Positions 1-42,531 of a DNA stretch of 42,531 bases are shown here, one piece after another. The position numbers were made by a program, and so were the translations under genes. The stretch's first letter is position 1, and every line of letters begins with the position of its first letter. The notes beneath the pieces were generated by a model that was given only the letters and a program-made list of their open reading frames with translations, was not told the origin of the DNA and searched no databases. Source of the stretch: Salisapilia sapeloensis CBS 127946 (taxonomy: Eukaryota; Protista; Oomycota); the NCBI GenBank assembly GCA_023334545.1, contig JAADVB010000167.1, positions 1-42,531 on the forward strand. The letters run 5' to 3'.

Positions 1-139
1 AAGGCTATTCGCCTATAAGCATGGAGATGTGGAGATGTTGAGATGTGGAGGATGTATAGGTACGAAAGTGTTTGGAGGACGAAAGAGAGGACGCTCGTTG
101 TAGGAACGAGTGAATCAATGTATAAAATCGTTTGGATTT

Positions 140-790
140 AAGGCCGTGTTCGTGATGCGTACCGATTCGGCATGAACGGGAATTCACATTTTGCAATTTT
201 ATTCATCGTATTCGAATGAGGCAGTTCTGCGCTCGCTGAGAATAGCCCCTTTTGCTTTGCTACTTGCCATTGGAAACCCAACGTACCACTTCAATATAAC
301 GTTTCCTCACTATGTCGAATACAAATGCGAGTGTTCTGTACTGCCAATGAAGATGCGAATTCATATTCTTGGTTTATCTCTGTCTTAGTGTTTGATGCAA
401 TCAGAAGGAAACGATCTTCGAGAAGACTTCAAGGCACGCCTGATGCTCGAAATGTGCAAATTTGAAAAAAACGTGGGAAAGACTCGGTGAGCTCTTCGCT
501 TTTATTTCGGAACAGACAAAGTACAGTGATGGACGAAATAATTGGGAGATTTTTCAATTCGCACTGTACTGCGTCCCAGTAAAACAGCGAAGAGATAAAT
601 GTCGCAAGTAAATCGAATGACACTTCAACCTGAAGAGCTTCCGATGATACGCTCAATATTGTTACCCGCCAATACATGCCGGAGGAGCGGAAAACAAACA
701 TAAATAGGAATAGAAAGGAAGATTGCCACACAATATTACGATGAACCACCAAAGACTTAGGCATTGAGTCTTATTATAGTGCTTGCACGC
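140..790 (+). repeat. Degenerate dispersed repeat, copy 1 (inverted relative to the copy at ~8890-9495)
   Basis: Reverse-complement matches read by eye: 479-507 = 9200-9172 (29 nt exact); 520-544 = 9159-9135 (25 nt exact). Looser blocks: 144-174 ~ 9491-9461 and 760-781 ~ 8918-8897. Ends are approximate. Confidence 0.85.
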
Positions 791-1669
791 TTGTTTTCTT
801 TATGCTTTGAATCTTTTGGATCATGCCCGAATATCCGCTCGACGAACTCGACCTCAGTAACAGTATCTCTTTCACTCGCTCTGTCACAACAGTACAGATT
901 ACATCTATCGACATTGTGTAGAATTGAACATGGTTTCTTGCAAATTATTCCAAGGTTCCATGCATGGATCAATAAAATCCGTTTTTGATTTATCTTCATC
1001 TCCAACATGAGCAGTCACCTTTACAGCATGTACGTTCGCACTTCATACAGTAATTGTGGTCGCTTCCGCCCCACCACAACGGTTCACATTAATGCATTCA
1101 CCACGCATGGAACACATGAAGTAAACTAATAGGTGGAGTGGTGTATCTACCACCAGGACAAGATAGAGGGTAACTCATCGAATCATAAAATAGACAAAAT
1201 TAGCGTCATCTCGTTTCTAATGTGGTGCTTTGAGCATCCAATCCTTCTCTCCAGCTATAAATACATCATTTCTGTGCTGAACGATCTATGTCAACGGAAT
1301 TTGTACTGATCCATGCACAAGACACATACAAACTCTCTCCTACAGCCCCACTTACCCAATCGCTACTATCCGTTCATATGTACAAACCAATAAACAGAAA
1401 GATATCTAAGAATGGCACCAACGCCTAGCTGCTACTTGTGTACTTCCCATCTTTGGATAACGGATGAGGGCATAGCAATATACAAGCTTCCAGACAATGC
1501 AAGAATATACCGTTGAAAACAGATCGAACGGCACCAGAACCAACAGAAACTTAGATCTTGGAGAAGACTAGCCACTCTGTAGGCTTGCCGCTCCAATCAA
1601 TCCTCACTTCTCAACCAGCCACCCCGGGCTCAAGTCCCTTTCTTCATATCTCCAGAGCCGTACATTTAG

Positions 1670-1792
1670 ATGCCAGGCAAAGGGAAAGGAAAGGGTCAAA
1701 AGGATCAGAAGGACCAGAAGGGTCAAAAGGAGGAGGCGGGTAAGAAGGGAGGTGACAAGAAGCAGGGAGGCAAGAAGGGTGGAAAGAAGTGA
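1670..1792 (+). CDS. Putative 40-aa Lys/Gly-rich micro-ORF, or last exon of a larger gene (MPGKGKGKGQKDQKDQKGQKEEAGKKGGDKKQGGKKGGKK)
   Basis: ATG at 1670 to TGA at 1790-1792, with strong AAG/GGN codon periodicity. It is preceded directly by a possible acceptor (tttag) and followed by an AT-rich 3'-UTR-like tract. Below the ORF-track length cutoff. Confidence 0.4.
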   Translation: MPGKGKGKGQKDQKDQKGQKEEAGKKGGDKKQGGKKGGKK

Positions 1793-2222
1793 CCTGCATA
1801 TCCATTTCGCTTTGCTTATATGATCAACTTTCTATCATCGGTTCGATGCAGTTGAGGATCCATGGAGGAATGGAAGCAGACGATAGTTGATTAAAAATGA
1901 AAAAAAGAAATAAAAATTATTTTCTATCAATTGAAAGGGCTGAGACATTTGTTGATCATCTTTATTACTGTCCATGTTGTGGGTGTACGAAGGATGAGCA
2001 TCGATATGTCCGTAGGACTTCGCTGGGCGTCAAATTCTGCTTAGACAGTCATTTAATGTTAGACGACTCATGAGTAGCTTACAAAGTATCCTCATCTTCA
2101 AGTATGTATCTCCGTATATATGATATGTCAAAACATAAACATAGAAATGGAAACCGATCTATGTTTCAAAAGTCATTGGCGTGAGCACGGCCAGCATGCT
2201 CGATACAAACTTTCCCTAAAAC

Positions 2223-3925
2223 CTACTGTTTGCTCTTCTTCTTCCCACGTCCTGTACCTCTGCTTCGTTTCTCCTTCCGAGGTCGCTTCTCACCGACACT
2301 CACCTCCCCTTTGCCAACCGTAATATGGCGTTCCAAACCATCACCGATGCTCACATGTGCAAGCCCCAGTCGCTCAGCGCAATCATGGGCCAAAAGACGC
2401 TCAAAGCTGTTCAAATCTGGAGACAGATGGAGTGGCTCTTGGTCTTCAGACGCATGATAGGCCTCAATCTTCTTCACTAGCGTATGCGAACTATTCTCTG
2501 AGATGGAAGACTGTTTACCAGACGATTGTGCAGGTGTCACCTGCTTGTTGACAGTTGCTGGCTTCTTAGTTATCGTTGCTTTCGGCTTGGGAGCTGGTGG
2601 CGCTTCATCTTCCGACTCAGAGCTAGACTCAGATTCAGACGACACAACGCTCTTCTCGGTCACCTTTGCTTTCGTCACCGTCGGTGCCACCTGCTTGGTC
2701 ACCGTTGTCTTCTTTGTTACCGTTGCCTTAGGCTTGGGAGCTGGTGCCTGCTCTTCCCGCTCCGACTCGGATTCAGATGACACATCATTCTTGTCTGTTG
2801 TATCCTTTGGCTTGGTCGTAAGGGGTGCAGACGTGTTTTTGACGCTGACCTTCTCCACAGAAACTTCCAAGTTGCCACTCTTCTTTGGCGCTTCTACCTC
2901 TTCGTCACTTTCATCGGACGAATCACTTGGTAGCGTCAACCGCGGGACACTATCCACATATTGCAACGGCTGCTTCTCTCCCGTCGACTCGAGAGGTTGC
3001 CGACGATGTTTCTGCAACGTCTTGAAGCGATGGAGATTATCATTACAGGATGCACAGAGCTTGACTTCACAGTCAAGACACTCGACGTTTGCTGCATTCT
3101 CGGTACATTCAGCACACGGATCGTTCGATTGAAGTTTTGTTCGTTGATGCTTGCTCATGACCTTAGACTGATGCACTTGTTCGTTGCATGCATCGCAGTA
3201 CAACGACTCGTCGCATTGGGTGCATTGCCATTGTGCAACACCTTTCCTTTCACATTCAACACAGGTCCTGTCAGCTGGTGTCGTGATCTCTGTAGACTTT
3301 TGGGATGCACTTGGTTGGACGTGAGAGAACTTGCAGGAAGCACCATGTTGGCACTTGCCTAGCATAAAGTATCGACAAGTTGGAGATGACGATTGCTTGG
3401 TGGAAGGTTGCACAGCAGGAGGTTGCGTCGACACACCGACGGATGCGTCAATGTGCGTGTATCTAGCTCGTCGTCAGTACATTACCGCTACATACAAACA
3501 GAAATGCATACTTGCACTTGTCTCCTTGCTTGCATTTGCCAGCTTGATAAGAGCGACAGGGTCTATTCGTCTTCTCAAACGGAGGCACGAACTGGACCGT
3601 AATGGTAGACCCATCAATGATCTACAATGCATACATTATTATACCAAGCACAATAGGCATGCGCATTGATAGAAGCATACCGATTTATCTGCTCCTTCTG
3701 CTGCCTTTGGTGCACTCACTCGTTTCGCAAACACAATATGCCTGTGCATCATCCCGTCAGCATGACTACCGACGATACAATCACATCTATAATAACATAC
3801 GCTCCACCCTTTCCATTCATAGCAACTCGTTGCACCTTTCCATACGCTCTAAAGACATTTCTCAACGTCTCCTCCGTCGTCGTAGGATTCAACTTCTTCA
3901 CTTGCACAGCTCCTTCGGTGCCCAT
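2223..3925 (-). CDS. Multidomain RNA-binding/zinc protein: RRM + 2x CCCH zinc finger + 2x B-box + acidic low-complexity linker + R3H
   Basis: Track ORF 2223-3434 extended upstream through three GT-AG introns (3742-3800, 3622-3680, 3463-3511) to ATG 3925. This gives an RRM (VQVKKLNPTTTEETLRNVFRAYGKV...HIVF...GSTITVQF), CCCH fingers (CRSYQAGKCKQGDKCKYTH; CRYFMLGKCQHGASCKFSH), two B-box patterns (CxxC..CxxC..CxxC..H..H) and an R3H (ERLLAHDCAERLGLAHVSIG). Confidence 0.85.
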
Positions 3926-4019
3926 ACTTTGGTGGATGGCACGAGGTCCGAGGACTTCAAGAATCCGGATATTATACGGATAAACGATCTCTTTTCCATG
4001 TCAATTCGGACTAAAACGC

Positions 4020-4418
4020 ATGGACGAATCGCATCGACATGAGGATGCCGCAGCGTCTACTGCAGCAATAGTCGGTTCTCATACAACCTCTCATGAACCC
4101 ATGGAGGTGGATGGCATGGATCATGTTGAAGATGAAGAAGAAGAAGTGTACATTGTGCTTGAATTAACCGACTTTAACGATCATCCGATTCTCCAGGACA
4201 TGAGTGAGGCGACACTCGAGAACCTCGAGTCGGATGATCCGATCCTAAGCATCGGCGAGTATCGTCTCCATGGCAAACTGACAGAGACAATTGGTACGAA
4301 CTATTTTTACGACACCAGCACATACAGCTACGTCGGTCAGACGTGCAAGAAGCTGACATTCACCATCGCGCCATCGGACGACGATCTTATCTCGCGCATG
4401 GACAAGTCGATCAAATAA
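4020..4418 (+). CDS. GTF3C6: TFIIIC subunit 6 (Tau55/Sfc7-type domain)
   Basis: EEEVYIVLEL...LENLESDDPILSIGEYRLHGKLTETIGTNYFY matches the TFIIIC_sub6 pattern as I recall it; single exon, 132 aa. Confidence 0.7.
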   Translation: MDESHRHEDAAASTAAIVGSHTTSHEPMEVDGMDHVEDEEEEVYIVLELTDFNDHPILQDMSEATLENLESDDPILSIGEYRLHGKLTETIGTNYFYDTSTYSYVGQTCKKLTFTIAPSDDDLISRMDKSIK

Positions 4419-4482
4419 TAAACAGAGAACAAGTAGCGTTTCTAGAGTCCGATGTCGATTTATTTCCATAGAAACCCACGAC

Positions 4483-5214
<732 letters not shown>

Positions 5215-5347
5215 CTCGACTTGCTTCCGTTTGGTTTTGGACCTCAAAATTGCAACTTTTAAGTTAACAACATTTATCCGATATCGTACGTTAGAGTCGT
5301 GAAGCCCAACCAACGAAACAAAAGAATTTGGTCTTTCATACTTGAGC

Positions 5348-6176
5348 ATGCCGGACTTGTCGGAACCGTTCGCATTGTGCACAGTACGACGTTTATTAAG
5401 CATTCTATCTACTTGATAGATACTGAAGCATGTATAGATTCGACAGAATGTTAGTCTAGCACCAGTGCATCAGAGTAACCCACAAGCTGGTATCGATGAA
5501 GAGCTCAGCGGGATGCTCATGCGCTATTCAGATCGATTGGAAGGCGTTGTACTAGCGTTTCAGAAAGTGGCATTGGAAGGCAAGTTGGGGAGTCTCGTGA
5601 ATGACTCGCCGTACGTTCACACGAGCGTACGAGCTGATGCACTCGTCTTCCGACCGCAAGTAGGCATGCTATTGAAAGGACTTGTGAATAAAATCGGAAG
5701 CAATCACATCGGTCTCCTCTTTGCCGGTGTCTTCAATGGCTCCGTCTCGGCGAATGAATTACCCACTGGATACGTCCACAACTACCATGAAGACTCATGG
5801 TACATCCCATTCCACTGTCATCTCTTGTATCGTATTAACAGCCCTCTAGGTTAGCAGAAGACGGATCCGCCATTCGTGTCGATGACCAAGTCATCGTCCA
5901 AGTACAAAAGTAGACTCAGTCTTTCCTATCATATACCAGCTAGATCCTAATCTATCCCTTAGAGTACATGTAGCTGGTGGTGTCATTGCGTTGGAAGCAA
6001 CGATGCGATCGAAGACAGTAGACGAGTACCACGACCCGTCGTCTGTCCAAGAAAACAGTCCTGTTCCATCTCCCACGAAGAAACATGTAAAGGAAAAACG
6101 ACGTCGGGAAGAAGAACAAATTCCATCGCCCAAGAAGCACAAGAAATCGAAAAAGAAGAAACAGCGTCCAAGTTAA
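5348..6176 (+). CDS. RPA43: RNA polymerase I subunit RPA43
   Basis: Introns 5384-5437, 5800-5849 and 5910-5962 give ...[11 protein letters not shown]...[16 protein letters not shown]...[35 protein letters not shown] (Rpb7/A43 tip plus OB fold) and a Lys-rich tail. Confidence 0.85.
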
Positions 6177-7471
6177 TGCATAGAAACCCTACCTTCTAAC
6201 CCTTCCACCACCTTGCATTCTACCTTTGGATCGACCATTTTCCAATGTGGCGATGGCTGGGTCTTATGCCATTTAAAGTCATTCACTTGATGCCACATCC
6301 CCGTCTCTTTCGCCATCCCACATCGTGTCAATTGCGTTTCTAATCCGTCATACTCGAGTCGATATCGTCCGAATTGTAACTGATCACAGTCTTCAATAAT
6401 CGGATGACTGAGAATACGCAAGTGGAACGTCGTCGCACTACTCTTGTGCACTCGAAGCTGTCGACAAGCAGTCGAGATGTCACAACGATCACATTCTTCC
6501 AACCAGACGCTGCCAACGACAGGACCAGTGTAGATAGTACAATTCGTTAATGCATCTGCTCTTAGAGCCGATGTTTCGACACCCACCCAGATGACGCAAT
6601 TACGCAGACGAGAGAAACTCAGGTCGCGACGGTCATCACTATCAAAGGACGTCGCATCCACGATGATGACCTCATCTTTTCGATCTGAAAACACCAGTTC
6701 ATCTAACGTATCCACTTGCTCCAATGCGTTAAAAGAAGGTGATGGGAGACGAGTGCTTGGTGTTGTATGTGTTTCCTTGGCTTTCGCTTTAAAAGTGAAT
6801 TTCTTTCGAGGCGCTAGTGTCGATCGAGTGGTTTCGAGTAGTTCATATAAACGCGAAAGGATACGTTGCGTCTGACGAATGTCATAAGCAGAGAGGTATA
6901 ATCCAGCAGCACTAGCTGCCTGTTCCTGCATCTCATGCACTTTGGTGATTAAAGCTTCCAAGTCGGATGGTTTGGGAACGGTCGAAGCGACCGGGTTCGA
7001 CTTGGCTTCGACTAAACGAGCGACTTCCTTTCGAATGTTAGATTCTTGCTCATGCAACTGCAGCCAAAAAGCTTGAGTGAGCGCATCTGTACTCTCGCCT
7101 GCACCTGTAGTCGCTCGAGCTTCCTGTGCTAACTGTCGACGTCGATCGAGCTCCCGCTTATGCTCTTCCTTTGCGTGTACGATAGATTCTGCGTGATCCA
7201 GCAACACCGGGAACTCTCCGTCTGTATTAATCCTATCGCTACGCACGAATACACCATGCAATGGCGGACAAGAAAAGTATCGCGAGCCATCATGCGAACC
7301 GTCGTTCTTGCCCAGTGGTTTATCCAGTTGGACGCCAATCCATTCTCCACCCGGCAACCCTTCCACAGGACCAATATACGCAATCTCTCCATATCGTTTA
7401 ATACTAGCACGAAGTCCAGATGCATTCGCCCCTGGCTTCGGTAGAAGCTCACATCGACGTCCTAGCTCCAT
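6173..7471 (-). CDS. TBCC: Tubulin-folding cofactor C with N-terminal CAP-Gly domain
   Basis: CAP-Gly ([39 protein letters not shown]); TBCC helical N-domain ending [10 protein letters not shown]; cofactor-C beta-helix with CRQLRVH and [15 protein letters not shown]. Single exon, 432 aa. Confidence 0.9.
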
Positions 7472-7550
7472 TTTCGAGCGTTTAGATTTTTCTTGTGAAT
7501 ACTTTCGTCCAATTGTTTTCGGTGGGCCACCTGATTTCTCCCAAGTGGCT

Positions 7551-7566
7551 TCATTTTACCATTTTC
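7551..7566 (+). promoter_or_regulatory. Candidate oomycete Inr+FPR core promoter of the Pro/Gln/Tyr-rich gene
   Basis: TCATTTTACCATTTTC, ending 17 nt before ATG 7584; loose match to TCATTYYNNNWTTT. Confidence 0.45.
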
Positions 7567-7583
7567 AAGCCGAAGAACAGGTC

Positions 7584-8036
7584 ATGGACCCATTCCACCA
7601 CCATAACAAGCACAATCATCATCAGCAAGGGTATCCGCCTCAACAAGGATATCCGCAGCAATATCCTCCTCAACAGGGGTACCCTCCCCAGCAATATCCG
7701 CCTCAACAAGGCTATCCACAGCAGTACCCACCGCAGCAAGGATATCCTCCCCAGCAATACCCTCCGCAGCAGGGCTATCCACCGCAACAATATCCACCTC
7801 AGGGGTATGCTCAGGGACACCACCAACCAGGATATGTGCAGCATCCTGGCGTGATGCACCATGGCGGGCATCACATGGCCCACGGCGGACATCACATGGG
7901 CCATGGCAAGCATGGGAAGCACAAGAAGCACAAGGGATTTAAACACAAGGGGTTTAAAGGATTCAAGCACAAGGGCTTTAAATACAAGGGCTTTAAGAGC
8001 AAGATGGGGAAGAAGGTTAAGAAGTTTTTCAAGTAA
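7584..8036 (+). CDS. Low-complexity 150-aa protein: PPQQGYP(P)QQY repeats, His/Gly tract, KHKGFK-repeat tail
   Basis: ATG 7584 (MDPFHHH); the track start at 7308 runs antisense through TBCC and is unlikely. About five 30-33-nt repeat units lie in 7624-7812 and differ mainly at synonymous positions, which supports this frame. Confidence 0.8.
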
Positions 8037-8889
8037 AGACGGACGAGTCTCGGCATGAGAGCAAGGGAGATTCGAGTCAGCTGTAAGAGAAAAACATGAT
8101 TTTTCACGTAGTCGAGTCTTTTGTTTGTATGAATCACGTCAAAAGCTTTTCTGGCCGGCAGATGTACATAGTGAGGTGAAGATAGGCTCTCACCTTTTAT
8201 TGAGAGATTCGCAAGTACTGTTCAATTCATTCATTCGAGTCCGTGTGTCTAAGAGTCATACATCATAAACTTCCTATGGCTGCGAATTCTACGTAGCATA
8301 TCTGGACTGGTAGGATGCAGACGAAGTATGGAGGAGAAAGAAGATGAACATAACGTCATGCGGACGGAGATTCATCACGCATCAAAGTTCGTTTATATAA
8401 AAAGGTGGAAATCCTAGCTAAAAGTCAGGTGAATGCGATAGTGTGAAGTCATTTGGAGCTACAATGAATCACTTTGGAATATGAGTGATGGAATTATTTG
8501 AAGGAATGTGGCTAGATGTATCTCAATGACATTGTTTTTGACTTAAAGCGTCTTGACGATCTCGGACAGTTTGTAGTTGCTCTGGTCAACACAGGACATA
8601 TCTATGTATCAAACATCTCAAGCATGTAAAACCTCTTTATTGACTCCGTTCTGTAATATCGTAACAGCGTTGAAATGAAAACAAAGTTCGATATGACGAT
8701 GCCGAACGTGAACGATACCTGGACACAAGTATCAAGCGTCTTGCATTCATACAATTTAAGTAGCATTTATGTTTTTCCCATGTCTATTTACTTCGACAAA
8801 ACAAATCTTCTTCCTGGCAACATCGAAACATAGACAACAGAAGGGTATACACTAGCCTTTCAGGCCTAATATCCAGTATCACAACAAAC

Positions 8890-9495
8890 ACACAAACACT
8901 GTAATAGGATTCAATGCCTGGGTCTTTGGCGGTTCGTCCTATGCTTACGTCGCAATCTACCTTTCCATTCCTATCCACGTGTATCGTCCGTCCCTCTTTC
9001 TTGTCTTCGGCGGGGAACGGTGTCGAGCTTATCCACAAAGTCCTTCAGGTTGAAGCGTCATTCGATTTACTTGCGCTATTGAGCTCTTCGCCATTTCAGT
9101 GGGACGGTGTACAGTGCGTATCGCCAATATCGCTCAATTATTTCGTCCATCACTGTACTCTGTATGTTCCAAAATAAAAGCGAAGAGCTCACCGAGTCTT
9201 ACGCGTTTTTTTTTCTTCAAATGTGTACATTTCAAGCACCAGGCGTGACTGGACGTCTTCTCGAAAATGAGTTCCGCTTAATTACACCCAAGACGAACGA
9301 TCACTTGCTTTTGTACTCCGAGTTTTGTGGGAAAGTTAAATTGTAGTGCTATGTTGGGTATTCGATGGCAAGTGGCAAAGCAAAATCGGCAATTCTCAAC
9401 GACCGCAGAGTTTGCCCATTCGATTATCACGAACAGAATTACCAAAGATATTCACCTGACCATGCCGGATCGGTACTCAGCGCAAGCACGGTCTA
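8890..9495 (-). repeat. Degenerate dispersed repeat, copy 2 (inverted homologue of ~140-790)
   Basis: Same anchors as copy 1. This copy lacks about 45 nt present in copy 1 near 335-380, and both copies contain in-frame stops in the best shared frame. Confidence 0.85.
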
Positions 9496-10222
9496 AAAGA
9501 AGAATTTATGGTATTTATAGCCCGAAATGCCTCCCTGTAGCAACGCTGGCTCTTATTTCGACTGCACAATGGTCGCAGCACGAAGAGTTGTACTATCCCC
9601 TGCGTAGTAGATCTATGGAAACGAACAATGTATCTTGTTGCAACATGCATCGACATTTGTTGAAGATAGCGATTAAAGATACATCAGGCGTGTATTAAAT
9701 ACGGTAGCAGCACCTCTACAGGCATATCTCCATTCGCTCAAGTAAGGATACATCCAACTACAGTGCCACTTGACTACCTCTTTCAAGCACATCCCCTCAC
9801 GTCTTCAACTTCTTATAAGGCAGTTGCAAGAAGTACCTCAACACCAGAAGGAATGTAGGTACACCAGCAACGACAGATCAGATACTGCCAGCGCATCCAT
9901 ATCCCATCTACATCCACTCGTCATGCGACAGCATATCCTACGTCATCTCTAGTCATGCTATAAAGGAATGCATCTACATACATACATCCAGGTTATCCAC
10001 CACTACTCCTACAGAAGACTACCACCATTCCCTACTGTCTACTCTACACAATCGACTCGTCGACACCCATGCAACCTACCTCCTCGTGCCGCCAACAGAT
10101 CTCTGATACCCCCAACTTCAAGCGAAAGATGTGCACGTGTTGCACCCTCTCCTCCAATCTTCAATTCGCACCTCTCGTTTCCTCCAATCCCCTTCTAACC
10201 TCCGACACTTTATATTTCCGCC

Positions 10223-12526
10223 ATGCTCTCTCGTGTCTTCTTCAGGGCAACGGCAACACCTCGAGCCACTTTTTCTTTTGCGCGCAACGTGGCAAGTCGC
10301 AGGATGACGATCTCTCGTCTCCCGAAGAAACTCCAATACCCGTCACTCCGTCGATCCGACTTTAGTGAAACATTGCACGGACAGCAAGTTGACGATCCGT
10401 ATCGGTACTTGGAAGACCCGGATTGTAACGAAACGCGCGGGTTTGTTGATGCAGAGAATGCTACGACGCAAGAATTGTTTAGCCAGATTCCGTATGTGGA
10501 AGAAGCCAAGAATCGGTTGACGGAATTGTTTGATTATGAAAAATACTCATGTCCGACCAAGGTCGGTGGACGATACTATGCTTTCTCCAAGAACGATGGA
10601 CTGCAGAATCAAGCGGTTGTGTATCTACAGGATTCACCCGAGAGTGAACCGCGTGTCTTGTTAGACCCCAATCAATTGTCGAGTGATGGCACGGCAGCGT
10701 TGAGCAGCACGGCGTTCTCGGAAGGTAAAGCTTCCGATGCCTTGTACTTTGCGCACGGTATTTCTCGCGGTGGATCCGACTGGGTCACGGTGAAAGTGAT
10801 GAAGGTTGGAAAAGATAAGCATGAAGTCCTGGAGGATTCCGTCGAATGGGTCAAGTTCTCGTATCTTGCTTGGATGCACGACGACTCGGGCTTTTTCTAC
10901 TCTCGCTTCCCGTCACCAAAGAGCATGGAGAACGACTTGCATGATGACGATGACTCGAAGCGCGGGACGGAGACAGACTCGAATTTGCACCATCAGATCT
11001 GGTTCCACGCGTTGGGTGATCCGCAAGCCAAGGACACGCTCGTGTATGCGTATCCCAAGGATCCGTCGTACACGATGCAAGCGGAGGTGTCGGATGATGG
11101 CAAGTATTTGTTGGTATCGATGGGCGACGGATGTAAGAATGCGAATATGCTCCACATTGCAGACTTGTCTGATTTCCATGACTTCCGAGCGAAGGGATCG
11201 GACGACTTGATCTCGGTGGACAAAATAGTGGACAATATGGACTATGCCTACCACTACATTATGAACGACGGAAGTACGTTTTACTTCCAGACGAACTGGA
11301 ATGCACCTCGAGAACGTCTCGTGTCGTACAATATGGAGACGAAGGAATGGAAGGAAGTGATTCCGGAACAGGACGACAAGATTGTCTTGGAAGGCGTGTA
11401 CCCTGTCGGCGACAAGTATGTCGTTGCTAAACTCCTCCAGGACGTATGCAACGTCCTCCATGTGTACGACCTCAATGGTACATTCCACACGAACATCGAA
11501 CTACCGACTGTCGGCACCGTCGGCATCGCGAGCAAACGCTTCGAGTCGGAAGTCTTCTTTAAATTCGTCTCGTTCTTGTACCCTGGCTCGATCTACCGCA
11601 TGGATTTCTCCAAGAGCCTCAGCGACTCGACGTTATTCCGGGAAACCAAGGTCAAGAACTTTGATCCGTCGCAGTATGAAGCCAAGCAAGTGTTCTATCC
11701 GTCCAAGGATGGCACGCAGATCCCCATGTTCCTCGTAAAGAAGAAGGGAGACATTGATATCTCCAATGGTGGTCTCCCAACGTACTTGTATGGCTACGGT
11801 GGCTTCAACATCTCACTCTCGCCCATGTTCAGCGTCTCTCGCCTTGTCTTCGTCCACAACTTTGGCGGCATGCTCGCACTCCCGAATCTTCGAGGTGGAG
11901 GAGAGTATGGTGAAGAATGGCATCAGGACGGTATGCTGCATAAGAAGCAGAACGTCTTTGATGACTTCCACGCTGCGGCCGAGTACCTTGTCCAAGAAAA
12001 GTATACGACGCCGGATCGGATCGCTCTTCACGGTGGATCCAACGGCGGGCTTCTAGTCGCTGCGTGTTGCAACCAACGTCCGGAGCTCTACGGCTGTGGT
12101 GTCGCGGCTGTGGGAGTGATGGACATGCTGCGTTTCCACAAGTTCACGATTGGCCATGCGTGGCGATCGGACTATGGCGATCCGGACGTGGAAGACGACT
12201 TCCACTACTTGCGCAAGTACTCTCCTCTGCATACAGTTCCGAGTGCAGGTCAAGTATCGCATCTCAAGGACAAGGGAGGGTTCCCTGCCATGCTACTAAC
12301 CACTGGTGACCATGACGATCGTGTCGTTCCTCTGCATTCGTTCAAACTGATCGCAGAGCTCCAGCATCAACTAGGCGATTCATCCGATCAGATGAATCCG
12401 CTTGTCATTCGCATCGACACGAAGAGTGGTCATGGCGCTGGTAAACCGACTGCCAAGGTGATTGAAGAAGCGGCCGAGACGTTTGGCTTCATGGCGTGGT
12501 GCACCGGCGCGACGTTCGAGGCATAA
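10223..12526 (+). CDS. PREP: Prolyl oligopeptidase (S9A), single exon, with a presequence-like N-terminus
   Basis: DPYRYLEDPD N-terminal motif, beta-propeller, catalytic GGSNGG, DHDDRV and GHGAGKP; 767 aa. Confidence 0.97.
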   Translation: MLSRVFFRATATPRATFSFARNVASRRMTISRLPKKLQYPSLRRSDFSETLHGQQVDDPYRYLEDPDCNETRGFVDAENATTQELFSQIPYVEEAKNRLTELFDYEKYSCPTKVGGRYYAFSKNDGLQNQAVVYLQDSPESEPRVLLDPNQLSSDGTAALSSTAFSEGKASDALYFAHGISRGGSDWVTVKVMKVGKDKHEVLEDSVEWVKFSYLAWMHDDSGFFYSRFPSPKSMENDLHDDDDSKRGTETDSNLHHQIWFHALGDPQAKDTLVYAYPKDPSYTMQAEVSDDGKYLLVSMGDGCKNANMLHIADLSDFHDFRAKGSDDLISVDKIVDNMDYAYHYIMNDGSTFYFQTNWNAPRERLVSYNMETKEWKEVIPEQDDKIVLEGVYPVGDKYVVAKLLQDVCNVLHVYDLNGTFHTNIELPTVGTVGIASKRFESEVFFKFVSFLYPGSIYRMDFSKSLSDSTLFRETKVKNFDPSQYEAKQVFYPSKDGTQIPMFLVKKKGDIDISNGGLPTYLYGYGGFNISLSPMFSVSRLVFVHNFGGMLALPNLRGGGEYGEEWHQDGMLHKKQNVFDDFHAAAEYLVQEKYTTPDRIALHGGSNGGLLVAACCNQRPELYGCGVAAVGVMDMLRFHKFTIGHAWRSDYGDPDVEDDFHYLRKYSPLHTVPSAGQVSHLKDKGGFPAMLLTTGDHDDRVVPLHSFKLIAELQHQLGDSSDQMNPLVIRIDTKSGHGAGKPTAKVIEEAAETFGFMAWCTGATFEA

Positions 12527-12537
12527 GAAAAGAAATT

Positions 12538-13482
12538 TCAGTTGCAATTGATTTTATTTTGTTGTCGATACCATGCTACGGTCTCCCGCAGACCTTGACT
12601 GAGGGAGGTGAAGGTAAAGTCCGGGACGTGTCGTAGGAGTTTCTTGTTGCTACAAGTCTTACGATGCGGTCCATCGTCGTACGTCGTGTCGAAGTGGATC
12701 GGACCATGGAAACCGACGGCATGTGCGACGGAGAGTGCGAGTTCTCGTATCGAAACTTCGTCCTTGTGACTCCCAGTGAAGAGGATCGGATCGACGTGAT
12801 CGTAGTTGTCGAGAGCCCAGAGGAGGAGCTTAGCGACGTCTTTGCTGTAGATGAATTGACGCATGGCGAGACCGGAGCCGAGGATGAGTAGTGGATAGTT
12901 TTGTTCTTTTGCCACATGTGCTTTATGGATGAGTGAAGGGATGACGTGGCCTTCGATTATATCAAAGTTGTCGTTTGGACCGTAGACGTTGGTCGGGATC
13001 ACGGCCGTGAAGTGGCAGTGAAAGTCGTTCCGGTAGCAATGGTTCAATACATCTATTCGTCGCTTTGCTGTGCCTGCACCCAAGTGGGCTGCATGTAATT
13101 TACCATTATGTAGCATGCTTTCATCTAGTGGGTACGTCGCTGCGTCTGGAAAGGACGAGGTAGTTAGACATGAGATGGTCTTGGTCACGTTAAATGTGTG
13201 ACAGCACTGGAGGACGTTGTCGTCGATGGCAGTGTTGTCATGAAGGACTTTAGCCTGGTTCCGAAGGTTCTTGTAGAGACCACCGGAGGTAGCTGCGAGG
13301 TGAATGACGTGCGTTGGGCGTATACGATCGAATAAATCGCGTGTCTGCTTCTTATCACAGAGGTCGGCGTCTATGGAGCTAGTAAAGTGCCAAGTGTCAG
13401 GTGAATCTGCTTCGTTGACTTCAGAACGTAAGGCAGAGCCTAGTAGTCCAGTACCGCCCGTAACGAGGATCGTTCGGACCAT
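12538..13482 (-). CDS. GFUS: GDP-L-fucose synthase-like extended SDR with altered catalytic residues
   Basis: ILVTGGTGLLGSA, DADL, VIHLAA..GGL..N, IPTNVYGPNDNF, HVIPSLIHK, RQFIYSKD and FTSLSQGLRETVAWY. Likely ATG 13482 (314 aa). The catalytic Tyr and Cys positions are substituted (see findings). Confidence 0.9.
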   Translation of the reverse strand: MVRTILVTGGTGLLGSALRSEVNEADSPDTWHFTSSIDADLCDKKQTRDLFDRIRPTHVIHLAATSGGLYKNLRNQAKVLHDNTAIDDNVLQCCHTFNVTKTISCLTTSSFPDAATYPLDESMLHNGKLHAAHLGAGTAKRRIDVLNHCYRNDFHCHFTAVIPTNVYGPNDNFDIIEGHVIPSLIHKAHVAKEQNYPLLILGSGLAMRQFIYSKDVAKLLLWALDNYDHVDPILFTGSHKDEVSIRELALSVAHAVGFHGPIHFDTTYDDGPHRKTCSNKKLLRHVPDFTFTSLSQGLRETVAWYRQQNKINCN

Positions 13483-13865
13483 GGTCAGCTGGAGGGAGGG
13501 AGTAGAATGAGCTGACCATCTCATGACATGGATGCGTCTTATATTGAAGTTGTTTCTATGGATACACTCATAATCGAGCCAACCATCGTGTCGATAGAAT
13601 ATAAAACTGCATGATTAAGTGATTTGGAAGATCTTAAGTCGGCGTCGTAATATACATTTCCATCCTCCTCTTGCTCCTTAATACAGATGCGGTATGCAAA
13701 TACGAAGGATCTACGAGGATCTATAAGCAATAGAAAACTTCTTTATTGGAAAAAGGAGGGTTGCAAGCGGATGAGATGGGGCGGCACGCAGAGTTTTAGC
13801 TGGAAATGATATTTCCACCGACAGGTGTAAAACCGAAAACCAATAAACACACAACGAAAGTAGCA

Positions 13866-15512
13866 ATGGACTGGGCACAGGCACTTCGACAGGTCGTGCG
13901 CAAGGAAGAGAAGGCGCAGCACCTTCGACGTACACACGAACAAAAACTAATCAAAGAGCGTGCTCAACAGACATCCACTTTATTATCGTCTGAAGCTCCA
14001 CCAGCTCCAGAAGACGTCTCGAAAGTCGAAACCAATAGCAAAGACACGGAGGAATATACCGTCTTATCGTCTCCAACAGCTACATGGGAGGTATTGGAAG
14101 ATACAGAGCAAGCCGTGTGTGTATCTCTGAACCGTGCCAATACTGTATTAGCAGTTGGAGAGCGCGACGGACGCATCAGTCTCTGGGATAACACGACCAT
14201 CCGCGTCATTACGCGAGAGCTGGACCCGGCAATGGTCTCTCTACCTCCACCCGACAGTAGCTACACCTCATCTCTATCCATAGAAGAGGTAGAAATCGTA
14301 AAATCAGGTCTAAAAGCAGTCCAATGTCTCGAATGGTCGTATGACTCTCGTCTCCTCTTCGCAGCATGTGAAGAGAAGCAGACTAAGCGAGGGCGACTAT
14401 GTGTCTGGGACGTCCAAACTGCTTCTCTACTCTCAACCTATAGCTTCGACGCTCGGCTCAATGCTCTCAGTTCGCATCCATCCAACCCAGACATCCTCCT
14501 TGTCTGTGTCCATAACAAAGTACCTACGCTCCTAGACTTGTCTTCCAAGACAACATCCGAGGTACCAAACGTTCCGTTGGATAACGATACGATCACCGGT
14601 ACGATTCCGTCCAATAGTCGGCTTCCGTCTCTCTTGACCTGTGCTCGTTTCTCTCCTTCTGGTGACTACATCTATGTAGTCACAAGTAAATCGACCGTCT
14701 CCGTCCTGTCCTACCCTTCCTTCTCTCTCATCTCAACTCTCAAGTCAAGTGTCTTAATGCAGCATCTAGATCTCACAACCAATGCTCATTCGATACTTGT
14801 CACCTCTTCTAAAGGCATACACGAGTATCACGTAGACGACGGACACTTGTCCGAGACGAGGATGTACGTCACAGGAGCTGTGCGTGCTCCTTGGAGTGCC
14901 TGTTGGTTCTCTCCAGACCAAGCCTTTGTCATCGGTATGCCGCTTGTACGTCATCGGCATATCGGTGGCAATGGATTGTATGCCTGGCCTCGGACGTCCG
15001 GTAGTCTCCAGCACAACGCTGGCGTCAAGGACGGTGTCGCCAACCTCGCGGTTGATCGTGTAAAAGACGCTTATATCGCTGTCTCTACTTCTGGTGCCTT
15101 GTTTGTACTAGAAGAACCATTCGTGAGCTCTTGGCCGGGACCCATGTACCCCGCTGGCTTCCGTGTCATTACGGACAACGAGATCCATGTAGGCAATACG
15201 ATCATAGAGACGAGTAAACAAGATACAGAGGAAGGCGAGGTAGATGTAGATACCTTCACGGATACAGATCCGCAGACGTATTTAGCGTTAGATAAGAAAG
15301 TGGATGTAGATCGACAGGGTGTGCTGCACCTCCCGTCGATCCCTGTGCCTCCTGCCGCTCCGGCAGAGCCGGAGACACCGCGGGAGGAAGAGGACGACGC
15401 AGCGTTCGGATTGGACCAAAGCGTCTTCATGCCACTACCGGCGGCTGCTTGTAGCAAGAAGAAGCGTCGGCATGGGAGTACAAAGGGAAAGAGTAAACGA
15501 CTTCGACGTTAA
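13866..15512 (+). CDS. RBBP5: WD40 protein, RBBP5/Swd1 (COMPASS)-like, divergent
   Basis: VSLNRANTVLAVGERDGRISLWD and VQCLEWSYDSRLLFAA resemble RBBP5 blades. Post-propeller WPGPMYPAGFRVITDNE and EVDVDT resemble the RBBP5 hinge and acidic region; basic C-terminal NLS-like tail. Likely ATG 13866. Confidence 0.6.
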   Translation: MDWAQALRQVVRKEEKAQHLRRTHEQKLIKERAQQTSTLLSSEAPPAPEDVSKVETNSKDTEEYTVLSSPTATWEVLEDTEQAVCVSLNRANTVLAVGERDGRISLWDNTTIRVITRELDPAMVSLPPPDSSYTSSLSIEEVEIVKSGLKAVQCLEWSYDSRLLFAACEEKQTKRGRLCVWDVQTASLLSTYSFDARLNALSSHPSNPDILLVCVHNKVPTLLDLSSKTTSEVPNVPLDNDTITGTIPSNSRLPSLLTCARFSPSGDYIYVVTSKSTVSVLSYPSFSLISTLKSSVLMQHLDLTTNAHSILVTSSKGIHEYHVDDGHLSETRMYVTGAVRAPWSACWFSPDQAFVIGMPLVRHRHIGGNGLYAWPRTSGSLQHNAGVKDGVANLAVDRVKDAYIAVSTSGALFVLEEPFVSSWPGPMYPAGFRVITDNEIHVGNTIIETSKQDTEEGEVDVDTFTDTDPQTYLALDKKVDVDRQGVLHLPSIPVPPAAPAEPETPREEEDDAAFGLDQSVFMPLPAAACSKKKRRHGSTKGKSKRLRR

Positions 15513-15547
15513 AGAAAAAGCTTCTTGTTTCTTATCAACGTCTGACT

Positions 15548-16347
15548 CTACTTGCGTGCAGCACGTCGGTCGGCACGTGTGGCGGCGTGGAATCCAGATC
15601 GGATGGCCGCGACACTACGTGACGATCCACAATCCTGGCAATGGACAAAGTGGAGACGACTGACACTGTCGCGAGACAAGGTCGTGTTGGGCGATCGGCA
15701 CATTTGGCATGTCACGTACTCGGTAATGTACTTTCGAAGGAGCGATTCGATGTACTTCGGGACGTAACGACCTCGAATAACAAGACGTTGGTTACCATCG
15801 ATCGATCCTTCCGTACCTAGTTCCGCAAGCGTGAACTGGAGTACGTGCTCCGGGTTGCGGTGCATCATCTGACAGATTTCCTGGAAATTGACCCACAACG
15901 TCTTCTTCGTTCCGACTAGCATGCAAGTTAGTTTAGGAGATAGTTGAGATGGATAAATAGAGTACCTCGCATGAGTTGCGGAGGTTTCATGGTATGGCGC
16001 TTGCGGTCCGTCAGCTCCGGATTGTTCTCATGGAGCTTGGACATGATGCGTGCGAGAAGGTCCTCTTTATAGGCATAAGTAGCTGGGTCCTGGACGTACT
16101 CGGACGCATCGTTGCTTTCGCCTTGCGTCTCTTGACTCGCGTCCTTGGTGCTCTCGCTCTCCCCCTCTTTCTACAGTCTCGAGCTCAGGATTCACGTATC
16201 TTAAGTGCTAGTTTAGGTATAGAATACATCTTTCTTGGTCTTCTTCTTAGAAGTCTTCTTCTTCTTCTTTTTACTCAAGTCAAAGACAGCGTTAATGTCT
16301 TCCGGCGCCGTCGCCGGCGTCTCCTCTTTCTCCATCACGTCGGTCAT
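15548..16347 (-). CDS. EIF2S2: Translation initiation factor eIF2 beta
   Basis: Lys box ([14 protein letters not shown]), [19 protein letters not shown] and C-terminal CQMC...CQDC zinc ribbon; introns 16171-16227 and 15916-15965. Confidence 0.96.
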
Positions 16348-16524
16348 TTTTTTTCCTTTTTGGTCTTCCAGTCGATATGGAGAGCATTAAATCCGTTGGA
16401 TTGTTGTAATTCAAGCATTTTAGAAAAGAAAGAACCAATGAAATCACGTAGAATGATGTAAAAGGACGGAATTAAGAGACTGGAGCACCAGCCACAAAAG
16501 TACTTGTCATCCGTGTGAGGAAGG

Positions 16525-17257
16525 ATGGCTCAACCAGTGCAGCGGATTCCATTGGCGTTCCGTCGTCCACCACGTACGAAAAGCAAGGCCATTGACCTCA
16601 TTAAGAACTGGCATATCTTTCGTGGAGATACCGTACGTTTTTATTACGATAAAAACGAAGGAATGATAGACTTAATGTAGCAATGGATGGTCCTAGGTCG
16701 AAGTCGTGAATGGACCGCATAAGGGAAAGCAAGGTGTCGTTCAAACGGTCATTCGTGACCAGAACCGTGTCATTGTCGAAAACATGAATTTGGTACGTGC
16801 TATCAAGTACACAGACCGAAAGGTCCTTCCTAATAATATACATAGCGTCATCGATATGTGAAAGCTACATCTGCTACTGCCGGACGCACTTACTTGGCTC
16901 CTGGACCTATCCATTACAGCAATGTGAATCTAGTGGATCCGTCCATTGGGTACGTCCATCTCTCATTTACTACTTTAGTAGTACTAATAGAAATGCCTAC
17001 TAGCAAACCGACTCGTATTGCGATTCGATTTTCAGAGGAAGGTGACAAGCTCCGTGTGTCCAAGAAGACGGGCACGATCATCCCGAAGCCAGAGGCGATG
17101 AAGGAGCGCCAAGTACCTCGTCGAACAGGTATCTTTTATTTACATCGTGTTCCTTCCCCAAGTACTCATCCTCTTGATACTAGAAACTGGTCCACAGGAT
17201 ACGGCACCGGAGGATGTGTTGGAGAAGACGGTCGAGGACTGGGAAGTTACGCCATAG
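16525..17257 (+). CDS. MRPL24: Mitochondrial ribosomal protein uL24m
   Basis: Four short GT-AG introns join WHIFRGDT/VEVVNGPHKGKQGVV (KOW), PIHYSNVNLVDP, RVSKKTGTIIPKP and GPQDTAPEDVLEKT. Confidence 0.92.
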
Positions 17258-17353
17258 AGTGGTTTGATAACGCAAATAGATGGCCACCAATCTTGCTTTT
17301 CCTCGTTTCTGATCCTACCTTGCATGCTTTCTTACGGCTATTTATATCTACTT

Positions 17354-17369
17354 TCATTTCTTCATTTTC
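17354..17369 (+). promoter_or_regulatory. Candidate Inr+FPR core promoter of the Sec14-like gene
   Basis: TCATTTCTTCATTTTC, ending 15 nt before ATG 17385; loose match. Confidence 0.4.
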
Positions 17370-17384
17370 TCATTCGTCGCCACC

Positions 17385-18367
17385 ATGATCAACGAAGAAT
17401 CGCAGCCACTTGATGCCGAAGAGCTTAAGCTCTTGAGTGACGTCAAGGCCGAGTTCGGTTCGCGTTGTAATGACGAGTTTGTCATCCGTGTCGTCCGATC
17501 CCAACGAGGTCAGAAGCTGCGTCTACAGAAGACTCTGGCGGAAGTGAAGCGTATACTCGCCTGGCGAGCGAGTATGGATGCTGATCATCTATTGACAAAG
17601 GAGCTGGAGAATAGCAAGACATACTTTGACTACTGGCCAGCCTACTTGTATGGTGAGGACTGTGAAGGACATGTATTGACAGTGGATCGCGTGGCGGATA
17701 TTAATGTCGATGGACTGTTTAAGACGTTTACACACATTGATGATCTGCTTGTGCATCGAGCTCAGTATATGGAACGTATTCAATGGGAGAAGGAAGCTAT
17801 TTCGAAACGGGAGGGCAGACGTGTCTACAAGCACATTTGTATCGTCGACTTAAAGGGACTTGGTCTCAGACACCTGAGTCGTACGAACATTGGGTATCTC
17901 AAGGTACGTGAATGCTTTTACTTGTAAGTAGATGTGCACTGAGATTATATTTGGATCTATAGCCGATCTTTGATGTCGGACAGCTCTACTATCCCGAGAC
18001 ATTGCATCGATTATACTTGATTAATGCTCCAACAGTGTTCTATGGTTTCTGGAAGATCATTTCGGCGCTCATTGACCCTGAAACGCGTCAAAAAGTCGAA
18101 GTCTTTGTATGTGCTCTAGTATATCGGCGAGATTTCCATATCTAACATTTTATATAGAAGGACTTGTCCCAATTCCTCGCGGCAGCAGCTCGGCATGGCA
18201 TCCCCATGTCTGCTATCCCGACGTACTTGGACGGACAACACCAAGGCAGAGCTTTGAATACGACATTCACGCCGTCGGAAACTGAGGCTCCACTTCCTAC
18301 GGCCATGAATCTTGAAAAGACAGGAGCTACGATCATGACGCCCAATGCTTCGGAAGCGACCATCTAG
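17385..18367 (+). CDS. CRAL-TRIO (Sec14-like) lipid-binding protein
   Basis: LYGEDCEGH, IVDLKGLGLRHL and QLYYPETLHRLYLINAPTVFYGFWKIISALIDPETRQKV, after two introns (~17904-17961 and ~18108-18156). Confidence 0.9.
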
Positions 18368-18418
18368 CTACAAATAAAAAGCCAAAAGAAAAAAAGAAAG
18401 AAATTGTATTGGAACTCA

Positions 18419-19315
18419 TTAGAGCTTGGCGTTCGGTGCACGCGTCTTCTTTTCCTTGGCACGAGACCACTCCTGGAGCTGCTCACGAGGGAGACTCGGA
18501 CGGTCGTACAAGTAGTCTCCACCATCGACAATGATCGTCGATCCAGTCATGATCGTCGCGGCGGGAGACACGAGGAAGAGGACACTGGCGGAAATGTCGC
18601 TCTTGGTACTCGCGCGACCAAGCGGAATGCTAGACGAGATGTCACTTTCATCAACGTCACCCACGAGCTTGCTGTAGCCGACGGTGTCGCCGACGGGACC
18701 AGGCGCGACGCCCATGACACGAATACCGTAGCTTCCCCACTCGAGCGCAAGCGACCGCGTCATGCTGTCAATAGCTGACTTGGCCGCCGAGGCATGCACC
18801 TGATACCACTTGGCATACATCTGCAGCGTCGCACTAATGTTAATGATATGCGTAGCGTGCTCATGCTCCGGTAGCTTCTTCGTCTCACGCTTAAGCGCTT
18901 TGAACGCCGCTCGGCTCATGTTGAACGAACCAATGGCATCAATCTCCATGACCGTCCGGAATGCATTCGTAGACAATTGCTCCGCCGCAGCAAGGAAGTT
19001 GCCAGCAGCACAATTGACCAAGATATCAAGACGACCAAACGTCTTTAAGATGTCCTGAATCGCTTTATCAGCGTGTTCCGAGTTACGAACATCCCCTTCT
19101 AACGCCAGACCTTGACTAGGCGTCGACTGTTTGATCTTGGACAAGGTATCCTGTAGTTTATCCTTGCGACGTCCCATCACAGCGACATTGGCACCGTACG
19201 TGGCGAGTTGGATGGCAATATCCTGTCCGATCCCCGATCCCCCGCCTGTGACAAAGGCAACTTTGCCTTTCAAGAGGTCCTTGTTAAATGTTTTGGCAAC
19301 GGCAGCAGCATCCAT
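18419..19315 (-). CDS. DECR2: Peroxisomal 2,4-dienoyl-CoA reductase (SDR)
   Basis: VAFVTGGGSGIG, LVNCAAGNF, QVHASAAKSAID and C-terminal PTS1 -AKL; 298 aa. Confidence 0.93.
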   Translation of the reverse strand: MDAAAVAKTFNKDLLKGKVAFVTGGGSGIGQDIAIQLATYGANVAVMGRRKDKLQDTLSKIKQSTPSQGLALEGDVRNSEHADKAIQDILKTFGRLDILVNCAAGNFLAAAEQLSTNAFRTVMEIDAIGSFNMSRAAFKALKRETKKLPEHEHATHIINISATLQMYAKWYQVHASAAKSAIDSMTRSLALEWGSYGIRVMGVAPGPVGDTVGYSKLVGDVDESDISSSIPLGRASTKSDISASVLFLVSPAATIMTGSTIIVDGGDYLYDRPSLPREQLQEWSRAKEKKTRAPNAKL

Positions 19316-19325
19316 GACGTATGGC

Positions 19326-19341
19326 GCAAATATGAAAATGA
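19326..19341 (-). promoter_or_regulatory. Candidate Inr+FPR core promoter of DECR2
   Basis: The minus strand reads TCATTTTCATATTTGC, ending 10 nt before ATG 19315. Confidence 0.45.
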
Positions 19342-19526
19342 CGAGATCGTGCTGAAAATGAAAATGATGACGTCTACCTTGAAGTATCTATCCGTTTCGA
19401 TTATGCGTTTCAGCTGGTCTGTAAAAACATATGTACAAGGAATAGAGAGAGATGGATGAATTGTAGCTCGTATTGTGAGACGACTGGGAGCGTATCGACC
19501 GGAGATTTTCGTGAGGGCGTGGGAGG

Positions 19527-20446
19527 ATGAGCGTCGTGCAGGCGCAGAAGCGCTATTTGGCGGATAAAAAGCCTTTTTTCAAGCACTTTTATCCGAGAGA
19601 TATTGCTATTACGGCCACGCGATGTGTTGCGACGCAAGGATTGCTGGTCTTTAATTCGTATATCGAGTCCTTGGATCTCGAAGCGAGTGATGACGAAGAC
19701 TCGACGTCGACGGAAGAAGAGGATGCTAAGAAGGATTTGAACGGCATTGATGAGTTTGAATGGCCGTCATCGACAGAATTTGCACAGGCGAGTGGAAAGC
19801 AGTTCATTAAGGCTCTCGGGACGTCGACGTACGTTCGAAGTCTAGAAGAGATCGCGCTGAGATATTGTGATATTCGTATCGTTGCCAAGCTGATTAAAGG
19901 TACTTGTACTAGTGGATAGTCTGTCTGTATATAGGCTTATCTAGATATGACTAGATGTGAGCAAATCGGCGGTACGAAAGTATGCTCGAACAGGTAGTCG
20001 CTTCACAGCTGCGTTCTACATGGTCCGCACCGGTATGCGTGCTAGCTTGCTCAACCACCTCGCCCTCTTCCTCATCGAAGAGGTATATTACGTTTGTGTC
20101 TGTACGAAAGAAAGATGTCTTACAAGTGTCCTTGTAGACGCAACAAGTGATTGTGATCTTGTATGAAAAATACTTGGAGCCGTATGCTGTCCAGAAGGGA
20201 TGGTTGGAAACATCCAAGAGTAAAAAGATTGCCGAGATGGAAAAGGACCAACCGACGTTTGCCTTCTTGACTACGCGCAACGCCATGCGCTCGTCGCTAG
20301 GTGTCGTCCTAGGTGGTCTCGGAGCTGGTGTCGGGACGATGCTGCGACCGGGCTTCGGCACGGTCATTGGTGCGACGCTCGGAGACTCGGCTGCATACCT
20401 CATTGACGTGCCTGCTAGCATGGCACCTCCTGCCGCCAAGCGGTAA
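19527..20446 (+). CDS. Hypothetical protein with acidic patch and C-terminal glycine-zipper-like hydrophobic hairpin
   Basis: Three track ORFs join cleanly through introns 19900-19954 and 20083-20137; C-terminal GVVLGGLGAGVGTMLRPGFGTVIGATLGD. Confidence 0.75.
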
Positions 20447-21260
20447 AGCTTCCAATAAAGAATTTAGCCAACTTTCTACATCAATATTCGTTTTATAGTG
20501 TTTGTATGATCGAAAATAAAGATTTGTGTCGAGTATGTTTGTAAATTGTGGTTAAATTCTTTTTGTCTTGTGATAGTCGCTTGTTGGTGTCTGGTTCTTG
20601 GAAGTTTTAGATGGCAAGTACTATCTCTTGTATGCATTGATACGGAATCTTTGCTTTGCTTGACGAGATAGTAGATAGTGTTAGGTACCTACGCATAAGT
20701 CAAAGAAGGGATATAACAAGATAGAAAGGTATAAATGTCTTGAGATTGACCGAGGTGACTGGAGTAGCTTGGAGACTTGTATCGTAGGAACGCGTTGATG
20801 CTGATTTCTTATAAAAGTGTATCTATGATCGTATGCATGCTAAAATGATATTGCTTTCAATGATGCTGTTCTCCACATAACCTCAGCTTTAGAAAAGGAA
20901 AAAAGACATAAACTGAAAGACTAAAGCAGAACATTTTCAAGTAGCTAGTACTACATGCAAGAAATACTCGCAGCATAGGTTATCCGACGACTTCTTATCT
21001 ACATTACGTATAGCAGGCACCAACATACTAGGAACAAGAGCAGAGGATGTGCAAGGTAGGTCGCTGATATTGAAAAAGAGAGGTTTTAATGTACATTGTG
21101 TACATCAGTCTTCTTACCCGTTTTCCAACGTAACTTGGTACGGCCACGACCACGTCGGTACGCTACTTGATCGCCAGCACGAAGATTGTGCATTTATACC
21201 AAGCCTCTCGTACAACTCTGCCCTCTCTTTCCTCTCCTCCATTAAGCTCCCTACTGCTTA

Positions 21261-22367
21261 ATGACCACTGCAACAGACACATCGATGGAGAGCGTCAGTC
21301 TCGATGACGCTCCTTCCTTTTTAGAAAATGGAGGTGCTTTCGACACGCCCACGTCCTCCGACCATCCGGATAAACTCGAGACTGAGCTCTCATCGAGTGA
21401 AACAGTCGAAAGCGATGATAACGACGATTTCGTTGTGACCGTGGAAGATGAGAGTGAACCTTTAAAGACGCTACCACGTCTCCAAGTTCCTGACGAGGAC
21501 GAGATGCATTGGCAAGATGAAACGGATGCAGAGGTTGGTGGTGAAAAGGACTATGTCGACACGAGGCTCTTCAGTCCCGAAATGTCACGACATAGCTTAG
21601 AAGTAGCTCATCGTCGAGCAAAAGCCCTGGCGGTGGAAATTAAGGAAGAGCAGTACGATGAAGAGGAAAACGGATCTAACACGAACGTCTTGCAAAAGCT
21701 CCTCCCCTCTACGCAAGTGAAATCGAGCTTGAGCTCGTCCGTCTCGAAATTAAAGCATATTGTCGCGAAGGGCGAGCGGGAGTACGACCTCGTTGCCGGG
21801 ACGTCTCCTGGTGCTCGTGTGGAAGACATCGATGGCGACGGTCTTCAACTATCCCCAGAAGAAGGCTCTTCCTTCGTTTCGACCCCAAAGATCCGTCCAG
21901 CGTTGAAACGTATCTCCAAGTACTCGCATTTGGATTCGGAGTCGGAAAAAGAAAAGAAAGGAAAGAGTTTAAAATGGGAAGAAGACGAGATCGAAGTGAG
22001 TGAAAGTGATGCTTTTCTCGATGATCCGAGTGACGAATCGTCTGAGTCGAGTGTCTTGAATTATCGCAATGGCAGTCCAACGTCGACGTCTCAAGTTCCT
22101 CGACGGAAAAGTATGAAAAATAAGAAGAAAGGGATTCGACGCCTAAGTCCCAAGGAAAAGGAAGAGCTGTATAAACTCCGTCCGGATCTACAGATTACAC
22201 CGAATTGGGCACAAAAGTATCGAGAAGAGATGGGTGATATGGTGCGACCGACGCGTTGGAGTCTCTGGTTGCTCTTGCTCATTGCAGTCCTCACGGCGTT
22301 ACTCGTAACGCTCATCGTTCTCATCGCACGAGCGCATGCCGTAGCGGAAGTACACCCGGCGATTTAA
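21261..22367 (+). CDS. Acidic, disordered hypothetical protein with a single C-terminal TM helix (tail-anchored candidate)
   Basis: 368-aa single ORF, D/E/S-rich, with a basic cluster RRKSMKNKKK and hydrophobic LWLLLLIAVLTALLVTLIVLIA ending about 12 aa from the C-terminus. Confidence 0.75.
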   Translation: MTTATDTSMESVSLDDAPSFLENGGAFDTPTSSDHPDKLETELSSSETVESDDNDDFVVTVEDESEPLKTLPRLQVPDEDEMHWQDETDAEVGGEKDYVDTRLFSPEMSRHSLEVAHRRAKALAVEIKEEQYDEEENGSNTNVLQKLLPSTQVKSSLSSSVSKLKHIVAKGEREYDLVAGTSPGARVEDIDGDGLQLSPEEGSSFVSTPKIRPALKRISKYSHLDSESEKEKKGKSLKWEEDEIEVSESDAFLDDPSDESSESSVLNYRNGSPTSTSQVPRRKSMKNKKKGIRRLSPKEKEELYKLRPDLQITPNWAQKYREEMGDMVRPTRWSLWLLLLIAVLTALLVTLIVLIARAHAVAEVHPAI

Positions 22368-22507
22368 CTCGAAATGTAGGCAATTTTTCTCATTTTATGT
22401 CTTTGGAGAGCCTCGATCGAATGGAAAGAGGTGGGTAGGATCGAAACTGATGGCAGTAGCATTTGTATTCTCGACCGATTAGATGTCAATGGACCACCGA
22501 AAGGCAT

Positions 22508-22822
22508 TTAGTGGTACGGGTCGACGTCACCGTACGTTTCAATGACGATCGGGGCTTCTTCAAACTGGTGCATCGGAGGAGGCGACGGCAAGCAGAACTC
22601 CAACGACAGTTCAATGCGCGGGATGACCAGCTCCGAGTCTTCCGGCTGCTCATAGTCCGGTCCCATGTTCAGCGCGAACGAACGGGATTGACCAGCGGCA
22701 CGGGCGACAGGAACGTTCGGGACTGCACATGCAGCGTTAGATGAGGTAGGAGAGAAGGTTGTGACTGTAATAGTTGACGTACCGGCCTTGAGGGCGCGGA
22801 GAGATTGACGTAGCAGGCTCAT
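22508..22822 (-). CDS. Nucleus-encoded C-terminal fragment of cytochrome c oxidase subunit 1 (Cox1-c) with mitochondrial presequence
   Basis: The presequence MSLLRQSLRALKA... leads to SLEFCLPSPPPMHQFEEAP (22606-22550), which matches the Cox1 C-terminal motif LEW..xPPPxHxFEE. A probable 60-nt in-frame intron 22723-22782 (GTACGT, CTAAC, CAG) gives 84 aa. Confidence 0.75.
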   Translation of the reverse strand: MSLLRQSLRALKAGTSTITVTTFSPTSSNAACAVPNVPVARAAGQSRSFALNMGPDYEQPEDSELVIPRIELSLEFCLPSPPPMHQFEEAPIVIETYGDVDPYH

Positions 22823-23087
22823 CTTCTAGCGACGATAAAAGGCGAATTGTGACCACAGACAGGTATTACAAAGTCACATAGAAATGTAAATATAACTTAT
22901 AAATCGGAACAGCCGTGTATTAATTAGCTCTTTCCAGGACATTCCACCTCTGTTCATGCAACTTTGTGGATCAAACTATGAGACGAGTATCAACAGGTCC
23001 AGTAAAAATACTGTAAAGAGGGTTGTTAAATTGCAACTGCTTTGTGGCGCTGAGAAAGCTTGCATTAAAGACAAAAGCACGAGCAAA

Positions 23088-23417
23088 ATGGCGGAAGGAA
23101 AACCAGTGAAGTGGCACCGTATGGGCTTCAGCAACTTTGTCAAGCACGAGGCGAACCGCCCGATGTTCCGCCCCTTCCTCATTGGCGCCGCGTACGTTTC
23201 AATGGCTTTCATACGCCTTGTATCGAGTACTTACTTTAGTGATTATGCAGCGCCACTTGGTTCATCTGTGGTGTCCTCCCGACGATGGGCGCTGACGGTA
23301 TGAATTTGCAACTAGTATATACGTGCATTCGATATTCATCGTATTATAGACGAATCCAAGGAACAGAGCAACTTCTGGAAGCGTACGCACGGCAAGTTCG
23401 ACTACCTGCACCATTAG
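23088..23417 (+). CDS. Small single-TM mitochondrial protein, probably ATP synthase subunit i/j (Atp18 / plant 6-kDa subunit-like), 72 aa
   Basis: Introns 23192-23250 and 23298-23349 give MAEGKPVKWHRMGFSNFVKHEANRPMFRPFLIGAAATWFICGVLPTMGADDESKEQSNFWKRTHGKFDYLHH. The F..E..R..PFL.G.A.T...S.F..H pattern recalls the plant 6-kDa and yeast Atp18 subunits. Confidence 0.55.
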
Positions 23418-23481
23418 GTTGTCCACTAGGTCGACTCAGAATCAGAACGGAAAGAAAAGAATTCGACCATCAATTACGTTC

Positions 23482-24851
23482 TTATCTTTTCAACGATTCT
23501 TTCATGAGCTTGATGTCCGCCAAGTCATCGTTCAGCACCGTCGTCAGAGCTTCCAGTCCCTGTCGTTGCTTCTCCAAAAACTATATATCATTTAGTATGC
23601 TATCGTGATACAACTGCAGTCGATAGAGCATACTTCGTAAATGCGTTGCTGCTGGTCCGAATTGAGTGCCGGTGGCTCCGAGGAAGGCGCTTCTTCCTCG
23701 GACTGTTGCTTTGCCACGGCTTGGTTCAATCGAGCCTTGTATTGATCTGGCGCATCCAAGAGCGTCTGCAATTTCTTTAGCGCGGATCTATTTTCTTTCT
23801 TAGTAGTGGTACAGTAGTGGTATAGTGTACCCATCATACGCTAGGTTGACTTCATCCTGTTGTAGAGGTTTGCCGAGATGCTGTAGAAACTCGATATCCT
23901 TCATAATCTAATACAATACATAAGTTGACATCCAATACAAAAATGATATGAACGTACCTTGATAAGGTGATGAACGAGTTGTGTGTGCTCATGTCGACAC
24001 CGTTCGAGCTTCTCGTCACTAGCTCGGCTCTTTTTATCCATCTCGGCCAACTGCTCTTTCAAGTCATTCGTGAATTTGTCGTACTGACCAGCAAATTCCT
24101 GCTGCTTTCCAACTCGTTTCAGCAGTTGCTCTAGACCGACCACTGGCGTCGGTGCAAACGTGTTCGGATCGGGGTTATCCACTTCTGCTTGATCCCACTG
24201 GACTTCACTTATATGCGCTGGCCGGGTGTATAAATGCCTTTGAGATGGCTCGACTGGATTGTACAGGAGGAACTTAAATCGAGACTGAGTAGGGTCCTGA
24301 TACGCAAATTTAATCGCGTTCAATTGAGAGATCGACGCATCTGCGTTCGGGACGACAGGCGTTGGACCTTGAGGTGCAGCGTTTGCATTTTGTGGGTTCT
24401 GTCCAAAAGTATTCGTCGGTGTGGTGCCGAAACCGCCAAAGCCAGAGTTCGTATTCGCCTGCTGGTTGGTTGCTCCAAAGGATGAGCCTTGGTTACCGAA
24501 GCCAAAGCCACCAGTGGATGATGCTTGGGTATTAAAACCACCAGACGAAGGCGTCTGGGTGTTAAAACCAAAGCCACCAGTGGTACTCGTCGCTGGTTTT
24601 GCCCCACCAAAGCTAAAACCACCACTAGACGCTGGCGCTGTAGACGTGCTAGAGTTGAAGGAAAAGCCTGTGTTGGTGTTTGATGTCGCTGTGTTGCCAC
24701 CGAAAGAGAAATTGGAAGTAGTGGTGGACGCCGCTGGTTGGCTCGTAGCTCCAAAGCTAAAGCCTGTCGATTGTGTTGCTGGCTGGGAAGTGGCACCAAA
24801 GGAGAATCCTCCAGTCTGCGGCTGTTGCTGTTGCTGTGGAGCGCCAAACAT
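23482..24851 (-). CDS. NUP54: FG-repeat nucleoporin Nup54
   Basis: N-terminal GFSFG/GGFGF repeats, RFKFLLYN, WDQAEVDNPDP and PTPVVGLEQLLKR. Three introns extend the coiled-coil C-terminus (LDAPDQYKARLN; FLEKQRQGLEALTTVLNDDLADI) to TAA at 23482. Confidence 0.9.
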
Positions 24852-25050
24852 GACTCTAGATGCAGGTAAAGGAGGAGTTAATAGAGGTCGAGATCGAGTC
24901 GTTTGGTCGATTTGTTTTGCTTTACGTTGTTTATCAGAAGTTGTGGACGTAGTACAGTATTTTGTTAGGGAATATGGACGAATAGATCAGGTAAATTGGA
25001 CATTTGCAATACTTTTTTGTATTTAGGGCATTAGCATTTAGTGGACGAGT

Positions 25051-26095
25051 ATGAAGTTCCGGCCGTGTATTGATATCCATGCTGGGGAGGTGAAGCAAAT
25101 CGTCGGATCAACGTTGACGGACGATCAAACGCAGGCGCCAGTGACCAACTTTGTGGCCAAGCAGAGTGCAGCGGAATTTGCAGCTCGCTATAAGGCGGAT
25201 CAGCTGACCGGCGGTCATGTCATTATGCTTGGTGCATCGGACGAGAATACCAAGGCAGCGATATCTGCGTTGCAAGCCTATCCAGATGGATTGCAAGTGG
25301 GAGGTATGTTTCTTCTTGATTTGGATCGATGTAAAAAGCTCATGTGGATGGCAGGTGGGATCAATGCTGATAATTGCAAGATGTTCATTGAGCACGGCGC
25401 GAGTCATGTCATTGTGACGTCGTACGTGTTCCGGGATGGAGAGATCGATTGGGAACGGTTGGAGAAACTGAGGGACCTTGTTGGCAAAGACCATCTTGTA
25501 TGTTGTTAATGATAAAAGCAGTTGAAACTTTATTCATCCAGAGGTAGGTGCTTGACCTGAGCTGTCGGAAGAAAGCAGAGGATGGAAAATTTTACGTCAT
25601 GACGGATCGATGGCAAAAGTTTACATCCACTGCTATTGGGTACTTGTACTGCTTTGAAGTACAGAGTATGCGTATTAATCGATGTGATAATAGTGGCGAG
25701 TTGTTCCAGCAATTGGCTGCCTATTGTGACGAGTTTCTTGTTCATGCAGTCGATGTGGAAGGCAAAAGGAGTGGCATCCAGGTACGACGTCAAATCCAAA
25801 AGGGAAGAGGATGTATCTTTATTTTTGTATAAATGTAGAAAGAGCTGGTGGAACTCTTGGCTGGATGGAGTCCTATTCCTGTCACTTATGCAGGTGGTGC
25901 GAGTGGGTTGGACGACCTCGACTACGTGGATCGCATTGGACATGGCAAAGTACGTGTTATAAATATAAACCCGATGATGCTATATTAATGCCATGGTACA
26001 AGGTGGATCTTTCGATCGGAAGTGCTTTGGACATTTTCGGTGGTGACATTCAATACGACGATGTGGTTGCTTGGCACCGAGCGCGAAATGCTTAA
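25051..26095 (+). CDS. HIS6: ProFAR isomerase, eukaryotic His6 type (histidine biosynthesis)
   Basis: [55 protein letters not shown] and [13 protein letters not shown]; five introns. Confidence 0.95.
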
Positions 26096-26213
26096 AGCGA
26101 GTAGAAATATACCTTTGGTGGTTTCAGAGCTATTCGGACAACTTTGTGTTTGAAATATATATATAGTGTCCATGAATGGATCGAGGTGCAGCATTAAACA
26201 CTTGGAAGGTGAG

Positions 26214-27111
26214 ATGGAGAATCTATTGGAGCAATTACAGCAAGAGAAGAGGGAATTGATCGCGTCTGTGACTTCCAATGGATCCAACGTGAATATCGAG
26301 GATGTGCTAAAGCTAAAGAAGGCAATGGAGGAACTGGAGCTTGCTGCAGCAAGTGCGAAAATCGATACAAACGCAGCTCAAACGGCAGATCGGGTCACGA
26401 CGATCGAGTTTTACTGTCAATACCTTGTTGTTGTCATGCTGTGTGGCAATTTGTACGTCTATTGCTATTTTATGTTATAAAATAAGACTTACAGGGTTGA
26501 ATAGGAACGATGCTCGGTTCCTATGGAAGCGTCTTCCAGCCGAGTTTAAGACGAATGAAGAGCTGTCGAATGTGTGGGGTATCGGCAAAGCACTTTGGCA
26601 ACGGTAATTTCTAGTACAATTAAGATCCGGATCTGTACTCAAGTTTTAATCCTAGGAATTACGCGGATGCATACGATTGCATGAACCAGCACTTTTCGGA
26701 TACCGTTCAACCGCTTATCCATCTCCTCCATCGTACTTCTTTCGTATGATTGCAAATTGGCACATGCTAATGTGTATGTTTTAGAATCTACACGAGACTC
26801 CATTGCGACGTTATTATCCAACAGCTACTCTAGCATCCCACTTCCTGATGCCAAACACGCACTGGGGTTTACCCAAGACCAAGACCTCGTGACTTGTCCG
26901 TTCACTATCCGAGTTTACTTACCAGCTAGCTAACTGTTATATTTCGTTAGACTGCAAATCGACTCTCCAGTGGCGCGTTGCAGATAACATGGTGTACCCC
27001 ATCGCAATATCTTCGACATCCACCACTCGACCCGTCGATCTGCGTCAACTCGAGAACATGGCAGCGGCGGTGCTGCAACTTGAACAACAGACCGTACTAC
27101 AACTTAACTGA
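26214..27111 (+). CDS. COPS8: COP9 signalosome subunit 8
   Basis: Four introns join LNDARFLWKRLP, VWGIGKALWQRNY, TRDSIATLLSNSYSSI and QLENMAAAVLQLE. The start is uncertain (26214 or 26172). Confidence 0.88.
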
Positions 27112-27227
27112 AATGACAGCTGTTGTCCCGATCTTGTTGTTAAACTTTTCGTTTGCGCGATCACCATGATCCAACAGTTTTCACATTTCAAGTTTCGACA
27201 CGAGTACGACTACTTTCTCGATACAAG

Positions 27228-29090
27228 ATGGGTGATTATGGACAATACGTGGTGCCAACGGCCGAGGAGATGATCAACTTTAAGGTCGGCCAGCCGGCGC
27301 CTTCGATGCTGCCACTCGACCGGATTCGTGAGGCTGCGAGTCAAAAGTTCGGAGAGGAGGATCCGATGTTCCTCCAATACGGACACTTGTACGGCTACCC
27401 TAAGTTCCGTCAAGCACTGTCCGAGTTCCTTTCGAAGGGATACAATGCACCCGTGGACCCGGAGCGTTTGCTCGTGACGAACGGCGTCACGGGCGGCCTG
27501 GCGTTGATTGCGTCATTATTCCTCCAAGCCGGCGACTTGGTCTTCATGGAGGAACCGTCTTACTTTTTGGCTAAGAGTATCATGAAGGACTTTAACGTGA
27601 ACGTCCGTCAGATTCCGATGGAAAAGGATGGTCTGAATGTCGATGAGCTCGAACGTGTCTTGGAACGAGGTGTTCGACCGAAAGCTTTGTACACGATCCC
27701 GACGTGTCATAACCCGACTGGACGTACCATGTCGGTGGAAAAGCGTAAGCGATTGGTGGATCTGAGTGTCAAGTACAACTTCTTCATCCTCGCGGACGAA
27801 GTCTACCAGTTGCTGTCCTTCCCACATGTGAACCCGCCACCGCCGATGTTTACGTTCGATGAGCACGGGACGGTGCTGGCTCTCGGATCCTTCTCCAAGA
27901 TCCTTGCGCCGGCTCTCCGACTCGGATGGATCCAAGCATCTCCGGCCTGGCTGAGCAAGATCACTGGGTGCGGTCAGCTCGACAGCAGTGGTGGCATCAA
28001 CCCTGTTGTCCAAGGCATTGCTCACACAGCCATCACGTCCGGCCATCAGCAGGAGCACTTGGACTGGACGCGTGACACGCTCTGGTCTCGTGCGAATACG
28101 TTGATGACGGAACTAAAGAAACACTTGCCGGAGAATGCAACGTTCGAGTTGCCCGATGGAGGTTACTTTATTCTCGTCAAGATGCCAGAGGGTACGAACG
28201 CAGGTGACTTGCTCCCGATTGCCCAAAAGCACAAGGTCATGTTCCTCCCTGGCTCCTCTTTCTCGGAAAGTATGAAAAACTACGTCCGTCTGTCCTTCTC
28301 GTGGTATGACGCCGATGACATGGCTTTGGGTGCACGTCGTCTAGCTGACGCCATCAAGGAGTATCTAGCGAACTTTGAAGGGTCATCTGCCAAGACGCAA
28401 GCAACGTCTGGTTCGGACATCAAGGTCGCAGTGCATGGCGCCAACGGTCGTCTTGGACAGCTCATCACGAGTCAGATTGAGCAGCAAGACGGATACTCGT
28501 TCGCTGGTGCGATCGACCTTCGTAAGGACGAGAAACCATCCTTGGATAATGTGGACGTTGTCGTGGACGTAACATTGCCGCAAGGAACACAGGCGCTCGT
28601 GACGCACTTGATGACGCAATCTAACAAGCCGGCACTCGTGGTGGGTACCACGGGCGACCTGCCGATGGACCTCCTTGCCGAGTACGGTAAGCAGGCATCT
28701 GTGTGCCTCAAGTCGAACTTCTCGGTGGGTGTCCCCCTCGTCTCGGAGTTGGCACGCAAGGCTGCGTTGGCACTGCCCCAGGAAGGCTGGAATGTCGAAT
28801 TGAGCGAAACGCACCACACGGCCAAGAAGGATGCACCGAGTGGTACGGCCAAGACACTGGCAAAGAGTGTGGAAGGCACAGGTGCAGCGTGTTTGACGGA
28901 GGAAGGTAAGGTGCCGACCCATTCGCTGCGTCTAGGAGACGAAATTGGACAGCACACGCTCTACTTCGCCGGACCCGGTGAACGCATTGAGATCACGCAC
29001 CAGGCGACTCGTCGTGAAGTCTTTGCGATCGGTGCACTCCGTGCTGCTTCCTCAGCCGTGAGCCTCCCTGCTGGTATCCATCAGGACTAG
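27228..29090 (+). CDS. dapB: Fusion protein: class I/II PLP aminotransferase (N-terminal) + 4-hydroxy-tetrahydrodipicolinate reductase DapB (C-terminal, from ~28419)
   Basis: Aminotransferase motifs YTIPTCHNPTG, ILADEVY and GSFSKILAPALRLGW (PLP Lys codon 27897-27899). DapB motifs GANGRLG, VVGTTG, SNFSVGV, ETHHTAKKDAPSGTA and GERIEITHQA. One intron-free reading frame of 620 aa. Confidence 0.95.
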   Translation: MGDYGQYVVPTAEEMINFKVGQPAPSMLPLDRIREAASQKFGEEDPMFLQYGHLYGYPKFRQALSEFLSKGYNAPVDPERLLVTNGVTGGLALIASLFLQAGDLVFMEEPSYFLAKSIMKDFNVNVRQIPMEKDGLNVDELERVLERGVRPKALYTIPTCHNPTGRTMSVEKRKRLVDLSVKYNFFILADEVYQLLSFPHVNPPPPMFTFDEHGTVLALGSFSKILAPALRLGWIQASPAWLSKITGCGQLDSSGGINPVVQGIAHTAITSGHQQEHLDWTRDTLWSRANTLMTELKKHLPENATFELPDGGYFILVKMPEGTNAGDLLPIAQKHKVMFLPGSSFSESMKNYVRLSFSWYDADDMALGARRLADAIKEYLANFEGSSAKTQATSGSDIKVAVHGANGRLGQLITSQIEQQDGYSFAGAIDLRKDEKPSLDNVDVVVDVTLPQGTQALVTHLMTQSNKPALVVGTTGDLPMDLLAEYGKQASVCLKSNFSVGVPLVSELARKAALALPQEGWNVELSETHHTAKKDAPSGTAKTLAKSVEGTGAACLTEEGKVPTHSLRLGDEIGQHTLYFAGPGERIEITHQATRREVFAIGALRAASSAVSLPAGIHQD

Positions 29091-29218
29091 AGTGTCTCTA
29101 TCGATGGATGAAATATACTGCTTTGCTTTTTACTAGATGTGCTTTCGACTCTTCCACAGTAGATAATCAAGTAGACACTGGGTCAAGTACGTGTATTCAA
29201 CTACTTCTAAAAGGTGAT

Positions 29219-31861
29219 CTAGTAGATGCGTAGTGTCGAGATGAGTTCTCGTTGACAGACTGGACAGACAGGATCTTTTGCAGACGATTGCTTTAAATAC
29301 TCTTCTGCATCCTCTTCACAAAAGCACAAGTGTCCACATGGGACAACTGCTGTCACGGCGTTCTTATCTTGACAGACGATACACTCATCATCTCGACTTA
29401 CATCCGACGTCTTCTTGATACTATGCACATGAGCATCGACACGTTGTAATAAACTCCGTGTCGTCTGTTCCAGGACTCTTCTGTCTTCATCCACTCGCAC
29501 GAGTTTCTCCTGTAGCTGTTCACATAACGCTTCGTACTTGCTCTTGACGGAAGCATGTTGCTCTGCTCGTAACTGGTGCCCTGACAATCCAATCTCTGCC
29601 TTCTCTGCTTTCGTCTGAGCTTCCTCTAGATCCTTCTTTGCTTGTTCCAACTGGGCAGTGTAGCTCGCTTCTCGTTGCTTCCATAGTCGACGCATCTGAA
29701 GTTCACCTTGTAATCGACGTCGCCACTCGGCCTCAATCTTCTGATATCGTTGCTTGTACCTCGCGAGTTCCTGCTGCACGTCCAGTTCTGTTGGTGGAGA
29801 CACGATCGTCTTGGGTTTCTTTGCTGGCGGATGATCAGGTGGAGGTTTTGAGGCCGTGCGTTTCACAGGTGCTGGTTTCGATTCGACAGGAGCTGGCTTA
29901 GGAGGTAACCTCTTTTCATTTGAAGAAGACCAATGGCGAATGTTCCGGACGCCACATACCCAACAATCGTTACCTCTAGATGGTACGAGCCATCGAGATG
30001 CGAATGTTTCCGTCGGATCGACGTTTAAGTAGCCGTCGTCTGCGTCTTCTTCATCTTCTTGCGGGTTCGTGATCATGGCAATCATACTAGGGGCTTTGCA
30101 GGATGCGATGGATGGGTGGTAGACACGCATGGGAGCTCGATATTGTTGGTTTAACGATGCGTTGCGACCGATGACACGAAGAGCTGGCATCTCGTGCTCG
30201 TCATTCGCTTGGGCATAGTACAAACTGTTTTCAGACGAGACGGCGACGAGGACTTGCCCGTCGTCGGATGCGACGATGGAAGACAGCATCGTCATCGAAC
30301 GTCGAGACTTGCCACTGCCACTACGATCGCTCTTGTCGACTTGGAACTCTTCTCGATGTGCTTTGCCAGAGAAAATGAACGAGTGGAGGTTGACACGATA
30401 CGGTTCACCGGTTGCTGCGATGCCGTATCCATATTGACCGATGATAGAAGACACGTCGCTCGAATGTGGAACGTCCTTGTGATTATCAACGTCTAGACCA
30501 GATGATGAACCATCAAGTTTCCACGTCCGGACGTTTCGATCTTCACAGACGCATGCAAGAGCGAGACCCGATGATTCAGTTGGCGGGATGAACGTTGCTG
30601 CTAATGCAGTGTTGCCACCTGATGGTAATGTACACAAGTGTTCCCATTCCGGACTCGAACTGTCCGCTTGGGCTGTAAATTGCCATAGGTGGAGACTGCC
30701 GACACCAAGGCCAGTGACGATGTAGTAGACTCCGTCTGTATCACTTGCGTATGCGTCGCCAAAGCCACGCAGTTTGTTCGACGAGTGAAAGTGCTTTTCA
30801 AGCTCTGAATCTTCGTCGGAAGATTCATTTTTGTTACTGAGGGATACGCTCATGACAATACGCGGACCGGAGCGGCATCCGATGAAGGCAAACTTTCCGT
30901 CTGACGATACTTTAACACGCAAATTCACACTACCACATCGCTGCGACGCTTCTTCATCAATGTAACCTAAGAGATAACCATGTCGATCACTCGGGACGCT
31001 TCCATCCATCTCGAATAGACGCACGGAGCCGTCTGTGAAGCCTACTACTATACGTTCTCCGTCCGGAGACACGTCCAACGAAGTTGCGACACTTCCTGTG
31101 GAAAAGCAAAGCGACTTTGTCGCGACCGTCGACTTGTGTACAATTTTCTCCGCTTGTTTCTTAGGCTGCGCCTCTGGTGAAGCAGCCTTCTCTTCTTTCT
31201 TTGACGGATTCGACTGGGTACGAGAGGCATTCAGCTTGGACTGGAGTGACTGGTACGGTGACTTTGGTGGACGAGGACCTTCCGACTGGAGTGCACGGGA
31301 GACTGTGCGATTAGGAGATTGTCGAATAGGACTCGTCATGAGATCATTCAGTCTCGTACCACTTCCTGAATACACCTTCTGACGCGCAGGACGTGGTGGA
31401 GTCCGTGGTTGAGCTAATGTCGTCCTCACCGCAGCTTGTCGAAGTCTAGACGATGGTACTTCCGGACTTGGCTGCGTTCGAAGTGGAGGATTCTGTCGTG
31501 TAGGTGGAGGTGACAACGGAGTTGCAGGTCGTGGAGGCTGACTGGGTGGCGACATGGGCGAGCTGATCGCTTCCGGAAGCGGTTGCTGCTTTTGCTTTTT
31601 AAAGTAATCGATGACAGCCTGTCCACGCTTGCCACTGCCCGACCTAGATGCTGTGAGCACATTCTTCTTCACCATTTTGTCCATATTTAAGTTGCTCCGA
31701 CGGACTTGGTCGGCGGAACGTGGTGGCGCTGAAGTTGGCTTACGTTGTGCGGGAACGTCTTTCCCGGACGTTGACGTCGAATCCATCTTTGGAGGACGAT
31801 TTTCCTGTGTATCAATACTAGGTACGGAGTATCCGCTTGACAGAGACTGTCGTCGGTTCAT
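29219..31861 (-). CDS. Large hypothetical protein: disordered Pro/Ser N-terminus, WD40-like propeller, coiled coil, C-terminal RING-HC-like finger
   Basis: 880-aa single ORF with SLDVSPDGERIVVGFTDGSVRLF, VCEDRNVRTWKL and CIVC...PCGHLCFCEED...CPVC. Confidence 0.85.
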   Translation of the reverse strand: MNRRQSLSSGYSVPSIDTQENRPPKMDSTSTSGKDVPAQRKPTSAPPRSADQVRRSNLNMDKMVKKNVLTASRSGSGKRGQAVIDYFKKQKQQPLPEAISSPMSPPSQPPRPATPLSPPPTRQNPPLRTQPSPEVPSSRLRQAAVRTTLAQPRTPPRPARQKVYSGSGTRLNDLMTSPIRQSPNRTVSRALQSEGPRPPKSPYQSLQSKLNASRTQSNPSKKEEKAASPEAQPKKQAEKIVHKSTVATKSLCFSTGSVATSLDVSPDGERIVVGFTDGSVRLFEMDGSVPSDRHGYLLGYIDEEASQRCGSVNLRVKVSSDGKFAFIGCRSGPRIVMSVSLSNKNESSDEDSELEKHFHSSNKLRGFGDAYASDTDGVYYIVTGLGVGSLHLWQFTAQADSSSPEWEHLCTLPSGGNTALAATFIPPTESSGLALACVCEDRNVRTWKLDGSSSGLDVDNHKDVPHSSDVSSIIGQYGYGIAATGEPYRVNLHSFIFSGKAHREEFQVDKSDRSGSGKSRRSMTMLSSIVASDDGQVLVAVSSENSLYYAQANDEHEMPALRVIGRNASLNQQYRAPMRVYHPSIASCKAPSMIAMITNPQEDEEDADDGYLNVDPTETFASRWLVPSRGNDCWVCGVRNIRHWSSSNEKRLPPKPAPVESKPAPVKRTASKPPPDHPPAKKPKTIVSPPTELDVQQELARYKQRYQKIEAEWRRRLQGELQMRRLWKQREASYTAQLEQAKKDLEEAQTKAEKAEIGLSGHQLRAEQHASVKSKYEALCEQLQEKLVRVDEDRRVLEQTTRSLLQRVDAHVHSIKKTSDVSRDDECIVCQDKNAVTAVVPCGHLCFCEEDAEEYLKQSSAKDPVCPVCQRELISTLRIY

Positions 31862-32036
31862 GCAGAAGAAGCCTCGGAAGACGAGTACTTGCTTCCGCCA
31901 ATTTCCGTTTATGTGTTTTTGGCGCGAAACCCGAGATTCGTCTCGAATTAATACTTTGTACTTTATTTATAATTTGTATAATGTATGACGGTGGTATAGT
32001 GGATGGGAACGGACAAAGAAAAAGAAAAAAGAAAAA

Positions 32037-32769
32037 ATGAAGTGGCAGCACGCGATCCTTGTGCTTCTGAGCTTATCCCAAGCTTCGTACGCTGCATCCG
32101 AAGCGTCCGAGTTCTGGAGCTTTTCGGCGTATGATGCAGAAGGATCAGAGGTTCCGATGCGCTCTTTTAAAGACTCCAAAGTGATCATTGTCGTGAACGT
32201 CGCGAGCGAATGCGGCTTCACGGATCGCAATTATCGTGAACTCCAGGTATTATAAGCATCTTGTTACGTCTACAAGCTCCTAGAACTAACTTATGACGAC
32301 AGATTTTGTATGAAAGGTACCACGCTCGTGGACTGGAGATTCTAGCCTTCCCGTGCGACCAGTTTGGTGGTCAAGAGCCTGGTGATGACGCAACTATCCT
32401 CCAGTTTGCGCACGGCACGTACTCCGTTACGTTCCCCATGTTCTCGAAAGTCCGTCTATCTATCCAAACACTTTGTTTCCGTCGCTAATCTATCTATAAA
32501 ATCACCAGATTGAAGTAAATGGACCGAATGCACATCCGATCTTCAAGTACTTGGAGAAACAATTATCTGGTTTCATCTCCGACGGGATTAAGTGGAACTT
32601 TACCAAGTTCCTACTTGTGGATGGAGTACCCTATGCACGATACGGGAGCTCTACAAACCCTCTAAGCTTTGAAAGTGAAATCGCTTCACTCGTAACGGAG
32701 AAGGATGACGAGGATGATCTGGTTGCTGGTGACTCAGCCTACAGCCAAGATCCTCATGAAGAGCTTTAA
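32037..32769 (+). CDS. GPX: Cys-type glutathione peroxidase with signal peptide and ER-retention-like C-terminus (HEEL)
   Basis: [21 protein letters not shown] and IKWNFTKFL; two introns; hydrophobic N-terminus [19 protein letters not shown]. Confidence 0.93.
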
Positions 32770-32881
32770 TCTTCAATTTCCCAAAGAAACGTCTTTCTCT
32801 CACTTTACTTTGAGCTCTATCTTGTTAATTTTTATTTATATCTCTACTCTTTTTTCTCATTCACTCGATCCTGTGTGCCCA

Positions 32882-33750
32882 ATGACTTCGTCTAATGTCG
32901 TGGAGCAAGCGATCCAACGGTTGCAGCAACAGCAAGGAGAGTTCTATCTTTCTGCCGTCCAACAGGCGGTTGCGACCGAAGCAGAACGACAGGTGCAGCT
33001 ACGACATGTCTTGGATCGAAAGGAATGCAAACGTTTGGAAAAGAAATTTGCGAAAGAGAGGAAGAGAGAGCGCGAACTGTTGCGACAGATTCAGAAAGAC
33101 CATGAAATAACGCTTGCGACGAGGACGCAAGAGTGGAGATCACAAGGCGTGCCGGAGACGACGGCTCGATTGATGATGACCGAGCGATCGGATCGAATGG
33201 ACACGAAGCGAAGTGTGGATCCCATGGACAGGAAGACGAGTAGGAAGGATCACAAGTTATCAGAAGAGCGATTAAAGCAGTTGTCGAAAGCTAGAATACG
33301 CGTCAAACGTAGGCGATCTTTCTGTTCCTATACTGGGTAAAGATCTGATGAGGTGAACAGCAGATGAGCGTGCAGCTGAAGCGCACGGTTTGTCGAGGAA
33401 GCAGCCGGAAACAACTGCACAGGTCGATGTGTATAAGACACGATTCAAGAAAGAGAACCAAATCCGGCTTTCTCGGGCGGAAGCGCCGGGATTGACAGCT
33501 GAAGCGCTTCAAAAGGTTTGCACAGGATAGATGGATGGATGTGGAGGACTGGCAATCTAATCGACTTGTTTAGATGAGTGACGTGCAATTGCTCCAGGAA
33601 AAAAAGAGCTTGCTGTATCAGTTGCATGGGCTCATCTCGACACAGGAGCAGCATCCGAATGTTGTCGATGACCAGTGGACGGTCAGATCTTCCGTCTCGA
33701 GTTGGCATAGCTCGAACGCATATAACACAAGTAGCACTACATACAGGTGA
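32882..33750 (+). CDS. Hypothetical coiled-coil protein
   Basis: ATG 32882 with a charged heptad-like region. Two predicted short introns (~33309-33363, ~33509-33573) keep the frame open to TGA at 33750; the exon structure after 33310 is tentative. Confidence 0.55.
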
Positions 33751-35214
33751 GTGCCGACTAGTAATGCACCACTGCGCAGAGGAGACGGACAGAGTACACA
33801 GCAGCATTGTAGTGGGGCAGACGAGCTGTGAATCCCGCGGTCTGTATCCGCGGTTACAGCTCCGTTACTGATAAAAGTAACTGTGACTTCTGGTTGAATA
33901 ATACGTTTCTCCTGTGGCATGTCTTCGGCTACTCTTTCCACGTCAATTCGGAAACGATCGAGCGGTAAAGAGTACGACTTTCATGTGCGAGATACATTGT
34001 CTTCTTCCTGGAAACGTTAGCAGCATCGGAAATGTACCCATGCTGTCAGATAGATCTCTACGCCTCTTTAGGATTGCAATGCTTGGGTCGAAGCTAGCGT
34101 CCCGAGGTGAGCTAGAGGATGGTTTGCACGGAATTGACAGTATTCAGTCGTTTGTGATAGTAGCATCATCAAACCATCTTGTCCTGACACGTCCTACTCT
34201 TATGACGCTACCTACTTTGACGCTACTTGCGCGATGGATCCAATGATACACTCGCATGGTTGGCCGCGGAGCTTTGTCTGGGTTGCCACGTCTGATCCCT
34301 GCGTCTCGTCTGCCATGCGATCCACAAGCCAGCGTCCCGTGCTTTGACGATGGCACAGACGCGCAAGCGAACGTTCTCCGGCTCTGCAGCCACGTAAAGC
34401 CCGTTTTGTCGAGTCCCACTGGCCCTATCCGTCTGCGATAGTGATCAAGACGGAGTTGATTGACGAGTAAGATGGCATGCTCTGGCCCGAATCGAATAAG
34501 AGTATCTTTCGATTCTCTACATACGACGCGCATATCTTTCTACCTCGTTATCGGCCGAACATAATGGTCGTGCGCTATCTTTCGAGCACAGTTTCCAACG
34601 CCAGTACGAGGCCACCTGCGTGTGAGATCGTCCAGTGTTGACACTCTCTAGATTACTGAACGTATAACTAAGGATGGAAGACCATCTGCCTGCTGGTATG
34701 CAACAAGATGCAAGTCTCGCTGCGTGAGAATTGAAATTCTAGCTCGTAACATTTGCTTTGCATGCACTTGCGTTCGAAATGCAGTGGTAGATCGGATCCT
34801 TTGCATCCGAATTCGATTCAGAAGGAGCAACGCGCCACACACTTGGCGCAGAGCTGAGGCGACAGCACGCCAGTGTCGTGTCGTGATTGATTTGTCTTCG
34901 ACCGTGATACACGGTGATTCACATCTTGAGGCGATGCAAAGTTACTGCTGAACACTGGGCGCATCGGATCTGGTCGCCGAGTTACTAGCCATTTTTGTCC
35001 TGCAGATCAGCAAGACGTCAAAGTGAATGTGGAAAGGAACGAGATGCATGTGTAGGAATAATTGCTTGTTCTATTTGATTTACGACATACAAGAGCAAAA
35101 TGGGGATCTATACGGTCTCCCGTTCCTAGCATGAGCAAGGGTCTCCTCATGCTAAGTGGACACAAGTCGACTCGTTTATCTTAATTATATTTGATCAATT
35201 GTTCACCCTTGCGC

Positions 35215-35739
35215 TTAGCTGTTGAGCATCTCGAGAAGAGGAGACGTGCCGAGGAAGGACGGGATCTCGTACTCCTCTTCTTCCGCCAGCTCTTCATCCG
35301 GCTGCGCCGAAGCTTTCACGCTCACGTGCGGTTCGTCCGAGTCTTCCTGTCTTTTGCGAATACGCGTGCTTGCTTTCAAGTAGTCTGCAATGACTTTGCG
35401 GTAGAGTTCTAGTCGACTAGTAAGCTCACAGACCCAACACCGGCAGCCGCTCGGGTGATCCCGCAGTGGCTCCATGTCCTTATCGGCGTCGGCAAAGCTT
35501 CTTTCCATGAGTTTCGCTCGCCAGTCCTGATAGATTTTCAGTCGCAATTGATGCGCAACGATGCGTGCCTCGGGGCTCGTCGTGAGCGCCAGGTTCGACA
35601 CATCCTCCCAAAACGCGTCCATGACCGCAAGGTACTGTTCATGCAATGTTTGTAGCTCCGAAAGCAGTGCATCCTGCTCCGGAGACGTCGTGTCTTTCAT
35701 CCCGACGAGGAAATCCCGTACGTTCTTGGCGATCTCCAT
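35215..35739 (-). CDS. Hypothetical helical protein (174 aa) with HPSGCRCWVC motif
   Basis: Clean ATG-to-stop ORF with protein-like composition and an acidic tail; an Inr-like TCATTTTC lies about 40 nt upstream. Confidence 0.6.
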   Translation of the reverse strand: MEIAKNVRDFLVGMKDTTSPEQDALLSELQTLHEQYLAVMDAFWEDVSNLALTTSPEARIVAHQLRLKIYQDWRAKLMERSFADADKDMEPLRDHPSGCRCWVCELTSRLELYRKVIADYLKASTRIRKRQEDSDEPHVSVKASAQPDEELAEEEEYEIPSFLGTSPLLEMLNS

Positions 35740-36356
35740 GCGACTCGATGTGTCCTGGCGGCGGTGGATTCGAAAATGAACCGACCAAAGAGGCTGCTCG
35801 TTTCTATTTATTGGGCCTAAAGTTCAAAGCATCGCTGTGCAGCTGTGGAGTTGGTACAAAAACGCGAAAGTCCCTTTCTGTCCAAATGTAGGCGACAGGG
35901 CGATGGTGAGAACAAAAGGCCGAGGTTTGATTTTCTTCCTATACGTCAAGGCATGTAGTTCTGATTTGCCTCTCTTCCCATGATCCTTCCGGTCGAAAAT
36001 CCGGTCACATTAGAGTCTATGTTGAAAGCGGATTTGTCCTTGTTATAGAGGCCATTTGTTAGTAACTTGGCCGTCTTTGTTAGTGCATGGGTCGATCCAG
36101 CCTCGGACACGCACGCCACGACATCGATGAATCAGACACGCTATGTGTCCGCGACCAGCGAGACCTTGCTACTCGACAAGGTACTCGCAACCTGTAGATA
36201 GAGCATGCGGTCCTGTGAAGATCGGGCCGTGAGTAAGACGTACTCGTTAAAGACATGCTGACGTATACGCAAAAGTGCTACAAACGCGCTGGTAAGCGCT
36301 GGTCTGTGTCTGGCGTGAATTGGAGATCCAAAGCAGCGTATATTGACAAGAGGTAT

Positions 36357-36557
36357 TTACAATTGCCGCTTCTCTTGGACGTATCTTTCCAGCAGACTTC
36401 TATCTTTCTTCCCTTCCACCTTGTCAAAAACATGATTTAGGATTTCTTTTCTACGCTTCCCCAAGCCCAAGAGCTTCCGCTCGCCTTCCTTCCTACACAC
36501 AAGGAAATCCGGATCACCAGACTTGGCTCGATCTTGATACGATCCCGTGATTAGAAC
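36357..36557 (-). CDS. Possible internal exon of an unresolved intron-rich gene
   Basis: 66 open codons without ATG (…GSYQDRAKSGDPDFLVCRKEGERKLLGLGKRRKEILNHVFDKVEGKKDRSLLERYVQEKRQL); a GTAAAT donor overlaps the stop. I could not build a full gene model. Confidence 0.3.
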   Translation of the reverse strand, partial: VLITGSYQDRAKSGDPDFLVCRKEGERKLLGLGKRRKEILNHVFDKVEGKKDRSLLERYVQEKRQL

Positions 36558-37068
36558 TCACTATTAACTAACTCTTAGCCACTATCGCCTCCTATCTTTC
36601 CCGATCGTCCCTCTCTCCTCCAGATCCATGCGCACTCGTCTGGCCACATTGCAGTTGGACGCTTTTACACGCACTGATTAATCTTATCCAACGCACCAGC
36701 TCACTTGCATCGGTCATTCCTGTCAGCACTTTCAACTTGCGGTTGGTCAGCACACATGAAGCTAGTCCATTACCTCATGCGTTTCGAGTGCGTCTTCCCT
36801 CACGTTTCATTTGACGCTTGGTATCGTAGAGCTAGTAATAGTCGGACGATCGCACAGATTGCATACTTCGCACCGCACTTCTGACCACATCTGACATTTT
36901 TGTGTACAGATATTTTGTTGTATCACGGTCGACGACAATATCAGAAGCCACCTTGGAGCTAGCAGACACGAGTACCTCCTGTCTTTCAACCAAATGCGAA
37001 AGGTATAGGAATGCAACCGACTTGAGGTGAAATTTTGCATCCTGTATTTCCAAAAATAGTTGCCAAAG

Positions 37069-38427
37069 ATGTTTTCGCCACGAGCATCGGCCAAGTCGCC
37101 GCATGCCATCGTACCGGAGCATGCGACGAAAGCGCCGAGATACCGACCGACGATGGCACGCTTCACTTCGCACATCTTTTTCAATCCAGCACCATTGTCG
37201 AAGCTTTTTAGTAAACCCAAGGTTGTGGATCGAAAAATGACCGCCGTTCACACTAGCATCGTACCCGCTGCTTGTGCCATTGATAAGATCGTACCAACTA
37301 GACACAATGCCACAAACGTGGGCACGCCATCGACTGCACCAAGGGACATTTTACAGGCGCATCACTTTGAGTTTACAACACACGAGCAACGCGAGATTAT
37401 GCAATATGACGCTATCTATTACAGGGGCGACAAGGCACGCCCACTAGGCGGAGATGACAAGTGGGATGATGACGACGGCTATTATAACGTGCGAGTTGGT
37501 GGTCAATTGCGATACCGGTACGAGATTCGTGGCGTACTTGGTGCCGGTTCGTTCGGCCAAGTCGTCCGTTGTCAAGATCATTTGCATCAAATCGAAGTGG
37601 CAATCAAGATCGTTCGCAATCGACCGAAATGCACCATCCAAGCCTATCAAGAGGTCGAGACATTACGATCTATACCACGTACGTCCGGCATCATCCATCT
37701 ATTGGATACCTTTTCCTTTCGAAACCACGTTTGTATCGTCTTTTACGTTGCCGGAAAGGATTTGTACACTTGTCTCCGGACCCAAGGATTCACGCCATTT
37801 CCCATCTCTTGCATTCGGAAGATCGTGCTATCGTTAGTGCAATCGATGGTAGTGTTAAAGCGACAAGGAGTCATCCACTGTGACTTGAAAGCCGAGAATG
37901 TCTTATTACAGGGAGATCAGGCAACATTGATTGATTTTGGAAGTAGTTGCAGAGTTGGTGGGAACCTCTATAGCTACGTGCAAAGTCGTTTCTATCGAGC
38001 ACCAGAAGTCATGCTAGGTTACGTCTACGATTGCTCCATTGACATGTGGAGCCTCGGATGTCTCGTGGCTGAATTGGCAACTGGCCGCGTGTTATTTACA
38101 GGTGAAAATGAAGCAGAGCAAGTGGGATGTATCATGGAAGTATTAGGCCTGCCACCTACTTCCATGTTAAAAAAATGTAAATCAAGTCAAAGATCGCGTT
38201 ACTTTGACCAGGTTGCCGTTTCGGATGGCGATGGCGTGAGGTTTATGCCGAAAAAAGTAGTGAACGCGTACGGAAAGGTCCGCCGGCCATCTGGGAAGAG
38301 TTGGGCGGCGACTCTTGCCGTTGCTGATGGCGATGTTGCTGATTTTATCCACAAATGTATCGTATGGGCACCGAAAGATCGTATGACACCAGAGATGGCG
38401 CTAGAACACCCATTTCTGCAAGCGTAG
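37069..38427 (+). CDS. DYRK2: DYRK-family (DYRK2-like) dual-specificity kinase
   Basis: DH box DDDDGYY, GAGSFGQV, VAIK, HCDLKAEN, IDFGSSC and activation loop YSYVQSRFYRAPE; first ATG 37069. Confidence 0.9.
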   Translation: MFSPRASAKSPHAIVPEHATKAPRYRPTMARFTSHIFFNPAPLSKLFSKPKVVDRKMTAVHTSIVPAACAIDKIVPTRHNATNVGTPSTAPRDILQAHHFEFTTHEQREIMQYDAIYYRGDKARPLGGDDKWDDDDGYYNVRVGGQLRYRYEIRGVLGAGSFGQVVRCQDHLHQIEVAIKIVRNRPKCTIQAYQEVETLRSIPRTSGIIHLLDTFSFRNHVCIVFYVAGKDLYTCLRTQGFTPFPISCIRKIVLSLVQSMVVLKRQGVIHCDLKAENVLLQGDQATLIDFGSSCRVGGNLYSYVQSRFYRAPEVMLGYVYDCSIDMWSLGCLVAELATGRVLFTGENEAEQVGCIMEVLGLPPTSMLKKCKSSQRSRYFDQVAVSDGDGVRFMPKKVVNAYGKVRRPSGKSWAATLAVADGDVADFIHKCIVWAPKDRMTPEMALEHPFLQA

Positions 38428-38443
38428 GAAAATCTAGTTTGTA

Positions 38444-39610
38444 TTAAGACGGAGAATCTTCCATACTCCACATGCGTAGGATGTGATCCCAACTGCCAGA
38501 CACCCCATGTGTGTCGCCGTCAGTCGTTTCCACCCAGTCCACTGCACGTACATAATCTTGATGCTCCGTCTCCAACTTCAACGCACATGTCTGTGGGTTC
38601 TGCAGCGTATTAGTCGTCAGGTGAACAGTCGCATCGTCTCCACCAGACAAGAGCAACGGAGAATCGAACGGAGCGTAGGCTAATGTATGGATGGCGGCTT
38701 TATGGGTGACGAGCGTGGAAAGAGGCTTTTTCGGAAGACGAGTGTCAAAAGTGGAGATGACGCCATCCTCAAGACCTGTCGACAAGATACATTCTTGCGT
38801 CGGATGCCATGAAAGCGAAAGAGCCGATACTTGTGTATCTAGCACGAGAGATGGCGACATGGGTTGACGAGTATCCCACATGTGGATGGTGGCATCTTGG
38901 GCGGCAGATGCAAGTGTCGTGCCCACGATGGGACTCATGGCAACATCCCATATTAAATCCGAGTGACCTATCAGACATTAATGGATGCAATTCCTTCCTG
39001 TACTCTAATGCATATACCTTCAAAGGAAGAGACGTTGCTGCTTTCGCTTGATAGATCCCATACTTTGACACTATACGACTGCTTTAGACAGCGCTTCGAT
39101 TTGCATACGATAATGGACTTACATTAGGTCCCAACTTCCCGATATGACAGTGTTCGCGTCTATTTTGGAAGCGGATACACTTGTGACGATATCATCGTGG
39201 CCCCATGTACCCAACTCTCCATTCGGATCCAGTGGAGTGAGCACGGGTTCACTTGACTCGATCTCGAGCTTGAGCAAGAGCACGTCGCCGTTGTCACAAC
39301 CACAGACGAGGATGTCAGAAGAGGTTGTATCGTCCGATAGACTGATGTTCCAAGCTAACGACGTGATCCCCGTTGCAGTTCGAAAGCGACTGATCTGCTG
39401 GAGCGTTGAGGCATCCAATAGTTCGATGCCTCCGCTCCATTGGCTCCCCTCTAGATTGGATGTAGCGACGGCCAGAAGAGATGCATCGGTGATCAGACCG
39501 CCAATGGGAGGATGGACGGCAATGGCATCGATTTGAGCATCACCTGTTAGCGTCTTGCAACGACGTTTGTGGCGTTGCGTATCGAGCGCACTGCCAGCGA
39601 GCTGGGCCAT
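38444..39610 (-). CDS. WDR77: WD40 protein MEP50/WDR77 (PRMT5 cofactor)-like
   Basis: AVATSNLEGSQWSGGI, HDDIVTSVS, ISGSWDL.VKVWDL and LASAAQDATIHMWDTR; two introns near 38976-39025 and 39071-39122. Confidence 0.75.
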
Positions 39611-40212
39611 AGCAAATTTATTTTCTTGTTCAAGATAGTGTCAAATGAATATCTTTGATTGGTTTAAAATAAAGCTTTTCCACGAATCTAATTGGAGTAA
39701 TGGGTATCTCTAAAAGTCGCAAAATTAGTGATGGACAAGAAAATGGACCTGGTTTTATTCTACTCGCGACGGCAAAATCGGCAGAGAAGAAGCTTTGAAG
39801 ACATCGCGATCGTACGTTTGAATCCAAAGATACTTCTCTATGACCGGATGGGTTTAAGGAAAGCTTCGTAGTCATATAAGCTGAGATGATGCGTTCTCCA
39901 TTGACAACGTACACCATTCTCATCGTAGCATACAAATATTTGGAATTGAGGCAAATAGCTTGACATGGATGCAGCAGTAAGGAGTACTCGTTTCCGTGGC
40001 CAGATATATGACCTGATCCATCTCTATGCATTTCGACGCTCCTCTTTTGAATCAACCAATTCAATCTTGGAACGCCGTAGATCTCTACTTGACAAGATGG
40101 CTACAATTTTACTTAGTTGAAGTAACCAAATCACGTAGATGAAGAATGTGCTAGGTTGGAAAATTAAATTCATGTTTGATTTAAAATCATGCGCAAAGTA
40201 GCACTAAAATAA

Positions 40213-40926
40213 TTAGTTGCCCTTCTTGTTGGCGCGCTCGGCATCACGAGCAGCCTGGCTGGAAGCGCCCGTCGACTCGTTCTGGCCGGTCTTACCCTGA
40301 AGGGAGCGAACACCCTTGTCCCAGACCTGCGGCTGCTGGCGGCGCACTACAAGAGCGGCGATCATAACAAAGACAAGAGCCATGGCGCCCCATACACCGT
40401 AAGCCGGAGCGCACGAGTGGGCTCCCTTCTGACCAGCAGAAACGCAGTACTGGTTCGAGTCCTCGTCCTTGTAGGCGTTAACGTTCGGCATGTACTCGCC
40501 CGCCTTTTTGCTCCAGTCGCCCGTGCGAACCGAGTCACGGAGGTTTTCGAGCTGCGCTTGCTGCATCTCGAGCATACGCTGCATACGATCGTTGGTGTCC
40601 TGACCCACAGACTCAATCTGCTGACGCATCTGCTCCGAGAGCTGGTTAATGCGTTCACCCATTTCGTTCAACTCCTCCCTAGAGTACGATACACCGTGCT
40701 GTCCGTACTGGTGGGCAGCGTCCTTGACACCAGCCGCCTGGCGCTGGGCTTCGTTGGCGTAGTAGGTGGCTTGGTCCTGAGCAGTGTTACGGCCGGCCAT
40801 GTTCTTGACACGCTGCTTGGCATCTTCGTACACGCTTTCAGCAGCGCGCTGGTTCTCGGCAGCGTTGTGGCGAGCGTCTTCAGCCATGCGGCTGGACTTT
40901 TCGTTGGCGGTGTTGGCGAATCCCAT
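40213..40926 (-). CDS. LEA-like helical protein with C-terminal Cys pair and TM helix, paralogue A (237 aa)
   Basis: ATG 40926 (MGFANTANEK), strong codon bias, closely matching the gene at 41594-42313. Confidence 0.85.
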   Translation of the reverse strand: MGFANTANEKSSRMAEDARHNAAENQRAAESVYEDAKQRVKNMAGRNTAQDQATYYANEAQRQAAGVKDAAHQYGQHGVSYSREELNEMGERINQLSEQMRQQIESVGQDTNDRMQRMLEMQQAQLENLRDSVRTGDWSKKAGEYMPNVNAYKDEDSNQYCVSAGQKGAHSCAPAYGVWGAMALVFVMIAALVVRRQQPQVWDKGVRSLQGKTGQNESTGASSQAARDAERANKKGN

Positions 40927-40975
40927 TATGTTGTAGTGAGTGTGTAGTGAGTTGGTTGCTTGTGTGTTGGCAGTC

Positions 40976-40991
40976 AAATTCGGAAATGAGC
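40976..40991 (-). promoter_or_regulatory. Oomycete Inr+FPR core promoter of paralogue A
   Basis: The minus strand reads GCTCATTTCCGAATTT, one mismatch to GCTCATTYYNCAWTTT, 49 nt upstream of ATG 40926. Confidence 0.75.
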
Positions 40992-41545
40992 TTTTGAGGC
41001 GTTTTCAAGCCGAGTGCGTTCTGTCGGGATCGATGAGATTTTCCATTGCGACGTCGATATAATATCGTAGTAATTCTGATAATATGCGGAACTTGGTCGA
41101 ATTTAAATCTTTCACACAATTTCGACGCCACAGATGCTGCTCCCCTTGCTACATACACAGCAATAAGTACGTCATGTGCGAAACGCATATCTACCACTTG
41201 TCCAGCCATCTTGAAGTCTGAAACATGTCGAGTCTAATTTTTGAAGTTGCCGGCAACTTCAACTATCGATCTTCGTCTACGGTTACAAAAAATTAAATTT
41301 TCACCTCTTGTTTGTATTGGTCAATTTTACCGATTAGACTTACCGAAGGATGGAGAATGTAATACGTCGACTGTCCCAACTTCTATCCGAAGCTTTTAGC
41401 ACGTCGTAAAGCAGGAAGCGGCTCGAAGCGTAAATCAGGAAGACTGAAATACCAAGATAAATGCCTTATTTACGTGCAATCTGGTCGCAATTTGCACCGC
41501 ATTGTCTCGGAAACTAAAATTTACAAGTTGCTTTCCGCACTAAAA

Positions 41546-41561
41546 GCTCATTCCTGAATTT
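41546..41561 (+). promoter_or_regulatory. Oomycete Inr+FPR core promoter of paralogue B
   Basis: GCTCATTCCTGAATTT, one mismatch to GCTCATTYYNCAWTTT, 32 nt upstream of ATG 41594. Confidence 0.75.
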
Positions 41562-41593
41562 ACTTTCAACTACACAAGACAACTACCAACACT

Positions 41594-42313
41594 ATGGGCT
41601 ACGCTAGCAACATCAACGAACATGCTTCTCGTTTGAACGCAGATGCTCACCGCCAATGGGCTGACACCAAGCGAAGTGCCGAAGGCATGTACGAACGCGG
41701 TCAACAGAATATGAAGGACCGCATGGGCACCAACACGGTCGGCGACAAGGCTACCTACTACAGCCATGAAGCTCAGCGTCAGGCGGCTGGTGTCAAGGAT
41801 GCTGCCCAGCAGTACGGACAGCATGGTGTCTCGTACACTCGTGAAGAGATGAATGAGATGGGCGAACGCATTAACCAGCTCTCGGAGCAAATGCGCCAGC
41901 AGATTAACCAAGTCAACCAAGACACGATGGAGTCTGTTCGTCGTATGACTGAGGCGCAACAAGCGCAGCTTGAAAGCCTCCGTGAATCGGTCCGCACGGG
42001 CGACTGGAGCAAGAAGGCGGGCGAGTACGTGCCGAACGTTAGCGCTTACAAGGATGAGGACTCGAACCAGTACTGCATCTCTGCTGGTGAAAAGGGCCAG
42101 CATACCTGTGCGCCAACGTACAGTGTATGGGGTGGTATGACCTTGTTTGTTGTCGTTCTTGGTGCGCTCTTCCTCCGCCGTCAGCAGCCGCAAATGTTCA
42201 AGGACCAGCGCAAGCGTAACTTGGAGAAGAACGGACTGACGGAAGTCCAGCCATCGGAGCTTGCCCACGACGCTGCCAAGGAAGCCGAGCGCACTGGCCA
42301 CAAGTCGGTCTAA
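41594..42313 (+). CDS. LEA-like helical protein with C-terminal Cys pair and TM helix, paralogue B (239 aa)
   Basis: Shares EAQRQAAGVKDAA.QYGQHGVSY.REE.NEMGERINQLSEQMRQQI, SVRTGDWSKKAGEY.PNV.AYKDEDSNQYC.SAG.KG.H.CAP and RRQQPQ with paralogue A. Confidence 0.9.
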   Translation: MGYASNINEHASRLNADAHRQWADTKRSAEGMYERGQQNMKDRMGTNTVGDKATYYSHEAQRQAAGVKDAAQQYGQHGVSYTREEMNEMGERINQLSEQMRQQINQVNQDTMESVRRMTEAQQAQLESLRESVRTGDWSKKAGEYVPNVSAYKDEDSNQYCISAGEKGQHTCAPTYSVWGGMTLFVVVLGALFLRRQQPQMFKDQRKRNLEKNGLTEVQPSELAHDAAKEAERTGHKSV

Positions 42314-42362
42314 GGCCTTGAGCTTCACCATTTTTCTAACTTTAAATGCAGATTTTCTCTTC

Positions 42363-42530
42363 TTATGAAATTCGTGCACGTTTCGTATCGGACGTGTCTT
42401 CTTCCTTGACGGTGGTGTCTTGAGTTTCGGGTGCAGGAGGGTCGGTCGATGCTGCTGCCGTCGCCTGTGTCGAGTTGAGTTTCTCCAGGATCTCCGGCGC
42501 GTGCTTCTTGGTCAGCTGCACGAGGATCGA
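42363..42530 (-). CDS. 3' end of a gene running off the window (…SILVQLTKKHAPEILEKLNSTQ…EEDTSDTKRARIS)
   Basis: Open, GC-rich, codon-biased frame from the window edge to TAA at 42363-42365. Confidence 0.65.
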   Translation of the reverse strand, partial: SILVQLTKKHAPEILEKLNSTQATAAASTDPPAPETQDTTVKEEDTSDTKRARIS

Positions 42531-42531
42531 G

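What the first reader, a model, noticed from the sequence alone, without database searches (positions are those of the whole stretch)
22508..22822. Split cox1: nucleus-encoded Cox1 C-terminal peptide with its own import signal
Seen: an 84-aa (spliced) protein whose only conserved-looking part, LEFCLPSPPPMHQFEEAP, aligns with the extreme C-terminus of mitochondrial Cox1 (human NLEWLYGCPPPYHTFEEP, from memory), behind an Arg-rich presequence. Established: a nuclear Cox1-c complementing a truncated mitochondrial cox1 was described in Acanthamoeba and some other protist lineages, including stramenopiles and alveolates (Gawryluk and Gray). Such genes are tiny and often left as hypothetical. Note the Trp-to-Phe change at the LEW position.
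Basis: partly seen in the sequence, partly recalled or inferred. Interest (0 to 1): 0.7.

Follow-up and report, generated by a model that had tools for sequence, protein, structure and literature searches.

The report
Nuclear gene for Cox1's tail
This small, expressed nuclear gene of an oomycete-like organism encodes the last stretch of cytochrome oxidase subunit 1, which these organisms make separately and import into mitochondria; this gene split was described in 2010, so the find is real but ordinary.

Summary
A two-exon gene lies on the minus strand at 22822..22508. Its 60-nt GT-AG intron is removed in an RNA assembly, giving an 84-aa protein. The block LEFCLPSPPPMHQFEE is homologous to the extreme C-terminal tail of cytochrome c oxidase subunit 1. 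A profile of the family hits only Cox1 tails at the top of the PDB search (best E 1.6e-4). Profile-profile comparison with full-length Cox1 tails gives 98% probability, E 4e-14.

More than 150 small relatives exist in oomycetes, diatoms, brown algae and Tribonema. Nearly all are labelled hypothetical, and Pfam has no model for them. The intron sits at the same codon and phase in Plasmopara and in another oomycete.

All 120 mitochondrial Cox1 proteins nearest to an oomycete query, including named Phytophthora species, stop just after helix 12 and lack the motif. This organism's own mtDNA is not in the assembly, so its cox1 could not be read.

This is Cox1-c, the nuclear half of the cox1 fission of Gawryluk and Gray (2010), which already listed Phytophthora and Thalassiosira. 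The Trp-to-Phe change recurs in 18 of 118 family members. The scan has no earlier follow-up of this gene. Already known; low interest.

The parts
22783..22822 (-). Exon 1 (40 nt): start codon and the first 13 codons plus one base. It forms the start of the presequence (MSLLRQSLRALKA).
   Evidence: Sequence. The RNA contig in X2 runs 22783-22859 and is joined to 22722. Exon 1 has the same length and phase in Plasmopara and in locus L124.
22723..22782 (-). Spliceosomal intron: 60 nt, GT..AG, phase 1, stop-free and a multiple of three.
   Evidence: The joint '22722 to 22783 skips 60, CT..AC' appears in RNA run X2 and not in DNA run X1. A contig of X3 keeps the intron. Homologues lack the 20 residues it would add.
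22508..22722 (-). Exon 2: rest of the presequence, acidic linker, Cox1-tail core, short conserved C-terminal end, and the stop codon at 22508-22510.
   Evidence: ORF; RNA contigs cover it; homologues found.
22676..22722 (-). Second part of the predicted mitochondrial presequence (..PNVPVARAAGQSRSF). It has a possible processing site of the R-x-F|A type.
   Evidence: No acidic residue occurs before residue 22 of the exon-2 peptide, and two more Arg lie before it. An aligned ARF|S-type site is present in the orthologues. The cleavage site is inferred, not tested.
22526..22621 (-). Core homologous to the C-terminal tail of full-length Cox1 (PRIELSLEFCLPSPPPMHQFEEAPIVIETYGD).
   Evidence: hhalign aligned residues 34-65 of the exon-2 peptide to Cox1 tails with E 4e-14. 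PDB profile hits cover R. sphaeroides 533-555, Vigna 494-524 and bovine 477-508.
22568..22585 (-). SPPPMH, the SPPPxH signature of Cox1-c and the Cox1 tail, with the conserved His.
   Evidence: P47, P48, P49 and H51 are invariant in 41 family members. The review names SPPPXH as the cox1-c consensus.

Best explanation
This is the nuclear gene cox1-c of an oomycete-like stramenopile. In this lineage the mitochondrial cox1 gene ends right after transmembrane helix 12. The roughly 30-40 hydrophilic, matrix-side residues that end Cox1 in animals, plants, fungi and bacteria are encoded separately in the nucleus. The transcript is spliced (shown) and translated in the cytosol into an 84-aa precursor. 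An acid-free, Arg/Lys-rich amphipathic presequence of about 30 residues takes the precursor into the matrix, where it is probably cut off (inferred). The mature peptide of about 55 residues then binds the truncated, mitochondrion-made Cox1 in trans, at the place where the covalent tail sits in other organisms. There it supplies the LE[W/F]..SPPPxH segment, whose His lies near the entrance of the D proton pathway (inferred from homology and from the literature; not tested here).
For: Gene model and expression: an RNA contig removes exactly 22723-22782, and several RNA runs cover the gene.

Homology to the Cox1 tail: the PDB profile search puts Cox1 chains in the first 24 places, all on the C-terminal tail, best E 1.6e-4. 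hhalign against full-length Cox1 tails gives probability 98.2%, E 4e-14.

Family: 156 small proteins with an invariant LE.., PPP.HQF.E.P..E core occur in oomycetes, diatoms, brown algae and Tribonema.

Old nuclear gene: the intron has the same position and phase in Plasmopara halstedii and in a second oomycete.

Complementary truncation: 0 of 120 oomycete-type mitochondrial Cox1 proteins carry the motif. They end 245-252 residues after GHPEV, against 277-290 in full-length Cox1 from the same scan. Phytophthora cactorum and P. nicotianae each have both the truncated Cox1 and the small protein.

Other points: the gene is single copy. A nuclear Cox11 gene shows that the organism builds complex IV. 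The presequence features are present. The literature describes the cox1-c transfer in Phytophthora and Thalassiosira with the SPPPXH consensus (PMC5664110).
Against: This organism's own mitochondrial cox1 could not be read, because the assembly holds no cox1, cox3 or cob; the truncation is inferred from relatives. No targeting predictor, proteomics or structure was available, so import, cleavage and docking are inferred. The one complex prediction gave no answer. One RNA contig keeps the intron, so a 104-aa isoform cannot be excluded. Pfam gives no hit, because its COX1 model does not reach the tail and no Cox1-c model exists. The window's protein sits on a long branch among oomycete orthologues.
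Confidence: 0.93

Rival explanations
1. The gene descends from cox1-c but no longer serves as the structural tail of Cox1. It could be an assembly factor or a redundant copy beside a full-length mitochondrial Cox1 in this particular organism.
For: The organism's own mitochondrial cox1 was not seen. The window's protein is on a long branch, 1.4 against a median of 0.13. It has Phe for the otherwise invariant oomycete Trp and Pro for Ser before PPP.
Against: All invariant family positions are kept. All 120 related mitochondrial Cox1 proteins are truncated. No eukaryote is reported with both a nuclear cox1-c and an intact tail in mtDNA.
Confidence: 0.04
2. The real product is the 104-aa intron-retaining form. 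The intron would be coding sequence, or both forms would be made.
For: The 60-nt intron is stop-free and in frame. A contig of run X3 covers 21200-22812 without a gap. A gene caller read through the equivalent intron in another oomycete (P0017).
Against: A contig in X2 is spliced at canonical GT..AG. Orthologues lack the 20 residues and continue ..RALKA-V.. across the junction. The X3 contig also spans the convergent neighbour gene, so it may come from precursor RNA, read-through or DNA.
Confidence: 0.02
3. The match is a chance motif in an unrelated small protein, or a dead fragment of mitochondrial DNA in the nucleus.
For: A single-sequence search against the PDB gives only E = 2, and Pfam gives nothing.
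Against: Profile statistics are significant. The gene is conserved across stramenopile classes. It has a spliceosomal intron at a conserved position, it is expressed and spliced, and it has an added presequence.
Confidence: 0.01

Closest known systems
Cox1-c of Phytophthora and Thalassiosira (stramenopiles), from Gawryluk and Gray 2010, Mol Biol Evol 27:7, as summarised in PMC5664110
   Same: It is a small nucleus-encoded protein carrying the SPPPxH end of Cox1, partnered by a mitochondrial cox1 that lacks that end. The window's protein is 50-56% identical to the Phytophthora, Plasmopara and Pythium proteins, and the intron sits at the same site.
   Different: It is a divergent orthologue on a long branch, with Phe for Trp in LEW and Pro for Ser before PPP. 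The 2010 paper itself was not held, so identity with its listed sequences is inferred from taxon, size and motif.
Acanthamoeba castellanii Cox1-c and Dictyostelium 'CoxIV' (Amoebozoa), the founding cases
   Same: The same kind of gene fission and transfer, with the same motif according to the review.
   Different: Different supergroup. No sequence from these species was compared here.
C-terminal tail of full-length Cox1 (Rhodobacter sphaeroides 1M56 residues 533-555, Paracoccus 1AR1 525-546, Vigna 7JRO 494-524, bovine 1OCC 477-508)
   Same: Colinear homologous segment LEW..SPPPxH.F.E.P.
   Different: There it is covalently part of the 12-helix subunit made inside the organelle or cell. Here it is a separate imported polypeptide with a presequence, and it has HQF where the full-length tails have HTF.
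Split cox2 (cox2a/cox2b) of chlorophycean algae and of apicomplexans and dinoflagellates
   Same: A mitochondrial respiratory subunit gene is broken in two, the hydrophilic part moves to the nucleus, and the protein is reassembled from two polypeptides.
   Different: Different subunit. In some of those lineages both halves are nuclear.

Membership tests
Cox1-c (nucleus-encoded C-terminal fragment of cytochrome c oxidase subunit 1) | SPPPxH consensus with the conserved His | tested here: met
   SPPPMH is encoded at 22585..22568. P47, P48, P49 and H51 are invariant in 41 members. The consensus is named in PMC5664110.
Cox1-c (nucleus-encoded C-terminal fragment of cytochrome c oxidase subunit 1) | Significant, colinear homology to the tail of full-length Cox1 after helix 12 | tested here: met
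   In the PDB profile search the first 24 hits are all Cox1 tails, best E 1.6e-4. hhalign gives probability 98.2%, E 4e-14.
Cox1-c (nucleus-encoded C-terminal fragment of cytochrome c oxidase subunit 1) | Encoded in the nucleus and expressed | tested here: met
   A GT..AG intron is removed in an RNA contig. The gene lies in a 42-kb nuclear contig among intron-bearing genes. The intron position is shared with Plasmopara.
Cox1-c (nucleus-encoded C-terminal fragment of cytochrome c oxidase subunit 1) | N-terminal mitochondrial targeting presequence | tested here: inconclusive
   Composition fits: 35 acid-free residues, 5 Arg/Lys, and an amphipathic first 13 residues (moment 0.76, reached by 2.4% of shuffles). 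Most orthologues show the same pattern. No dedicated predictor and no localisation data were available.
Cox1-c (nucleus-encoded C-terminal fragment of cytochrome c oxidase subunit 1) | The same organism's mitochondrial cox1 lacks the corresponding region | not testable with these tools
In relatives the feature is met: 0 of 120 oomycete-type Cox1 proteins, including named Phytophthora, carry the motif.
Cox1-c (nucleus-encoded C-terminal fragment of cytochrome c oxidase subunit 1) | Physically part of complex IV | not testable with these tools
   This needs proteomics or a structure. The complex prediction with Phytophthora Cox1 gave no answer.
Pfam COX1 (PF00115) | Match to the family model above its cut-off | tested here: not met
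   No Pfam hit even at E = 10. This is expected, because the peptide carries none of the membrane helices that the model describes. It is a fragment homologue of Cox1, not a PF00115 member.

The most novel reading that the evidence does not exclude
The stop-free, in-frame 60-nt intron may be a regulated switch rather than an accident. Its position is conserved among oomycetes, another species also has an in-frame, stop-free intron there, and one of the RNA assemblies here retains it. Retention would make a 104-aa precursor with a 20-residue Ser/Thr-rich insert in the presequence. That would give two import forms of the Cox1 tail and a way to tune complex IV assembly from the nucleus.
Probability: 0.06. 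Interest if true: 0.35.

Novelty: already known. Interest (0 to 1): 0.15.

Why it matters
The main value is for annotation. The gene completes this organism's set of complex IV core parts. It also shows that a whole stramenopile family of more than 150 database proteins is still labelled hypothetical, that one member is mislabelled as a phosphoribosyldiphosphate synthetase, and that Pfam has no model for it. A profile built from alignment A2 would label them all. Biologically it is one more instance of the old cox1 fission, in which only the hydrophilic end of a very hydrophobic subunit moved to the nucleus. It adds nothing new in principle.

Tried and rejected
Pfam scans of the ORF, of exon 2 and of four homologues found no meaningful hit.

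The single-sequence PDB search was not significant (E = 2), though it pointed to the right place.

The complex prediction paired Phytophthora Cox1 (492 aa) with the mature part of the window's peptide. It scored 0.00 with the verdict 'no answer'. The alignments supplied were not used, and this is no evidence either way.

An exact look-up of eight window ORFs in the protein collection, meant to name the organism, found none on record.

Gawryluk and Gray 2010 is not held. A search for 'cox1-c' mostly returned unrelated gene-order strings. Papers that cite the 2010 paper added no detail.

Searches of the organism's own assembly for mitochondrial cox1, cox3 and cob found nothing, so the mtDNA was not assembled.

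The large HMMER search of protein representatives was not run. After the protein was no longer open, and the claim does not rest on absence of relatives.

Exon 2 and the unspliced ORF were used by reference instead.

The idea that Trp-to-Phe is special was rejected: the family has W 99, F 18, Y 1 at that position.

Full report
**What is there.** On the minus strand, 22822..22508, the ORF listing gives a 104-aa ORF that contains the quoted LEFCLPSPPPMHQFEEAP. Read directly, the ORF holds a 60-nt GT..AG intron (22782..22723) that is stop-free and in frame. Laying public runs on 21200-24200 showed that runs X2-X4 are RNA, because their contigs carry seven canonical intron joints that the DNA run X1 lacks. 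One X2 contig skips exactly 22723-22782. An X3 contig runs unbroken from 21200 to 22812, so an intron-retaining molecule, or precursor or read-through RNA, also exists. The gene is single copy in the 22.4-Mb assembly.

**Relatives.** A word search with the exon-2 part found two small proteins, one of them Plasmopara halstedii PHALS_04184 (87 aa). A profile of the three sequences then found 156 proteins of 52-153 aa. They come from Phytophthora, Peronospora, Hyaloperonospora, Peronosclerospora, Pythium, Globisporangium, Lagenidium, Albugo and Aphanomyces. Others come from diatoms (130-150 aa, with a long C-terminal extension), brown algae (about 80 aa) and Tribonema. Almost all are 'hypothetical'; three JGI entries are auto-named 'heme/copper-type oxidase subunit 1'. 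In a 41-sequence alignment the invariant columns are L, E, PPP, H, Q, F, E, P and E of the block LE[W]xL[S]SPPPxHQFxExPxxxE. The orthologues run ..RALKA-V.. straight across the window's exon junction and lack the 20 intron-encoded residues. In Plasmopara, exon 1 is also 40 nt and is followed by a 92-nt GT..AG intron in the same phase. In a second oomycete (L124) the equivalent intron is also stop-free and was read through by the gene caller, giving P0017. This is therefore an old nuclear gene and not a recent organelle-DNA insert.

**Is it the Cox1 tail?** Pfam gives nothing. The window's peptide alone hits Paracoccus Cox1 residues 529-547 at only E = 2. The family profile changes that. Against 177,635 distinct PDB sequences, its first 24 hits are all cytochrome c oxidase subunit 1 chains. 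Each is aligned on the segment after helix 12:
- Rhodobacter sphaeroides 533-555, E 1.6e-4
- Vigna radiata 494-524, E 1.2e-3
- Paracoccus, E 3e-3
- bovine 477-508, E 4.8e-3
- human, E 8e-3

As an independent test I collected cox1 loci from metagenome contigs with a degenerate pattern for the WFFGHPE site and aligned 22 tails of full-length Cox1. hhalign of the family against these tails gives probability 98.2% and E 4e-14 over 32 columns, covering PRIELSLEFCLPSPPPMHQFEEAPIVIETYGD of the window.

**Is the mitochondrial gene truncated?** The assembly contains no cox1, cox3 or cob, so the mtDNA was not assembled and this organism's own cox1 cannot be read. The metagenome loci fall into two classes. 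In 41 loci Cox1 continues 277-290 residues past GHPEV and carries LEW..PPxH. In 19 loci it stops 245-262 residues past GHPEV, right after helix 12, without the motif. One truncated locus, L017 (24% G+C), is an oomycete cox1. Its 120 best relatives include named Cox1 proteins of more than a dozen Phytophthora species at 91% identity, all 492-497 aa, and none of the 120 carries the motif. P. cactorum and P. nicotianae appear in both lists, with truncated Cox1 and with the small protein. The window's protein falls inside the oomycete group in a tree, but on a long branch and with weak support. Earlier notes on this genome also call it oomycete-like. The genome has a nuclear Cox11, so complex IV is made.

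**How it most likely works.**
- Shown: the gene is nuclear, spliced, expressed, conserved and homologous to the Cox1 tail, and its relatives' mitochondrial Cox1 lacks that tail.
- Inferred: the first ~30 of the 35 acid-free residues, with five Arg/Lys and an amphipathic start, act as a matrix-targeting presequence. A site of the type R-x-F|A, aligned with ARF|S in the orthologues, would be cleaved.
- Inferred: the mature peptide of about 55 residues docks on the matrix face of the truncated Cox1, where the covalent tail lies in other oxidases.
- From the literature: the review states that the conserved His of SPPPXH is proposed to control proton entry. From my memory of the R. sphaeroides literature, the aligned His549 is one of the surface histidines near the D-pathway entrance.
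- Not informative: a complex prediction with Phytophthora Cox1 gave no answer.

**Comparison with what is known.** This is the cox1 fission of Gawryluk and Gray (2010). The review PMC5664110 lists Phytophthora and Thalassiosira among the taxa with mitochondrial cox1(-) and nuclear cox1-c. It gives about 25 residues and SPPPXH as the hallmark. The window's gene is an orthologue of that protein in one more oomycete-like species.

Its particular features are small. It has Phe for Trp in LEW, the only such case among the oomycete sequences seen, but Phe is present in 18 of 118 family members, all diatom-type sequences with the long C-terminal extension. It has Pro for Ser before PPP, which Paracoccus also has. 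It evolves faster than its orthologues.

**Verdict.** The finding is already known, and its value lies in annotation.

Noticed in passing
window 22823-23420 (+ strand gene, ATG at 23088): The head-to-head neighbour is a three-exon gene (23088-23191, 23251-23296, 23349-23417 including the stop) for a small protein of about 72 aa with one hydrophobic stretch. An RNA contig also shows a GT..AG joint that skips 22860-22934. That suggests a 5'-UTR intron and a transcript start within about 40 nt of the Cox1-c start codon, so the two divergent transcripts abut or overlap rather than share a 265-bp promoter.
   Followed up: partly
P0003 (Phytophthora cinnamomi, 87 aa): This clear Cox1-c orthologue is named 'Phosphoribosyldiphosphate synthetase' in NCBI and UniRef. 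That is very likely a misannotation.
   Followed up: no
P0032-P0119, the diatom members, about residues 75-145: Diatom Cox1-c proteins carry a well-conserved extension of about 75 residues after the Cox1-tail core (..DHLDL.PG.EVE..L..QG...TD..GKE.W..ND...Y.GLIPQN..WTEF.DE.TGEW.Y.DE.G..). It has no meaningful Pfam match. It may be an extra lineage-specific complex IV module.
   Followed up: partly
L124:2501-2824 (Logan contig of another oomycete), protein P0017: The equivalent intron there is also stop-free and in frame, and the gene caller read it through, giving 107 aa instead of about 83. Two species with in-frame, stop-free introns at this site may be chance, or may hint at tolerated retention.
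   Followed up: partly
L001-L120 (metagenome cox1 loci): Among 120 cox1 loci caught by one degenerate pattern, 41 keep the full tail and 19 end right after helix 12. Split cox1 is therefore common in environmental mitochondrial contigs. L118 has cox2 immediately upstream of a truncated cox1.
   Followed up: partly
window 22508-22720, compared with orthologues: The window's Cox1-c sits on a terminal branch of 1.4 changes per site, against a median of 0.13 for other oomycetes. Only Albugo is similar. The protein evolves fast in this small-genome organism.
   Followed up: partly
window 21261-22812: The convergent upstream gene (21261-22367, + strand) and Cox1-c are covered by single RNA contigs in three runs. 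Their 3' ends lie within 140 nt of each other and the transcripts may overlap tail to tail.
   Followed up: no
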